The position numbers and the translations under genes are program-made. A stretch of 63,873 nt of DNA, the filler included. It is 9 parts of 9 records of this genome, joined end to end, with 100 filler letters (N's around TTAATTAATTAA, not from the genome) between each part and the next. Parts side by side here need not be neighbours in the genome. Positions count along the whole stretch, not along the records: positions 25,438 to 40,843 come from SRR20825010_1741; 8 more parts are not named here. One strand, given 5' to 3'. Shown here piece after piece: positions 1 to 63,873 of the stretch (its first letter is position 1; every line of letters starts with the position of its first letter). The notes below the pieces were generated by a model. The model saw nothing but the letters and a program-made list of their open reading frames with translations. It ran no database searches and was not told the DNA's origin.

Positions 1-1034
1 ATCAGCCCGTCGCCGGTGGTGGCGTAATCGGTCATCACGATATGGCCCGACTGTTCCCCGCCAAGGTTCCAGCCCCCCGCGCGCATCGCCTCGACCACAT
101 AGCGGTCGCCGACCTTGGTCCGTTCCAGTCGCAAACCGCGATCCCCCAGAAACCGTTCCAGGCCGAGGTTCGACATCACCGTGGCGACCAGGGTGCCGCC
201 CTTCAGGCGGTCCTCTTCGGCCCAGCGGGCCGCCAACAGCGCCATGAACTGATCGCCGTCGGCCACGCGCCCGTTTTCGTCGATCATCAGGATCCGGTCG
301 GCATCGCCATCCAGACACAGACCCACGTCCGCACCGTGGCGGCGCACCGCCTCTACCGCAGCCGCCGGTTTGGTCGATCCGCAATTGTCGTTGATGTTCA
401 GACCATTGGGCTCGGTGCCCACGGTCACGACATCGGCCCCCAGTTCCCATAGGACTTCTGGCGCGGTCTTGTAGGCGGCACCGTTGGCGCAATCCACCAC
501 CACCTTGATCCCGTCCAGCCGCAAACCCGATGGCAAGGTGCCTTTGACCCGTTCCTGATAGCGAAAGCGGCCATCGTCGATGCGTCGCGCGCGGCCGATA
601 TTGTTAGGTTGTGCAGGGCGCACGCCTGCCAGAACCATGGCCTCGATTTCGGCCTCGACATCATCGGATAGCTTGAACCCGTCGGGCCCAAAAAACTTGA
701 TCCCGTTGTCGGCGGCGGGATTGTGGCTGGCGGAAATCATGATGCCCAGATCGGCGCGCATCGAGGTGGTCAGCAGACCCACGGCGGGCGTGGGGACCGG
801 ACCCAGCAGCAGCGCGTTCATCCCGGTCGAGGTCAGACCGGCGGTCAGCGCGTTTTCAAACATGTAACCAGACAGCCGCGTGTCCTTGCCGATGACAACC
901 CGGTGCACGCCGCTGTGTTCGTTGCGAAAATACCGTCCGACCGCGGCGCCCAGCATCAGGGCCAACTCTGCGGTCATGGGATATGCATTGGCGGTTCCGC
1001 GAACACCGTCGGTGCCGAAAAGCGTGCGGCTCAT
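1..1034 (-). CDS. glmM: Phosphoglucosamine mutase (3' truncated by window edge; absent from ORF track)
   Basis: Manual translation from ATG at 1034: [13 protein letters not shown]...[12 protein letters not shown]...MISASHNP (phospho-Ser motif). Start overlaps the folP stop (ATGA). Confidence 0.95.
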
Positions 1035-2044
1035 GGATAGGTTCCTTGTGCAATGGCCCGCCAGACGGCAAGCGCCTGCGCGGTTTCGGAGACATCATGG
1101 ACGCGGACAACCTGCACGCCCTGCGCGGCAACGGCCTGCGCCACGGCAACTGATCCAAAGGTGCGCTCGGCAGGTGTTTCTGCACCGCTGATCGTGCCGA
1201 TGAACCGTTTGCGCGACGCGCCGACCAGAACGGCGCAGCCGATCCCGTGGAACAGCGCGATGTTTTGCAGGATCGTCAGGTTGTGTTCGATCCGTTTGCC
1301 AAAACCGATGCCCGGATCGACCAGAATGCGGGAACGGGGAATGCCGGTTTCCACCAGCATGGCAACCTGCGCGGCCAGAAAGTCATACACGTCCAGCAAT
1401 ACGTCGTCATAGCGCGGGTCGCTCTGCATGGTTTCGGGATCGCCGCGCGCATGCATCACGCAGACGGGCAGCCCGTGGTCGCGGCAATACCGCGCCAGCA
1501 TCGGGTCAAAAGTGAACCCGGAAACATCGTTGACCAATGCCGCACCCGCGCGCACGGCGGCCTCTGCCACCGAGGATTTGCGCGTGTCGATGGAAATCGG
1601 CGTGGCGAGTTCGCGGCTGAGTGCGGTGATCACCGGCTCGACCCGGGCGATCTCTGCCTCATGTGGGACGGTCAAGGCGCCCGGGCGGGTGCTTTCGCCG
1701 CCGATATCTATGATGTCAGCGCCGGCAGCGGCCATTTCATGCGCGCGCTGAACGGCCTGAGAGGCGGTCTGGTGCAGGCCCCCGTCCGAGAAACTGTCCG
1801 GCGTGACATTGAGAATGCCCATCACGCGCGGCCGGTCAAACACCAGCCCAGCCATCGGCGTGCGCGGTGCCGAAAGTCGTTCGCGAAAGTCGTCGGGGAT
1901 CTCGTCGACAGAGACAGTTTGCGGCGCGCGATCGCGGGATAGGCGGACAGCATGGGAAAACCAGCCGGGCCCGCCAGCAAGGTCAATCGCCTCGGCAGGG
2001 CGGGGGCCGTCAAAACGGACAATCGGGCGAAAATAAACGCACAT
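1031..2044 (-). CDS. folP: Dihydropteroate synthase
   Basis: [43 protein letters not shown] and RVHDV motifs; typical folP-glmM order. Confidence 0.96.
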
Positions 2045-2083
2045 ATCGACTGACTGACCGATAAGCCCGGCCTTGGCAAGCAG

Positions 2084-3022
2084 TTAGAAAAGCGCAGCAC
2101 CCTCTGGCACCGCGCGCGCCGCGACGGGCGGAGACTCGGGCAATTCTTCGCCGATGACCAACAGTTCGCAGGCTTCCAGTTCGCCCGCGAACCAGCCCGC
2201 CAGCGCGACGGAGTCGCGGGGTTGAAAACGGGGGCCCTCGGTCGCATCCAGTACGATCTTGGACGGGGCCCAGACACAGATCTGCCCGTGCCGCATGGCC
2301 CAGTCCAATTCGGTTCGGGTGGCCACCACTTTGGCGCGTGGATCACGGGCGGCAAGGCACCAGCCGTTTTGTTCGATGGCCAGCAGATCAATCCGGCGCT
2401 GGGTCATCTTGTGGCGGGTCTGAGGCACCGGCAGATCGGGGCGTCCGACACACAGGATCAGCGGCGCGCGGCGCGTCTCCAGCTCATCCAGCCAGTCGGT
2501 CAGGCGCGGATCGGCGATGGCGGCGTTTGACAGGTAGACGACGCGCGGGTGCGGCCGTTCTTGTGCCACCGCCTCGGCCACGGCGTTCAGGTGATCGGCC
2601 ACATCGCGCCGGGCGCGCACGATCTCTACCCCCAGCGCGCCGGGACCGCGATCCAGCTTTTCAATGCGCACAAAGGCACGCAGCGCCTGTGGTTCCAGCA
2701 GAATCCGTTCGGCGATGCGTTCGGCCAGCGTTTCCAGCAGGTTCAGCCGCTCTTCGGCCAATTCATATTCGATCGCCTCTGTCACCCGGTCGTAGGACAG
2801 GATGCGGTCGACATCATCGTCCAGCGGGCCGGTAAAGGGGATCACCTCGACCACCACGTTGAATTGCACGCGCTGCGTTGTGCCACGTTCGGCCTGAAAG
2901 GCGCCAATCTCGACCTCGACAATATGATCGCGGACAGAGATCCGGTCATGCGGCGTGTCGCCTGCGGTGGCGATGCTGCGTTCGGACGGGTGGGCAAAGG
3001 CTAGGCGGATGTCACTGGGCAT
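2084..3022 (-). CDS. folB: Dihydroneopterin aldolase with long C-terminal extension
   Basis: N-terminal FolB motifs (IGAFQAERGTTQRV, SYD, NLLETLAERIA, VRIEKLD); upstream of folP; ~170 extra residues. Confidence 0.85.
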   Translation of the reverse strand: MPSDIRLAFAHPSERSIATAGDTPHDRISVRDHIVEVEIGAFQAERGTTQRVQFNVVVEVIPFTGPLDDDVDRILSYDRVTEAIEYELAEERLNLLETLAERIAERILLEPQALRAFVRIEKLDRGPGALGVEIVRARRDVADHLNAVAEAVAQERPHPRVVYLSNAAIADPRLTDWLDELETRRAPLILCVGRPDLPVPQTRHKMTQRRIDLLAIEQNGWCLAARDPRAKVVATRTELDWAMRHGQICVWAPSKIVLDATEGPRFQPRDSVALAGWFAGELEACELLVIGEELPESPPVAARAVPEGAALF

Positions 3023-3060
3023 AGCGGCCCCTCTTGGAATGCGTCGCGGCGCAACCTACG

Positions 3061-3100
3061 AAAAAGGGCGCACAACGGCCAGCCGCGTACGCCCCTTTTT
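3061..3100. terminator. Probable (bidirectional) intrinsic terminator after the cell wall hydrolase gene
   Basis: AAAAAGGGCG...CGCCCCTTTTT imperfect stem flanked by A and T tracts. Confidence 0.55.
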
Positions 3101-3128
3101 CGCCCTCTGGCGACGGATTGCCGACCGT

Positions 3129-3815
3129 CTACTGGCCGCGCCAGGTGTGGCGGTAAAAGATGTGAACGCCGTGGGCGTAGGTCTTGGTGTATTTCCGCGA
3201 CCAATCGGGCGACACCCATGTGGCATGGTAGTGCGTGGCCCCTTTGGTGAACCCCTTGCTCTTGCCGTCCAGCGCCGCGCGGGCCACCTTGCCGACCCGG
3301 TCCCAAGAACGCGGATCGTCGATGTGTTCGGGGCGGCCATCGCAGGTATAGGTGAACTGGCAGGCGAACTTGCGGCCTGTGCCCTGATTGACGACACCGC
3401 AGATCGAACTGGGGAACCGCTTGGACGCGACCCGGTTGATGATCACCTCGGAGACGGCAAACAAGCCTTCGACGGTTTCGCCGCGGGCCTCGAAATACAG
3501 CGCCTCTGCCAGACAGCGCCATTGTGCGCCGCCCTTGGCCTTGGGCTGTTTGGCAATCCAGGCTTCGTCATATTTGGTGCTCTTGCCTGTGACCGCGCCG
3601 GCAGCGGCGGGAATGGGTGCGACAGGCGTCACAAGCCCCTTGAGATGGTTGGTGCCCACACGGGCCAGCGCGCGGCTTTCAAGCGTCATCAGCGTCTGTG
3701 CGCTGCGGGCCGGGTCGGCAAAAGCCGGGCTGGACACTGTGGTCAAAGGAGCAGCAGCCAGAGCGAAGGCCGCAAGAAACAGGCCCCGGCGAAGGGCAGT
3801 GATAAACGCGTTCAT
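3129..3815 (-). CDS. Cell wall hydrolase, SleB/Hydrolase_2 family, exported
   Basis: CLAEALYFEARGE, VIINRV, CQFTYTCDG, GATHYHA and HIFY motifs; signal-peptide-like N-terminus; start placed at ATG 3815 behind a GG-rich RBS. Confidence 0.9.
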   Translation of the reverse strand: MNAFITALRRGLFLAAFALAAAPLTTVSSPAFADPARSAQTLMTLESRALARVGTNHLKGLVTPVAPIPAAAGAVTGKSTKYDEAWIAKQPKAKGGAQWRCLAEALYFEARGETVEGLFAVSEVIINRVASKRFPSSICGVVNQGTGRKFACQFTYTCDGRPEHIDDPRSWDRVGKVARAALDGKSKGFTKGATHYHATWVSPDWSRKYTKTYAHGVHIFYRHTWRGQ

Positions 3816-3996
3816 GTCGAAAATTCCCCCAATCGACCATGCGTTGCGCGGTGCCTCACGCCGCACAACGGAGAAATTCATACAGAAAAATGATCAGTCG
3901 GTAAAGATTACGGCATGTCGCGGCTGCCGCCGGCGGGTTGGCGGTCCGTCAAGGTGGACGGCCAACGGCCTGACGGCCCTTGGTTTCCTAGAGTTT

Positions 3997-6561
3997 TCAG
4001 CCTGAGGTCAGGCCCCGGTCACGCAGCGCAAGGTGTGCGGCGGCAAGCCGGGCGACCGGCACACGAAACGGCGAACAGCTGACGTAATCCATGCCTGCGG
4101 CTCTGCAAAATGCAATCGATTCGGGGTTGCCGCCGTGCTCGCCGCAGATCGACAGGGTTACGGTCTGGTTGGTCGAGCGGCCACGCTGTACGCCCGTGGC
4201 GAGCAACTCGCCCACGCCGTCGACATCGAGCACATGAAACGGGTCTTCGCTGAACACACCCTGCTGCACATAATCTGACATGAACCGCCCGGCGTCGTCG
4301 CGCGACAGGCCGTAGGTCATCTGGGTCAGGTCGTTGGTGCCGAAGGACAGAAAATGTGAATAGGGCGCAATTTCATCGGCGCGCAGGCAGGCGCGGGGGG
4401 TCTCGACCATCACGCCCATGCGATAGGTAAAGTCACGTCCGCGTTCGGTGCGCACCGCGGCGGCGACTGCCTCGATCCGTGTGCGGACCAGCTCGACCTC
4501 GCGTTTGGCGGACACCAGCGGCAACATGATCTCTGGCACCACTGGCGCGCCCTCGCGGCTGGCGTCCAGCGTGGCCTCGAAGATGGCGCGCGTCTGCATG
4601 TCGTAGATTTCCGGCACGGTGATCCCCAAACGCACGCCGCGCAGGCCCAGCATGGGGTTGTATTCGCCCATCGCCTCGACCCGGCGGGTCACGTCCGAGA
4701 CCGGAAGGTTCAGCGCCTCTGCCAGATCGCGCAGACCGGCGCGGTCGGTGGGCAGGAATTCGTGCAGGGGCGGATCGAACAGCCGTATGCAGACAGGAAG
4801 CCCCTCCATGATGCGAAAAAGCTCTGTAAAGTCATTGCGTTGCATGGGTAGCAATAGCGCGAGCGCGGCCTGCCGGTCCTCGACCGTGTCGGCAAAGATC
4901 ATCTCACGCATCGGGGTGATGCGGTCGGATTCAAAGAACATGTGTTCGGTCCGGCAAAGACCAATGCCCTCGGCGGCAAAGTTGCGCGCGGTGGCGGCAT
5001 CGGCAGGGGTGTCGGCATTGGCCCGCACCCCGATGTCGCGCGCCGCATCCGCCCAGCCCATCAGCGTGTTGAACGCCTCATCCAGCGCCGCCTCGACCAT
5101 TTCGGGACTGCCGCGCAGCACCTGACCAGAGGTGCCGTCCAGTGTGATCACATCGCCTTCGCGATAGGTTTGGCCGTCTTCGCCCTGAAACGTCTTGCGC
5201 TGCGGGTTGAAATGCAGCCGCGCGGCGCCGACGACGCAGGGCAGGCCAAGGCCACGTCCGATAACGGCGGCGTGGCTGGTCATGCCGCCTCGTTCGGTCA
5301 GCACACCCACCGCCGCATGCATGCCCCGCACGTCCTCGGGTGAGGTTTCGCGGCGGACAAGGATACAGGGTTCGTTGCGCGCCGCGCTGGCCTGCGCTTC
5401 GGATGAGGAAAAGACCAGCCGCCCGGTGGCTGCGCCCGGAGAGGCCGCAACACCGCGCCCGATGACCTCACGTCGCGCTTCGGGGGCAACCTGACGGTGC
5501 AACAGTTCGCTGACGGCGCGGGGTTCAATCCGCAGGACTGCGTCTTCCTGATTGATGATTCCCTCTTCGGCAAGGCGCACCGCAATCGCAAGCGCCGCGC
5601 GGGACGAGGCCTTGACCCGCACGCCGTCGAGGATGTGTAACTGGCCGTTCTGAAGGGTGAATTCGATCTGCATTTCGGCGCGCAGACGGCGGCGCATGAG
5701 ATCGGCGTGGCTGGTGAGCGCGGCAAAGGCCTGCGGGGCCAGTTCCTCTAGCGAAGGGCCGCGCGGGTCGCGGGTCAGGTACAGGCTTTCGCTGCCGCCC
5801 TGCAGGGCCTCGCGTCCCTGACTTTGGCTGAGGTAGCGTCCGGTGATCTGGCGCTGGCCGGTGTCCGAATTGACCAGTTGAAGCACGCCAGAGCCGGTTT
5901 CGCCGCGCCCCTGTCCCAGACCCAGTGCCATTTCCTGCACCACCAGACCAAGACCCGCGTCGACCGGCGCGCCTTTGGCCTGTCGCAACAGGCGGGCAGA
6001 GGTGCCCTCCCACGCGCGGGCCATGCTGCGCAGAACCTCACGCAGCTGGCGCGCGGGGTCTTGGGGAAAGGTTTCCTCGGCTTCTTCCTCATAGGCGCGC
6101 AAGGCGGCGCTCAGCCCGGCGGCGCCGGTGTCCTCGATCTCATCGAACAGGTCGGGGTCCAGACGTGCGACATGGATGGCATAGGCCTGCACAAACCGCA
6201 GGTAGAGCCCGGCGGCGGCGTCCTGACCGATACGGTCGGCCAGATCGACATAGCGGGCGTCATTCATGCCGATATTGAGGATCGCGCCGGGGCCGCCCCA
6301 ATCGGGGTCTTCGGAGGAGGGGCGCACGCAGAGCAGGGCCTCTGGCTCAAAGGCATCTACCAAGGCAGGCATGTCGGGAAACCGTCCGGCGGCGATGCGG
6401 TGGACGGCATCAAATGACAGCGCCACGGTGCGTGGAACCGGCAGATCCAGACGCACGAGACGCTGAAGGCATTTCGCGCGTCCGCCATGGGTTGGCGTGG
6501 ACATCGGCGCATCGGCGGTGATGACCGTGATGTTCGGGTTCTGGTGATCGGGTTTCTGCAC
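3997..6561 (-). CDS. ppdK: Pyruvate phosphate dikinase-like PEP-utilising enzyme (divergent N-terminal domain)
   Basis: GGMTSHAAV phospho-His motif, EGIGLCRTEHMF, NPMLGLRGVR, FSFGTNDLTQ-like and ICGEHGG motifs; follows glyS as usual in alphaproteobacteria. Confidence 0.88.
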   Translation of the reverse strand: MQKPDHQNPNITVITADAPMSTPTHGGRAKCLQRLVRLDLPVPRTVALSFDAVHRIAAGRFPDMPALVDAFEPEALLCVRPSSEDPDWGGPGAILNIGMNDARYVDLADRIGQDAAAGLYLRFVQAYAIHVARLDPDLFDEIEDTGAAGLSAALRAYEEEAEETFPQDPARQLREVLRSMARAWEGTSARLLRQAKGAPVDAGLGLVVQEMALGLGQGRGETGSGVLQLVNSDTGQRQITGRYLSQSQGREALQGGSESLYLTRDPRGPSLEELAPQAFAALTSHADLMRRRLRAEMQIEFTLQNGQLHILDGVRVKASSRAALAIAVRLAEEGIINQEDAVLRIEPRAVSELLHRQVAPEARREVIGRGVAASPGAATGRLVFSSSEAQASAARNEPCILVRRETSPEDVRGMHAAVGVLTERGGMTSHAAVIGRGLGLPCVVGAARLHFNPQRKTFQGEDGQTYREGDVITLDGTSGQVLRGSPEMVEAALDEAFNTLMGWADAARDIGVRANADTPADAATARNFAAEGIGLCRTEHMFFESDRITPMREMIFADTVEDRQAALALLLPMQRNDFTELFRIMEGLPVCIRLFDPPLHEFLPTDRAGLRDLAEALNLPVSDVTRRVEAMGEYNPMLGLRGVRLGITVPEIYDMQTRAIFEATLDASREGAPVVPEIMLPLVSAKREVELVRTRIEAVAAAVRTERGRDFTYRMGVMVETPRACLRADEIAPYSHFLSFGTNDLTQMTYGLSRDDAGRFMSDYVQQGVFSEDPFHVLDVDGVGELLATGVQRGRSTNQTVTLSICGEHGGNPESIAFCRAAGMDYVSCSPFRVPVARLAAAHLALRDRGLTSG

Positions 6562-6850
6562 TGCAGCACCTCCGGAGTGAGGTGCAGCATAGGCGCTGCG
6601 GACGGCTTGGCAAGGCGGGAAAAGGGCGCGGAGCAGAGGTCTTGCGGCGCTGCAACATGGCGGGCGGTTTGCCCCGGTTTAGACGTGCGCCTTTGGGCGC
6701 GGCCTGTGGCACGGTGCGCTATCGGGGCCGGCGGCCGTGTGTCCTGCCACGGCAGAGAAGATGCGTATTTGGGCCAAGAAGACGCCGAAGGGCGGGCAGC
6801 CTGTTGGTCGGATGCCCGCGTTGATCCCGTTGCTTTGGTGAGTTGGTGGT

Positions 6851-6872
6851 ACCAGCGCCCTACGGCGCTGGT
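6851..6872 (-). terminator. Hairpin immediately after the glyS stop
   Basis: ACCAGCGCC-CTAC-GGCGCTGGT perfect 9-bp stem; no strong U tract. Confidence 0.45.
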
Positions 6873-6880
6873 TCGGGGTC

Positions 6881-7211
6881 TTACCCTTCGATCTTGGTCA
6901 GGTCGGCGACCTGCAGGCAGGTCTTGCGGATGCTGCCCAGCATGTTCAGGCGGTTGCGGCGCACGATCTGGTTTTCCGCGTTCACCTGAACCGCCTCAAA
7001 GAAAGCGTCGATCGGCGCGCGCAGATCGGCCATAGCCGCCATAGCGGTCTCAAACTCCTCAGCGGTCATTGCCGGTGCGATGCGGGTTTCTGCCGCCTGC
7101 AGGGCTGTGAACAGTGCGCGTTCCTCATCGACTTCGGCGAATTTGACGTCCGCGCCAAAGCTGTATTCGACGCCATCCTTGTCCTCGGCCTGGGTGAGGA
7201 TGTTGTTGGCG
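6881..7211 (-). CDS. glyS: Glycine-tRNA ligase beta subunit, C-terminal fragment
   Basis: LRAPIDAFFEAVQVNAENQIVRRNRLNML...ADLTKIEG anticodon-binding C-terminus; truncated at linker. Confidence 0.92.
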
Positions 7212-7311
7212 NNNNNNNNNNNNNNNNNNNNNNNNNNNNNNNNNNNNNNNNNNNNTTAATTAATTAANNNNNNNNNNNNNNNNNNNNNNNNNNNNNNNNN
7301 NNNNNNNNNNN
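7212..7311. other. Artificial contig linker
   Basis: 44 N + TTAATTAATTAA (stops in all six frames) + 44 N. Confidence 0.99.
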
Positions 7312-7835
7312 CCCAGCCACATCAGGAACATCGTGCCGCCGACCAGCGTGATCATGCAGGATGCACGGAAGTACCAGCCCGGATCGGTCACAAGGTCGCC
7401 CGCCTCTAGGCTGACGGCCAGACCGTAGGACTGAATCACCGCCAGCGCCACTGTGCCGAACCGGGTGTACTGGTTGATCTTTTTGCGGCCCTGTTCGCCC
7501 TCTTTCTTGAGCTGCTCCAGCGCCGGCACCATGGCCGTCAGAAGCTGCACCATGATCGAGGCCGAAATGTAGGGCATAATGCCCAAGGCAAAGATCCCCA
7601 TGCGTCCCAGCGCGCCGCCGGTGAACATTGACACCATGCCGGCCACGCCCTGCCCCGCCTGATCCACAAACTCGCGCAGCGCCGCACCATCGATCCCCGG
7701 CACCGGAATATAGGTGCCAAGGCGATAGACGATCAAAAGAGCGAGGGTGAAGAAGATGCGATTGCGCAGGTCGGTTGCTTTGCCAAGCGCCGCCCAGCTT
7801 GTGTTGGCGGCCATTTGCTCTGCTGCGGATACCAT
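7312..7835 (-). CDS. secY: Preprotein translocase SecY (3' truncated)
   Basis: YRLGTYIPVPGID, IFALGIMPYISASI and EGEQGRKKINQYTR motifs; downstream of rplO. Confidence 0.97.
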
Positions 7836-7854
7836 GCGGATCTCTCTTTTCGCT

Positions 7855-7890
7855 AAAACGCCGCCCGGACGGTCTTCCGTCGGGCGGCGT
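7855..7890 (-). terminator. Intrinsic terminator/attenuator-like hairpin between rplO and secY
   Basis: Minus strand ACGCCGCCCGACGG-AAGA-CCGTCCGGGCGGCGT-TTT. Confidence 0.6.
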
Positions 7891-7971
7891 GCGTTGGAAA
7901 ACTGAGCGACATGTAAGGGGCTGAGCCGTCACTCACAAGTCACGATTGCGCCGCAGGTGCGGCGCTATGCG

Positions 7972-8442
7972 TTATTCCGTGGCTGCCGCTGCGGCGACGG
8001 TCAGCGAACCGCCCTTGCCTGCAACTGCTTCAATCGCCGATTTGGACGCGCCGGTGACTGCGATGGTCAGGGCTCCGGTGATGTCGCCTTTGGCCAGAAC
8101 GCGAATCCCGTCCAGCTTGCGGCGCACCAGACCGGACTCGACCAGCGTGTCTTCGGTGATGGTTGCGGCGTCCAGCTTGCCTGCGTCGACAAACTTCTGG
8201 ATCAGGCCCAGGTTGACGACAGCATATGCCTTGCGGTTCGGCTTGTTAAAGCCACGCTTGGGCAGACGTTGGTACAGCGGCATCTGGCCGCCCTCGTAGC
8301 CATTGATGGCCACACCCGAACGCGATTTCTGACCCTTGATACCACGACCACCGGTTTTACCCTTGCCCGAACCGGCACCACGGCCGATGCGTTTCTTGGT
8401 CTTGGTTGCGCCGGGATTGTCCCGGAGTTCATTCAATTTCAT
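7972..8442 (-). CDS. rplO: 50S ribosomal protein L15
   Basis: [26 protein letters not shown] and [16 protein letters not shown]; start MKLNEL at 8442 with GGAG RBS. Confidence 0.98.
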
Positions 8443-8563
8443 GTCGCTTCTCCATTGCCGGATGTGACCCTCGAAGCGGAATGGGTCAACCACGGCTTAT
8501 CTTGATACTGTGAATCGGGTCCATAGGACCACCGGGGGCGTATAGCGCCGGCACGCAACCGTT

Positions 8564-9016
8564 TCAAGTGTCGATACGCCCGTGCCGAAAGGCATTGTAT
8601 CCGCCCTCGGCCAGCATGACGCGGACACTGGGAAACGACAGCCCCAGTTCGGACAGCGCCCCCGCTTCGGTGCGGTGCACCGACACCTCCAGCAACCCGC
8701 TATAGTCCGCAAGCGATTGGTACATCCGTGCCAGACCAAAGGCCACGTCGCTAGGGGCCAGAATGACCGTCCGGATCGGCGGGGTGTCTTTCGGAATCGC
8801 CCGCCCGACCCCCATCAGGATGGTATTGACCTGCTCAAAGTTCAATTCCATCGCTGTCGCATCCGACATGTCGATCAGTTCCGTCCGTCCCAGCCTGTAG
8901 TCCGGGTCGTCCATATAAACCTGATAGATGTCAGCGAACTGAGCCGCCCGCATCGGCCCGAAATAGCGCGCATACAGCAGGTCGAGATCGGGAGAGATGC
9001 AATAGGAGATGGGCAT
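8564..9016 (-). CDS. Hypothetical protein, STAS/SEC14 (SpoIIAA-like) type
   Basis: Pattern LIDMS...AP SDVAFGLARMY...V.RTEAGALSELG typical of SpoIIAA-like small proteins; RBS GAGGA. Confidence 0.65.
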   Translation of the reverse strand: MPISYCISPDLDLLYARYFGPMRAAQFADIYQVYMDDPDYRLGRTELIDMSDATAMELNFEQVNTILMGVGRAIPKDTPPIRTVILAPSDVAFGLARMYQSLADYSGLLEVSVHRTEAGALSELGLSFPSVRVMLAEGGYNAFRHGRIDT

Positions 9017-9025
9017 GAACTGTCC

Positions 9026-10234
9026 TCAGCCTAACCGGATCGGCAGCGTCGCATAACCCCGGAACCGCGCCAGCGGCACCCGCGTGCGTTGCCCGTTCGA
9101 GGTCATGTTAGGAAATCGCTGCACAAACCGGCCCAAGGCAATCCGCCCCTCCACACGCGCCAAACTTGCACCAAGGCAGACGTGGATGCCACTGATAAAG
9201 GCAATGTGACGGTTGGGCTTGCGGGTGATGTCGACACGGTCCGGGTCAGGAAACACTTTTGGGTCGCGATTGGCCCCGGCGATGGAGGTGTGAATGTAGG
9301 TGCCCTTTGGCAGCACGCCGTCCGACAGCGCGATGTCCTCCCCCGCCAGACGGTTGCCGATCTGCAGGGGCGACTCCACCCGCAGGAACTCTTCGACCGC
9401 CGGAGCGATCAGTGTCGGGTCGTCCAGCAACAGACGGTGCTGGTCGGGGTTATCCAGCAACAGCCCAATAGAGTTGCCGACAAAGCTGGTCGTCGTCTCG
9501 TGGCCCGCGTTCAGCAGAAAGATGCAGTTCTGGATCAATTCCTCTTGCGTCAGACGTCGCCCGTCGTGCTCGCCAAAGATCAGCGCCTCCAACACTTCTC
9601 CCTCATGCGCGCCGTCCGGATTGCGGCGCCTGTGGTCGATCAGATCGCCTAGGATCTCGCCAAATTCTGTGACTGCGGTGTTCCCCGCCGCGAGTCGATC
9701 AGCCGGCACAACCGGGTCCAGCGCACCCAAGATCGCCAGCGAATACCCCCGCAGACGCGCGCGATACTCCGGCGGGATGCCCAGCATGAAACTGATGATC
9801 TCGGTCGGCAATTCCTTGGCAAAATCCTCGATCAGGTCCAACTCTCCCAGATCCTCGACCCGGTCCAGCAGTCGGTCGACGATCCCGCCGATCAGCGGCT
9901 CGAACTCGGCCAGTTTGCGGGGTGTGAACGCGCCGGAAATCAGCTTGCGCACCACCGTGTGATAGGGCGGATCGTTAAAGATCAGAGAGGTCGTGTGATG
10001 GGTGTGCAGTGGACAGCGTCCGAACTTTTCACCAAAGGCCTCTGTCTTGTCCGACAGCATATCGCGGCTCTGATAGACCTTCGTACAATCGTCATGCCGC
10101 GTCAGGTAAACAGATCCATCCGCATTGCGGTGGATCGGACTTTCGGACCGCAGACGGTGCAACACCGGATGCGGGTTCTCGATGAAATCAGGTCCGATCG
10201 TGTTGAGATCGAAACCCGCAATGTCCAACGCCAT
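9026..10234 (-). CDS. Cytochrome P450
   Basis: DPPYHT, I-helix AGHETT, ExxR (EFLR), heme ligand FISGIHVCLG. Confidence 0.96.
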   Translation of the reverse strand: MALDIAGFDLNTIGPDFIENPHPVLHRLRSESPIHRNADGSVYLTRHDDCTKVYQSRDMLSDKTEAFGEKFGRCPLHTHHTTSLIFNDPPYHTVVRKLISGAFTPRKLAEFEPLIGGIVDRLLDRVEDLGELDLIEDFAKELPTEIISFMLGIPPEYRARLRGYSLAILGALDPVVPADRLAAGNTAVTEFGEILGDLIDHRRRNPDGAHEGEVLEALIFGEHDGRRLTQEELIQNCIFLLNAGHETTTSFVGNSIGLLLDNPDQHRLLLDDPTLIAPAVEEFLRVESPLQIGNRLAGEDIALSDGVLPKGTYIHTSIAGANRDPKVFPDPDRVDITRKPNRHIAFISGIHVCLGASLARVEGRIALGRFVQRFPNMTSNGQRTRVPLARFRGYATLPIRLG

Positions 10235-10300
10235 AAAAAGCCTCCCGCAGTCAGACTGCGGGAGGCAAAGGGTTTCTGCAAGTGATAGGTTGCCCTTGCG

Positions 10301-10841
10301 TCAGCCAAGTTCGCCGGGTTTGTACCAATCGCCCATCTTCACCGTGGACGCATCGCCAACCATCTCTGCAAAGGCGGCCGGGTCCTGCGTGCCGCCGTCG
10401 CCCCCGCGATAGTGGTAAGGATAGACATAGGTCGGCTTGAACTCCCGCACTGCGTCGGCGGCGGCCTCGGCGGTCATGGTGAACGGCAGGTTCATGCAGA
10501 CAAAGGCAACGTCGATGTCTTCCAGCGCGCGCATCTCCGGCAAGTCCTCGGTATCGCCCGAGATATAGACGCGGAAATCGTCCATCGAAAGGACATACCC
10601 GTTGTCACGACCTTCGGGGTGATATTTTTCGCGGCCCTCGGTTGTATTGTGTGCGGGGATGGCGTCCACCTGCAGGCCGGTCAGGCTCGCGGTGTCACCG
10701 TTCGACAGGACGCTGGTGTTCACCTTCAGCTCATCCGACAGCATGTCGAACACCGCCGGGTTGGTGATCATCTGGGTGTTCTCTCCCTTGATCGCCGCCA
10801 GAACGTCGGCGTTGTAGTGGTCGCCGTGCTCATGCGTGATC
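10301..10841 (-). CDS. MBL-fold metallo-hydrolase (5' truncated)
   Basis: THEHGDH (HxHxDH) read at 10840-10815; YISGDT, MNLPFTM and YPYHY motifs. Confidence 0.9.
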
Positions 10842-10941
10842 NNNNNNNNNNNNNNNNNNNNNNNNNNNNNNNNNNNNNNNNNNNNTTAATTAATTAANNN
10901 NNNNNNNNNNNNNNNNNNNNNNNNNNNNNNNNNNNNNNNNN
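10842..10941. other. Artificial contig linker
   Basis: N-run with TTAATTAATTAA core. Confidence 0.99.
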
Positions 10942-11200
10942 AGAGCGCGTAATTCTGGAACACCATGGCGACGTTGCGCTGACGGGGTGCCAGATCGTTG
11001 ACCACGGTCCCGGCGATCTCGATCTCGCCGCCGCTGATGGTCTCCAGCCCGGCGATCATCCGGAGCAGGGTGGACTTGCCGCAACCGGACGGCCCGACGA
11101 TGACCACGAACTCTCCCGGCTCGAACCGGGCATCGAGCCCATGCACCACCTGTGTCTCGCCGTAAGACTTGCGGACCTGCCTCAGTTCGATCGTCGCCAT
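10942..11200 (-). CDS. Carbohydrate/glycerol-phosphate ABC transporter ATP-binding subunit (MalK/UgpC-like, 3' truncated)
   Basis: Walker [18 protein letters not shown] and AMVFQNYAL. Confidence 0.92.
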
Positions 11201-11350
11201 GGTCTGACCCTCATCCCGGTTGCGTAGCGGGAGGAGGGTAGGCATGTGGGTGGATCAGAACCGCGACTCCATCATATCAATTCGATGAACAAACGATGGC
11301 AGTTCTGATTAGCCCGTATGTTCAATGTGGTAATGGGGCCGGAGCTGCCG

Positions 11351-11959
11351 TCAGCCCATCCGCTCACCCGCCCGGACTGGTTCCGGCAGGCGGTTTTCCG
11401 GTGGGGCCAGCGGGCAGACCCAGTCCGGCGAGTGATAGCAGGACGGGTGGTAGGCGAAGTTGAAATCGAGGATCAGCTTGCCGTCCTGCGTCTGGCCCAG
11501 ATCGGCGCTCTTGATGCTGTCCAGCAGGTAGCGTCCGCCGCCATAGGTCTCGCTGCCGCTGGTGGCGTCGGTGAAGGGCAGGAAGGTGCCGCCGCCATAG
11601 CCCTCGATCCAGTAGACGGTCAGCTCGGCGCCGAGTTTCGAGGCAAGCCCGCGCGTGCGGGCGGCGGGGCGCAGGGAGATATGCCCGTCATTGCCGATTT
11701 CGCCTGCCAGCACGGCGTCGTTTTCCGGCGCTTCCAGATCGACCTCGAAGCGCATTTCGGGATCGTAATCAAACAGCGGGATGGCGCCGTAGTCCGCCCG
11801 GCGCTCTTCCCCGATGGGCGACTGGTCATGGTCGCAGAACAGGGCGTTCCGTGTGTCGCGCCAGAGAGTCCAGGCGGTCTCCGGATCTTCGGCCCGGCGG
11901 ATATCTGTATAAAGTTCGGCAACCCTTCGGCGCCAGTCGGCAAGCGAAACGGTCTTCAT
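11351..11959 (-). CDS. DUF1684 family protein
   Basis: FLPFTDATSGSETYGGGRYL and LDFNFAYHPSC...WVCPLAPPENRL motifs. Confidence 0.9.
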   Translation of the reverse strand: MKTVSLADWRRRVAELYTDIRRAEDPETAWTLWRDTRNALFCDHDQSPIGEERRADYGAIPLFDYDPEMRFEVDLEAPENDAVLAGEIGNDGHISLRPAARTRGLASKLGAELTVYWIEGYGGGTFLPFTDATSGSETYGGGRYLLDSIKSADLGQTQDGKLILDFNFAYHPSCYHSPDWVCPLAPPENRLPEPVRAGERMG

Positions 11960-12125
11960 CACGGTCCCCCAACAAATTTCCGAAAAGATGGGGGCTGTTG
12001 CCGGAATTGCCACCTCAAAGCCCTGTGAGGTGCGGTCTTTGCCGTGCCCGCTGCGGCTTGACCGCCCTGCCGTGCGGGCCGAAGCTGGCGATCGAAAGAA
12101 ACAGCATCTAAACCGGAGGAACCCC

Positions 12126-12731
12126 ATGACCTGGATCGCGACCGTGCCCTATGCCGAGGCAACCGGCCGGCTGAAGACGCTCTATGACCGGGTCAAGGGG
12201 CCGGACGACAATGTCGATAACATCATGATGGCTCACAGCTTGCGCCCGCATTCCATGGAAGGGCACATGCATCTCTACAAGTACGTGCTGCATCACACCG
12301 GCAACAAGGTGCCGAAATGGATGCTGGAGGCGCTCGGCGTCTATGTCAGCCAGATCAACCAGTGCGGCTACTGCGTCGAGCATCATTTCCAGGGCATGAA
12401 GCGCCTGCTGGCCGACGATGCCCGCGCCGATGCCATCCGGGCCGCGTTCGAGGCCGACGCGCCGGAGCAGGCCTTCGAGGGCGCCGAGCTGGAAATGTGC
12501 CGCTATGCCGAGAAACTGACCCGCGATCCGGCCATGGTGAACGAAGCCGAAATCGAGGCCATGCGCGCCGCCGGGCTGGATGACGGGCGCATTCTCGAGG
12601 TGAACCAGGTTGTCAGTTACTTCTGTTACGCCAACAGAACGGTTCTCGGACTGGGAGTGAGTACGGCCGGAGACATCATCGGTCTGTCACCGAACGAGTC
12701 GGAAGATCCGGATAACTGGTCGCATAGCTGA
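12126..12731 (+). CDS. Peroxidase-related enzyme (AhpD/CMD family)
   Basis: MTWIATVPY start with GGAGG RBS; SQINQCGYCVEHH CxxC motif; YFCYANRTVLGLG. Confidence 0.88.
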   Translation: MTWIATVPYAEATGRLKTLYDRVKGPDDNVDNIMMAHSLRPHSMEGHMHLYKYVLHHTGNKVPKWMLEALGVYVSQINQCGYCVEHHFQGMKRLLADDARADAIRAAFEADAPEQAFEGAELEMCRYAEKLTRDPAMVNEAEIEAMRAAGLDDGRILEVNQVVSYFCYANRTVLGLGVSTAGDIIGLSPNESEDPDNWSHS

Positions 12732-12759
12732 GGCGTGACGAGGGATTCCATGCTTCGGG

Positions 12760-13296
12760 GTGCTTGTATTGACTGACACGATCGATATTCACGAAAGCCG
12801 ACCCGAAGACTTACCCGCGATCGAGGCGCTCTATCCGGCTGCTTTCCCGGAGGAGGACCTGCTGCCGGTCGTGCGGGCCCTCCTGCGCGATACGCCGGAT
12901 ATTCTCTCGTTGGTCGCGACGGCAGATGCCGCGAAGGCCGGACATATCGTTTTCACGCCTTGTGGCATCTCCGGGCAATCGGGAAAGGTTGCGCTGCTGG
13001 GGCCGCTCGCGGTCGCGCCCGTGATGCAACGGCGGGGGATCGGCAGCGCTCTCGTCCGCAAAGGGCTTGAGCGGCTGGAAGCTGGAGGGATCCAGAGGGT
13101 CCTGGTGCTCGGTGATCCGGCCTATTACGGGCGCTTCGGGTTCACGCCGGACAAGGACATAGCACCGCCCTACAGCCTGCCCGACGACTGGCGCGAGGCA
13201 TGGCGCTCCCTTGGCCTTGGCGATGTGGGACCGCTGAAACCTGGAACGCTCGCTGTCCCGCCTGCGTGGCGGGTGAAAGCCTATTGGGGAGCGTGA
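12760..13296 (+). CDS. GNAT family N-acetyltransferase (YhbS-like)
   Basis: LLGPLAVAPVMQRRGIGSALV and VLGDPAYYGRFGF. Confidence 0.92.
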   Translation: MLVLTDTIDIHESRPEDLPAIEALYPAAFPEEDLLPVVRALLRDTPDILSLVATADAAKAGHIVFTPCGISGQSGKVALLGPLAVAPVMQRRGIGSALVRKGLERLEAGGIQRVLVLGDPAYYGRFGFTPDKDIAPPYSLPDDWREAWRSLGLGDVGPLKPGTLAVPPAWRVKAYWGA

Positions 13297-15065
13297 CGGA
13301 CGGCCTGGCGTCTCTTCAGCAATCCCATCAGCGCCGGCCCCATCTCCGCCGCCGAGCGGCAGAGCAGGGCGCCTGCTTCCTCAAGCTCCGCGCCGACATC
13401 GACCGGCAGGCTGGAGTTGGAGGCTTCCGGGATCTGGTTCAGTCGTCCGCCCATCAGCACCGGGATATCGAGGCCCTGTTCCGCAAGCGTGGCCTTCAGC
13501 GTCCGGTAATAGCCGAGCGCGACGCCGTTATAGGTGCTGATGGCGATGGCGTCCGGTCGTAGCTCCACTGCCCGGGCAGCAAGCACTTCCGGGTCAGTGG
13601 AGACACCGCCATCGAGCGCGGTGAGGCCGAGCTGGCGGACCAGTTCCTCGACCACCATCTTGCCGTGCTCATGCACGTCCCCCGCCGCCACCAGCACTTT
13701 CAGGCCGCTGCCGGATAATGATGTGCGCACGCCTTCCGGCATCTCCGCCAGTGCCGCCCCTGCCATCTCCGCGATCTCGGAGACGATGGTCGCGGGTACC
13801 AGCGGTGCGCGGCCGCCGATAATGTCGGGGTCGGGCGTGCCGGGACCGAAGGCGGCTTCGAGCTTCCGTGCGCCGATCCGGCGGAGGGCCAGCAGCAGCT
13901 CGAAGACGTCGCTGGTATCGATACCCGTTTCAGCAAGGCCCTTCAGTACGGCCTTCGCGAAGGCGCGTCCGCCGTCCAGTATTTTGGCGGCAATGGCGTC
14001 GGCTTCCTCTTCCGCTATAAGCGGAACCCAGTCCAGCGCATGCTCTTTCAGACGCCCGGCATGGAGCTGGGCTTCGATCACCTCGTCGATTTCCGGGATA
14101 CGTTCGTTCTCGGTTACCGGTACAGGGTTGATGGCGTGGCCTGTCGGCCGGGTTGCCTGGCCCAGTGCGTCTACCAAGAGGTAGCTGGAGAGGCTGGCGG
14201 CATTCTCCGCCGGAGTGCCCCGGTAGCTCGTCGTGTTGCCGTAGATCATCGAGCCCGGCGCATTGTCTCCAGAGAGAGCCAGCGCGCGCTGGAAGGCGAG
14301 GCGGGCCAGCGGGTCGGAGAAATGGTGGCCGTAACAATGCACCACCGGTACCCCGGCGAGGCGCCCGATCTCCCGCTCGATCAGGATCAGGCCGAGGCAG
14401 GAGGCAAGGTCCGTCAGATGCGCACCGAACCCGTCATCGATGTTGGAATGCACCAGCACCGGCACCGGCTGGGCGGCGATCAGGCCAAGGGCACGAACGG
14501 TCTCCCGCGTGGCGGCGATATCGTCGTCATGGCCCGGAATGCGGAAGGTGAAATATTGCCCGAGATTACCGATCGTGGTGCTGCCCGCCGCCAGTGCTGC
14601 CTGGGTATTTTCCAGTGCCGCCGGAAAGCCGAGCACGAAATCGCCGAAATGGGGCGCCACCGGTGCCGCGTTGGCCAGTTCCACGAAATCCTCGACACCG
14701 CGCAGGATCATGCCGGTGCCGCGCGTCGCTTTCTCGCGGACGGCTTTCGGCAGGGCCATGGACCAGTCGAGGCACAGCCCGTAGCGGTCGACAATGATCC
14801 CGCGCAGGCGGCAGGCCTCCCAGATCTCCCGATAGGCCCGGATGCTTTTGCCCGGATCGCGATAGCCGAGCTGGGCATGTTGCATGATGCCGCCCTCGGC
14901 CATCCGGCGCAGTTTGTAGTCATGCTCCGACGTGGCGCCGGCTTCTTTCAGGAAGGCGGACGGGCCGATGGGCCAGCTCGCAGCATGTCTGGCGCCGTCT
15001 GCAAGCAGATCGGCGCCGTTCGGCAGATCGGGCTCGGGCAGGATTGTAGAGCGGTCTGGCAGCAT
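13281..15065 (-). CDS. Cobalamin-binding-domain protein with large uncharacterised N-terminal catalytic domain
   Basis: C-terminal Rossmann B12 domain: DVHEHG (DxHxxG), AISTY and LMGG; ~440 aa N-terminal region not assignable by eye. Confidence 0.85.
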   Translation of the reverse strand: MLPDRSTILPEPDLPNGADLLADGARHAASWPIGPSAFLKEAGATSEHDYKLRRMAEGGIMQHAQLGYRDPGKSIRAYREIWEACRLRGIIVDRYGLCLDWSMALPKAVREKATRGTGMILRGVEDFVELANAAPVAPHFGDFVLGFPAALENTQAALAAGSTTIGNLGQYFTFRIPGHDDDIAATRETVRALGLIAAQPVPVLVHSNIDDGFGAHLTDLASCLGLILIEREIGRLAGVPVVHCYGHHFSDPLARLAFQRALALSGDNAPGSMIYGNTTSYRGTPAENAASLSSYLLVDALGQATRPTGHAINPVPVTENERIPEIDEVIEAQLHAGRLKEHALDWVPLIAEEEADAIAAKILDGGRAFAKAVLKGLAETGIDTSDVFELLLALRRIGARKLEAAFGPGTPDPDIIGGRAPLVPATIVSEIAEMAGAALAEMPEGVRTSLSGSGLKVLVAAGDVHEHGKMVVEELVRQLGLTALDGGVSTDPEVLAARAVELRPDAIAISTYNGVALGYYRTLKATLAEQGLDIPVLMGGRLNQIPEASNSSLPVDVGAELEEAGALLCRSAAEMGPALMGLLKRRQAVRHAPQ

Positions 15066-15290
15066 CGGATGGGTACTCTAAGGAGCGGTAAGGCGGGAGA
15101 GGGCATTATGCATGGGGCGGCGGCAGCGCTCAAATTTTCCTCCCGGCGCTTTTCTTGTCCGGTGTTATCGGTGCAGGTTCACGCAGAACCGTCTCTGGAC
15201 CTCGTTACGGGAACCCGCTTAGAGTCATTATTGAAACGATATAGCGCGCTGCGTGGCTCTTGCGATCCGCGCCAGATCTGGAGTGAGACG

Positions 15291-16127
15291 ATGAAGCGTT
15301 TGGGGATCATTGTAGGGGCCGTTGTCGCGCTCCTGTTGGTGGCGGTGGTTGGCGTCGTCGTCTTCGTGTTCGGCAATCTCGACTCCCTGGTCAAGGACGT
15401 GATCGAGGAGCAGGGCACGCGCGTCGCCGGGGTGCCGGTCAGTGTCTCCGGGGTGAAGATCGAGGTGCTGGATGGCCGGGCCGGGATCAACGGGCTGGCT
15501 GTGGGCAATCCGTCCGGCTTCAAGAGCGACAGCGCGATCTCGCTTGGCGGGATCAGTGTGGTTCTGGATACCGCGAGCGTCAGCCAGCCGGTGATCGTGA
15601 TCAAGGAGATCACCGTCGACGAGCCGGCGGTGACCTACGAGCTGATGCCGGGCGGCAACAATATCGGCATCATCGCGGGCAACGTGAAAAGGAACAGTGG
15701 CGGCGGGAGCAGTTCATCCGGCGGGGCGTCCTCCGAAGAGAGCGGCGGGACGGACAAGAAACTGATCATCGAAACGCTGAAGATTCGCGGTGGCAAGGTG
15801 ACGGTTGCCGCCTCCCTGCTTGATCAGGGCAAGGCGCTGGAAGCCCGGCTGCCGGACATCACCCTCAGGAACATAGGCAAGGATTCCGGTGGCGCGACCC
15901 CCGGAGAGGTGGCCGCCGAAGTGATGGCCGCCCTGACCGACGCCGCCAGCCGGGCCGCCGCGAGCATAGGCGTCGGCAAGACCCTTGAGGCTCTGAAACA
16001 AAATATCGGCAACATCAATGGCGGCAAGCTACCGACGGACGCAGAGGGTGCGAAGCAGGCCGTCGATGATGCGAAAAAGGAGCTGGAAAAGGCTGGCGAG
16101 GGGTTGAAAAAGCTGTTCGGGAACTGA
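15291..16127 (+). CDS. AsmA-like/DUF748-type membrane-anchored protein
   Basis: ATG 15291 after GGAG; N-terminal TM helix; GLAVGNPSGF, VIKEITVDEP and LPDITLRNIG beta-rich pattern. Confidence 0.75.
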   Translation: MKRLGIIVGAVVALLLVAVVGVVVFVFGNLDSLVKDVIEEQGTRVAGVPVSVSGVKIEVLDGRAGINGLAVGNPSGFKSDSAISLGGISVVLDTASVSQPVIVIKEITVDEPAVTYELMPGGNNIGIIAGNVKRNSGGGSSSSGGASSEESGGTDKKLIIETLKIRGGKVTVAASLLDQGKALEARLPDITLRNIGKDSGGATPGEVAAEVMAALTDAASRAAASIGVGKTLEALKQNIGNINGGKLPTDAEGAKQAVDDAKKELEKAGEGLKKLFGN

Positions 16128-16178
16128 GTGGGGCGGACAGCTTCCTCCCATCCCTTATCCCGCCCCTCCCACACGCTA

Positions 16179-16263
16179 GTTATCCTGCCCGGAGATCCGG
16201 GACCCAGCTTTTCACAAGGCAAGGGCGGCGGAGATATGGATCCCGGATCTGGTCCGGGATGAC
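16179..16263. repeat. REP/MITE-like palindromic intergenic element
   Basis: GTTATCCTGCCCGGAGATCCGGGACCCA...TGGATCCCGGATCTGGTCCGGGATGAC; long imperfect terminal inverted repeat; relative at 40339. Confidence 0.7.
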
Positions 16264-16339
16264 GGATTGCGGTCCGCGATCTGAGTATCCTGCCCCCTTC
16301 TTTCTGCCCGCCTCATTCCCCAAACAGCGGAGAACCACC

Positions 16340-17473
16340 ATGAACTTCAACGCCCTGCCTTTCGACGCCGACGCCATGTGCACAGGCCTCCGCCCGTGGA
16401 TCGAATGCGAGAGTCCGACCCATGACGCGGCGGCGGTCGACCGGATGATTGATCTTGCGAGCTATGACCTCGCGGCGTTGGGCGCCAGGATTGAGCGGAT
16501 TCCCGGGCGCATGGGCCTGGGCGGCTGTGTGCGCGCCACCTTTCCGCATCCGAAGGCGGGCACGCCGGGTATTCTGATCGCCGGCCACATGGACACGGTG
16601 CATCCCGTCGGCACGCTCGCCCGCCTCCCCTACCGGCGCGAGGACGGGAAGTGCTGGGGGCCCGGCATCCAGGACATGAAGGGCGGCAACTATCTGTCGC
16701 TGGAGGCGATCCGGCAACTGGCCGCCGCGAACATCGAGACGCCACTGCCCGTGACCGTGCTGTTCACACCGGACGAGGAGATCGGCACGCCCGCGACCCG
16801 GGAGCTGATCGAGGCCACGGCAAAGAGCCAGAAATACGTGCTCGTCCCCGAGCCGGCCCGCCCCGATGGCGGCGTCGTCTGGGGCCGCTATGCCATTGCG
16901 CGCTTCAACCTCAGTACGACCGGCACCCCGATCCATGCGGGCGTCGATCCGCGCCTCGGGCGCTCGGCGGTGCGGGAAATGGCCCGGCGCATCCTCGAGA
17001 TCGAGGAGATGAGCACCGACAGCTGCACCTTTTCGGTGGGCTGCGTGACCTCGGACCAGAGCCACGTCAATTGCGTGCCGTCCGGCTGCTCGGCCGAAGC
17101 GCTGTCCATGGCCAAGCGGCAGCAGGATCTGGATGCGGGCGTCAAGAAGATGCTGGCGTTAAACAATCCTGAAGGCGATGTCGGCTTTAACGTCGCGCGC
17201 GGCGTCACGCGGCCGGTGTGGGAGCCGAGCGCTACGGACAAAGCGCTGTTTGAGCATGCAAAGAGCCTCGCCGCAGGCCTGGGATTCGAGATCAATGCCC
17301 ATATGGCGGGCGGCGGCTCGGACGGTAACTTCACCGGCGCGATGGGCATCCCGACTCTCGATAGCCTCGGCGTGCGCGGCGCCGGACTGCATACGCTGGA
17401 TGAGCATATCGAGATCGAGAGCCTCGCCGAACGGGGCAAGCTGATGGCGGGCCTGCTGGCAACGCTGAGCTGA
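16340..17473 (+). CDS. M20/M25/M40 metallopeptidase (carboxypeptidase G2-like)
   Basis: GHMDTV, DMKGG, DEEIG, VPEP, GGGSDGN and HTLDE zinc-ligand motifs. Confidence 0.92.
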   Translation: MNFNALPFDADAMCTGLRPWIECESPTHDAAAVDRMIDLASYDLAALGARIERIPGRMGLGGCVRATFPHPKAGTPGILIAGHMDTVHPVGTLARLPYRREDGKCWGPGIQDMKGGNYLSLEAIRQLAAANIETPLPVTVLFTPDEEIGTPATRELIEATAKSQKYVLVPEPARPDGGVVWGRYAIARFNLSTTGTPIHAGVDPRLGRSAVREMARRILEIEEMSTDSCTFSVGCVTSDQSHVNCVPSGCSAEALSMAKRQQDLDAGVKKMLALNNPEGDVGFNVARGVTRPVWEPSATDKALFEHAKSLAAGLGFEINAHMAGGGSDGNFTGAMGIPTLDSLGVRGAGLHTLDEHIEIESLAERGKLMAGLLATLS

Positions 17474-17766
17474 GAGCGACGCCATCCCTGATCGTCACCC
17501 CGGATCGGAGACCGGGATGACGACGGATGGAATTAGGGGGCACACTCGTTAATTCCGGCTTCCAGAACGGTCGGAATCTGGCGTGCCGCCATCAAACAGG
17601 GGGCGAATGCGCCTCCTCAACAGGAACAGTCGTTTCCAAGAGGAAACCTTTACATGCGCTATGCGACGATGACTGCATAGGGGTAGGCCTGCCTCTCTCA
17701 CCTGTCGTCATTCCGGCCTGAGCGCCGGCCAGTCTGGAAGATCCCGATGCCTGAAAGAGCCCTCCC

Positions 17767-19032
17767 ATGATCCAAGTCCTGACCGGGATCTGGGCACTGC
17801 TGATCGGCATTGTTTTCATCATGCTGGGCAACGGCATGCATTTCACCCTGATCGGTCTGCGCGGCGGGATCGAGGGGTTCTCGGCGGCGGAACAGGCCAT
17901 CATTGCCTCCGGATATTTCGTCGGCTTCCTGTCAGGTGCCCGCCTGACGCCGTCCCTGATCCAGCGGGTCGGGCATGTGCGGGTGTTCGCGGCCTTGGGC
18001 AGTTTCATTTCCGCGGGGCTGATCGCCTTTCCATTGCTGGCCGAACCGTGGGCCTGGACCATACTGCGGGTGCTCGTGGGCTTTTGTATGTCGGGCGTCT
18101 ATGTCACCGCCGAAAGCTGGCTGAACGATGCGTCGACGAACGAGACGCGCGGCAAGGTTCTGTCGACCTACATGATCGCACAGACGCTCGGTATCATTGG
18201 GGCGCAGGGGCTGCTGACGCTTGGTGATGCCAGCACCGCCGTCCTGTTTATCTGTGCCTCGATCCTTGTCTCGATCTCCTTTGCGCCAATCCTTCTGTCC
18301 GTCAGTCCGGCCCCGGCGGTGGAGGTCGTGCGCCCGATGTCCCTGCGCGATCTCTACTCAAGCTCACCGCTCGGCACAGTGGGAATCTTCCTGCTGGGCT
18401 GTATCTACGCGACGCTCTCGGGCATGGGGGCGGTGTTCGGCAGCCAGATCGGGCTGACGGCGACACAGATTTCACTCTTCGTCGCAATGCTGTTTGGCGG
18501 GGCGCTTGTATTGCAATATCCCGTCGGTTGGCTGTCGGACCGGATCGACCGGCGCAAACTGATCTTCGGCGCGGCCTGTCTTGGCGCAGCGTCCTGTACC
18601 GTTGGCTGGATGAGCGATGGCGGCCTGTGGCACCTCATGGGAGCCGCCTTTATCGTCGGCGGGGTCACAACGCCGCTTTACGCCCTGATTCTCGCCTACA
18701 CCAATGATTTCCTGTCGAGTGAAGATATGCCGGCCGCCTCCGGAGGGCTGGTCTTTGTCTTCGGGCTGGGCGCCATCCTGGGCCCGTTGTTCTCCGGCTG
18801 GGCGATGCAGCACCTCACCCCGTTCGCATTCTGGCTGGTGCTGGGCGTGACCTTCATCGCCATCGCGCTCTATGCGCTCTATCGCATGACGCAACGCGCG
18901 ATGCTCCCGGTGGCCGAAACCGACAGCTATCTGGGCGTGTTGCCCTCCGCCTCCCCTGTGGCGGTCGAGGCCGCAGGCGCATGGGCCGTCGAACAGGCAG
19001 AAGCGGAACGCGAAGACGACGCCGAAACCTGA
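17767..19032 (+). CDS. MFS transporter (YcaD-like)
   Basis: About 12 hydrophobic segments; IQRVGHVRVFAA, ESWLN and GWLSDRIDRR motifs. Confidence 0.92.
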   Translation: MIQVLTGIWALLIGIVFIMLGNGMHFTLIGLRGGIEGFSAAEQAIIASGYFVGFLSGARLTPSLIQRVGHVRVFAALGSFISAGLIAFPLLAEPWAWTILRVLVGFCMSGVYVTAESWLNDASTNETRGKVLSTYMIAQTLGIIGAQGLLTLGDASTAVLFICASILVSISFAPILLSVSPAPAVEVVRPMSLRDLYSSSPLGTVGIFLLGCIYATLSGMGAVFGSQIGLTATQISLFVAMLFGGALVLQYPVGWLSDRIDRRKLIFGAACLGAASCTVGWMSDGGLWHLMGAAFIVGGVTTPLYALILAYTNDFLSSEDMPAASGGLVFVFGLGAILGPLFSGWAMQHLTPFAFWLVLGVTFIAIALYALYRMTQRAMLPVAETDSYLGVLPSASPVAVEAAGAWAVEQAEAEREDDAET

Positions 19033-19043
19033 TCACAATTGCC

Positions 19044-19070
19044 TCCACGCACCCAGGTCTGGGTGCGTGG
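19044..19070. terminator. Hairpin between convergent MFS and dioxygenase genes
   Basis: CCACGCACCCAG-GT-CTGGGTGCGTGG perfect 12-bp inverted repeat. Confidence 0.55.
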
Positions 19071-19151
19071 GTCAATATGACGATAAAAAAAATCACTCCA
19101 TAATCCCGCGACTGAGACTGCCCACAGCGCACGGGCAACGCATCAAGCACG

Positions 19152-19946
19152 CTAAAGCAGAATCGGAAATTCCGGCCCGTCCAGCGGCGCGCCATGCTTC
19201 AGTGTCACATCCGGGAACGGCGGCGAGCTGACGATCCCCTCGCGGCGGGCGAAGGTCGCATCCTCGCCGACCAGCCGGAGGGAGAAGGCCCGGCGTTGGG
19301 CCGTGGCGCTCGTATTCGCGGGGGCGCCGTGGACCGTGCGGTAGTCGAAGGCCACCGCGTCGCCGGGGGAGAGTTCCCAGCCGATAATGTCGTAATCGCT
19401 CCGGTTGCCGTCGATATCCGGCAGCGCCTCCAGTCCGTCATTCTCGTTCAGCGCCGTGCCGTCGAAGCGTTGCGGGCGATAGAATTTACCCCAGAGGTGA
19501 GAACCCGCGACGAATTCGAGGGTCCGGTCGCGCGGGATTTCGTCGAGCGGGATCCAGATGCTGACGGTCTGGCTCGCATCGAGGCAGTAATAGGGGAGAT
19601 CCTGGTGCCACGGGGTCGGGATGCCGGTCTTCGGCGTCTTCACCAGCACATGCTCGTGGAACAGGCGGACAGACTTGCTGCCCATCAGCTCGGCGCCGAT
19701 TGCCGCCGCGGGCGAGTTGAAGATGAAGTCGCGATATTCCGTGACCCGGTCCCAGTTGCAGTAATCGACGAAGAATCGCCCGCCCTCTTCCGCCTGGTAG
19801 TTCCGCACGTTGGGTGCGGGATGCGCCATGTTGTAGGCGATGCCCTTGCTCAGGGTCTCGATCCAGTCCGAGAAGACGCCGCGCAGGACCGTCGCGCCCT
19901 TGGTCTGGAATTCCTCGATACTGTCCCGGGAGAGATGCCTGGTCAT
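19152..19946 (-). CDS. Phytanoyl-CoA dioxygenase (PhyH) family Fe(II)/2OG oxygenase
   Basis: TPWHQD (HxD), LEFVAGSHLW, GDAVAFDYRTVHGA and RRAFSLR. Confidence 0.92.
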   Translation of the reverse strand: MTRHLSRDSIEEFQTKGATVLRGVFSDWIETLSKGIAYNMAHPAPNVRNYQAEEGGRFFVDYCNWDRVTEYRDFIFNSPAAAIGAELMGSKSVRLFHEHVLVKTPKTGIPTPWHQDLPYYCLDASQTVSIWIPLDEIPRDRTLEFVAGSHLWGKFYRPQRFDGTALNENDGLEALPDIDGNRSDYDIIGWELSPGDAVAFDYRTVHGAPANTSATAQRRAFSLRLVGEDATFARREGIVSSPPFPDVTLKHGAPLDGPEFPILL

Positions 19947-20089
19947 GAAAGTACCCGCGATGTTGCACTGCATTGCCAATGTCACGGGCAATCGTGCTGC
20001 ATCATCCGGAAAAATAATAATGTTTATTTTCCGGGCCGCAGGGGCCGGGATCGTGAGCGTCGTGAAGGAGGGAGAGAGATCACATCTCC

Positions 20090-20488
20090 TTACGTCCCTA
20101 ACTGCTGTTTCTTGAGTTCCTGCTTCTTTAAGTCCGCATAGGCAGCCTGATGAGCCATCTCGCTGCTCTTCAGGCGGATTTCAAGGATCCATTCCTTGTC
20201 GGTCCGCAAAATCTTCTTGGTGCCCCCGCGCGGGATGATGACATTGGTCTCAATGCAGAATCTTACAAAAGCCTCGACCACATATTGCTGCTCCAGAATG
20301 AAACTGTCGTTGCGGACATTCGGGCCAAATTTCATCTCTATCGCGATCAGAATATCGCCATTCGGCTGAGCTTCGATGCCGTGCAACGTTCCGGGCGGCA
20401 GGAGGTCCTTGCGGACCCGCCGGAAAGAATCGATCGCACCGCTCAACTCGGCATCGTTCAGGATGATTGTTCGAATTTCACGTGGCAT
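20090..20488 (-). CDS. Hypothetical protein (small Rhodospirillales-type family)
   Basis: Clean 132-aa ORF; MPREIRTI...LPPG...FC...IIPRGGTKKI pattern. Confidence 0.7.
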   Translation of the reverse strand: MPREIRTIILNDAELSGAIDSFRRVRKDLLPPGTLHGIEAQPNGDILIAIEMKFGPNVRNDSFILEQQYVVEAFVRFCIETNVIIPRGGTKKILRTDKEWILEIRLKSSEMAHQAAYADLKKQELKKQQLGT

Positions 20489-20593
20489 GGATCGATCATT
20501 CAGACTCTGGATGGCTTTGGGGAAAGCCGACCATAGGGGAGACTTCTTAATACCGGGTAAAAGGCGGCGCTTAACGGCGGCACCTCCTCCCAG

Positions 20594-21058
20594 TCAGAAC
20601 AGCAGCGGGGCGTTGTCGGTGACTTCCTTCATGACGAAGAAAGTGCGGGTCTGCCGAACTCCCGGCAGGGCGATCAATTTGGAGCCGTGCATGCCGTTGA
20701 AATCCGCGATATCGCTGACCCGTATTTTGAGGAAATAGTCGAAGTCACCAGCCACAAGGTGACAGTCGAGAATGAAGGGCAGCTTGGTCACCGCCGCCTC
20801 GAATTCCCCGAAGCTCTCCGGAGTTGAGCGGTCGAGCACGACCCCGACCATCACCAGGGTGCCGCGCTCAACTTTCTCCGGCGCGATATGGGCCCGGACG
20901 GAGGAGATATAGCCGTCTTCGAACAGGCGCTGCGTGCGGCGATGGCAGGTGGCCGGGCTGGTATTGGTCAGGGAGGCGAGCTCCGTATTGCTCAGCCGCC
21001 CGTTCTGCTGCAGGTGACGCAGGATGTTACGATCCGTTCGGTCAAGCTCAGCAGACAT
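20594..21058 (-). CDS. acdR: Lrp/AsnC regulator of ACC deaminase
   Basis: LDRTDRNILRHLQQNGRLSN HTH; CHLVAGDFDYFLKIRV and LPGVRQTRTFFVMKEV; divergent from acdS. Confidence 0.9.
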   Translation of the reverse strand: MSAELDRTDRNILRHLQQNGRLSNTELASLTNTSPATCHRRTQRLFEDGYISSVRAHIAPEKVERGTLVMVGVVLDRSTPESFGEFEAAVTKLPFILDCHLVAGDFDYFLKIRVSDIADFNGMHGSKLIALPGVRQTRTFFVMKEVTDNAPLLF

Positions 21059-21216
21059 GGTGATTTCTCTCATTTAAAGGCGATTATTTGAGAGAATAAT
21101 ATTATCAATCCGAATTCATATTGTCTTTTGCGAAATTAATATCCCCAGAACGGAAACACCTTCCGTTCGCTCTTTGCTAGCGTTCCCGCGCATTTTTTTG
21201 TGACAGGAGCCTGCCC

Positions 21217-21407
21217 ATGAACCTTCAGAAATTCGAGCGTTACCCGCTCACCTTCGGCCCGACCCCGATCGAGCATCTGCCGCGCATGACCGAGGCGCTC
21301 GGCGGCAAGGTCGAGATCTATGCCAAGCGGGACGACTGTAATTCCGGCCTCGCCATGGGCGGCAACAAGCTGCGCAAGCTGGAATATATCGTCCCCGACG
21401 CCATCGC
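21217..21407 (+). CDS. acdS: 1-aminocyclopropane-1-carboxylate deaminase (3' truncated)
   Basis: [12 protein letters not shown]...[23 protein letters not shown] (PLP Lys) N-terminus; divergent Lrp gene. Confidence 0.9.
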
Positions 21408-21507
21408 NNNNNNNNNNNNNNNNNNNNNNNNNNNNNNNNNNNNNNNNNNNNTTAATTAATTAANNNNNNNNNNNNNNNNNNNNNNNNNNNNNNNNNNNNN
21501 NNNNNNN
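21408..21507. other. Artificial contig linker
   Basis: N-run with TTAATTAATTAA core. Confidence 0.99.
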
Positions 21508-21508
21508 G

Positions 21509-21640
21509 TATGACCTGCAGGCCGGGCGTTACCTCACCATTGGTTTGACCAACGAGGCGGCTCAACCCTTCGTGTTCGACTTCACACCTGACCGCGCAAA
21601 CTACACACCAGCCGGCTTGCGTCGACTCGGCGTTCAGTAA
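21509..21640 (+). CDS. DUF1329 family protein, C-terminal fragment (missed by ORF track)
   Basis: Manual translation YDLQAGRYLTIGLTNEAAQPFVFDFTPDRANYTPAGLRRLGVQ*; YDL..GRY and YTP..LRR terminus; precedes YCF48-RND. Confidence 0.8.
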   Translation, partial: YDLQAGRYLTIGLTNEAAQPFVFDFTPDRANYTPAGLRRLGVQ

Positions 21641-21654
21641 CAGCAATGCGTATT

Positions 21655-21690
21655 AGGCTGCAGGGGGCATATGCCCTTTGTGGCCTTTTT
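21655..21690 (+). terminator. Intrinsic terminator after DUF1329 gene
   Basis: AGGCTGCAGGGGGCAT/ATGCCCTTTGTGGCCT stem followed by a T tract. Confidence 0.7.
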
Positions 21691-21709
21691 CAATTTCAAA
21701 GGATAGTCC

Positions 21710-22882
21710 ATGTTTCTCCGGAATCGTTTTTCCAGCAAAACGGCCCCCACGTTCTTGCTTGGCGCGATGCTGTGCGCAGGCTTCATCACTTATGGCGGTT
21801 TGTCCACAGCCCAGGTCGATTTGCTGCAAATCCCCGCCATCCCCAGTGTGCATGCCACACGGTCATTGCTGCTCGATGTTGAACGTGTTGGCAACAACTT
21901 GTTTGCTGCAGGCGAGTTTGGTCAAATCCTGAAAAGCGAAGACAACGGAAAAACCTGGGTGGCCGGAAAGGTACCGGTGTCCGTCACCTTGACCTCGGTC
22001 GCATTTGCCAATGACGCGCTAGGTTATGCCGTAGGGCACGATGGCGTGGTGCTGAAAACCGAAGACGGTGGGGTGAACTGGGTCAAGTTGATCGACGGTG
22101 CCGTGATCAACCAGTTTGTATTGAATGCTTTGCAAGACAAGGCCGACAAGTTGCAGGAGCAGGTCGATAACTTGCCTGAAAATGCCAGCCCCGAAACCCG
22201 CGAAGTACTGGAAGTGGCCGCTGAAGAAGCGATGTTTCTAGTAGACACCGCGCAAGGTGATTTGGAAGTAGGGCCATCCAAGCCGCTGCTGGATGTGATT
22301 GTGAATGGCAACGGCACAGTGTTCGTTGCGGGTGCTTATGGCCAGTTGCTGAAAAGCACCGACCAGGGCGCCAACTGGGTGTATTTGGGCGAACGCACCA
22401 ACAACCCGAACAACTACCACTTGAACACCATGATGCTGAGCAAAACCGGTGAAATTTGGGTGGCAGGCGAACAAGGCACCGTGCTGGTCAGCGCCGACGA
22501 GGGTGAAACCTGGGTCGCCAAAAAAATTGATTACGACGGTTCAATTTTTGCTGTGGTGGAAGCACCGGAAACCCGCACTGTGGTGGCGATGGGCTTGCGT
22601 GGAAATGCCTTCCGTTTGCCTTTTGGGGCCGCACAGTGGGAAGAGGTAAGTACCAACCTGCGCGAAACATTCAGCGGGGCCACCGTGCTTGCTGACGGAT
22701 CAATGATCGTGGTTGGGTCGCGCGGTATTCTGGCACGCAGTACCGACGACTTCCGAACCATTCAAGTGGTGCGTCGTACGGACAAACTGCCTTCGGCCAG
22801 TGTTGTACAACTGAACGACCAGGAAATTCTGTTGGCAGGTCTGCGTGGTTTCAAAACCCTGTCCTTGTCTGAATTCAAATAA
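21710..22882 (+). CDS. YCF48-related (BNR/Asp-box beta-propeller) exported protein
   Basis: Repeated SxDxGxTW Asp boxes (SEDNGKTW, TEDGGVNW, STDQGANW, SADEGETW); signal peptide. Confidence 0.9.
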   Translation: MFLRNRFSSKTAPTFLLGAMLCAGFITYGGLSTAQVDLLQIPAIPSVHATRSLLLDVERVGNNLFAAGEFGQILKSEDNGKTWVAGKVPVSVTLTSVAFANDALGYAVGHDGVVLKTEDGGVNWVKLIDGAVINQFVLNALQDKADKLQEQVDNLPENASPETREVLEVAAEEAMFLVDTAQGDLEVGPSKPLLDVIVNGNGTVFVAGAYGQLLKSTDQGANWVYLGERTNNPNNYHLNTMMLSKTGEIWVAGEQGTVLVSADEGETWVAKKIDYDGSIFAVVEAPETRTVVAMGLRGNAFRLPFGAAQWEEVSTNLRETFSGATVLADGSMIVVGSRGILARSTDDFRTIQVVRRTDKLPSASVVQLNDQEILLAGLRGFKTLSLSEFK

Positions 22883-22899
22883 ACGGACCCCATCAAACA

Positions 22900-25236
22900 A
22901 TGACTTCCTCTGATTCAAAATCAAAAGCACCGCTGGCTGAACGGCTTGTTTTCAGCAAGCGCCCGGTCGTGATGATCCTCATGCTGCTGGCCACTTTGGT
23001 GTTGGCCTGGCAGGCCACACAATTGAAAGTGGCGGCCAGTTTCGAGAACATGATTCCGACCAAGCACGAGTACGTTGTCAATTTTCTGGAAAACAGGGCT
23101 GACCTGACAGGCTTGGGCAATGTGGTGCGTGTCACTGTACAGGCCAAAGAAGGCGATATTTTCAGTGCCGATTACCTGGAAACATTGAAGCAGGTCACGG
23201 ACAAAGCCTTTTACATTCCGGGTGTGAACCGGCCGGAAATGGCGTCGCTGTGGACCGCCAATGTGCGCTGGACCTCGGTCACCGAGGAAGGTCTTGAAGG
23301 CGGGCAGGTTATTCCCGCTACGTACAATGGTGATGTTGAAAGCATTGCACAGGTTAGACAAAACGTAGAACTGTCAGGCCAAATTGGCCGCTTGGTGGGC
23401 AACGATTTCAAAAGCACCATCGTGTATTTGCCACTGCTGGAAATCAATCCGGAAACAGGCAATCGCTTGGATTACAAAGAGTTTTCCGAGCGAATTGAAA
23501 CCGAACTACGTGATCAATTCAACTCTGACAAAATTGAAATTCGCGTCACCGGTTTCGCAAAAATTGTGGGCGACCTGATCGACGGTGCAACCCAGGTTGT
23601 GTTGTTCTTCGGCGTGGCTGTGCTCATCACCTTGGTCATGTTGTTTCTGTATTCACGCAGCGTAAAAAGCACCTTGGCCACACTGGCGTGTTCAATTACC
23701 GCTGTAATTTGGCAGTTGGGTTTGCTCAATGCAATGGGCATGGGGCTAGATCCGTATTCCATGTTGGTGCCCTTTCTGGTGTTCGCTATTGGCGTTAGCC
23801 ATGGCGTGCAAATTGTGAACGCGATTGCGCACAAGCAGGGCGAGGGGAATAACAAACTCGATTCAGCCCGTTTGGCCTTCCGTGGTTTGTACATTGCAGG
23901 TCTTACTGCTTTGTTGTCCGATGGGTTTGGTTTTGCCACCCTGATGGTCATCGACATTCCTGTTATTCGCGACCTTGCCATCGCGGCATCTGTGGGTGTG
24001 GCGGTTATTATTTTGACCAATCTGGTGTTGTTGCCCTTGATCATGAGCTACACCGGTGTGGATGAAAAGGCAGTCAAGGCGTTGCAGGCAGCGGAATCCG
24101 GCAACAACAAGGTGTGGCACTTTCTTGCCGGTTTTGCACAGGCCAAAATGGCCAAGGGTGCTGTAGCTGTTGGCTTGGCCTTGTTGGCCTTGGGTTTGTG
24201 GGGCAACGCCAATGTGCAAATTGGCGACCTTGATAAAGGCGCACCTGAATTGCGCGCTGATTCCCGCTACAACCTGGACAATGCGTACGTAACGAACAAC
24301 TATTCCACCAGCACCGATGTGTTTGTGGTCATGGTTGAAACCAAACTCGACGGCTGCATCAAATACAACACCCTTGCAGCAGTGGACCTGTTTCAATGGA
24401 CCATTGAACAGGTACCGGGCGTGCAAAGCAGCGTTTCACTGGCCGACCGTTCCAAGTTTGTGATCAGTGCCTACAGCGAAGGCGATTTGAAATGGATGTC
24501 GTTGAACCGCAACCAGTTTGTGTTGAACGGCACCATCAGCGGCATGAACTTGTCTGATGGCCTGTTCAGCTCCGATTGCTCGTTCATGCCCATCATTGTT
24601 TTCCTTGAAGACCACAAGGCCGATACCTTGAAACGCGTGGTGGCTGCGGCAGAAGATTTCATCGCCAAAAACGACACCGGCGATGCGGTATTCAAGCTTG
24701 CGGCCGGCAATGCAGGCATTGAAGCGGCCACCAATGAGGTGGTGGAACGCGCGCAGGTTGAAATGTTGATCTGGGTGTATGCCGTGGTGGCTTTGCTGGT
24801 GTGGCTGGCCTTCCGTTCCGTGCGTACGGTGATCTGCATCATCGCGCCTTTGGCTCTTACTTCCTTGCTGTGTTCTGCGCTTATGGTGGTGTTGGGCATT
24901 GGCGTCAAAGTAGCCACATTGCCTGTGATCGCACTGGGTGTGGGCATTGGTGTGGACTACGGCATTTACATCTATGGCAAGCTCGAAGAATATTTGAAGC
25001 AAGGTTTGCCTTTTGCCGATGCGTACTTTGAAACATTGAAGTCCACCGGCAAGGCCGTGGTGTTCACCGGGCTTACCTTGGGCATTGGTGTGGCCACGTG
25101 GGCTTTCTCGCCCATCAAGTTTCAGGCCGACATGGGCTTGCTGCTGACCTTCATGTTCTTGTGGAACATGGTGGGTGCAGTGGTGTTCTTGCCAGCTTTG
25201 GCTTATTTCCTCGATCGCCGTGGCGAAAAGGTGTAA
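22900..25236 (+). CDS. RND/MMPL family transporter
   Basis: Two-fold repeated TM/periplasmic architecture; VFAIGVSHGVQ, GVGIGVDYGIY and SPIKFQADMG. Confidence 0.93.
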   Translation: MTSSDSKSKAPLAERLVFSKRPVVMILMLLATLVLAWQATQLKVAASFENMIPTKHEYVVNFLENRADLTGLGNVVRVTVQAKEGDIFSADYLETLKQVTDKAFYIPGVNRPEMASLWTANVRWTSVTEEGLEGGQVIPATYNGDVESIAQVRQNVELSGQIGRLVGNDFKSTIVYLPLLEINPETGNRLDYKEFSERIETELRDQFNSDKIEIRVTGFAKIVGDLIDGATQVVLFFGVAVLITLVMLFLYSRSVKSTLATLACSITAVIWQLGLLNAMGMGLDPYSMLVPFLVFAIGVSHGVQIVNAIAHKQGEGNNKLDSARLAFRGLYIAGLTALLSDGFGFATLMVIDIPVIRDLAIAASVGVAVIILTNLVLLPLIMSYTGVDEKAVKALQAAESGNNKVWHFLAGFAQAKMAKGAVAVGLALLALGLWGNANVQIGDLDKGAPELRADSRYNLDNAYVTNNYSTSTDVFVVMVETKLDGCIKYNTLAAVDLFQWTIEQVPGVQSSVSLADRSKFVISAYSEGDLKWMSLNRNQFVLNGTISGMNLSDGLFSSDCSFMPIIVFLEDHKADTLKRVVAAAEDFIAKNDTGDAVFKLAAGNAGIEAATNEVVERAQVEMLIWVYAVVALLVWLAFRSVRTVICIIAPLALTSLLCSALMVVLGIGVKVATLPVIALGVGIGVDYGIYIYGKLEEYLKQGLPFADAYFETLKSTGKAVVFTGLTLGIGVATWAFSPIKFQADMGLLLTFMFLWNMVGAVVFLPALAYFLDRRGEKV

Positions 25237-25246
25237 GTAAGGGTCA

Positions 25247-25280
25247 GGAAAAGTGGGCTTATCGGCTCACTTTCCCTTTT
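25247..25280 (+). terminator. Probable terminator after RND gene
   Basis: GGAAAAGTGGGC-TTATCG-GCTCACTTTCCC hairpin followed by TTTT. Confidence 0.55.
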
Positions 25281-25337
25281 CCACACAGTTCATTTGAAGG
25301 GGTTGTGGATGGCACAACCACACCCCACAATCAAGGC

Positions 25338-25437
25338 NNNNNNNNNNNNNNNNNNNNNNNNNNNNNNNNNNNNNNNNNNNNTTAATTAATTAANNNNNNN
25401 NNNNNNNNNNNNNNNNNNNNNNNNNNNNNNNNNNNNN
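25338..25437. other. Artificial contig linker
   Basis: N-run with TTAATTAATTAA core. Confidence 0.99.
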
Positions 25438-26202
25438 GCCCATATCCTTCTTCATCATCAGCATGCCGGAGGCTGGCTTGATATCCAGCCCGCCGCTATC
25501 GAAGATCACGCCCTTGCCGACAATCGTCACCTTCGGATGGCTTTTCTTGCCCCAGCGGATATCGATCAGGCGCGGCGCCCGGTCGGCGGCACGGCCGACG
25601 GCATGGATCATCGAGAAATTCTCGGCCAGAAGCGCCTCGCCCTCAATGATCTCGATCTTCGCCTTGTAGTCTTTCGCCAGCGCGGCCGCCGCCTCGGCAA
25701 GCTCGGCCGGGCCGAGATCGTTTGCCGGCCGGTTGATCAGGTCACGGGCCAGCCCGGTCGCCTCGGCAATCCGGCGTACTTCGTCCTGGTCCGCACCGGT
25801 CGGCCAGACCAGCTCCGCCTTGAAGCTGGTCTTTTCCTTGAACTTGTCGAACTGGTAATGCGCCAGCGCCCATCCCGTTGCGGCACTGGTTGCCGCTGCG
25901 GGGCTCAGCTCCGCATCGAGATAATAGCGGCCCTTCGGCAAAGCCGCCGGCAGAGGCGCCAGATCCCAGAGCCCGCCGCCCGGCTCCTCCTGCTCCTCTA
26001 CCCCGAACAGAACCCGTTCCAGTCCGCCATCCGCATCCGGCAGGAAGCAGGTTGCTCCCGGTGCTGCCGAGAAATCCGATTCGCCGATCCAGCGTCCGAT
26101 CCGCGCGTCCGATCCCTTCAGCCAGCCCGGCAGGGTGGCGGCACTGACAGGGGTGAGCGGAATGGATTTCGGGGTTGCTTTGGCAACGAGGCGGAACGGC
26201 AT
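25438..26202 (-). CDS. Leucyl aminopeptidase (M17) family protein (3' truncated)
   Basis: ARDLINRPANDLGP, IHAVGRAA, VGKGVIFDSGGLDIKP and MKKDMG. Confidence 0.94.
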
Positions 26203-26373
26203 GGGAGGCTCCTGATAAGAGACAATCCATCCGTTCTATCCCGCCGGAGGGGCCTGCTCAAGCGCCGCAACGGGCCAATGAGACGCCGAAGCCACCGGCC
26301 CTCGCACGACAGAGGTTGCACGCGGGGGCCGGGCCGGTTCAAATGGCGGCAACAAAGTCCGGAGGAAACCGTC

Positions 26374-27033
26374 ATGGCGCCGTACAGCCTCATCATTGGA
26401 AACAAGAATTATTCGTCCTGGTCGCTGCGGCCATGGCTGATGATGACTGCATGCGACATCCCGTTCGAAGAGACCGTGATCGCGCTCGATACGCCGAACA
26501 CGCGGCAGGAAATCCTGCGGCACTCCCCGTCCGGCCGGGTTCCGGTTCTGAAGGACGGCGAGCTGACGGTCTGGGACAGCCTTTCCATCGGCGAGTATCT
26601 GGCGGAGAAGCATCCGGAAGCCCGCCTTTGGCCGGCTGATCCGATCGCCCGGTCGCGGGCCCGCTCGGTTTCCGCCGAAATGCATTCCGGCTTCGGCGCC
26701 GTGCGGCAGAACATGCCGATGAATGTCCGCTCCAGCTTCCCGGGTCAGGGACGCGGGCCGGGCGTGCAGGAAGACATCAACCGGATCAGTGCGATCTGGC
26801 GCAACCACCGTCGCCGGGTGACCGATCCCGAAGACGGGCCGTTCCTGTTCGGCCACTTCACCATAGCGGACGCGATGTTCGCCCCCGTGGTTTCCCGCTT
26901 CCGGACCTATGGTGTGGAGCTGACGGACGAAGCCGCGGCCTACGCCGAAGCGGTCTGGGACATGCCCGCCATGAAAACCTGGGCGGAAGACGCCAAGAAC
27001 GAGCCGATGGTGATCGACCGGCACGAATTCTAG
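26374..27033 (+). CDS. Glutathione S-transferase family protein
   Basis: GNKNYSSWSLRPWL, SPSGRVPVL, WDSLSIGEYLAE and FTIADAMFAPV; GGAGG RBS before ATG 26374. Confidence 0.93.
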   Translation: MAPYSLIIGNKNYSSWSLRPWLMMTACDIPFEETVIALDTPNTRQEILRHSPSGRVPVLKDGELTVWDSLSIGEYLAEKHPEARLWPADPIARSRARSVSAEMHSGFGAVRQNMPMNVRSSFPGQGRGPGVQEDINRISAIWRNHRRRVTDPEDGPFLFGHFTIADAMFAPVVSRFRTYGVELTDEAAAYAEAVWDMPAMKTWAEDAKNEPMVIDRHEF

Positions 27034-27043
27034 GCCGCATGCA

Positions 27044-28360
27044 TTACCCGGCCAGCCCGCGCTCCAGCCGGGGATAATACGCCGCCATCATCCCGGCCCG
27101 AACCAGCAGGAACAGGCTGTAGGCGGCCCAGAGCCCGTGATTGCCATACAGATCAATCAGCGGATAGGACGCTGCGACGAAGGCCGCGAGGGCGATGAGC
27201 ATGCCGTTGCGCATCTCCGCCCCGCGCGTCGCCCCGATGAAGATCCCGTCGAGCTGGAAGGACCAGACCGCGAAAAGCGGCATCGCCGCTGCCCAGAGAA
27301 GATAGTCGCGGGCGGCATCCCGGACCGCTTGGATGCTGGTCATGATGTCGATGAACAACGTTCCCGCCATGAAGAACAGAACAGCCATCAGAACAGCCAG
27401 AATGGCGGCGCCCTTGGTCGTGGCCACCACCGCCTCGCGCAACTGCAGGCGGGACCGCCGCCCGATCGCCTCGCCCACCAGCGCCTCGGCGGCATGGGCA
27501 TAGCCGTCCAGACCGTACCCGGCGACGCTTTTGAAGATCAGAAACACCGCATTTGCGGCCAGCACCGTATCGCCGAGCCTGGCGCTCTCGTTCATGAAGA
27601 AGGCCGAGGCCGTCAGCACGGCCAGCGTGCGGATGAAGATATCCCGGTTCACCGCCATCATGGCTTTCAGGCGCCGGATGGCGGCAAGCTCCCCGAGGCG
27701 CGGCAGGCGGACATCCCTCGGCGCCAGCCGCCAGACCAGCACGCCGCCAACCAGAAGCCCCGTATATTGGGCCGCCACGGTCGCCAGCGCGACACCCTCG
27801 ATGCCCCAGCCGAGCCCCAGAACAAAGGTGAGGTTCAGCACAATATTCACGGAATTGATGACAACCTGCTGGATAAGTCCGCCGCGCATGGCCTGCATGC
27901 CGAACAGCCAGCCCAGGATCGAGAAATTGCACAGGGCTGCCGGTGCGGCCCAGACCCGGACCATGAAATATTGCCGGGCGGCTTCTTCAACTTCATCGCT
28001 GCCGTCGAGGATGGAGAAAGCGAAATCCGCCATCGGCACAGTCAGGGCGAGGCAGATACCGCCGAAGAACACCGACAGAAGCAGAGCCCGGCCGAGACTG
28101 GCCAGAACCTCCGCCCCGTCTCCCGCACCTTTCGCCTGGGCGACAAAGCCCGTGGTCCCCATGCGCAGGAAGCCGAAGCCCCAATAGATGTAATTGAACA
28201 AGAGGGTGCCGAGCGCCACGCCGCCGATATAGAAGGCAGCATCCAGATGGCCGACCACGGCGGTATCCACCGCGCCGACCAGCGGCACCGTCAGATTTGA
28301 CAGCACGACAGGCCAGGCAAGTCTCCAGACCCGGCGATTGATGGTCGGCTGGAGAGACAT
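27044..28360 (-). CDS. MATE family efflux transporter (DinF-like)
   Basis: LAWPVVLSNLTVPLVGAVDTAVVGHL, FLRMGTTG, NRDIFIRT and FQLDGIFIG. Confidence 0.93.
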   Translation of the reverse strand: MSLQPTINRRVWRLAWPVVLSNLTVPLVGAVDTAVVGHLDAAFYIGGVALGTLLFNYIYWGFGFLRMGTTGFVAQAKGAGDGAEVLASLGRALLLSVFFGGICLALTVPMADFAFSILDGSDEVEEAARQYFMVRVWAAPAALCNFSILGWLFGMQAMRGGLIQQVVINSVNIVLNLTFVLGLGWGIEGVALATVAAQYTGLLVGGVLVWRLAPRDVRLPRLGELAAIRRLKAMMAVNRDIFIRTLAVLTASAFFMNESARLGDTVLAANAVFLIFKSVAGYGLDGYAHAAEALVGEAIGRRSRLQLREAVVATTKGAAILAVLMAVLFFMAGTLFIDIMTSIQAVRDAARDYLLWAAAMPLFAVWSFQLDGIFIGATRGAEMRNGMLIALAAFVAASYPLIDLYGNHGLWAAYSLFLLVRAGMMAAYYPRLERGLAG

Positions 28361-28483
28361 GGTGCGTGCTGCCTTCGATTGCTCGGGGTGGCGGGATGTA
28401 ATCCAGCCCGGATCATAAAGACAAGCCCGCCCGGCCGATCCGAACAAAATCGAACGGCCCGTCACCAGATCTGTAGAGGCTTG

Positions 28484-29461
28484 TTATCCGGCGAGAGACA
28501 GGGCGCCCGTCAGCAAGATCAGCGCGCCGCAGGCCAGCCGGAACAGGACGAGCGCGCGGCGAATATCGCCGATGACGGCATCCGCGCCGCCAGCCCCCAT
28601 CCAGGCATCCTCCACCTTCTTGCCGCCATAGACGCGTGGCCCGGCAAGGCGCAGGCCGAGCGCACCAGCCATCGCCGCTTCCGGCCAGCCCGCATTGGGC
28701 GAGCGGTGCAGCCGGGCATCCCTCAGGGTGGCCCTGAATGATGAGCGTATATCGGCGCCCGGCGTGACGAACGCGGCGGCCCAGATCAGCAGCGCCGAGA
28801 GACGGGCCGGGATCAGGTTCGCCAGATCGTCCAGCCGGGCGGAGGCCCAGCCGAATTCCAGATACCGGGCATTCTTGTGGCCGATCATGCTGTCGGCGGT
28901 GTTCAGCGCCTTGTAAGCAAGCAGGCCCGGCAGACCGGCGAGCAGATACCAGAAAGCCGGCGCCACCACGCCGTCGGAAAAATTCTCTGCCGCCGTCTCG
29001 ATGGCGGCCCGGCTGACGCCGCCTTCATCCAGTTGCTCCGGATCCCGGCCAACGATCATGGAAACCGCCCGGCGCGCGCCCGGCAAGCCATTCGCCTCGA
29101 ATGCCTTCGCCACCGCGATGACATGGTCATGCAGGCTTCTCTGGGCCAGAAAGACGGACGCGATCGCCGCTTCCAGCAGCCAGCCGTAACTCACGAAGGA
29201 AACGAGACGATGCAGCAGCCAGCCAGTCAGCGCCGCTGCGAGGAGCAACAGAACTACCAGCAGGACACCGCCCTGGCGGCGGGCGGCATCGCCTGCATCG
29301 GCCCGGTTCCAACGCGCCTCGCCCCAGCCGATCAGAGCACCGAACAGAACCACCGGGTGCGGCAGCCGCCTCCATAGCGCGGGGGGATCACCGATCAGCG
29401 CATCGAGCACCAGTGCAAGGCAGAGAATGCCCGCCGTGCTTTGCAATGCCGCTTCGATCAT
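28484..29461 (-). CDS. cbiB: Adenosylcobinamide-phosphate synthase CbiB/CobD
   Basis: GDP...HPV, MIVGRDP, AENFSDGVVAP, YKALNTADSMIGH and SPNAGWPEAAMAGALG. Confidence 0.95.
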   Translation of the reverse strand: MIEAALQSTAGILCLALVLDALIGDPPALWRRLPHPVVLFGALIGWGEARWNRADAGDAARRQGGVLLVVLLLLAAALTGWLLHRLVSFVSYGWLLEAAIASVFLAQRSLHDHVIAVAKAFEANGLPGARRAVSMIVGRDPEQLDEGGVSRAAIETAAENFSDGVVAPAFWYLLAGLPGLLAYKALNTADSMIGHKNARYLEFGWASARLDDLANLIPARLSALLIWAAAFVTPGADIRSSFRATLRDARLHRSPNAGWPEAAMAGALGLRLAGPRVYGGKKVEDAWMGAGGADAVIGDIRRALVLFRLACGALILLTGALSLAG

Positions 29462-29581
29462 GTCGCCCGTTTCCGCCGGTTGCCAAAGTCCGGCCGACTG
29501 ACACCATTTCCGGTGTTGTTTCCAGTAAATTCTACCGGTGAACAATGCGGCGGGCTAGGGCAGCGACTGCATGCCGGAGAC

Positions 29582-29664
29582 AAAAAAGCGGCCCGGTCAT
29601 GACGACCGGGCCGTTCGATTCAAGTGAGTTCTCACAAGGAGAATTCGGCTAAGGGACTCACCAC
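29582..29664 (-). ncRNA. Candidate ~82-nt trans-acting small RNA
   Basis: Own sigma70-like promoter, 5' stem GUGAGU/ACUCAC enclosing UCCCUU and UCUCCUU motifs, strong terminator CGGCCCGGUC-GUCAU-GACCGGGCCG-CUUUUUU; no ORF. Confidence 0.6.
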
Positions 29665-29669
29665 ATACG

Positions 29670-29698
29670 ATTCTACGCCTTCCGATTTTAATTTACAA
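29670..29698 (-). promoter_or_regulatory. sigma70-type promoter of the candidate sRNA
   Basis: Minus strand TTGTAA-17 bp-TAGAAT. Confidence 0.6.
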
Positions 29699-29762
29699 CA
29701 CGTAAACACATGTCGTTTAATTGGTTAAATCGTCTCTTCGTTTACGTTTGAAAGGTTTGCTG

Positions 29763-29996
29763 ATGGGACGGCGCTATTTCACACGCAGACGGCACGCCAT
29801 AAAGGCAAGCCGTCTCTGGGTCAGAACCACGACGTGGATTGCCGCGCCGTGTCTGGTTTTGTGGCTGGGCCACAAGGCTGTCTCGCACGGCACGCTGGAT
29901 CTTCCCGCAGTCGCCGTGATTGCCGTTTTGGCCGCTATCTATCTGGTTTCGGTCCTGCGCGTGCGCGGGCTGTCCGGTGAATGGACATTTTTCTAA
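29763..29996 (+). CDS. Small hypothetical membrane protein (77 aa)
   Basis: Basic N-terminus plus two hydrophobic segments; AAGG upstream; fills the gap between cobU and the sRNA. Confidence 0.5.
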   Translation: MGRRYFTRRRHAIKASRLWVRTTTWIAAPCLVLWLGHKAVSHGTLDLPAVAVIAVLAAIYLVSVLRVRGLSGEWTFF

Positions 29997-30029
29997 ACCG
30001 GCAGGCGTCTGAGTGAGCCGCCTGCCCCG

Positions 30030-30560
30030 TCAGCTTCCCTTTACCTGAACCGGAAGCCCGGCAACAACCAGGGTTACCCTGTCCGCGAGCGCCGCGATGC
30101 GCTGATTGAGACGCCCCGCATGATCGCGGAAGGCGCGGGCCAGCTTGTTCTCCGGAACGATACCAAACCCGACCTCGTTGGCGACCAGCATCACGTCTCC
30201 CGCCGCCGCACTGACAGCCGCGCAAAGCCGGTCGACCTCAGCATCCATATCCGCGTCCGCAAGCAGATGGTTCGTCAGCCAGAGCGTCAGGCAGTCGACA
30301 AGCAGAACAGTGTCCGGCCCCGCCTCCCGCAGCAATACAGCCGCCAGATCCCTCGGCTCCTCGACGGTCCGCCAGCCATCCGCCGCACGATCCGCCCGGT
30401 GCTGCGCGATGCGGGCTTTCATCTCGTCGTCATGCGCTTCGGCCGTGGCGACATAGATCAATGCGCGGCCCGTCTTGCGGCAGATAGTTTCAGCATGGCG
30501 GCTCTTGCCCGAGCGGGCGCCACCCAGTATCAGGGTCACCGATCCGCTGCTTTGCGTCAT
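30030..30560 (-). CDS. cobU: Bifunctional adenosylcobinamide kinase/guanylyltransferase CobU/CobP
   Basis: GGARSGKS P-loop, YVATA, LVDCLTLWL, NEVGFGIVP and FRDHAGRLNQ. Confidence 0.96.
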   Translation of the reverse strand: MTQSSGSVTLILGGARSGKSRHAETICRKTGRALIYVATAEAHDDEMKARIAQHRADRAADGWRTVEEPRDLAAVLLREAGPDTVLLVDCLTLWLTNHLLADADMDAEVDRLCAAVSAAAGDVMLVANEVGFGIVPENKLARAFRDHAGRLNQRIAALADRVTLVVAGLPVQVKGS

Positions 30561-30650
30561 AAGGGCTGTCCTTCATTCGCCTGTTCCGCATGCACGGACC
30601 AGAGTACACTTTGACGATATCCGGTCCCACCCGGCAAACAGGAGCACACC

Positions 30651-30854
30651 ATGCCACAGGACGATCTGACCATGAGCACGCAGCTGCTTCTGGAATCCGT
30701 CGAGGAAGACACCACCGACCTGCGCGAGGCCTGGGAACAGCTCCAGCGTATTCTCAACACCATGCGCGCCGAAGGCCTGCAGCCGCCGGAAGATCTCCTG
30801 AAGCTGGAAGAACGCATGCAGGCCGATTTCGCGGCGGATAACAGCGGCAGCTAG
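30651..30854 (+). CDS. Small acidic hypothetical protein (67 aa)
   Basis: AGGAG RBS 6 nt upstream; high-GC3 codon usage; helical heptad-like pattern. Confidence 0.7.
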   Translation: MPQDDLTMSTQLLLESVEEDTTDLREAWEQLQRILNTMRAEGLQPPEDLLKLEERMQADFAADNSGS

Positions 30855-30880
30855 AACGCCCGCCCTGATCCTGAAGGCCG

Positions 30881-32401
30881 TTAGCGCACCATCCCCGAGG
30901 CTTTCGCCCGGGGATCGCCGACGGCGGCGAGCGTGCCGTCATCATTCACCGCGACCGCCTGTACCGAAGCCAGCATCGGGTCCCGGCCCGGGCTGAGCTT
31001 GAGCTGCAGGTTGCGTGCTTCGGCGATGCCGGCGACGGTCTCCTCAAGCTCGGCATCCGCCAGAAGCGTTTCGGTTTCCGCATGCAGCCGGGCACGGCCG
31101 ACCGCGGACGGCAGATCGTCGCCCAGCACCAGACGGTTGAACAGAACCTGCATAATCGATGTCGGAATCCGGGTCGAACCCGATGCACCGATGGCCATGC
31201 GCACCTTGCCGTCCCGGAACATCAGGCTCGGCATCATGCTGGAGACAGGGCGCTTGCCGCCGACCACCTCGTTCGGATTGCCGGGCCACGGGCTGAACAG
31301 CATCATCTGGTTGTTCAGCAGGATACCCGTCCCGGGCAGAACCACACCGGAATGATTGTTGTTTGAATAGGTGATGCAGGCCGCATTGCCTTGCCGGTCG
31401 ATCACGGCGAGGCTCGTGGTCTCGCTCGACTCCCCGGAGGTAACCTTCACGAACGCAGGGTCGCCATAACCGGCCGCCCGCTTCCGGAACATCTCCAGCA
31501 TCGCGCCCGCCAGCAGATCGTAGTGCGCGCCGTCCGTGACGCTCTTGCCCTCCAGCGCCGCCAGCCCGGCAAAGACCAACCCGCCCGAGGAAGGCGGCGG
31601 CATGGTCGCAACATCGTGCCCCTTGAAACGGGCTGTCGCCGGAGCCCGCCAGATCGCCTCGTAGCTTTCCAGATCGGCGCGGCTGAGAAAGCCCTCATGG
31701 GCCTCCATCTCTGCCAGCAGCTGATCCGCGAGAGCGCCTTTGTAAAAACAGTCCGGCCCGTCTTTCGCGATCATCCGGAGAGACTGGCCATATTCCGGAT
31801 TGGCCATCTCGTCACCGGCCCGGTAGAGGCTGCCATCCGGCTTCAGCAACAGTTTGCGCGTTGCTTCCGTCAGGTTCAGCAACTCTTCCGTCCGGGCCAT
31901 GCGCAGGGCTGCCTTGTGCCCGACCTTGAAGCCGCCTTCCGCCAGTCGGATCGCAGGCTCCATAACATCGGCCATCGCCAGCTTGCCGAATTTCGCCTGT
32001 GCCTCGCCGAGCCCGCGCACCGTTCCGGGAACGGCGACCGAGCGATGACCGCGTTCGTTCTCGCGGCCTTTCACCCGGACGATATAAGCGTTGTCGGTAT
32101 CCATGGAGGCATAGAGGTCGTAACGCGCCGTCATCGGCGCCACGCCGAGGAAATCGACGGCTTCTGTCTTCCCGGAAGCGGCATCGTGCATGATCATGAA
32201 GCCACCGGCGCCGATGCCGGAATCAAGCGGCTCCACCGTCCCCATGACATAGGCGGCCGCGACCGCCGCATCGATCGCATTGCCGCCCGCCTCGAGGATG
32301 TCCAGCGCCGCCCGGCTGGCGTCGGCATTACCGCATGCGGCCGCGCCGGCTTTCGGCGCGCCCTGCTGCCATGTCATGGAGGTCGGTTCCTGCTCGGCCA
32401 T
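30881..32401 (-). CDS. Gamma-glutamyltransferase family (Ntn hydrolase), cytoplasmic
   Basis: GGNAIDAAVA, EPLDSGIGAGGF, VAVPGTVRG, PPPSSGG, nucleophile ETTSLAVID, GILLNN and GKRPVSSM; no signal peptide. Confidence 0.9.
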   Translation of the reverse strand: MAEQEPTSMTWQQGAPKAGAAACGNADASRAALDILEAGGNAIDAAVAAAYVMGTVEPLDSGIGAGGFMIMHDAASGKTEAVDFLGVAPMTARYDLYASMDTDNAYIVRVKGRENERGHRSVAVPGTVRGLGEAQAKFGKLAMADVMEPAIRLAEGGFKVGHKAALRMARTEELLNLTEATRKLLLKPDGSLYRAGDEMANPEYGQSLRMIAKDGPDCFYKGALADQLLAEMEAHEGFLSRADLESYEAIWRAPATARFKGHDVATMPPPSSGGLVFAGLAALEGKSVTDGAHYDLLAGAMLEMFRKRAAGYGDPAFVKVTSGESSETTSLAVIDRQGNAACITYSNNNHSGVVLPGTGILLNNQMMLFSPWPGNPNEVVGGKRPVSSMMPSLMFRDGKVRMAIGASGSTRIPTSIMQVLFNRLVLGDDLPSAVGRARLHAETETLLADAELEETVAGIAEARNLQLKLSPGRDPMLASVQAVAVNDDGTLAAVGDPRAKASGMVR

Positions 32402-32620
32402 GTCACCCTCTGAATGCGTACGTGAAAACGCCAGAGTGTGATCCATTCCGGCCCGGCCTGCACACGAATATTGCGATATGCAGAATACCCATTCCGGCAT
32501 TGATCGCGCTGCTCGCCGACAATCGTGCAACCGTCGGCTCTTGCCCGTCATCCGCCGCCGGTCTATGTCGGAACCTGGCCCCGCGCCGTTCCATTATCCG
32601 TGCCGAGAAAGAGATATCCC

Positions 32621-33619
32621 GTGTCGAAGACCCATCGCCTGCTCCTGACCCAGCCGAAAGGCAGCCCGCGCTACGAGATGCTGAAAAACAACCTGGAAAC
32701 GGATTGGGAAATCGAGACCTGGTCGAAGGATGATGGCGAGGATGCCTTCCGCGAGCGGATTGCGACGGTGGACGTGCTGGTCGGCGGCGGCGTGCCGGAC
32801 CTGCCGGAAGGCATTCCGCTGAAGCTGTTCCAGATCCCCTTTACCGGCTACGACTGGACCGGACCGGAGAAGATCCCGGCGGGCACGGTGGTCTGCAACA
32901 CCTTCGAACATGAAACCACGATCGCCGAGCACGTGCTCGCCGGCATGCTGGAATTCCAGACCGGCCTGATGCGCGAGACCCATCCGGTGATGAAGGAAAA
33001 ATCCTTCAACGGCCGGGACATCTCGAAGGGCCCGATGCACCGGGAGATGCGCGGCGCCACCGTCGGCATCGTCGGCTATGGCCATATCGGCCGCGAAGTG
33101 GCGAAGCGGTGCAAGGCCTTCGACATGCGGGTCATGGCGCTGTCCCGCACCAAGCGGGACGAGCCGGGTGTGGTCGACTGGTACGGCACTCTCGACGACA
33201 TGGACACACTGCTGGCCGAGAGCGATTTCGTTATCGTCACCGCACCGCTGAATGACGACACGCGCAGCATGATCGACGGCGCCGCCTTCGGAAAAATGAA
33301 GTCCGACGCGGTGATCTGCAATGTCGGACGCGGTGCCGTGGTGGATGAGGCCGCGCTTTACGAGGCGCTGTCGAGCAAGCAGATCCGGGGCGGCATCATC
33401 GATGTCTGGTACACCTACCCGTCGAAGAAAGACCCCAATCCCTGGCCGTCCAAATTCCCGTTCCAGAAGCTCGACAACATCATCATGTCGCCGCACAACT
33501 CGGCCTGGAGCAACGAGATGGCCAACCGCCGCTGGGCTTTCGTCGCCGCCAATCTCGACCGGTTCGCCCGGGGCGAGGAGCTACAGAATTTCTGCTTCGA
33601 GGGCATCCGCCAGGGCTGA
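32621..33619 (+). CDS. D-2-hydroxyacid dehydrogenase family protein
   Basis: GIVGYGHIG, CNVGRG, IDVW and MSPHNS motifs; GTG start at 32621. Confidence 0.92.
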   Translation: MSKTHRLLLTQPKGSPRYEMLKNNLETDWEIETWSKDDGEDAFRERIATVDVLVGGGVPDLPEGIPLKLFQIPFTGYDWTGPEKIPAGTVVCNTFEHETTIAEHVLAGMLEFQTGLMRETHPVMKEKSFNGRDISKGPMHREMRGATVGIVGYGHIGREVAKRCKAFDMRVMALSRTKRDEPGVVDWYGTLDDMDTLLAESDFVIVTAPLNDDTRSMIDGAAFGKMKSDAVICNVGRGAVVDEAALYEALSSKQIRGGIIDVWYTYPSKKDPNPWPSKFPFQKLDNIIMSPHNSAWSNEMANRRWAFVAANLDRFARGEELQNFCFEGIRQG

Positions 33620-33713
33620 GTAACGAGCACACCTTACTTAAACAATTAAGCAGGACGTGGCGCTTCAACGTCCCGTCCTGCCTTCTCGGAAAGTTTCTTC
33701 GGTGTCTGGCTCT

Positions 33714-34475
33714 TTATCTGGAGCTGTCAGTAGCCATTATACCAGTGAAAGACGCACCAGCTCGTGACAATGGGACAATCGTAGCGGCCATCTGCAACAA
33801 ATTCAGATCTGCCGAATCCCACTCAAGGTCATCGTCATACACAACCCGTTGAACAATGTTGTGATCTTCGCGCTGCTTGAGATCCAAATGCGCAATAGCC
33901 CTTGCGTTGATCGAATTTGAATCCGGCAGCACGGGGTCCACAACGAGCAAATGCTCTCGATCGAGCCTAATTACCCTATCGAATTTATAGGACCTGTTGC
34001 TTTTCCCTTGGAGGCGCTCTTCAGACATTATTCTGTCTTTCGCGAACGATCCTGAAAGCAACTCGTGAAGTTCATGACGAATATTGCGCCTGTGCTTCAC
34101 TTTCAAATTCTCCGCCCCCCATTGGGCGGCAGCAGCTGATACGTTGGCAACATACAAGATTGCGGACGCTAGGCACTCAGATGACACTGCCGGGGACAGA
34201 ATGGCGCCGTCTTTCGCATGAAGCCCTGAATGCCGACAGAAACGACGGAGAATCCTATCCGGATCATCAACGATCCGGTTGTGCGATACCAACTCGCCTA
34301 TTGCACCACCATCATCCGAGACAATAGCCCGATTTGAACCACCGTGTACGAAAACGACCACAGAGGCGCCGGATGGATACAGACAGTGTGTCGGCACCGC
34401 CACTGAGTTTTCAGATACGCGCCGAGGCTCGCTAAAGTCCTTCAGCGCATCCGCGATGAATTCTACCCCGCTCAT
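33714..34475 (-). CDS. DUF1828/DUF1829-like protein (N-terminal alpha/beta domain + restriction-endonuclease-like C-terminal domain)
   Basis: P...YPSG..VVVFV...IVSDDGGAI (DUF1828-like); LQGKSNRSYKFDRVI...VVDPV...VVYDD (DUF1829-like); low GC. Confidence 0.65.
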   Translation of the reverse strand: MSGVEFIADALKDFSEPRRVSENSVAVPTHCLYPSGASVVVFVHGGSNRAIVSDDGGAIGELVSHNRIVDDPDRILRRFCRHSGLHAKDGAILSPAVSSECLASAILYVANVSAAAAQWGAENLKVKHRRNIRHELHELLSGSFAKDRIMSEERLQGKSNRSYKFDRVIRLDREHLLVVDPVLPDSNSINARAIAHLDLKQREDHNIVQRVVYDDDLEWDSADLNLLQMAATIVPLSRAGASFTGIMATDSSR

Positions 34476-34972
34476 ACCAAACTCTCCCGCTTCGGCAGGT
34501 CCGGAATCTGTTCCGGCTGCGCTATATTAGTCTCGCCCAAGAACCAACGGAAAGCGTTCTCCCAACTCTGCACGTTTTGTGGCAGTGGCGCTCTCCACAA
34601 GAGCGGATCCGGAATGCTTTTGGGCGTAGCATCACCCCTGTTTAAGTGCCAAGGATGATAGTGAGGCCCGCATATGCGCTCACCACTACGTGGATGACCA
34701 GCGCGAAATGGGTTTATCTCTGATCTATATGGAGGCTCGTAATCGAGCCGCCAAATATTTAAATCCCGGAAATTTAACGTTATCGTGAACCGAAATTCAG
34801 CACTGCCCGGATATGCGGTTACACACAGCGTACAATTTGTACTTTCTCCAGAGACTAAGACAGGCCAAATAAGGCGCCTCTCTATCGAGCGGTTTCCGTC
34901 TCCAAAACTCGGGTTTCCGATTAACTCCTTGTTTGCAGCAAGAAGCTGATCGACCAAATCTGCAACACTCAT
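34472..34972 (-). CDS. Hypothetical protein with RLD...NP...GPHYH motif (DUF6978-like)
   Basis: IWRLDY...INP...GERICGPHYHPW...AFRWFL..TNI; stop overlaps next start (ATGA); low GC. Confidence 0.6.
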   Translation of the reverse strand: MSVADLVDQLLAANKELIGNPSFGDGNRSIERRLIWPVLVSGESTNCTLCVTAYPGSAEFRFTITLNFRDLNIWRLDYEPPYRSEINPFRAGHPRSGERICGPHYHPWHLNRGDATPKSIPDPLLWRAPLPQNVQSWENAFRWFLGETNIAQPEQIPDLPKRESLV

Positions 34973-35124
34973 TCACAACCCCGAATTGCAACGGAAATAA
35001 ACAATATCGATTATGAATCTGCAATGCCACTTGGTTCGAAGAGCTTCAGCGCCAAAGTTCAGTTTCAAAGTCCATGGAACCGATTCGTAAGCGTACCCCC
35101 TGAGGTCCCTCATAATCAGGCTTC

Positions 35125-35155
35125 AAAACAAACCGGCCGGGCACAGGGCCCGGCC
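35125..35155 (-). terminator. Intrinsic terminator of porin gene
   Basis: GGCCGGGC-5 nt-GCCCGGCC followed by GGTTTGTTTT on the minus strand. Confidence 0.65.
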
Positions 35156-35199
35156 AATCCGCACTCTCGGGTAAGGGATACCCGATCAGAATTCGTCAG

Positions 35200-36300
35200 T
35201 CAGAACTCGATTGTCATCCCGACCAGAGCCGCCGTGCCTTCGTTCTTGGAGCCGGTTTCGTCCTTGAACTCGCTGTGGAACAGGCTGCCGAGCAGGGCCA
35301 CGCCCGGGCCGATCTCGTAATTCGCCGACAGCATGATCGCATCGTTCTCGCTTTCGCCTGCGACAGCGACCTGATCCTCGAACTCGCCCTTGTAATAGGA
35401 CAGGCTGACCGTCATCGGATCGAAGGCGTATGAGACGCCGATATCGAAGCCCTCTCCGTCGAGCGAAGTCGCCGTATCGGTTCCGCTGCCGGCATTGCCG
35501 TCCGTGTTGGCGTAGGAACCGCCAACCGTGAAGCCGGCATGGGCGACCTCGAAGCCGAAGCTATACCCCTTGGCCCGGTCAGCCGTGCTGTTATCCGGTG
35601 CGGACGCGGTCAGGAAACCGGCCGCGAGGGCAAGCGAGGTGCCTTCGCCGAAATCGCGGACATAGTTCACGCCGATGGCGAAACCGTCCTTGTAGAGATC
35701 GCCTGCCGGCTGGGCGTTGCTGTCCCGCTCGAATTCCGGGATGTAGGACACGCCGAGCTGCAGATCCATGAGCCGCGGTGAGTAATAGGTCAGCTTGGTG
35801 CCCTTGTCCTCGCCGAGGAACAGATAGGTCGACTTGAAAGCGGAATCGGAATCGCCGCCGGTCGGATTGTCGATCCAGTCGTCGATATCCCCGTCATTGA
35901 TGCCGAGACCGACATCCGGTGCCGCATAATGCATCTGGGCGGCGGCGTTATCGCGTTTGCCAAGCTCCAGCCGGCCAAACTTTGCCTCGGCCCAGCTGTA
36001 GCTGTCCTTGATCTGCTCGCCATCGTCGGAATTGCCGTTGAGCACGACCTCGACGCCGACCTGCAGACCGTTATCCAGCGTGAAATCACCGGCAAAGCCG
36101 AGTTCCGTGTCGGACTTGACGTCGAAGCCGGACGTATCGGCCGTGCCGGTATCGTCATTGTCGGCATACCCGAAATACTGGGTCATGTAGCCTTCAATGC
36201 CGAGATGCAGTTTTTCCGCCGCATCGGCCGTCGGCGCCCAGGCTGCCGCGGCGGTGGCGAACACAAGCGGCAAGCCGCCACGTCTGAGAGACTGGATCAA
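35200..36300 (-). CDS. Outer membrane porin (Gram-negative porin family)
   Basis: Signal peptide (..ADA|AE), LDNGLQVGV, FGRLELG and KLTYYSPR; C-terminal Phe; AAGGAG RBS before TTG start. Confidence 0.93.
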   Translation of the reverse strand: MIQSLRRGGLPLVFATAAAAWAPTADAAEKLHLGIEGYMTQYFGYADNDDTGTADTSGFDVKSDTELGFAGDFTLDNGLQVGVEVVLNGNSDDGEQIKDSYSWAEAKFGRLELGKRDNAAAQMHYAAPDVGLGINDGDIDDWIDNPTGGDSDSAFKSTYLFLGEDKGTKLTYYSPRLMDLQLGVSYIPEFERDSNAQPAGDLYKDGFAIGVNYVRDFGEGTSLALAAGFLTASAPDNSTADRAKGYSFGFEVAHAGFTVGGSYANTDGNAGSGTDTATSLDGEGFDIGVSYAFDPMTVSLSYYKGEFEDQVAVAGESENDAIMLSANYEIGPGVALLGSLFHSEFKDETGSKNEGTAALVGMTIEF

Positions 36301-36368
36301 TTGATCACTCCTTGAAGAAGGTCACCCGCCGCAGCGACTGCGGAGGGCAATGGTGGATTTTCATGTAT

Positions 36369-36385
36369 TTGCGAATAATTCGCAA
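36369..36385. promoter_or_regulatory. Perfect palindrome resembling the alphaproteobacterial Fur box
   Basis: TTGCGAAT-A-ATTCGCAA, ~70 bp upstream of the porin start. Confidence 0.65.
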
Positions 36386-36427
36386 TATCATTTTGAATGA
36401 TGATTTATGATATGTTATAATATTACA

Positions 36428-37294
36428 TTAAAGCAAGCCGGTTAATGCCCGCACAAGCACGGCAGTAAGCGCGGACCGGGTCGAGGCGTGCCGCTCGACG
36501 ACAATGACCCGGCGCGTCGCGACAGGATCGCCAAACGGCAGGACCCTGAGTGCGTCCCGTGTTCCGGGGCCGAGCGCATAGGCAGGCACCACGGCGACGC
36601 CCAGCCCGCAGCTCACCATCTCGATGATCGGCTCGATTGCATCCAGCTCCATCGCCTCATCCACCTGAAGCGCACGGTCCCGCAAGCCATGCTCGATGAT
36701 CCGGCCGACTCCGGTGCGCCGGTTGAAACGGATGAAGGGATGGCGGGTCAGCAGCGCCGCATCCGTCGCACCGGTCAGCGCCAGGGGCGCGATCACGGAT
36801 AACGGCTCCTCGAAAACCAGATACTCCTTCAGCTCCGGCAGCAACCGGTCCGGCGCCGTCAGGATAGCGGCATCAAGCTCCCCGTGCGCGACCCGCCCGA
36901 GCAGGCCCGCGGAAAGCCCGCTTTCAATCCGCACCCGCAGATCCGGATATTTCTCATGCAGGCTTGTCAGCGCGCCCGGAAGAATGCCGGTGCTGGCGGT
37001 CTGGATCACACCGAGCCGGAGCGTGCCCGCGATATGCCCGTCGGGCTGCACCGACTGCTTCAGATCCTCGTACTGGGTCAGGATCGCCCGTGCCTGCGGG
37101 ATCAGAGCCGCGCCCCGGTCATTCAGCACCGGCGGGCGGCGGGACCGGTCGAACAGATCCGCACCCAATTCCTGCTCCAGTGTCCGCATCTGCATGCTGA
37201 CGGCGGATTGGGCCAGCGCGAGACCGTCCGCGGCGGCGGCGAAACTGCCCCGTGAGGCGACTTCGAGAAAGATCTGCAGGCGGCGCAGGGACAT
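36428..37294 (-). CDS. LysR family transcriptional regulator
   Basis: LRRLQIFLEVASRGSFAAAADGLALAQSAVSMQMRTLEQELGADLFDR HTH; divergent from acdA. Confidence 0.96.
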   Translation of the reverse strand: MSLRRLQIFLEVASRGSFAAAADGLALAQSAVSMQMRTLEQELGADLFDRSRRPPVLNDRGAALIPQARAILTQYEDLKQSVQPDGHIAGTLRLGVIQTASTGILPGALTSLHEKYPDLRVRIESGLSAGLLGRVAHGELDAAILTAPDRLLPELKEYLVFEEPLSVIAPLALTGATDAALLTRHPFIRFNRRTGVGRIIEHGLRDRALQVDEAMELDAIEPIIEMVSCGLGVAVVPAYALGPGTRDALRVLPFGDPVATRRVIVVERHASTRSALTAVLVRALTGLL

Positions 37295-37303
37295 CGGCTT
37301 TTC

Positions 37304-37333
37304 TTCACTATTTCTGAATTTAAGTATCAGAAA
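37304..37333. promoter_or_regulatory. LysR-type operator
   Basis: TTCA-N7-TGAA (T-N11-A) at 37304-37318, overlapping a TTTCTGA-N9-TCAGAAA dyad, in the divergent promoter region. Confidence 0.6.
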
Positions 37334-37440
37334 TATGCGCTTGCCTGAAGTTATTCCCAACCGCACACTTCACGGAGCCGTGAGACGCGCGTGAAATCCG
37401 CGCTCCACGAAAAACAAGAACACCTGCGTGAGGAAACGCC

Positions 37441-38676
37441 ATGTTTTTCGACCTGACCCCGGAGCAGAAAGACCTGCAGGCCCGCGCCCGCGCGCTTGCG
37501 GTGGATGTCATCGCCCCGCGCGCCGCCGAGGTGGACCGCAGCGAGCAATATCCCTGGGACAATGTTCAGGCGCTGACAGACGCCGGTTTCATGGGCATGA
37601 CCGTGCCGAAGGAATATGGCGGGCCCGGCCGTTCCTATCTCGATACCGTGCTGGTGATCGAGGAAATGGCAGCGGCCTGCGGCGTCACCGGCCGGATCAC
37701 GGTCGAGGGCAATATGGGCGCGATCTCCGCGATCATGACCTATGGGACCGACGCCCAGAAGAAGCTTGGCGCCGAGCATGTACTGTCCGGCGACAAGCTG
37801 GCCATCTGCATCACCGAGCCGGATGCCGGCAGTGCGGCGACCCTGATGACCACCCGGGCCGACAAGCGCGGCGATACCTATGTGCTGAACGGCAAGAAAC
37901 ACTGGATCACGGGCGGCGGCGTCTCCCGCCTACACCTGATCTTCGCCCGCGTCTTTGACGAGGACGGCACCGAGCTCGGCATCGGCGGCTTCCTCGCCGA
38001 CAAGGATAAAGCGGACGGACTTGTCATCGGCACCCGCGAGCCGACCATGGGCCTGCGCGGCATTCCGGAAACCGAAATCATCTTCAACGACCTGGAAATC
38101 CCGGCCTCCATGGCCCTGCTGCCGCCAAGCGGCTTCAAGCGCGGCTTCGCCGATCTGATGAGCGCCTATAACGCCCAGCGCGTCGGCGCCGGAACCGTGG
38201 GCATGGGCATCGCCGCCGGGGCCTACCGGCACGCCCTTGCCTTCGCCGGCGAGCGCGAGCAGTTCGGCCGCCCGATTGCCGAATTCCAGGGCCTGCAATG
38301 GATGCTGGCGGACATGTCCGTGCAGCTCGAGGCGGCCCGTTCCCTGATCTACCGGGCGGCAGCCAGCGCCGAAGGCCCGAGCGCTCCGTTCCCAGACGCG
38401 ACACTCGCGGCCCAGGCCAAGATCATGGCGTCCGAAATGGCCATCAAGGTGACCACGGACGCCCTGCAGGTGTTCGGCGCGCGCGGCTATTCCCGGAACT
38501 ATCCGATGGAACGGATGCAGCGGGACGCGCGCATGTTCACGATCGGCGGAGGCACCGCACAGATCTTGCGCACCGTCGTGGCCTCCCGCATTCTCGAGCG
38601 GAAATTGCCGCAGACCCGGGACGGCCACCAGCGCCTCGCGGAAAAAGAAACCGCCGCCCGGCTCGCCGCCGAATAG
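37441..38676 (+). CDS. acdA: 3-sulfinopropionyl-CoA desulfinase (acyl-CoA dehydrogenase fold)
   Basis: ACAD fold lacking the catalytic Glu (FTIGGGTAQILR; AYNAQRVG); GRITV, AICITEP, WITGGGVSRLHLIFARV and KLPQTRDG match the Advenella Acd desulfinase signature as I recall it. Confidence 0.85.
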   Translation: MFFDLTPEQKDLQARARALAVDVIAPRAAEVDRSEQYPWDNVQALTDAGFMGMTVPKEYGGPGRSYLDTVLVIEEMAAACGVTGRITVEGNMGAISAIMTYGTDAQKKLGAEHVLSGDKLAICITEPDAGSAATLMTTRADKRGDTYVLNGKKHWITGGGVSRLHLIFARVFDEDGTELGIGGFLADKDKADGLVIGTREPTMGLRGIPETEIIFNDLEIPASMALLPPSGFKRGFADLMSAYNAQRVGAGTVGMGIAAGAYRHALAFAGEREQFGRPIAEFQGLQWMLADMSVQLEAARSLIYRAAASAEGPSAPFPDATLAAQAKIMASEMAIKVTTDALQVFGARGYSRNYPMERMQRDARMFTIGGGTAQILRTVVASRILERKLPQTRDGHQRLAEKETAARLAAE

Positions 38677-38713
38677 TCTCTTCAGACTGGCCCCGTCAGA
38701 CAGGAACAGCCCC

Positions 38714-40321
38714 ATGCGTATTGCCGATGTGATTGCCCGCCGCCTGTACGAGGCGGGGGTCCGCTATGCTTTTGGCGTGCCGGGGGGCGAGGTGCTGACC
38801 CTTGTGGATGCGCTGGAGAAGGCCGGGATCAGGTTTCTGCTGGCCAAGCATGAGAATGCGGCGGGCTTCATGGCGGAAGGCGTCTGGCACATGACCGGCG
38901 CGCCCGGCGTGCAGGTCTGCACCGTCGGTCCGGGCGCGGCAAACGCCGTGAACGTCACCGCCAATGCGGAGCAGGACCGGGTGCCGCTGATCGTGCTCAC
39001 CGGCTGCGTCGATGCGGGTGAGGCCGTGACCTACAATCATCAGGTCTTCGACCACACGGCGGTTTTCGGCCCGGTCACCAAGGCCAGCGTCACCATGCCG
39101 GAAAAGAACGCGGACGCGCTGATCGACAAGCTGGTGCGCCTCGCCATGGCGGACCGGCCGGGCCCGGTGCATATCGATCTGCCCATCGCCGTCGCCGCGA
39201 AAGAGATCGCAGACGCCAAACCGGTCAGACGCCCGGCCCCCCAACCCTCCGCTCCCGCGCCGGGAGACGCGCTGGATGCCGCCCGTGCCGCGCTGGCCAA
39301 GGCCGAACGCCCGCTGATCGTCGCCGGGCTCGACGTGGTCAATCAGAACGCGGCCGACACCCTGGCCGGTTTTGCCCGGAAATTCGGCGCGCCGGTGATC
39401 GCCAGCTACAAGGCCAAGGGGGTGTTGGCGGAAGACGACCCGCTGTCCCTCGGCGGCGCTGGCCTGTCCCCGCTCGCGGACACGCACCTGAAACCGGTGA
39501 TCGAGGCGGCAGATTTCATCCTGCTCGCAGGCTATGACCCGATCGAAATGCGCCCCGGCTGGCAGAACCTCTGGGATCCGGCGGAAAAGACCGTGGTCGA
39601 GCTGCTGGCCGCGTCCGAATATTCCTACATGCATGACGCCACGATGACCTTCCACGCCCATGTCGGCGAAAGCCTGAAGGCGCTCGGAGACGGCGTCGCG
39701 CCGCGCGCCACCTGGGACGGCCCCCTGATCGCCGACACCCGCTCCGCGCTCGCAGGCGCCTTCGGTCAGAACGAGGCCTGGGGCCCCGCCGCAATCACCA
39801 CCACTGTCCGCGCCAACACCCCGCGCGACGCGGTGCTGACCGTCGATAGCGGCGCCCACCGCATCCTCGCCAGCCAGGTCTGGGAAGCACAGGTGCCGCA
39901 CGCGGTCCTGCAATCCACCGGCCTCTGCACCATGGGCTGCGCCCTCCCCCTCGCCACCGGCGCCAAACTCGCCGCGCCCGACCGGGCGGTGGTGGCCTTT
40001 ACCGGTGACGGCGGCCTGGAGATGGTGCTGGGAGAGCTGGTGGCCCTGCGGGACCTGAAGCTGCCGGTCATCGTCGTCGTCTTCGTCGACGCCTCGCTGG
40101 CGCTGATCGAGAAGAAACAGCGGGAGATGAAATACGGCAATGCCGGGGTCGATATGCAGGAGACGGATTTCGTCGCCATCGCCGAAGCGCTCGGCGGCAA
40201 GGGTGTGTGGTGCGAGGACCGGGAGACACTGGCCGAAGCGGTGCGGACCGGTCTTACGGCGGATACGTTTACGCTCTGCGCCTGCCGGATTGACCGGCAG
40301 AGTTACGACGGCCGGATCTAG
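38714..40321 (+). CDS. Thiamine diphosphate-dependent enzyme (acetolactate synthase large-subunit-like)
   Basis: FGVPGGE, KHENAAGFMAEG, GPGAAN, RPGPVHIDLP, TMGCALP and GDGG...VFVD ThDP motif. Confidence 0.9.
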   Translation: MRIADVIARRLYEAGVRYAFGVPGGEVLTLVDALEKAGIRFLLAKHENAAGFMAEGVWHMTGAPGVQVCTVGPGAANAVNVTANAEQDRVPLIVLTGCVDAGEAVTYNHQVFDHTAVFGPVTKASVTMPEKNADALIDKLVRLAMADRPGPVHIDLPIAVAAKEIADAKPVRRPAPQPSAPAPGDALDAARAALAKAERPLIVAGLDVVNQNAADTLAGFARKFGAPVIASYKAKGVLAEDDPLSLGGAGLSPLADTHLKPVIEAADFILLAGYDPIEMRPGWQNLWDPAEKTVVELLAASEYSYMHDATMTFHAHVGESLKALGDGVAPRATWDGPLIADTRSALAGAFGQNEAWGPAAITTTVRANTPRDAVLTVDSGAHRILASQVWEAQVPHAVLQSTGLCTMGCALPLATGAKLAAPDRAVVAFTGDGGLEMVLGELVALRDLKLPVIVVVFVDASLALIEKKQREMKYGNAGVDMQETDFVAIAEALGGKGVWCEDRETLAEAVRTGLTADTFTLCACRIDRQSYDGRI

Positions 40322-40338
40322 CCCCACACCCTCCACCG

Positions 40339-40420
40339 TTTTCCCGGCCACCGAGCCGGGACCTGTCAGATCGTGGAGCGGAGCCCGTCCGAACAAGGTC
40401 CCGGATCAGGTCCGGGAAAA
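40339..40420. repeat. REP/MITE-like palindromic intergenic element
   Basis: TTTTCCCGGCCACCGAGCCGGGACCT...AGGTCCCGGATCAGGTCCGGGAAAA terminal inverted repeats; same family as 16179-16263. Confidence 0.7.
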
Positions 40421-40444
40421 GAGCGGAGGTGACGCCTCAGCCCC

Positions 40445-40843
40445 TCACCCGCACTTCGAATAGCCGCAGCTCGTGCACAGGTCGCAGCCTTCCTGTTTCA
40501 TCAGGGAGACATCGCCGCAGGTCGGGCACTGAGCCGGGATCGGGCCGCCGACGCCACGGCTGTCCATGGCGACGACCTTCTTCTTGCCGCCGAAATCCAT
40601 CTCCAGCGTATCCGGGTCTTTCAGAAAGTCGATCGCGTGCAAATGCTGTTCGATCACGCTGCCGATGGCCGCGAGCAGGGAGGGCACGTATTTGCCGCCC
40701 ATCCAGCAGCCGCCGCGCGGATCGAAGACCGCTTTCAGCTCCTCGACCACGAAGGAGACATCGCCGCCGCGCCGGAAGACCGCGCTGATCATCCGGGTCA
40801 GCGCCACGGTCCAGGCGTAATGCTCCATGTTCTTGGAATTGAT
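40445..40843 (-). CDS. nrdJ: Class II (B12-dependent) ribonucleotide reductase, C-terminal fragment
   Basis: INSKNMEHYAWTVALTRMISAVFRRGGDV...FDPRGG; terminal zinc ribbon CPTC...EGCDLCTSCGYSKCG. Confidence 0.88.
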   Translation of the reverse strand: MNSKNMEHYAWTVALTRMISAVFRRGGDVSFVVEELKAVFDPRGGCWMGGKYVPSLLAAIGSVIEQHLHAIDFLKDPDTLEMDFGGKKKVVAMDSRGVGGPIPAQCPTCGDVSLMKQEGCDLCTSCGYSKCG

Positions 40844-40943
40844 NNNNNNNNNNNNNNNNNNNNNNNNNNNNNNNNNNNNNNNNNNNNTTAATTAATTAAN
40901 NNNNNNNNNNNNNNNNNNNNNNNNNNNNNNNNNNNNNNNNNNN
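40844..40943. other. Artificial contig linker
   Basis: N-run with TTAATTAATTAA core. Confidence 0.99.
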
Positions 40944-42077
40944 TGCCCCTATTGCGACTTCAACAGCCATGTCTCCGCGAAGGTGGATCATGCGCGCTGG
41001 CGTGCGGCCTTCATTGAAGAGCTGAAATATTTCAAGGCACTGGCACCGGAACGCACCGTCTCCAGCATCTTCTTCGGCGGCGGCACGCCCTCGCTGATGG
41101 AGCCGGAAACGGTGGATGCGGTGATCTCCGAGATCCGCCGTCTGTGGCCCTGGAGCAACCAGGTCGAGATCACCCTGGAAGCGAACCCGACCTCGGTCGA
41201 GGCAGGCAAGTTCGCCGCTTTCCGGGAAGCCGGGGTGAACCGGGTCTCCCTCGGCATCCAGGCGCTGAACGACACGGATCTGAAATTCCTCGGCCGTACG
41301 CATGACGCGGCGGAAGCCCGGCGCGCGATTGGCATCGCCCGGGATAATTTCGAGCGCATGTCCTTCGATCTGATCTATGCCCGGCCGGGACAGACCGTGC
41401 CCGGCTGGCGCGCGGAGCTGAAAGAAGCGCTGGAACTCGCCGTCGATCACATTTCGCTCTACCAGCTCACGATCGAGCCGGAGACACCGTTCTTCGCCCG
41501 CCACGCAAAGGGCGAGATCAAACTGCCGAAGGACGACTCCCAGGCAGCGCTCTATGAAGCAACGCAGGAAGCGCTGGAACAGGCAGGCATGCCGGCCTAC
41601 GAGATCTCCAACCATGCGCGCAGCGGGGACGAATCCCGGCACAATCTGGTCTATTGGCGTTATCACGATTATGCAGGCATCGGTCCCGGCGCCCATTCCC
41701 GCATACGGGTTCCAGGCACGGACGGCAAAATCATTACGAAAGCGATCCAGACAGTACGGGCGCCCGCCATCTGGCTCGACCGCGTCGGCAAACAGGGCCA
41801 CGGCATCTCTGAGGAAGAATCTGTCGGCCGGACCGGGCGGCTGATCGAAATGCTGATGATGGGGCTCAGGCTGCGGGGCGGCGTCGATAAGGACCGGCTG
41901 GAACGGGAAGCCGGATGCGATCTGGAAGCGCTGTTCGGTGCCGGCCTGCTCTCCGATCTGGAAGAGGCCGGCTACATTGAGCCCCCGCACACCCGCCTTG
42001 CCGCGACCCTGGAAGGCCGCCAGCGCCTGAACGCAGTGATTGCGGCATTGACCGAAAAGCTCGAGGACGAGGCCTGA
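40944..42077 (+). CDS. hemW: Radical SAM heme chaperone HemW (5' truncated)
   Basis: CPYCDFNSH at contig start; FFGGGTPS, EITLEANP, YEISNHA, HNLVYW and GIGPGAH. Confidence 0.93.
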   Translation, partial: CPYCDFNSHVSAKVDHARWRAAFIEELKYFKALAPERTVSSIFFGGGTPSLMEPETVDAVISEIRRLWPWSNQVEITLEANPTSVEAGKFAAFREAGVNRVSLGIQALNDTDLKFLGRTHDAAEARRAIGIARDNFERMSFDLIYARPGQTVPGWRAELKEALELAVDHISLYQLTIEPETPFFARHAKGEIKLPKDDSQAALYEATQEALEQAGMPAYEISNHARSGDESRHNLVYWRYHDYAGIGPGAHSRIRVPGTDGKIITKAIQTVRAPAIWLDRVGKQGHGISEEESVGRTGRLIEMLMMGLRLRGGVDKDRLEREAGCDLEALFGAGLLSDLEEAGYIEPPHTRLAATLEGRQRLNAVIAALTEKLEDEA

Positions 42078-42111
42078 GCCTCACCCCCGCTACCCGTTTG
42101 ATCAGAAGCCG

Positions 42112-43566
42112 CTAGTTCGTCAGATCCATGAACTTCTCCGGCGCCGGATCGACCACATCAAGCGCCCTGTCGCCGATCTCGAAGACGGCAAGGCCACGCT
42201 GGTTCGTGCCATCCTCAACAAAGCGGAAGAGGCCGTTCAGCGCGACAAATCCGCTCCGCGACATCAGCGCCGCGCCACCGAAATTGGCGCCCCCTTCCCC
42301 GCGTTGCAGGGAAACGGTCAACGCAATCGAATCATAGGCGAGGGCAGCAAGCCCGGACGGTCGCTTGCCGAAGGCAGCCTCATACCGCAGCGCGAAATTT
42401 TCCCGGTAAAGCACGGGAGGAGCCGCAAACCATCCGCCGACCAGACTGGGCTCCGTGCCGAGGCTCGGATCTTCCCATTGCGCCGTACCAAGCAGCTTCA
42501 CCCGCCGCGTATCCACATCGTAATAGGCAAGCTGCGGCGCGATGGCGCGCAGCACATTGCCGCCTTCCGGGATCAGGATCGCGTCATAGGGCGGATCGCC
42601 CAGCGTATCCAGCGCTTCCAGCCGGGCAAGGGCCTGCCGGGATATCTCATCTGTCCGGCCGGCCAGCACGTCTTTCTGGATCTTCAGGGATTCCCGGCGG
42701 CTGTCATATTCCGCGAAGGACCGGGCAGTCTCGGAGAAATCGCTGGCCAACGGATCGTAATAGGCAATCCGGGTGATCTCTGCCCCGGACGCGATGGCGG
42801 AGGCACGGGCGCTTTCCAGCACCAGATCGCCGTAGCCGCCATGCGGCAGAAGCAGGCCTATCCGCCGGTAGCCGCGCTGCACGGCATACCTGATCACCCG
42901 TTCGATCTGCTGCTCCGGCATCAGGCCCATCAGATGAACCGGCGATCCGGCAACGGTGCGGTCGTTGGAAAAGGCAACCGCATTGATCCCGGCGGCCGCC
43001 ACAATCGGCCGGACAGCCGCGGCGGAACGTCCATAAAGCGGTCCGAGCACGATCTTCGCGCCGTCGGCCACGGCGAGTTTGGCCGCATCCTCCGCGCCTT
43101 CCGGCGTGCCTTGCGTGTCGTAAACCATCAGGTTGAAATCATCACCGGCGATGTCGAACACCGCCATCTGCGCGGCATCGAGCATGCTTTGCCCGACCGA
43201 GGCGCGGGCACCACTCAACGGCAACAGCATGGCAACGCCAACAGCCATTCCTTCCGGCTCAACCAGCTGCAAGGGCGTGGCAGGCGTTTCCAGCGACAGT
43301 TCCGTCTCGGGAACGGCAAGCCCCTTGCCCGACCCCGGCTCACCGGTCCCCGTTCCCGCAGCACCCGGCGGCGCGGCAGAGGGTAGCGGCTCCGCTGTCG
43401 TGGTGGGCACATCACTGGACTGCCGGCCGAAACCCGACAGGGGATTCGGTGTCTGGCAGCCTGCCAATACGAGGCAGGTCAGAAGCAGGCCCGGAAGCAG
43501 GCAGAGTCTGCCCTTCCCGGCCGCGCTGGCGAAAAGGGCTTGGAGAAACCGCCCGGTTCCTCCCAT
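42112..43566 (-). CDS. Penicillin-binding protein activator (LpoA/LppC-like lipoprotein)
   Basis: Lipobox LAGC; VAMLLPLSG, VLGPL and ALAYD periplasmic-binding fold; divergent from rsmI; start uncertain. Confidence 0.85.
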   Translation of the reverse strand: MGGTGRFLQALFASAAGKGRLCLLPGLLLTCLVLAGCQTPNPLSGFGRQSSDVPTTTAEPLPSAAPPGAAGTGTGEPGSGKGLAVPETELSLETPATPLQLVEPEGMAVGVAMLLPLSGARASVGQSMLDAAQMAVFDIAGDDFNLMVYDTQGTPEGAEDAAKLAVADGAKIVLGPLYGRSAAAVRPIVAAAGINAVAFSNDRTVAGSPVHLMGLMPEQQIERVIRYAVQRGYRRIGLLLPHGGYGDLVLESARASAIASGAEITRIAYYDPLASDFSETARSFAEYDSRRESLKIQKDVLAGRTDEISRQALARLEALDTLGDPPYDAILIPEGGNVLRAIAPQLAYYDVDTRRVKLLGTAQWEDPSLGTEPSLVGGWFAAPPVLYRENFALRYEAAFGKRPSGLAALAYDSIALTVSLQRGEGGANFGGAALMSRSGFVALNGLFRFVEDGTNQRGLAVFEIGDRALDVVDPAPEKFMDLTN

Positions 43567-43601
43567 AACTCGACTGTCACCCCAGTCATTTTCGGTACGG
43601 T

Positions 43602-44612
43602 ATGAAGACTCATACACCTCAGATCTCCTCCCGCTCTTCGGCGCCAAAGGCTAATCAAGCCGGCGACGAGAGTAAACCGCCGCAAGATGGCACCATTGTG
43701 ACCTCTGCCGTAACCCCTGTCGCGGCCACAATGCAGGAGCCGGAAGATGAGGGGCACACCGAGGCCCCCGGGCGTCCGGTCGAAGGGTTGATTCTGGTTG
43801 CCACACCGATCGGCAATCTCGGCGATATCTCACGCCGGGCACTGGAAACACTGGCCGCGGCCGACATCGTCGCCTGCGAGGATACACGGCTGACCGGACG
43901 CCTGCTGCAGCGCTTCGCCATCAAGGCCCGCATGCTCGCTTATCAGGATCACAATGCGGAGCGCAGCCGTCCCGAGCTGCTCCGCCTGCTCGCCGAGGGG
44001 AAAAGCATCGCGCTGGTGACCGATGCCGGAACGCCGACCATTTCCGACCCGGGCTACAAGCTGGTCCGCGAAGCCGCCGCCCAGGGCACGCCGGTCACGT
44101 CCGTGCCCGGACCGGCGGCGCCAATCGTTGCGCTTTCCATCTCCGGTTTGCCGACGGACCGATTCTTTTTCGGTGGCTTCCTGCCGACGAAACAGGGCGA
44201 GCGCCGCCGCATTCTGGAAGAAGTCTCCGGCCTGCGCGCTACGCTGATCTTCTTCGAGGCACCGCGCAGGCTGGCCGAATCCCTCGCTGTGGCGGCTGAA
44301 ATTCTCGGCCCCCGGGACATGGCCGTCGCGCGGGAACTGACAAAGCGGTTCGAGGATGTGAACCGTGGCCGGCTAGAGGATCTGGCCCGGCATTATGCGG
44401 AGACGGAGCCGCCAAAGGGCGAAGCGGTGCTGCTTTTCGGCCCGCCGGAGCAACATGACGAGATCGGCGAGGCGGAACTGGACGGCATGCTCACGGAAGC
44501 CCTCACCCGCCTGAAGGTCAAAGATGCGGCCAAGGAAATCGCCGCAAAGACCGGTTTGCCCCGCAAGACGATCTATGACCGGGCCGTGCAGTTGAAGGAC
44601 GGGGCCGGGTAA
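43602..44612 (+). CDS. rsmI: 16S rRNA (C1402-2'-O)-methyltransferase
   Basis: VATPIGNLGDI, ACEDTR, DAGTPTISDPG, FEAPRR and ARELTKRFE; true start may be downstream. Confidence 0.95.
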   Translation: MKTHTPQISSRSSAPKANQAGDESKPPQDGTIVTSAVTPVAATMQEPEDEGHTEAPGRPVEGLILVATPIGNLGDISRRALETLAAADIVACEDTRLTGRLLQRFAIKARMLAYQDHNAERSRPELLRLLAEGKSIALVTDAGTPTISDPGYKLVREAAAQGTPVTSVPGPAAPIVALSISGLPTDRFFFGGFLPTKQGERRRILEEVSGLRATLIFFEAPRRLAESLAVAAEILGPRDMAVARELTKRFEDVNRGRLEDLARHYAETEPPKGEAVLLFGPPEQHDEIGEAELDGMLTEALTRLKVKDAAKEIAAKTGLPRKTIYDRAVQLKDGAG

Positions 44613-45034
44613 TGTCCCGCCCGAGCGGAAAGCCGGGGTTCCAAACAGAGCGCAGGCGCGGCCAAAGGGAGCGCAAGCGCCGCGCCCTCCGCTACGGCGC
44701 GCTGGCCGAATGGCTTTGCCGCCTGATCCTTCGCCTGAAGGGTTACAGGGTGCTGGCGAGCCGCGTGCGCACGAAGGTCGGCGAAATCGATATTCTCGCG
44801 GAGCGCGGCCAGATCCTTGCCATCATCGAAGTGAAGGCAAGGCCAACCGAAGCTGCCGCCCTCCATGCCGTTTCGATTTCGCAACGGCAGCGCCTTGAAC
44901 GTGCCGCGCTCTGGGTCCAGCATGGAGATAGCCGGCTCACGAACCATTGCCTTAGATTCGACCTCTTCGCGGTGGCACACTGGCGCATTCCTCGCCATAT
45001 TCAGAATGCTTGGACCGTCGATCCCAACCGATAG
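44612..45034 (+). CDS. yraN: YraN family PD-(D/E)XK nuclease
   Basis: GEIDIL...IIEVKAR...RFD; follows rsmI. Confidence 0.92.
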   Translation: MSRPSGKPGFQTERRRGQRERKRRALRYGALAEWLCRLILRLKGYRVLASRVRTKVGEIDILAERGQILAIIEVKARPTEAAALHAVSISQRQRLERAALWVQHGDSRLTNHCLRFDLFAVAHWRIPRHIQNAWTVDPNR

Positions 45035-45043
45035 AGTGACCCG

Positions 45044-45634
45044 ATGCAAAACCGCCTCTTCTTCGTCCTGCTTCTCCTGATCGCCCCGCTGGGCCTTGGC
45101 GCCTGCACCCCGGTCGGCGTTGCCATCGGCGCCGGCGCGACCGCCGCCACCGCTGGCCAGTCGGAACGTGGCCTTGAGGGAACGGCCAAGGACATCGCGC
45201 TGAAGACGGAGATCAACCACTATCTGTTTCAGACAAACGTGGATCTGTTTTCCGCCGTCGGGCTTTCCGTAGATGACGGGCGCGTGCTGCTGACCGGTTC
45301 GGTGGAGAAACCGGAAGACCGGATCGAGGCTGCCCGGCTCGCCTGGAAGGCCGATGGTGTTCGCGAGGTGATCAACGAGGTTCAGGTTGTCGATAAATCG
45401 GACATCATCGACAAGGCCCGCGACAGCTGGATCGAAACCCAACTTGAAGCACAGCTGCTTTTCGACGGCTCCATCCAGTCGATCAACTATGACATCGATA
45501 CGGTCAACGGCACCGTCTATATCTTCGGCATTGCCCAGGACAATGCGGAGCAGCAGCGCGTCGTCAATCATGCGCGGAATATCAAATATGTCCGCAATGT
45601 CGTCAGCTATGTGCGCATCCGTGGCGCCTCGTAA
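45044..45634 (+). CDS. BON-domain lipoprotein (DolP/YraP-like)
   Basis: Lipobox LGAC; two BON domains (GRVLLTGSV, NGTVYIFGIA). Confidence 0.9.
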   Translation: MQNRLFFVLLLLIAPLGLGACTPVGVAIGAGATAATAGQSERGLEGTAKDIALKTEINHYLFQTNVDLFSAVGLSVDDGRVLLTGSVEKPEDRIEAARLAWKADGVREVINEVQVVDKSDIIDKARDSWIETQLEAQLLFDGSIQSINYDIDTVNGTVYIFGIAQDNAEQQRVVNHARNIKYVRNVVSYVRIRGAS

Positions 45635-45637
45635 ATA

Positions 45638-46471
45638 ATGACCTCCGAAATGGCCCCCGACCCGGAAGCCACCCGTACAGCTCTCGCCAGCTTCGGCCAG
45701 TCAGGCATGACGGGCGGCGATCTCGGCGAAGCCGCCCTGTTGCTCGCCGCGCTGGACAGCCCCGGTGTACCGTTGGGCCCATACTGGGACCATCTCGCCT
45801 CCCTCGCCGAGGCGGCGATGAAAGCGCCGGCAGAGTCCCCGGACGCTGGCCTGCGCCAGACCATTACCGGTGACTTTTCCTATGAAGGCGACCAGGAAAC
45901 CTATGACGATCCGCAAAATGCGAACCTGATCCGGGTGATTGACCGGCGCAAGGGCCTGCCGGTCGCCCTTGGTATCCTCTATATCGAGACGGCGCGCGCA
46001 CTCGGGCTTGAGGCCTGCGGTCTGAATTTCCCGAACCATTTTCTGATCCGGCTGCAATGGGACGGCGGGCGCGCCATTATCGACCCGTTCAATGGCGGCA
46101 AGAGCCTGGATGCCCGTGCCCTGCGGGCCCTGCTTACCCAATTTCAGGGAGCGCATGCCGAACTGACCCAGGCCCATTACAGCGATGTCAGCGATCTCGA
46201 TATTTTGTTGCGCCTTCAAAACAACATAAAGCTGCGCCTGCTCCGCGACGGCAAACTGGAACCGGCCCTGCAGGTCATCCGCGACATGCGGCTGCTCGCG
46301 CCCGGCATCCCGAGTTTGCTGCGCGAGGAGGGCCTGCTGCTGGCCCGCAAGGGTGAGCGGCGGGCGGCAATCGGCTGCCTGCGTGACTTTCTGACCCGGG
46401 ACGGTATCCGCGAGCCAGAGCGCGTGGATGTCACGCGGGTTCTTCAAGTGCTCGAAAGTCAATTGAACTGA
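45638..46471 (+). CDS. SirB1/transglutaminase-like protein with C-terminal TPR
   Basis: YDDPQNANLIRVIDRRKGLPVALGILY, NFPNHFL, IDPFNGG and LRLQNNIK. Confidence 0.88.
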   Translation: MTSEMAPDPEATRTALASFGQSGMTGGDLGEAALLLAALDSPGVPLGPYWDHLASLAEAAMKAPAESPDAGLRQTITGDFSYEGDQETYDDPQNANLIRVIDRRKGLPVALGILYIETARALGLEACGLNFPNHFLIRLQWDGGRAIIDPFNGGKSLDARALRALLTQFQGAHAELTQAHYSDVSDLDILLRLQNNIKLRLLRDGKLEPALQVIRDMRLLAPGIPSLLREEGLLLARKGERRAAIGCLRDFLTRDGIREPERVDVTRVLQVLESQLN

Positions 46472-46552
46472 GCCGGAAATCCAGTTGATCCGGCAGGCCC
46501 GATCACCACATAGTCCCGGCTCGTTAAAAGCGCTTACCTGACGGAGGAAGCA

Positions 46553-47491
46553 ATGGGTCTCGGCGTCGCCATCCAGATGGATCCCATCGAACATATCGAC
46601 ATCAACGGCGACAGCAGTTTCGCCATGGCACTTGAAGCCAAGCGGCGCGGCCACACGCTGTACCATTATCAGCCAAAGGATCTGAGCTTCCAGGACCGCA
46701 AGGTGATGGCCCGGGTCCGGGCTCTCGACGTGCGCCGCGAAGCGGGCAACCACTTCACGCTGGGCGCGCCCGAGCTGATCGACCTCTCCCAGATGGACGT
46801 CGTGCTGATGCGGCAGGACCCGCCTTTCGACATGTCCTACATCACCGCGACCCACATTCTGGAGCATATCCACCCAAAAACACTGGTGGTGAACGATCCG
46901 GTGGAAGTCCGGAACGCACCGGAAAAGCTGTTCGTCACCCATTTCGACAATGTCATGCCCCCGACCCTGATCACCCATGACCGGGAGCGGATCCAGGCTT
47001 TCCGGGCAGAGCATGAAGACATCATCGTCAAGCCGCTGTTCGGGAATGGCGGGGCTGGCGTGTTCCACCTGAAGCCCGGCGACGAGAACCTGAATTCGCT
47101 GCTGGAGCTGTTCACCGAAATGTATCGCGAGCCGGTGATCGTGCAGCGCTATCTGCCGGAAGTGCGGCAGGGCGACAAGCGAATCATCCTGATCGACGGC
47201 AAGCCGGTGGGCGCCATCAACCGGGTGCCCGCGGCTGGTGAAGCGCGCTCCAACATGCATGTCGGCGGCCGGGCGGAAAAGGTCGGCCTGACCAAGCGTG
47301 ACGCGGAAATCTGCGAGATCATCGGCCCGACCCTGGCCGAGAAGGGGCTGATTTTCGTCGGCATCGACGTGATCGGCGACTATCTGACGGAAATCAACGT
47401 GACCTCACCGACGGGCCTGCAGGAACTCGGCCGTTTCGACGGGCGCTCCATCGAGGCGGAACTCTGGGACGCCATCGAGTCCAAACGCTGA
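46553..47491 (+). CDS. gshB: Glutathione synthetase
   Basis: [35 protein letters not shown] and EINVTSPTG. Confidence 0.97.
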
Positions 47492-47495
47492 AATC

Positions 47496-48329
47496 TCAAC
47501 TGCGCGGCGTCGCCCCAGATGACGAGACGATTGCCGCGCAGCCGAGGCGCGCCCGCAGCATATTGACCTGACCGCCAGGCGCTCTTTCCAGCTCCGGCGT
47601 GAATGCCAGACCGGACCGCACGGCGATTCCGGCAACAGATGCCTCATAGGCCCTGTCACAGAAATCCGCTTTGCGCGGCACTTCCTGGTCCAGCACGAAA
47701 CCCGCAACCTCAAGCTCGTCTCCGCGCAGCAGGGAGATGATTTTCCAGTAACCGCTTGGCACGCGGTGCGGCTCGTCCGCGCCCGGAAGCGTCGGCATCT
47801 CCCGCTCATAGAGCGGCCCGGTAAGGACATGAACAGTTCCGGCGCCAGACTTTGCAAGAACCCGGACTGCTGCCTCGAGCTCTTTCCAGGGACCCTGATT
47901 GAGAGCACTTTTCTGCGGCGTGATGTTCGAGAGATAGTTTGTCGCCTGCCAGCCGGGCGCGCCTGTGAAGCTGACCAGCGGCGCCTGATGCCCCCGGTCT
48001 GTTTTCAGCGCCTTGTGCGCTCCTTTGTAATCCGCCGGCTCCAGCGTTTCTTCCGGGGGTAACAAAGGGTCGGGACGCCATGACCGACGCTGCGAGCGGC
48101 CGATATCCGCCGGCGCGACTTCATAAGCCACCCAATCGGCGAACTTCGTCACGGCGTTGTTGGAAAATGTATGGCTGGCACGCACGATGATCCGGTTGGT
48201 GCTCTGCGTTACCGGGCATTGCTGGAAACAATTGGCATCCAGCGGCTCCGCCCGAGCCGATGACAGGAACAGGACGGACAGCAGGACAGAAGCGAGAAGC
48301 CGTGCCGGACTTGTTTTGTGAGCGAACAT
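47496..48329 (-). CDS. Secreted DNA/RNA non-specific endonuclease (NucA/Serratia type)
   Basis: Signal peptide; DRGHQAP active site; NYLSNITPQKSALNQGPW..LE and VPSGYWKI. Confidence 0.92.
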   Translation of the reverse strand: MFAHKTSPARLLASVLLSVLFLSSARAEPLDANCFQQCPVTQSTNRIIVRASHTFSNNAVTKFADWVAYEVAPADIGRSQRRSWRPDPLLPPEETLEPADYKGAHKALKTDRGHQAPLVSFTGAPGWQATNYLSNITPQKSALNQGPWKELEAAVRVLAKSGAGTVHVLTGPLYEREMPTLPGADEPHRVPSGYWKIISLLRGDELEVAGFVLDQEVPRKADFCDRAYEASVAGIAVRSGLAFTPELERAPGGQVNMLRARLGCAAIVSSSGATPRS

Positions 48330-48401
48330 GAACAATCGCACCGATGATATCGATGCGATTGAATATCATATTATTCTCTTTTGAGTAGAAAATTATGTCC
48401 G

Positions 48402-49922
48402 TCAGGCTGCCTTTTTCTGCACCAATCCCCTGTAGGCCAAAGCCTCCGCGACATGGTGTCTTCTGACGGGCTCCGACAGCTCCAGATCGGCAATGGTTCT
48501 CGCCACCCGCAGGATACGATGATATCCGCGTGCCGACAGGGCGAGGCGAGACGCCGCCTCCTCCATCAGCGCCTGCCCTGGCGGATCGGGCCGGGCATGC
48601 TCCTCAAGCAACTTGCCGCCAAGCTCCGCATTGGTCTTGCCCTCGGCCTCGGCTCTCTCGAAACGGCGGCGCTGGAGGCGGCGGGCAGCAGCGACCCGGG
48701 CAGCCACCGTCTCGGAACGCTCGGTATCGGGTGGCAGCCCCAGCTCCCGGACCGATACCGGTTCGATATCGATGCGCAGATCGAACCTGTCCAGCAACGG
48801 GCCGGAGAGACGCGCCTGATAGTCGAGGCCGCATTTCGGCGCACGGCCACAGGCCTGTGCTGGATCGGAGAGGTATCCGCACCGGCAGGGATTCATCGCC
48901 GCAATGAGCTGGAACCGGGCCGGATAGGTTACCCGGTGATTGGCCCGGCTGACCACCGCCTGCCCGGTCTCGATCGATTGCCGCAGTGAGTCCAGCACCG
49001 TGCGCGGAAACTCCGCCAGCTCATCCAGGAACAGCACCCCGCAATGGGCCAGCGAAACCTCCCCCGGCCGGGCCTTCAGGCCGCCGCCGACAAGCGCCGG
49101 GATGCTGCTGGAATGATGCGGATCGCGATAGGGCCGGGCCCGCGAGATCCGGCCGCCCTTCAGGTCACCCGCAACGCTGCGCACCATGCTGACTTCCAAT
49201 GCTTCCCGTGCATCGAGCGGCGGCAGGAGTCCCGGCAGGCGGGCGGCCAGCATCGACTTGCCCGCGCCGGGCGGGCCGGTCATCAACAGATTGTGGCCAC
49301 CGGCCGCAGCGATTTCGAGTGCCCGCTTGGCGCTTTCCTGGCCTTTCACATCCGCTAGATCGGGAAACAGGCCCGGCTCCTCGGCCCCTGCGGGCTCGGG
49401 CGGGGTGAGCACCTGATTACCCTTGAAATGGTTGATCAGCGCCAACAGCGTGCGCGGCGCCAGCACGTCAAGATCCCCGGCCCAGGCGGCTTCCGGGCCG
49501 ACCTTTTCCGGGCAGATGATGCCGACACCGCGGGAGACCGCACCGAGGGCGGCGGGCAATATCCCGGAGACCTCCGTCAGTTGCCCGTCCAGCGCCAGCT
49601 CGCCAAGCACCAGGTATCCGGCGATTTCCTCCGCCGGAAGCACGCCCATCTGGACCAGGATCCCGACGGCGATCGGCAGATCGTAGTGACTGCCTTCCTT
49701 GATGACGTCGGCCGGGGCAAGATTGACGGTGATGCGCTGTGGCGGCAGGGCAAGACCAAGCGCGCTCAGCGCCGCCCGGACCCTGTCCTTGCTCTCGTCC
49801 ACGGCCTTCGCCGGAAGGCCGACGATGGAAAAGGCGGGCAGCCCGTTGCCCATATGCACCTGAACATCGATATCGAGGGTGTCGACCCCCTGAAACGCCA
49901 CTGTCCGAACCCGCGCAACCAT
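48402..49922 (-). CDS. comM: YifB/ComM family Mg-chelatase-like AAA+ ATPase
   Basis: VNLAPAD..KEGSHYDLP, GPPGAGKS, PGEVSLAHCGVLFLDE, AMNPCRCG, SGPLLDRFD and RVARTIADL. Confidence 0.93.
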   Translation of the reverse strand: MVARVRTVAFQGVDTLDIDVQVHMGNGLPAFSIVGLPAKAVDESKDRVRAALSALGLALPPQRITVNLAPADVIKEGSHYDLPIAVGILVQMGVLPAEEIAGYLVLGELALDGQLTEVSGILPAALGAVSRGVGIICPEKVGPEAAWAGDLDVLAPRTLLALINHFKGNQVLTPPEPAGAEEPGLFPDLADVKGQESAKRALEIAAAGGHNLLMTGPPGAGKSMLAARLPGLLPPLDAREALEVSMVRSVAGDLKGGRISRARPYRDPHHSSSIPALVGGGLKARPGEVSLAHCGVLFLDELAEFPRTVLDSLRQSIETGQAVVSRANHRVTYPARFQLIAAMNPCRCGYLSDPAQACGRAPKCGLDYQARLSGPLLDRFDLRIDIEPVSVRELGLPPDTERSETVAARVAAARRLQRRRFERAEAEGKTNAELGGKLLEEHARPDPPGQALMEEAASRLALSARGYHRILRVARTIADLELSEPVRRHHVAEALAYRGLVQKKAA

Positions 49923-49992
49923 ATCCGCCCCACCGAGAATGTCTCCCGGCTGGTTATGGGGCGGTCTGACCTGTTTTCAGACGGGATGCAGT

Positions 49993-51255
49993 CTAGGAGT
50001 TCTCTTCCAGCAATGCCGGATCGCCGCCGCGCACATCGAGGAAAGAGCAGGACCGGACCGCCACTTCGGTAAAACTGGCATGGGTCACGTCCGCATGATC
50101 GAAGCAGGTATCCTCGACAAGGGCACCCGCGAAATCAGCCCGCTGCAAGTCCGCGCCGACCAGCTTGGCGCCCCGCAGATCCGTCGGCCACTCCCGCAGC
50201 ACCTCAAGCGTTCCCGGCTTCAGGATCGCAATCCGGGACAGGCGGGCGGAGACCAGGATCGCGCCGCTCAGATCCGCGTCTTTCAGGCTTGTCCCGCGCA
50301 GATCTGTCCGGGTCAGGTCCGTCTGGGTCAAGTTGGCGTTCTGCAGGTTGGCAAGCCGGAGCGACGCACCTTTCAGCTTGGTGCCGTTCAGCTTGACCCG
50401 GGACATTTCCGCCGCGCTAAGCTCCGCTCCGCTCAGATCCATGCCGGAAAGATCCGTATCGCGGAAATCCCCGCGCGTACCTTTGGCGCCGCCCGAGGAA
50501 ACCCAGTGGAAATGCTCCACAAGCCGGTGCCGGATATCTTCCGGCAGATTTTCCATGCCCGACGCTATGCGGCAATCGGTCAGGTCCGCATCGGTCAGAT
50601 CGACGCCGTCAAAGTTGCAGGACCGCAGATCTGCACCGGAAAGATCGCTGTTGCGCATCTGCGCCTGGGTCAGGTTTGCGCCCTGAAGATTGGCGTTCTG
50701 CAGCACCGCATCCTTGAAGATCGTCCGGCTGAGATCGGCATGATGGAGATTGGCACCGACCAGTTTGGCGGAGGAGAAGTTCGCACTGACTGCAACCGCG
50801 CCGGAAAGGTTGGCGTTGCTGAGGTCGGTATGGATCAACTTCGCCTCGGACATGTCGCTGTTCTGCAGATCGGCCACCTGCTCGATCGCGTGATGCACGT
50901 CGCGGATCTTCATCGGCCGCAGATCGGCGTTTGTCATGTCCGCCGCCATCAGCTTCGCGCCGGCGAGAGACGCTCCCCGCAGATTGGCGCCGACAAGGCG
51001 GCTGCCGGACAGGTCGGAATTGCTGAGACGCGCCGTCAGCATCTGTGCGTCGGACAGATTGGCGCCAGCAAAAACACTGTTCTGTAAATTGGCACCAGCG
51101 AGCAATGCCTGGCGCAGATCCACGCCCGGAAGACGAACGGCGCGCAGATCACGCTGTCTCAGATCGGCGATTTCACCGCCTGGATAGCGACGCAAAAACG
51201 CCTCGTGCTTGGAGACGATTTTGTCGAGTTCCTGCTGAAGTTCTTCGATCAGCAT
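49993..51255 (-). CDS. Pentapeptide repeat protein with two modules
   Basis: Extensive A(D/N)Lxx repeats; two similar capping motifs (HEAFL...GGEIADL; HFHWV...GGAKGTRGDF). Confidence 0.93.
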   Translation of the reverse strand: MLIEELQQELDKIVSKHEAFLRRYPGGEIADLRQRDLRAVRLPGVDLRQALLAGANLQNSVFAGANLSDAQMLTARLSNSDLSGSRLVGANLRGASLAGAKLMAADMTNADLRPMKIRDVHHAIEQVADLQNSDMSEAKLIHTDLSNANLSGAVAVSANFSSAKLVGANLHHADLSRTIFKDAVLQNANLQGANLTQAQMRNSDLSGADLRSCNFDGVDLTDADLTDCRIASGMENLPEDIRHRLVEHFHWVSSGGAKGTRGDFRDTDLSGMDLSGAELSAAEMSRVKLNGTKLKGASLRLANLQNANLTQTDLTRTDLRGTSLKDADLSGAILVSARLSRIAILKPGTLEVLREWPTDLRGAKLVGADLQRADFAGALVEDTCFDHADVTHASFTEVAVRSCSFLDVRGGDPALLEENS

Positions 51256-51550
51256 TGTTCAGTTCCAGGTCAATATTCGTATGCCCATACAAACAGGCAA
51301 CAACATATAGAAAAAATGGACGCCGTTTTCTCTATATCTTGGTATCTGTTTACAGTTTTACTTTAATCAATCCAGGACCGCATATCAATCAATAAAATCA
51401 ACACTCTATGGTGTGGATTAAACACCAAACCTTAAGTTACCCTGCCCTAAAGACTTATTTGCAACGCGCCCTGGCAACGGTTCGCGCAACCGTGTCCTTG
51501 TACATTGGAGAGTTGCACCCAAGATCTTCAGCATTGACCATCAAGGGAGA

Positions 51551-51955
51551 ATGCCTGTGGCAGAGAGTGATTTGCCCGACACTGTTGCCCCGGTTGAGGG
51601 GGCGATCCGCAACCCTGCAAATCCACACCACTTCATGGTGGTCCAGCCCGCCGGGCGCAGGATCCGGATCTTTTTCGGCGACCGTCTCGTCGCGGACAGC
51701 ATGGATGCACTGCGGGTGATAGAAATCGGCCGCCGGGCTTACGAACCCCGCCTCTACCTGCCGAAGCAGGCCCTGACTGTACCGCTTGTCCAGCTGGACA
51801 AGGTGACCCATTGCCCGCTGAAGGGCGATGCGCATTATTTCTCGCTGGAAGGTCAGGAAATCGCCTGGGCATATCGCAGCCTGGACTTTGCCGCCGTGCT
51901 GGACGGGCTCTATTCCTTCTGGGGTGACAATATGCGGATCGTGGAGGGGGAGTAA
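51551..51955 (+). CDS. DUF427 (NTP_transf_9) family protein
   Basis: VADS..ALRVIE...PRLYLP...THCPLKGDAHYF...AWAY; GGGAG RBS. Confidence 0.88.
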   Translation: MPVAESDLPDTVAPVEGAIRNPANPHHFMVVQPAGRRIRIFFGDRLVADSMDALRVIEIGRRAYEPRLYLPKQALTVPLVQLDKVTHCPLKGDAHYFSLEGQEIAWAYRSLDFAAVLDGLYSFWGDNMRIVEGE

Positions 51956-51965
51956 TCCCCCCGCT

Positions 51966-52331
51966 TTAGTCCGGCTTCTGCAGCATCCGGCCAAGACGGC
52001 GGCCGCCGAGCAGGTGGATATGGAGGTGCGGCACGTCCTGCACGCCATTCTCGCCGGTATTCACGATCAGGCGATGTCCGTCCTCACGGGTTTCCGTGAG
52101 CTTCGCCACCTTGCCGATGGCCCGGACCCAGGCGACGATCTCGGCGTCGCTCGCCTGCTCGGAGAATTCGTTCATGGTCTTGTAGGGACCCTTCGGGATC
52201 ACCAGCACATGCACCGGGGCCTGGGGCTGGATATCCTCGAAGGCGAGGACATGCTCGTCTTCATAGACGGTCTTGTTGGGAATTTCGCCGCGCAGGATCT
52301 TGGCGAATACATTCTGCTCATCATAGGACAT
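51966..52331 (-). CDS. Histidine triad nucleotide-binding protein
   Basis: NVFAKILRGEIP, PQAPVHVLVIPK and QDVPHLHIHLLGG. Confidence 0.94.
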   Translation of the reverse strand: MSYDEQNVFAKILRGEIPNKTVYEDEHVLAFEDIQPQAPVHVLVIPKGPYKTMNEFSEQASDAEIVAWVRAIGKVAKLTETREDGHRLIVNTGENGVQDVPHLHIHLLGGRRLGRMLQKPD

Positions 52332-52362
52332 CGAACTTCCCCTCACTCCCAATCGGCGGCGC

Positions 52363-52683
52363 TCACTCGGAGCGGCTTGCCTTTTCCTCGATCCCAGACA
52401 GGCCCTCGCGGCGCGCCAGTTCAGCCCAGACATCCTCCGGCCTGACCCCCGTCGCACTCCACAGCACCAGCAGATGATACAGCAGGTCGGCGCTCTCCGC
52501 CGTCAGCCCTTCACGGTCCCCGGCAACGCCTTCGATCACGGCCTCGACCGCTTCCTCTCCGACCTTCTGGCCGATCTTTTTCGGACCCTTGTCGAACAGC
52601 TTCGCAGTGTAGGAGCTATCCGGGTCAGCCCCCTTGCGGGAGTCGATGACTGCGTGCAGCCGGTCGAGAATATGCTCGCTCAT
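52363..52683 (-). CDS. hisE: Phosphoribosyl-ATP diphosphatase
   Basis: [28 protein letters not shown] and [10 protein letters not shown]. Confidence 0.96.
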
Positions 52684-53153
52684 TGTGGCCTCACGGGAAC
52701 ACCGGCCTTTGCCATCGCCGCTTTCGCTTCAGCGATACGGAACGTGCCGAAATGAAACACGGAGGCGGCCAGAACCGCCGAGGCGTGGCCTTCGAGGATA
52801 CCTTCGGCGAAATGCTCCAGCGTGCCAACACCGCCGCTGGCAATCACCGGAATGCTCACCGCATCGGAAATCGCCCGGGTGAGCGGCAGATTGAAGCCCT
52901 GCTTGGTGCCGTCCCGGTCCATCGAAGTCAGCAGGATCTCGCCCGCACCGTACTCAGTCATGCGCTGGGACCAGGCCACGGCGTCGATACCGGTCGCCTC
53001 GCGCCCGCCATGGGTAAAGATCTCGTACGTGTCCGGCCCGGTGCTTTTCGCATCCACCGCCACGACAATGCACTGACTGCCGAATTTCTCCGCCGCCCGG
53101 CGCACGAAATCCGGGTCTTTCACCGCCGCCGTGTTGATCGACACCTTGTCGGC
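52680..53153 (-). CDS. hisF: Imidazole glycerol phosphate synthase cyclase subunit (5' truncated)
   Basis: [36 protein letters not shown] and AASVFHF. Confidence 0.96.
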
Positions 53154-53253
53154 NNNNNNNNNNNNNNNNNNNNNNNNNNNNNNNNNNNNNNNNNNNNTTA
53201 ATTAATTAANNNNNNNNNNNNNNNNNNNNNNNNNNNNNNNNNNNNNNNNNNNN
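53154..53253. other. Artificial contig linker
   Basis: N-run with TTAATTAATTAA core. Confidence 0.99.
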
Positions 53254-54297
53254 TTGATGCTTGCCCGCCAGACGATGCTGGTTGTCCTGATCGCGTGCGG
53301 GGCCGGTGCCGCCGCCATGCACCAGGCTGCAGCCGACCAGCCCGCAAAGCAGATATTCGGCGCAGCGAAACTGCCTGCAGTGCTTCCCGCCCGCGCGATC
53401 GGCTTCTACTCCAAGGGCTGTCTTGCCGGCGGCATCGCCATCCCCACCGACGGGCCGACCTGGCAGGCCATGCGGCTGTCGCGCAATCGCCGCTGGGGAC
53501 ACCCCGATCTGATTACGCTGGTGGAGAGATTGTCGCGCGAGGCCGCCGCCCAGGATGGTTGGCCCGGACTTCTCATCGGCGACATTGCACAGCCGCGCGG
53601 CGGCCCGATGCTTTCGGGGCATGCATCGCATCAGATTGGTCTCGACGCCGATGTCTGGCTCACGCCGATGCCCGCCCGCACCCTGTCCGCTGCCGAGCGG
53701 GAAAACATTTCGGCCACTTCGATGCTGAAGAAAGACACGCTCTATGTCGACGACCGGATCTGGACCCCGGCCCATGCGAGGCTCTTGATGCGGGCGGCAA
53801 GCTATCCCGAGGTCGAGCGGATCTTCGTTCATCCCGGCATCAAGAAGAAGCTGTGCGACAGCTGGACCGGCAACCGCGCCGCGATGGGCAAGATCCGGCC
53901 CTATTACGGGCATCACTATCATTTCCACATCCGCATCAAGTGTCCGCCCGGCGTCAGCGGCTGCAAGGACCAGAGCCCGCCACCGCCAGGATCGGGATGC
54001 GACAAGTCTCTGGCCTGGTGGTTCACCGACGAGCCCTGGGCGCCGGCCAAGCCGAAGAAGGACGACAAGCCCAAGCCGAAGAAGCGCGAAATCCAGCTGT
54101 CGGATCTTCCGCAGGCCTGTAGGGTCGTGGTCGAAGCGCCGGCTCCTGCATCGGAAGCCGAAGTCACGCTTGGTGCTGACCCGATTGCCCGCATTGCCAG
54201 AGCGAATGCCAATGCAGCCCCTTTGGCCGCGTCCGCCTTCGCGTCTGTTCCGCTGTCGGGCCGCATCCCGTTGCCGGTGCCCCGGCCGGCCAACTAG
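53254..54297 (+). CDS. mepA: Penicillin-insensitive murein endopeptidase (start may be truncated)
   Basis: IGFYSKGCLAG, RNRRWGHP, GDIAQPRGGP, GHASHQIGLDADVW and GHHYHFHIR. Confidence 0.93.
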   Translation: MMLARQTMLVVLIACGAGAAAMHQAAADQPAKQIFGAAKLPAVLPARAIGFYSKGCLAGGIAIPTDGPTWQAMRLSRNRRWGHPDLITLVERLSREAAAQDGWPGLLIGDIAQPRGGPMLSGHASHQIGLDADVWLTPMPARTLSAAERENISATSMLKKDTLYVDDRIWTPAHARLLMRAASYPEVERIFVHPGIKKKLCDSWTGNRAAMGKIRPYYGHHYHFHIRIKCPPGVSGCKDQSPPPPGSGCDKSLAWWFTDEPWAPAKPKKDDKPKPKKREIQLSDLPQACRVVVEAPAPASEAEVTLGADPIARIARANANAAPLAASAFASVPLSGRIPLPVPRPAN

Positions 54298-54441
54298 GCT
54301 GTTCGCGCCGGCTGGCATTGAATTATCCCGGTCTCGAAGTCTTTTGTTTGTCGTGGGGACAAGCTATAGAATGGCTGATCAAATCGATTGAAAATGTTGA
54401 ATCCGGCGTTCCGGCCGCATTCTTCGAGATAATGGGCCGCC

Positions 54442-54819
54442 ATGACCGTTCGAAAAGCCATTGCACTGATCGCGCATGACCAGAAGAAGGATGACCTGGC
54501 GGACTTCGCCAGGACCCATCAGGCGGCGTTGGCGCGGTTTCCGATCGTTGCCACCGGGACCACTGGTGGCCGCATTGCCGAGGCGTGTCCCGATCTCGAT
54601 ATCAGGCGGCTCAAGAGCGGGCCGCTGGGCGGCGATCAGCAGATCGGCGCCTTGATCGCCACCGGCGATGTCGGCCTCGTCATCTTTTTTGTCGATCCGC
54701 TGACGGCGATGCCGCATGATGTCGATGTCAAGGCGCTGATGCGGCTTGCCATCGTGTATGATATTCCGATGGCGCTCAACCGCGCGACCGCCGATACCTT
54801 GCTGAAAGCGCTCGGATAA
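54442..54819 (+). CDS. mgsA: Methylglyoxal synthase
   Basis: [26 protein letters not shown] and PHDVDVKAL. Confidence 0.96.
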
Positions 54820-54889
54820 CGCGCGGACCTTACCTGGCGCCGCCTGCCGGGCCGCGCCGCAACCAGACCAGGCTTACAGGGACCAGAGC

Positions 54890-55915
54890 ATGCCCATTTC
54901 CCACGACACCGAACATTCCATCGCCTTTCCCATCCTGATTGGCGATATCGGCGGCACCAATGCCCGTTTTGCCATCCTCACGGATGCCAATGCGGAGCCG
55001 AAGGAATTCCCGATCCTGGCCACCGCCGACTACCCCAGCATCGACGAGGCAATCCAGGCCGGCGTGCTCGACCGTACGTCGCTGCAGCCCAGATCTGCGA
55101 TCCTCGCGGTTGCGGGCCCGATCAAGGGCGACGAGATCGATCTGACCAACTGCGACTGGGTGATCCAGCCCAAGGTCATGATCCGCGATCTCGGCTTCGA
55201 GAACGTGACGGTGATCAATGATTTCGAAGCCCAGGGACTGGCGGCGGCTTCGCTCGGACCGGAGTATCTGGAAAAGATCGGCGGCGGCGAGATCCGGCCG
55301 TCGACCTCGCGCGTGGTTGTCGGGCCCGGCACCGGTCTCGGGGTCTCGGGGCTGGTGCATGCGCGCCACACCTGGTTTCCGGTGCCTGGCGAAGGCGGCC
55401 ATGTCGACATCGGCCCGCGCACCAGCCGGGATTACGAGCTGTTTCCGCTCTATGAACCGATCGAAGGCCGGATTTCCGCCGAGCAGTTGCTGTGCGGCCG
55501 CGGCATGATGAACATCTACCACGCGGTCTGCAAGGCCAACGGCGTCAAGCCCGCCGCCGCCACGCCATCGGAAGTGACGGCGCACTGGGCTTCGGGGTCG
55601 GATCCGGCCGCGGTCGAGACGATCGAGCTGTTTGTCACCTATCTTGGCCGGGTCGCGGGCGATCTGGCGTTGATCTTCATGGCGCGCGGCGGCGTGTTTC
55701 TCGCCGGCGGCATCGTCCAGAAGATCCTGCCGGCGCTCAATCAGCCACGGTTCCGCCAGGCGTTCGAGGACAAGGCGCCGCACACCGCCATCCTCAGGAC
55801 GATCCCGACCTTCGTCATCACCCATCCGCTGGCCGCCCTGTCCGGTCTTGCGGCCTATGCCCGCACTCCGGTCCGTTTCGGTGTCGCGACCGAAGGCCGC
55901 CGCTGGAAAGCATAG
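54890..55915 (+). CDS. glk: Glucokinase
   Basis: [27 protein letters not shown] and GGVFLAGGI. Confidence 0.95.
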
Positions 55916-56020
55916 GCAAACGGAATTCAACCCGCTATAGAGCCGCCATGAACAGCGCGGGGACACTCCTGCCTGATTGAGACGGCGGTCCTGGCGGAAC
56001 GCCCGACAGGATGACAAGAC

Positions 56021-56419
56021 GTGAAGCTTGGCAGGAACATCAAGCTGGATGTGCAATCGCTGACGATGGTGATCCGCCGGATCATCCGTGAGAATGGCCG
56101 CGATTACATCAAGACCTATATATTCGCGGCGATTTGCCTGGCCCTGGTCGCGGCATCCACTGCCTTCATGGCCTGGATCATGGAAGCCGTCATCGACGAG
56201 ACGTTCGCCAAGCGAAACACCGACCTGATCTGGGTGATCTGCGGCTCGATCTTGGGCGCCTTCGTCATTCGCGGCGCCGCGTCCTACGGGCAGGCCGTGG
56301 CGCTGGCGCAGGTCGGAAACAACCTCGTCGCTCGCTATCAGCAGCGCCTGATCGACCATCTGATGCGTCTCGGGATGGGCTATTTCGGCGACACCCGTTC
56401 GGCCCAGATCGCAGCCCAG
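56021..56419 (+). CDS. ABC transporter permease/ATP-binding protein, MsbA-like (3' truncated)
   Basis: N-terminal TM helices of the ABC_membrane type; conserved position after glk. Confidence 0.8.
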
Positions 56420-56519
56420 NNNNNNNNNNNNNNNNNNNNNNNNNNNNNNNNNNNNNNNNNNNNTTAATTAATTAANNNNNNNNNNNNNNNNNNNNNNNNN
56501 NNNNNNNNNNNNNNNNNNN
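56420..56519. other. Artificial contig linker
   Basis: N-run with TTAATTAATTAA core. Confidence 0.99.
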
Positions 56520-57274
56520 AGATTGAGCAGCGCCCGGTCGCCCTTCTCAAGCTCGTCGCGGGCCACCACGTCGGCCTTCGCCCGACACGACTGCGCAATG
56601 GCTTCGACGCGCTCGCTCCCCCCGGCAAAAACCGCCTGCCAGTTTTTCTCCAGCCAGGCGAAGAAGTCCGGCCGGTCGATCAGCCCGTACTTGGCGACCT
56701 CGGCATAGCCCGCGCGGAACTCGCGCGGCGAAAGCGTATCGAGCACGGCCGTATCAGCGATGACAAGCTGCGGCTGGTGGAAAACGCCGACCAGGTTTTT
56801 TCCATGAGCAGTGTTGATGCCGGTCTTGCCGCCGACAGAGGAATCCACCTGGGCGAGCAGCGAGGTGGGCGCCTGGACGAAGTGCATGCCGCGGCGCACG
56901 ACGCCGGAGGCAAAGCCCGCCAGATCGCCCACCACGCCACCGCCAAGCGGGATGACGACATCACCGCGCTCAAGCCGGGCATCGAGGATGCCGGCCACCA
57001 CGTCTTCAAGCGTCGCGAAACTCTTCGAGCGCTCACCCGGTGCAACAGTGATCGCGGCCGATTCCACACCAGCGGCCGCGAGACTTCCCTGAAGGGTTGC
57101 CAGATGATTTGCCGCGACATTGGTGTCCGTGACAATCGCCGCGCGCACACCAGGGAGGCGGGAGGCAATTTCCGCGCCCGCCTGTGCCAGCAAGCCCGGC
57201 CCGATCAGGATGTCATAGGAGCGCGCACCAAGCGAGACATGCACCCTGGCGGGCGCGGCATTCACATCATTCAT
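56520..57274 (-). CDS. aroB: 3-dehydroquinate synthase (3' truncated)
   Basis: [40 protein letters not shown] and AEVAKYG. Confidence 0.96.
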
Positions 57275-57870
57275 GATCGGATGTCCTTCCGGCGTTCGTC
57301 CTGCAGATACGCGTCGAGGGCGGCAATGACCTCGGCCACGATGACCTCCTTGGGCTCGTTGCGCGAGTGAATGACAATGTCTGCTTCGGCGTAGAGCGGG
57401 TAGCGTTCGTCCATGAGACTGCGCATGACGCCTTCGGGGTCGTCATTGTTCAAGAGCGGTCGGTTCGAACGACGCCCGACACGCTCCATCAGGGTCGGCA
57501 GATCAGCTTTCAGCCAGACCGAGACACCGCGCCGCGCGACGGCCCGGCGCGTCTGAGCGTTCATAAACGCCCCGCCGCCGGTGGAGACAACACGGGGTCC
57601 GCTCTTCAGCAGGCGAGCGATCACCCGGCGCTCCAGCGAACGAAACTCGGTTTCACCATAGGCTGCGAACAGATCCGGCACCGTCATGCGCGAGACCGTC
57701 TCGATCTCGTGATCGCTGTCGATGAAGGGCAATTTCAGCACATCGGCCACACGCCGGCCAATCACCGTCTTGCCTGCGCCCATCAGGCCGACGAAGACCA
57801 GCGACCGCCTGCCCAGCCGGCAAGCGAGATTTTCTGCATCTGGAACTGATAGGTTTTCGGTGAATGTCAT
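57271..57870 (-). CDS. aroK: Shikimate kinase
   Basis: [26 protein letters not shown] and RPLL; overlaps the aroB start. Confidence 0.95.
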
Positions 57871-58019
57871 TCTCGCGCCTCTGCCTGCCGGTTTCGACAC
57901 AAAAGCCATGATCCGTCAAGCGCTTGACTGTCGAGCACCCCACATACTTGCTTGCAAAGAAGGAACCGGCATCCCATAAACGGCCTGGGCAGGGGAAGAC
58001 AGAACGGGGCACTGAAAGC

Positions 58020-58169
58020 ATGCCGACGCTTTTTCGGCTATTGATGATCATCGCGGTCCTTGCCGGCCTGGTTTATGGCGCCATGGTCGCTCTCGTGACC
58101 TTCGTGGAACCGCAGACCGGCGAGATGAGTGTGCGGATTCCGGCAGAAAAGCTGAATCCATCGCAATGA
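58020..58169 (+). CDS. Small conserved membrane protein upstream of xerD (49 aa)
   Basis: MPTLFRLL...[13 protein letters not shown]...IP; overlaps the xerD start (ATGA); typical Rhizobiales position. Confidence 0.75.
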
Positions 58170-59104
58170 CACCCAGGATCGGCAGCGGCGCGCGCATCGA
58201 GGCTTTTCTGGAGATGATGGCAGCCGAGCGCGGCGCCAGCGACAACACGCTTGCCTCCTACCGCCGTGACCTGGAAGACGCAGCCCTGCATCTTGCAGCA
58301 GGTGGAAAGACACTGCAGGATGCCGACGCAGACGATCTGCGCGCTTTTTTGAGCACCCTTTCCACTCAGGGTTTTGCAGCCACCACCCAGACCCGCAAGC
58401 TCTCCGCCCTCAGGCAGTTTTTCCAGTTTCTCTATGCCGAAGGTCTGCGCGGCGATGACCCGACAGGCGTACTCGACAGCCCGAAAAAGGGGCGCGGCCT
58501 GCCGAAGACGCTGAGCGAGAAGGATACGGGAAACCTGCTGGAACGAGCAGAAGCAGAGACCCACGAAGCAACCGCAGGTACGCCGGAGCACACTGCCGCG
58601 GTGAGGCTTCATGCACTGCTTGAGGTGCTCTACGCCTCGGGCCTGCGCGTTTCAGAACTGGTGAGCCTGCCGGTAACGGTTGCGCTTCGGGACGAGCGTT
58701 TCTTTGCCGTGCGCGGCAAGGGCGGCAAGGAGCGTATTGTGCCGCTCTCCGGCAAGGCGCGCGCGGCCATGCAGACCTGGCTCACCGTGCGCAAGGCAAA
58801 CCCCTCCTGGGCAGAGAGCACCTGGCTCTTTCCTGCCAGTTCCGAGAGTGGTCACCTGCCACGACAGGTCTTTGCACGGGAACTGAAGGCGGTCGCCGCG
58901 CGCGCGGGCATCGATACGGCGAAGATCTCACCGCATGTGCTGCGCCACGCCTTTGCAAGCCATCTTCTGCAAAATGGTGCGGACCTGCGCGCCGTGCAGG
59001 AACTGCTGGGTCATTCGGACATATCCACGACGCAAATCTATACGCATGTGCTTGAAAAACGCCTTGCCGAGCTGGTTCAAAAGCACCATCCGCTTGCCGA
59101 TTAG
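58166..59104 (+). CDS. xerD: Site-specific tyrosine recombinase XerD
   Basis: [32 protein letters not shown] and [16 protein letters not shown]; aroK-xerD-accA context. Confidence 0.94.
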
Positions 59105-59204
59105 CTTCATGAACGTTATGTGGAGCGTCACATTACCGGCGGCAGGCCGTGTTCAACCCAGAGATGCCTCTATCGCAGTGTCTCGTGTTCGATTTGGCGA
59201 GTGA

Positions 59205-60155
59205 ATGTACAACTATCTCGATTTTGAAAAGCCCGTTGCCGATCTCGAAGGCCAGATCCTTGAACTGAAAAAGCTCGCCGAAAGCGGCGAAGCTGTGGAC
59301 GTCGCCGATGAGATCGCACGCCTTGAGAAACGCTCCAAGGACGCACTGGTAGAAATCTACCGGTCTCTGACGCCCTGGCAGAAGGCACAGGTCGCGCGCC
59401 ATCCCGACCGTCCGCACTGCCTCGATTATGTACGCGGACTCTTCACCGATTTCACACCGCTTGCCGGCGACCGCGCTTTCGGCGAAGACAATGCGGTGAT
59501 TGCCGGTTTCGCGCGCTTCAACGGTCAGTCCGTTGCAGTGATCGGCCAGGAAAAAGGCAATGACACGCAGAGCCGGCTGAAGCACAATTTTGGCATGGCC
59601 CGGCCCGAAGGCTACCGCAAGGCCGTGCGTGTCATGGACCTGGCGGACCGTTTTGGCATTCCTTTGATCAGCATTGTCGACACGACAGGTGCCTATCCCG
59701 GCATCGGCGCAGAAGAGCGCGGACAGGCCGAAGCCATTGCCCAGTCAACGTCGAAATGCCTTGGTCTGAAAGTTCCCAACATCGCGGTTGTCATCGGCGA
59801 AGGTGGCTCGGGTGGCGCCATTGCCATCGCCACGGCCAATCAGGTCTACATGCTGGAGCATGCCATCTATTCGGTGATCTCGCCGGAGGGCGCTGCCTCC
59901 ATTCTGTGGCGCGACTCTGCCCGTGCGAAGGATGCGGCAACCAACATGAAGATCACCGCACAGGACCTCATGGGCCTTAAGGTGATCGACGGCATCATTC
60001 CCGAGCCGATCGGCGGCGCGCACCGGGCACCGGAAAAGGTGATCGCGGCGGCCGGCGAGCAGATCGCGAAGGGATTTGCCGAAATGGCCGAGGGCAAGAT
60101 GGACTATCGCGAGCATCGCCGCGAGAAGTTCCTCGCCATCGGCCGGACGTTGTAA
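59205..60155 (+). CDS. accA: Acetyl-CoA carboxylase carboxyltransferase alpha
   Basis: YLDFEKP, ARHPDRP, NFGMARPEGYRKA, GAEERGQ and YSVISPEG. Confidence 0.97.
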   Translation: MYNYLDFEKPVADLEGQILELKKLAESGEAVDVADEIARLEKRSKDALVEIYRSLTPWQKAQVARHPDRPHCLDYVRGLFTDFTPLAGDRAFGEDNAVIAGFARFNGQSVAVIGQEKGNDTQSRLKHNFGMARPEGYRKAVRVMDLADRFGIPLISIVDTTGAYPGIGAEERGQAEAIAQSTSKCLGLKVPNIAVVIGEGGSGGAIAIATANQVYMLEHAIYSVISPEGAASILWRDSARAKDAATNMKITAQDLMGLKVIDGIIPEPIGGAHRAPEKVIAAAGEQIAKGFAEMAEGKMDYREHRREKFLAIGRTL

Positions 60156-60162
60156 GCCTCGA

Positions 60163-60644
60163 TCAGGCGGCGGAAGCACGCTGGGGTCTGCGCACCACGC
60201 GGATGGTACCACTGTTTCCGCCACCACAGAAAAAGCGGTCGCCGCCGTCGGATTCAAGACCCGAAATGCCCATACCGGACGGCATGTCCAGTTGGGTCAG
60301 CACTGCCCCGTTTTCGGGGTCGATGCGCCGAAGTTCATTTTCGTCGCCTTCCCACGTGCCGTGCCACAGCTCTCCATCCACCCAGGTAACACCCGTAACG
60401 AAGCGGTTGGATTCGATGGTGCGCAGGATCGCTCCTGTCTCCGGGTCGATCTTGTGGATTTTCCGCTCACGATACTGCCCGACCCAAAGCGCGCCATCGG
60501 CCCAGGCCAGACCGGAGCTGCCTCCGTCCTGCGGTGCAGGGATGCTGGCCAGCACCGAGCCGGTTTTCGGATCAATCTTCTGGATCCTGTCTTCTGCGAT
60601 CTGAAACATGTGCGTGCCGTCGAAGGCCGTGCCCGCCATTGCCG
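60163..60644 (-). CDS. Beta-propeller protein, glutamine cyclotransferase/DUF5074-like (5' truncated)
   Basis: Repeats GTAFDG, GLAWADG, GVTWVDG and GLESDG, with (K/R)IDPxxG after the first three. Confidence 0.7.
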
Positions 60645-60744
60645 NNNNNNNNNNNNNNNNNNNNNNNNNNNNNNNNNNNNNNNNNNNNTTAATTAATTAA
60701 NNNNNNNNNNNNNNNNNNNNNNNNNNNNNNNNNNNNNNNNNNNN
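60645..60744. other. Artificial contig linker
   Basis: N-run with TTAATTAATTAA core. Confidence 0.99.
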
Positions 60745-60806
60745 CTCGGGAGGCGTCAAGCCGAACGGCGTCGAATTCGGGTTCGGACAGCAGGGAGTGG
60801 ACCGCA

Positions 60807-61745
60807 TTGGATCTTTCAGGCGCTCATATCGAGGCGTTCATCGAAATGCTGAGCGCGGAGCGGGGTGCGGCCCACAACACGCTTTCAGCCTACCAGCGCG
60901 ATCTCGACGACTATCGCGATTTCATGATTGACCGCGGGATTTCCGTCGATGGCGCGGGCTCGGGCGATATCGCCGCCTATCTCTCCGATCTTTCGCGGCG
61001 CGGCTTTGCGGCAAGTTCCCAGGCAAGGCGACTTTCGGCGCTGAAGCAGTTCTATCAGTTTCTCTATGCCGAGGGCATGCGCGGCGACGATCCGACCGGC
61101 ATCATCGATGCGCCGAAAAAATCCCGCCCGCTGCCGAAAACCCTCTCTGTCGCCGATGTCGACCGGTTGCTGGAGCAGGCCGCGGCAGAGGCGCGCGAAC
61201 ACGGTCCACAGCATTTTGAAAAGCTGCGCATGAGCGCGCTTCTGGAAACGCTCTATGCCAGCGGCATGCGGGTTTCCGAACTCGTCACGCTGCCGGCGTC
61301 GGTGATGAAGAAGAAGGAGCGGTTTCTGACGGTGCGGGGCAAGGGCAACAAGGAGCGCGCCGTGCCGCTGTCGCACCGCGCGCTTGAAGCGCTTGCCGCC
61401 TTCGATGTCGAGCGGCAGAGGGCTGCGGGCGACGAGGAAACCCCTTATCTGTTCGCCTCTCGGGGCGCCGCCGGCCATCTTTCGCGCCAGGTGTTCGCGC
61501 GCGATCTGAAAGGCCTTGCCGCGCGGGCGGGGCTGAGGACCACCGCGATTTCGCCGCACGTGCTGCGTCACGCCTTCGCAAGTCACCTGCTGCAGAACGG
61601 CGCGGATCTGCGCGCGGTTCAGGAAATGCTCGGCCATGCCGATATTTCGACCACGCAAATCTACACCCATGTGCTGGAGGAGCGGCTCCGGGAACTGGTG
61701 GAAATGCATCACCCCCTTGCAAAAGAAGCCAAAAAACGGGATTAA
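60807..61745 (+). CDS. xerD: Site-specific tyrosine recombinase XerD (second organism)
   Basis: [30 protein letters not shown] and [17 protein letters not shown] start after GGGAG. Confidence 0.94.
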
Positions 61746-61819
61746 GCGGCACAATATTGTAAGTGGAAGCCCGAGAACCCGGTTCCGGGCCCGGCGGAAA
61801 ACCCAGGGAAACTGCGACA

Positions 61820-62773
61820 ATGTACAGCTATCTCGATTTCGAAAGGCCGATCTCCGATCTGGAAGCCAAGATTATCGAGCTGAAGAAACTGGCCGATGAT
61901 GGCGAAAGCATCGACACGTCTGAAGAAATCGCGCGGCTGGAAACCCGCGTCAGCGAGGCGATGACCGATATCTACGGCAAGCTTTCGCCATGGCAGAAGG
62001 CGCAGGTTGCCCGCCATCCCCAGCGCCCGCACTTCCTCGACTACGCCAGGCGGCTGTTCACCGAATTCACCACGATCGCCGGCGACCGCAATTTCGGCGA
62101 GGACGCGGCGATCCAGGCAGGTCTCGCCCGTTTCCGCGGACGGCCCGTCGCCGTGATCGGCGAGGAAAAGGGCCACGACACCAAGAGCCGGCTGAAGCAT
62201 AATTTCGGCATGCCGCGGCCCGAGGGCTACCGCAAGGCGATCCGCCTGATGGAGCTTGCCGACCGTTTCAACCTGCCGGTGATCTCGATCGTCGATACCC
62301 AGGGCGCCTATCCGGGCGTCGGCGCGGAAGAGCGCGGACAGGCGGAAGCGATCGCACGGTCGACCCAGATGTGTCTCCGGCTCGGCGTGCCGATGATCAC
62401 GCTGGTGATCGGCGAGGGCATGTCGGGCGGCGCGATCGCGATTGCGGCGGCCAACCGGGTCTATATGCTGGAACACGCGATCTATTCGGTGATCTCGCCG
62501 GAAGGCGCGGCCTCGATCCTGTGGCGCGATTCCGCCCGCGCCAAGGAAGCGGCGACCAACATGAAGATCACCGCCCAGGATCTGAAGGGATTCGGCATTG
62601 TCGAGGAGATCATCCCCGAGCCGGTCGGCGGCGCGCACCGCAATGCCGATATCGTGATCGACGCTTCGGGCGACCAGATTGCCGAGGGGCTAGGCGAATT
62701 CGACGGCAAGTCCGCGGAGGAAATCCGCAATCTGCGCCGACAGAAATTCCTCGCCATCGGCCGTAATCTCTGA
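61820..62773 (+). CDS. accA: Acetyl-CoA carboxylase carboxyltransferase alpha (second organism)
   Basis: MYSYLDFERP, NFGMPRPEGYRKA, GAEERGQ and YSVISPEG. Confidence 0.97.
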   Translation: MYSYLDFERPISDLEAKIIELKKLADDGESIDTSEEIARLETRVSEAMTDIYGKLSPWQKAQVARHPQRPHFLDYARRLFTEFTTIAGDRNFGEDAAIQAGLARFRGRPVAVIGEEKGHDTKSRLKHNFGMPRPEGYRKAIRLMELADRFNLPVISIVDTQGAYPGVGAEERGQAEAIARSTQMCLRLGVPMITLVIGEGMSGGAIAIAAANRVYMLEHAIYSVISPEGAASILWRDSARAKEAATNMKITAQDLKGFGIVEEIIPEPVGGAHRNADIVIDASGDQIAEGLGEFDGKSAEEIRNLRRQKFLAIGRNL

Positions 62774-62917
62774 GGATCTGCGATCCTTCAACGGGTTGTT
62801 GTTGCCGGGGCGGAAAGAAACGGTTAACGCTTTCTTGAAGTTTGACAGTGCATTATGGTTTCCACTGCGTGGCGGGCAACCGTTGCGTTTGAAGGCAAAA
62901 TCCGGCAGGTTCTATCC

Positions 62918-63873
62918 ATGCGCTTGACTGTACTGGCCCCGATAATGTTCGCCGCTGTGGCGCTGACGGGCTGCAACAGCTTTTTTGACAGTACCGACTT
63001 CTCCTCCGTGCAGGAGAAGATGAACTATTCTTTGCCTTCTTCCATGGTGGCGAAGATGAGTTCGCGCGACATGGCCAAGAACGCGCCGATCACCATTCGC
63101 ATCTTCAAGGAAGAGGGCGTTCTCGAAATCTGGAAGCAGACGCGCGACGGCACCTATGGCGAACTCGAGTCCTATGAGATCTGCGCCTGGTCCGGCAAGC
63201 TCGGCCCCAAGAAGAAAGAGGGCGACCGGCAGGCGCCCGAGGGTTTCTATCCGCTCTCGAAGGGGCTTCTGAATCCCTATTCGCAGTATTTCCTGGCGAT
63301 CAATACCGGCTATCCCAACCGCTATGACCGCGCCAACCAGTTCACCGGCTCCGATCTGATGATCCACGGCGCCTGTTCCTCGCGCGGTTGCTATTCGATG
63401 ACCGACGAGCAGATCCTGGAAATCTTTTCGCTGGCGCGCGACGCCTTTGCCGGCGGCCAGCAGGCGATCATGCTGCAGGCCTACCCGTTCCGCATGACCG
63501 CGGCAAACATGGTGCGTCATCGCCACAACGAGAATTACCCCTTCTGGCAGTCGCTGAAGGAAGGCTATGACTATTTCGACGTGACCCACAAGGTGCCCGA
63601 CGTCGACGTCTGCGGCGGCGACTATGTGTTCAACAAGGATCCGGTCAATGGCGGCGATGTCGCCTCCGATCGCGCCTGCCCTATCATGGCCTCCAACATT
63701 CCGCGTCAGGACATGATGGCGCTTGCGCAAAACCACAGCGAATATCAGAAGCTATTCGCCAAGGCGCTTGACGAGAACGACGACAAGGTCTGGCTCGATC
63801 CGAGCGAAGCCGAGCGCAAGGCGCTGGTTGCCGACCTGCGCAAGGATCCGACCGACGCGCTCTACCAGCCCAC
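62918..63873 (+). CDS. L,D-transpeptidase family lipoprotein, YafK/DpaA-like (3' truncated; absent from ORF track)
   Basis: Manual translation: lipobox LTGC, IRIFKEE, CAWSGKLGPK..EGDRQAPEGFY and catalytic MIHGACSSRGCYSM. Confidence 0.92.
   Translation, partial: MRLTVLAPIMFAAVALTGCNSFFDSTDFSSVQEKMNYSLPSSMVAKMSSRDMAKNAPITIRIFKEEGVLEIWKQTRDGTYGELESYEICAWSGKLGPKKKEGDRQAPEGFYPLSKGLLNPYSQYFLAINTGYPNRYDRANQFTGSDLMIHGACSSRGCYSMTDEQILEIFSLARDAFAGGQQAIMLQAYPFRMTAANMVRHRHNENYPFWQSLKEGYDYFDVTHKVPDVDVCGGDYVFNKDPVNGGDVASDRACPIMASNIPRQDMMALAQNHSEYQKLFAKALDENDDKVWLDPSEAERKALVADLRKDPTDALYQP

Follow-up and report, generated by a model that had tools for sequence, protein, structure and literature searches.

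A compact pair of overlapping genes lies between a 2-hydroxyacid dehydrogenase gene and a porin gene in the window, that is, the whole stretch of DNA analysed (63,873 nucleotides, filler included), and it raises the questions of how these genes reached their present place, to which families their products belong, and what the pair does in the cell. The genes are named here g1 (166 aa, 34472–34972, minus strand) and, downstream of it, g2 (253 aa, 33714–34475, minus strand). A first-pass annotation, made from the letters alone, had proposed them as a horizontally acquired toxin-antitoxin or anti-phage module, and its claims are considered below together with the results that bear on them.

The inserted segment and its chromosomal site

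The low-GC cassette that carries both genes extends over positions 33622–35125 (1504 bp), as delimited by blastn and by alignments with relatives, and is assigned to neither strand as a whole. On one side, the dehydrogenase gene (32525–33619, plus strand; Pfam 2-Hacid_dh_C, E 1.5e-47) is chromosomal and syntenic in relatives, with 85–94% nucleotide identity by blastn; on the other, the porin gene (35200–36300, minus strand; Pfam Porin_4, E 6.2e-38) is present in five of the nine syntenic relatives. Since the former ends at 33619 on the plus strand and the latter at 35200 on the minus strand, the insert sits between two 3' ends, as had been read from the letters. The segment was found by blastn in none of the nine syntenic relatives and is, therefore, an insertion, which supports its horizontal acquisition, and the empty site that was to be sought in sister genomes exists. 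Homology to the nearest porin-bearing relative breaks off at 33621 and returns at 35126, and this independently derived boundary matches the limits given to the stretch in the first-pass annotation. In the five porin-bearing relatives, the dehydrogenase gene is followed by a spacer or another insert and then by the porin gene, the place of the cassette being taken by a spacer of 75, 149, 197, or 213 bp or, in one genome (G412), by a different insert of 1329 bp, whereas in the four closest of the nine the porin gene is missing as well. Distant g2-like copies number just two in 41 genomes around the nearest relative, and both lie at other places in the genome. The 338-aa ORF of the G412 insert, which occupies the equivalent site, has no PADLOC or Pfam match.

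The segment also differs from its surroundings in composition, and the low GC content and deviating codon usage noticed by eye are borne out by the figures. Its GC content of 0.506 compares with a mean of 0.614 across the window (sd 0.04, windows of 1504 bp) and ranks among the 18 lowest of 624 windows of that size, and GC at third codon positions is 0.49 in g1 and 0.54 in g2 versus 0.84 in the dehydrogenase gene and 0.78 in the porin gene. A Pfam scan recognized no transposase or integrase among 18 neighbouring ORFs (22.9–45.6 kb), in agreement with the earlier reading, no tRNA gene that could have served as integration site lies within 18–40 kb, and neither a target-site duplication nor terminal inverted repeats were seen at the insert ends by alignments and repeat search. 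The stretch 32600–36400 is carried with 0 differences by four public runs from two studies, on one contig each, and no insert-less form occurs in those four runs, which may include the source of the window itself.

Besides the two genes, the insert holds a non-coding leader upstream of g1 (34973–35125, minus strand; GC 0.458), in which a promoter is presumed. The claim of an AT-rich promoter at 34975–35020 holds as to composition, with a GC content of 0.348, but is not supported as to the promoter, given that a sigma-70 consensus scan of 33500–35300 returned 0 promoter-like sites against 1.2 expected. On the 3' side of g2, the repeat search revealed a hairpin (33650–33681, minus strand) with 13-nt arms, 85% complementary, and a 6-nt loop, which may be a terminator; a strict terminator scan returned 0 sites, and the hairpin did not pass it.

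Conservation of the pair and its genomic surroundings

The stop and start codons of the two genes overlap in an ATGA at 34472–34475 (minus strand), as originally described, an arrangement that suggests translational coupling of g1 and g2. The identical 4-bp overlap is found in six related loci (L003, L004, L005, L031, L032, and L033). An ORF abuts the g2 homologue on its upstream side in all nine related loci and is detectably g1-like in eight of them; in L032 the likeness is weak (E 1.6e-4), and L031 has an overlapping 183-aa ORF without detectable similarity to g1. A g1 homologue lies directly upstream in all five genome loci (tblastn) and, as an unannotated ORF, in both plasmid loci. Thus, comparison of these loci shows that the two genes are conserved as a pair, in accordance with what had been proposed.

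The related loci differ in their company. An IS1595-family transposase occurs within about 1 kb in three of the nine (L004, L006, and L031), and related copies are carried by two plasmids, one of which is phage-like; phage records gave no tblastn match to g2. Of the neighbours that have Pfam matches in L001, L003, and L005, most are genes of metabolism or transport. PADLOC matched none of 15 neighbours in the window, so that the defence-island setting which had been expected is not found there, and it matched two of 52 neighbours in the related loci, one of the OmpA/MotB type and the other PDC-M41A in L002.

The g1 protein

The g1 product has 19 close homologues and 371 representatives at E≤1e-3 and seems to be a divergent relative of the DUF6978 superfamily and a putative enzymatic effector. 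Against Pfam DUF6978 (PF22398), g1 itself scores 12.1 bits (E 0.25), below the gathering cut-off of 29.6 bits, and matches below the cut-off were given by three of 20 close family members and by 15 of 68 distant ones. In hhalign, the g1 family was aligned with a two-sequence DUF6978 profile over 128 columns at a probability of 78.7% (E 1.7e-5) and with a six-sequence profile at 42.3% (E 2.6e-4). The R-x-D, H-x-N-P, and P-H-x-H motifs line up, and identity between g1 family and canonical profile is about 17–18%. DUF6978 is, moreover, annotated in 19–40% of the members of the top Atlas clusters of g1, and synteny with DUF1828/DUF1829 points the same way. Taken together, these profile comparisons support the view that g1 is a remote DUF6978 relative, a kinship already suspected at first inspection; the motif spacings given there (x8, x11, and, in g2, x4) need correction to RLD-x9-NP-x13-GPHYH in g1 and GKS-x5-FD in g2.

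Over 141 family sequences, a polar cluster stands out between codons R75 and N111 (34640–34750, minus strand), with R75 kept in 133, D77 in 123, N87 in 137, H104 in 132, H106 and W108 in 139 each, and N111 in 140. Position 85 is H in 119 sequences and E in 16, the window clade having E and the wider family H. The AF2 model of g1 is confident (pLDDT 94.5), and it matches no solved fold.

Among defence models, g1 has no PADLOC match at E≤1, and PDC-M24A is matched by none of 20 close family members, by one of 60 g1 representatives (P0087, 1e-4), and by one of seven g1-like proteins of the related loci (the L007 protein, 1.3e-3). With g1 lacking a model match, PADLOC would be likely to miss the system of the window. 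Neither g1 nor g2 matches NCBIfam, and sequence searches of the PDB went no lower than E 1.2 with the profile of g1 and E 0.43 with that of g2. A local likeness of 16 residues between g1 (W-R-x-D-Y ... I-N) and the CdiA-CT chain 5t86_A was also observed, with a non-significant whole-sequence E of 1.7, and the chain is absent from the fold-search matches; as far as the available description of that fold goes, this likeness can serve as no more than a lead towards the BECR RNase fold.

The g2 protein

By contrast with g1, g2 matches a PADLOC profile, PDC-M24B (E 4.6e-9, 34.3 bits; residues 23–239 on profile positions 23–246 of 256), and also phrog_1960 (E 1.9e-8), and six of the eight g2-like proteins of related loci match PDC-M24B at E≤0.1. 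The absence of any PADLOC match, which the first-pass annotation had expected, does not apply to this protein. Although g2 itself matches 0 Pfam families at E≤1, DUF1828 is matched by 18 of the 39 members of its family and DUF1829 by four. The hhalign comparison of this family with 119 canonical DUF1828/DUF1829 proteins, taken from the best 120 of 5,459 clusters and all at least 58% identical to the query, gave a probability of 89.6% (E 1.9e-6) over 218 columns, with g2 residues 13–247 on canonical 17–252, and is thus full-length; the T..L, DDG, GKS, and FD motifs align, at about 17–18% identity between the profiles. This alignment shows g2 to be a remote DUF1828+DUF1829 protein, and the assignment first made by eye stands.

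The model of g2 (pLDDT 91.8) comprises two domains, the folds of which had both been foreseen and are found among the fold matches. The N-domain (residues 1–125; 34101–34475, minus strand) resembles type III secretion chaperones and YbjN, with a match that covers the whole domain. The C-domain (residues 130–253; 33717–34088, minus strand) has the alpha-beta-beta-beta-alpha-beta core of the PD-(D/E)xK nuclease fold, in which strand 176–182 carries D180-P-V182 at the expected (D/E)xK place, as positioned by secondary-structure register. All 39 family sequences have V182, D180 is nearly invariant, D166 is not among the columns conserved at 90% or more, and no conserved lysine occurs in the C-domain across those 39 sequences. 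On these columns, nuclease activity of g2 seems doubtful.

A predicted complex of g1 and g2

Complex prediction for g1 with g2, built from single sequences rather than from alignments, reached a score of 0.75 versus 0.00 for the best control, with at least 73% of contacts in common between runs and partner pLDDT of at least 85. For comparison, 51 of 78 solved complexes and two of 108 mismatched pairs attained this mark, and in the method's own test seven of 44 blindly chosen neighbour pairs attained it too. In the model, the N-domain of g2 would touch g1 at and beside D77 and residues 82–86, and R75, N87, H104, H106, and N111 of g1 are not among the touching residues listed. The model supports binding between the two proteins through the g2 N-domain, in keeping with the proposed partnership.

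Relationship to known systems

The canonical counterpart of the pair consists of a DUF6978 gene (PF22398) followed by one encoding DUF1828 (PF08861) and DUF1829 (PF08862), with which the pair of the window shares protein lengths, gene order, and 4-bp overlap, although its proteins fall below all three Pfam gathering cut-offs. Across 401 genomes, DUF6978 occurs in four and DUF1828 in 12; in the three genomes with DUF6978 above the cut-off, DUF1828 and/or DUF1829 lie just downstream in every case. One of these, G643, has proteins of 148 and then 253 aa and the gene order hsdM - hsdS - DUF6978 - DUF1828/1829 - ORF - ResIII helicase, the only instance seen of the canonical pair in a type I R-M operon, between hsdS and an hsdR-like helicase gene. 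Effector genes are lodged in type I R-M operons in prrC-type arrangements, to which the G643 pair can be likened by arrangement alone; the copy in the window differs from these in that none of the 18 ORFs scanned around it belongs to an R-M system. With the canonical g2-type protein as query, 5,459 clusters of proteins were returned at E≤1e-5.

In the available text of its source, PDC-M24 is one of 145 PADLOC phage defence candidates, which were picked by guilt-by-embedding within loci of BREX, DISARM, and type I R-M systems (10.1101/2024.01.29.577857); the name PDC-M24 occurs in none of the papers searched. Like the pair of the window, PDC-M24 comprises two adjacent same-strand genes, A then B, of which B encodes about 253 aa and A about 150–170 aa, and the A-first order holds in all nine related loci. 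Whereas g2 matches PDC-M24B, g1 itself does not match PDC-M24A, to which its family has remote links, and the copy in the window stands alone between dehydrogenase and porin genes, outside any defence locus. The kind of system is, therefore, not new, as g2 matches the catalogued PDC-M24B and the canonical pair is a conserved two-gene module.

Other two-gene systems are less close. TumE-TumA (DUF6516, PF20126), to which g1 had been linked by motif, is likewise a bicistronic pair, and TumE, like g1 a small alpha+beta protein without a solved relative, has in common with it in sequence only a short R-x-D ... H-x-H pattern; kinship was rejected, with no Pfam match and hhalign probabilities of 3.1% (11 columns) and 0.8%. 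The TumE ORFs collected encode 92–144 aa, compared with 166 aa for g1, which lies upstream of its partner, while TumE is mostly downstream in the available part of the TumE source (PMC10584680). HipAD/DS-6, as far as the accessible portion of its description goes, is a validated two-gene defence system whose non-kinase partner, DS-6B, has a DUF1829 domain and was modelled as binding toxin and DNA (DefensePredictor, PMC13092281); according to the same portion, it differs from the pair of the window in its HipA-type kinase effector and in a partner with DUF3037 instead of DUF1828. Compared with Can2, Card1, Cdn1, and restriction endonucleases, g2 is without a CARF/SAVED sensor and has 4–11% identity and no recognizable (D/E)xK.

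Possible function of the pair

The cassette may be regarded as a self-contained two-gene module, a divergent sister lineage of the DUF6978 and DUF1828/DUF1829 pair (PDC-M24). In the mechanism that we favour, g1 would be the enzymatic effector, as R75, D77, H/E85, N87, H104-x-H106, and N111 could resemble a metal-binding or acid-base site, and would probably act on nucleic acid, whereas g2 would bind g1 and restrain or target it, its nuclease-fold domain serving to bind DNA or to sense, or else acting as a second, non-canonical nuclease. The pair could then act as a toxin-antitoxin-like or abortive-infection-like module that would also stabilize itself where it has landed. We give about an even chance to the reading that the pair is such a stand-alone conflict module, with g1 as enzymatic effector and g2 as binder or sensor. 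A more specific version, put forward tentatively and on balance improbable, is that DUF6978-type proteins including g1 are metal-dependent or acid-base nuclease toxins of a new fold, restrained by the chaperone-like DUF1828 domain of the partner, whose degenerate PD-(D/E)xK domain would serve as a sensor, either of foreign DNA or of the condition of a restriction system nearby.

The polarity could also be reversed, g2 being the effector as a non-canonical PD-(D/E)xK DNase and g1 a regulator, sensor, or inhibitor. Can2 and Card1, in which a sensor is joined to PD-(D/E)xK, are effectors of CRISPR signalling, and by their entry titles they provide a precedent for this arrangement, to which the near invariance of D180 and the retention of GKS and F-D in both window clade and canonical family can be added. 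Nevertheless, the (D/E)xK place of g2 holds D-P-V, with an invariant V and no conserved lysine, D166 lies outside the conserved columns, the polar cluster is denser and better conserved in g1, and the predicted contact with g1 is made by the N-domain of g2 and not by its nuclease-fold domain, all of which makes reversal unlikely. Plain toxin-antitoxin cargo of mobile DNA, addictive through post-segregational killing and with no anti-phage role, would fit the compact overlapping architecture, the isolated insertion between housekeeping genes, the IS1595-family transposase near three of nine related loci, and the copies on two plasmids, one phage-like. Many toxin-antitoxin pairs also protect against phages, so that the addiction and defence readings overlap; however, a canonical relative lies inside a type I R-M operon, and, according to the available text of the preprint, such embedding was the reason for which the family was selected as a candidate for defence (10.1101/2024.01.29.577857); we consider mere addiction unlikely as well.

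A role outside conflict, as an accessory pair for DNA repair or nucleic-acid processing or as a protein with its dedicated chaperone, would agree with the likeness of the g2 N-domain to secretion chaperones and YbjN-type regulators, with the lack of defence context in the window (none of 15 neighbours in PADLOC), and with the fact that all three Pfam families are domains of unknown function. It is, nevertheless, very unlikely in view of the patchy distribution (none of nine syntenic relatives; DUF6978 in four and DUF1828 in 12 of 401 genomes), the foreign composition of the insert, and the location of relatives, which are found near transposases, on a plasmid of phage-like character, and within an R-M operon. 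Patchiness, foreign composition, and mobile or R-M neighbours are traits of mobile conflict genes and not of housekeeping ones.

Significance of the locus

The partner family is large, with its 5,459 protein clusters, and the locus offers a clean natural gain, as relatives have the identical chromosomal site unoccupied, an exact set of residues for mutation in g1, whose model matches no solved fold, and a predicted interface between g1 and g2. If a role of the pair in defence or as a toxin-antitoxin system is borne out, three Pfam domains of unknown function would gain one, and current PADLOC and Pfam models would be missing a whole alphaproteobacterial branch of the system. Should the reading of g1 as a new-fold toxin be true, the window clade would show the pair to work in abortive infection as a mobile module of its own, away from any defence island.

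Acquisition of a Two-Gene Segment

The segment at window positions 33,622–35,125 lies between a 2-hydroxyacid dehydrogenase gene and a Porin_4 porin gene (Pfam), whose 3′ ends both point at it, and holds two minus-strand ORFs, g1 (34,472–34,972, 166 aa) and g2 (33,714–34,475, 253 aa), with the g1 stop and the g2 start sharing an ATGA overlap (34,472–34,475). Homologues of g1 start at the same point as it does, with M-x-(I/V)-A-(D/N)-L-(V/I)-D; a GGGAGAG stretch stands just before the g2 start, and a repeat search returned a minus-strand hairpin with 13-nt arms (33,650–33,681) 3′ of g2. The segment has a GC content of 0.506, whereas the whole window averages 0.614; out of 624 windows of 1504 bp, it belongs to the 18 with the lowest values. 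GC3 is 0.49 in g1 and 0.54 in g2, compared with 0.84 in the dehydrogenase gene and 0.78 in the porin gene. The coupled genes in a low-GC stretch described by the first-pass annotation are thus borne out, as is its statement that transposases and integrases are missing, none being present among the 18 neighbouring ORFs scanned; moreover, no tRNA gene was found in window 18–40 kb. The supposed AT-rich promoter region at 34,975–35,020 is indeed AT-rich (GC 0.348), but a sigma-70 consensus scan of 33,500–35,300 gave no promoter-like or terminator-like sites.

In a sample of 401 genomes from the class of Rhodospira trueperi (locus L001), the only close relative was G136 (93% identity over the dehydrogenase); 41 genomes around it were searched with window 32,900–37,100 and the loci then compared by blastn. 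The site lies on one contig in nine relatives, while in a tenth, G414, the contig ends there. In G411, G407, G413, and G410, the dehydrogenase gene is followed by a spacer of 213, 75, 197, or 149 bp, the porin gene, and a gene with LysR domains for a LysR-family regulator; in G412, this position is taken by another insert, of 1329 bp; and in G409, G406, G136, and G408, 122–224 bp separate the dehydrogenase and LysR genes, the porin being absent too. The g1–g2 pair occupies this site in none of the nine. Relative to G411, homology ends at 33,621, just past the dehydrogenase stop codon, and picks up at 35,126, at the porin terminal hairpin, an independent break that agrees to within two bases with the interval drawn by eye (33,620–35,124). 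The segment is therefore an insertion, with neither target duplication nor terminal repeats seen at its ends in the alignments and repeat search. A g2 profile recovered only two distant copies from the 41 genomes, in G414 and G415, each elsewhere in the genome. Window 32,600–36,400 showed 0 differences in four public runs from two studies, which may include the window's own source.

The G412 insert (L022:3376–4704, GC 0.58; site equivalent to window 33,620–35,199) contains a 338-aa minus-strand ORF with no match in Pfam or PADLOC, and small cargo may insert repeatedly in the dehydrogenase–porin spacer. The porin gene (window 35,200–36,300) is missing from the four relatives with the highest dehydrogenase identity (92–94%; L024, L025, L026, and L028), and two short pieces of it persist in G136 (57 bp with 86% and 32 bp with 94% identity); thus, this lineage has lost the porin, and the window has the older arrangement. 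Elsewhere in the window, ~20,900–25,300 has the lowest GC (0.495–0.512 in 1504-bp windows), holds an MMPL-family transporter gene (22,900–25,236, GC 0.52) and a 390-aa ORF (21,710–22,882), and may be another acquired region. GC also falls to 0.51 at 29,450–29,900, between a cobD-like gene (28,484–29,545) and a cobU-like gene (30,030–30,560), a gap with a 91-aa ORF (29,721–29,996) that has no Pfam match.

Remote Homology of the Two Proteins

The sole Pfam match of g1 is DUF6978, at 12.1 bits vs a cut-off of 29.6, and sub-threshold matches to this domain occur in 3/20 close and 15/68 distant family members (best E 2.2e-5). A full-library search with the g1 profile returned 371 representatives (E ≤ 1e-3), of which almost all are 160–180 aa long, and the nearest Atlas clusters have DUF6978 in 19–40% of their members. 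In hhalign, 141 g1-family sequences aligned with two canonical DUF6978 proteins over 128 columns (probability 78.7%, E 1.7e-5), an alignment in which the R-x-D, H-x-N-P, and P-H-x-H motifs coincide, and with six canonical sequences at a probability of 42.3% (E 2.6e-4). These profile comparisons suggest that g1 is a remote DUF6978 homologue. Its model is confident (pLDDT 94.5), and fold searches found no solved fold like it and one match in BFVD, an uncharacterised phage protein. R75 is kept in 133 of the 141 sequences, D77 in 123, N87 in 137, H104 in 132, H106 in 139, W108 in 139, and N111 in 140, while position 85 is H in 119 and E in 16. With its choice of H or E, this position neighbours two histidines and an aspartate, an arrangement that could be a metal-binding or acid-base site.

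Most family assignments made by eye hold. The motifs reported with them are present at other spacings, namely RLD-x9-NP-x13-GPHYH and GKS-x5-FD, and the proposed kinship of g1 with TumE is not supported, having failed every test made (no Pfam match, no support from hhalign). Residues 74–88 of g1 (window 34,708–34,755), W-R-L-D-Y-E-P ... E-I-N-P, locally resemble the CdiA-CT toxin chain 5t86_A over 16 residues, with a non-significant whole-sequence E of 1.7; a preprint describes this chain as a BECR-fold RNase with an active site of D/E/N, H, and R/K.

The g2 protein has no match of its own in Pfam or NCBIfam and hits PADLOC PDC-M24B (E 4.6e-9) and phrog_1960 (E 1.9e-8). In its 39-member family, DUF1828 is matched in 18 and DUF1829 in 4, and the family profile aligned with 119 canonical DUF1828+DUF1829 proteins, drawn from the best 120 of 5,459 matches and all at least 58% identical to the query, over 218 columns (probability 89.6%, E 1.9e-6). 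At the profile level, g2 is thus identified as a remote DUF1828/DUF1829 homologue. Its AlphaFold model (pLDDT 91.8) comprises two domains, one chaperone-like and one with a nuclease fold. The strand expected to bear (D/E)xK in the latter reads D180-P-V182, with V182 invariant, and the canonical lysine is absent, no conserved lysine occurring in this domain among family sequences.

Conservation of the Pair and Relation to PDC-M24

Close homologues make up just 19 clusters in the case of g1 and 39 in that of g2. A g1 homologue lies directly upstream of g2 in 5/5 genome loci (Rhodospira, two alphaproteobacterial assemblies, Bradyrhizobium, and Hyphomicrobium) and in 2/2 plasmid loci, where it is an unannotated ORF missing from the records' gene tables. 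The upstream ORF is weakly g1-like in G414 (L032, E 1.6e-4), and in G415 (L031) a 183-aa ORF without detectable g1 likeness shares 4 bp with the g2-like gene. An abutting upstream ORF is therefore found in 9/9 related loci, detectably g1-like in eight, and g1 and g2 are conserved as a pair, with one copy in each of G001–G005.

Gene neighbours vary among these loci. An IS1595-family transposase stands within ~1 kb of the pair in 3/9 (L004:563–1510, L006:5414–6379, and L031:2347–3222; none at the window copy), and L004 has a serine recombinase as well; the pair could be a passenger of such an element. In L007 (6465–7669), it resides on the phage-like plasmid p1 of Caenibius sp. WL, which carries an integrase, helix-turn-helix genes, and DUF1064, between a leftward early operon and a helix-turn-helix gene and adjoining a thermonuclease gene. 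Of the related loci, only the alphaproteobacterial assembly L002 (L002:14231–15214 and L002:12337–13304) has a defence candidate among the neighbours: a strong match to the PADLOC candidate PDC-M41A (E 3.4e-73) lies ~3.5 kb downstream of the pair, with two very low-GC ORFs (0.39–0.43) in between.

The PDC systems are described as 145 untested candidates that were chosen because they occur inside BREX, DISARM, or type I R-M loci, and that were then included in PADLOC (10.1101/2024.01.29.577857; also PMC12988326), the "M" presumably meaning "multi-gene". In the literature searched, neither the name PDC-M24 nor experiments on any family member were found; DUF1829 has one experimental tie to defence there, as part of DS-6B, partner of a HipA-type kinase (PMC13092281), and the other papers naming these domains appear to be unrelated surveys. 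In the phylum sample, DUF6978 exceeds its cut-off in 3/401 genomes, and in all three it is closely followed, on the same strand, by DUF1828 and/or DUF1829. One canonical pair, in G643, is set in an operon of hsdM, hsdS, DUF6978 (148 aa), DUF1828/1829 (253 aa), one more ORF, and a ResIII helicase, the first junctions being 4-bp overlaps. DUF1828 occurs in 12/401 genomes, and the ORF upstream of it is DUF6978-like or g1-like by HMM in seven (two being the HMM's own building sequences). In two more it is 164–171 aa long, and the pattern R-x-(D/E) ... H ... H-x-H was recognised only by eye; in the last three, it is truncated or missing or the contig ends there. Thus, the A partner is near-constant but too fast-evolving for present models; the g1 family matches PDC-M24A only twice, in 1/60 representatives (1e-4) and 1/7 g1-like proteins (1.3e-3). 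Since its kind already has a catalogue entry as an untested candidate, the pair does not represent a new system but a divergent alphaproteobacterial branch that stands alone, falls below Pfam cut-offs, and is missed by the PADLOC A-gene model.

Predicted Complex and Possible Function

Complex prediction, run without alignments, scored g1–g2 at 0.75 vs 0.00 for the best control, with at least 73% of contacts in common among runs and partner pLDDT of at least 85, a mark reached by 51/78 solved complexes and 2/108 mismatched pairs. This supports binding of g1 to g2 as modelled. The predicted interface involves N-domain residues 16–66, 72, 89–91, 121, and 126–130 of g2, including the invariant P34, S35, and G56, and residues 28–37, 46–72, 77, 80, 82–86, and 122–125 of g1, including D77 and position 85; R75, N87, H104, H106, and N111 are not among the touching g1 residues.

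Under the mechanism that we propose, g1 would be an effector enzyme, probably acting on nucleic acid, the chaperone-like domain of g2 would bind g1 and restrain or direct it, and the nuclease-fold domain would bind or sense DNA. The pair would work in the manner of a toxin-antitoxin or abortive-infection module and could also stabilise itself. We give this whole reading an even chance. Against it count the lack of defence context (PADLOC matches in 0/15 window neighbours and 2/52 locus neighbours, one of them a generic OmpA/MotB match), the nuclease fold without its canonical lysine, and the alignment-free complex model. The enzymatic role of g1, the polarity of the pair, and its biological role are what we infer from these data, and the locus offers a clean empty-site comparison together with a concrete, testable mechanism.
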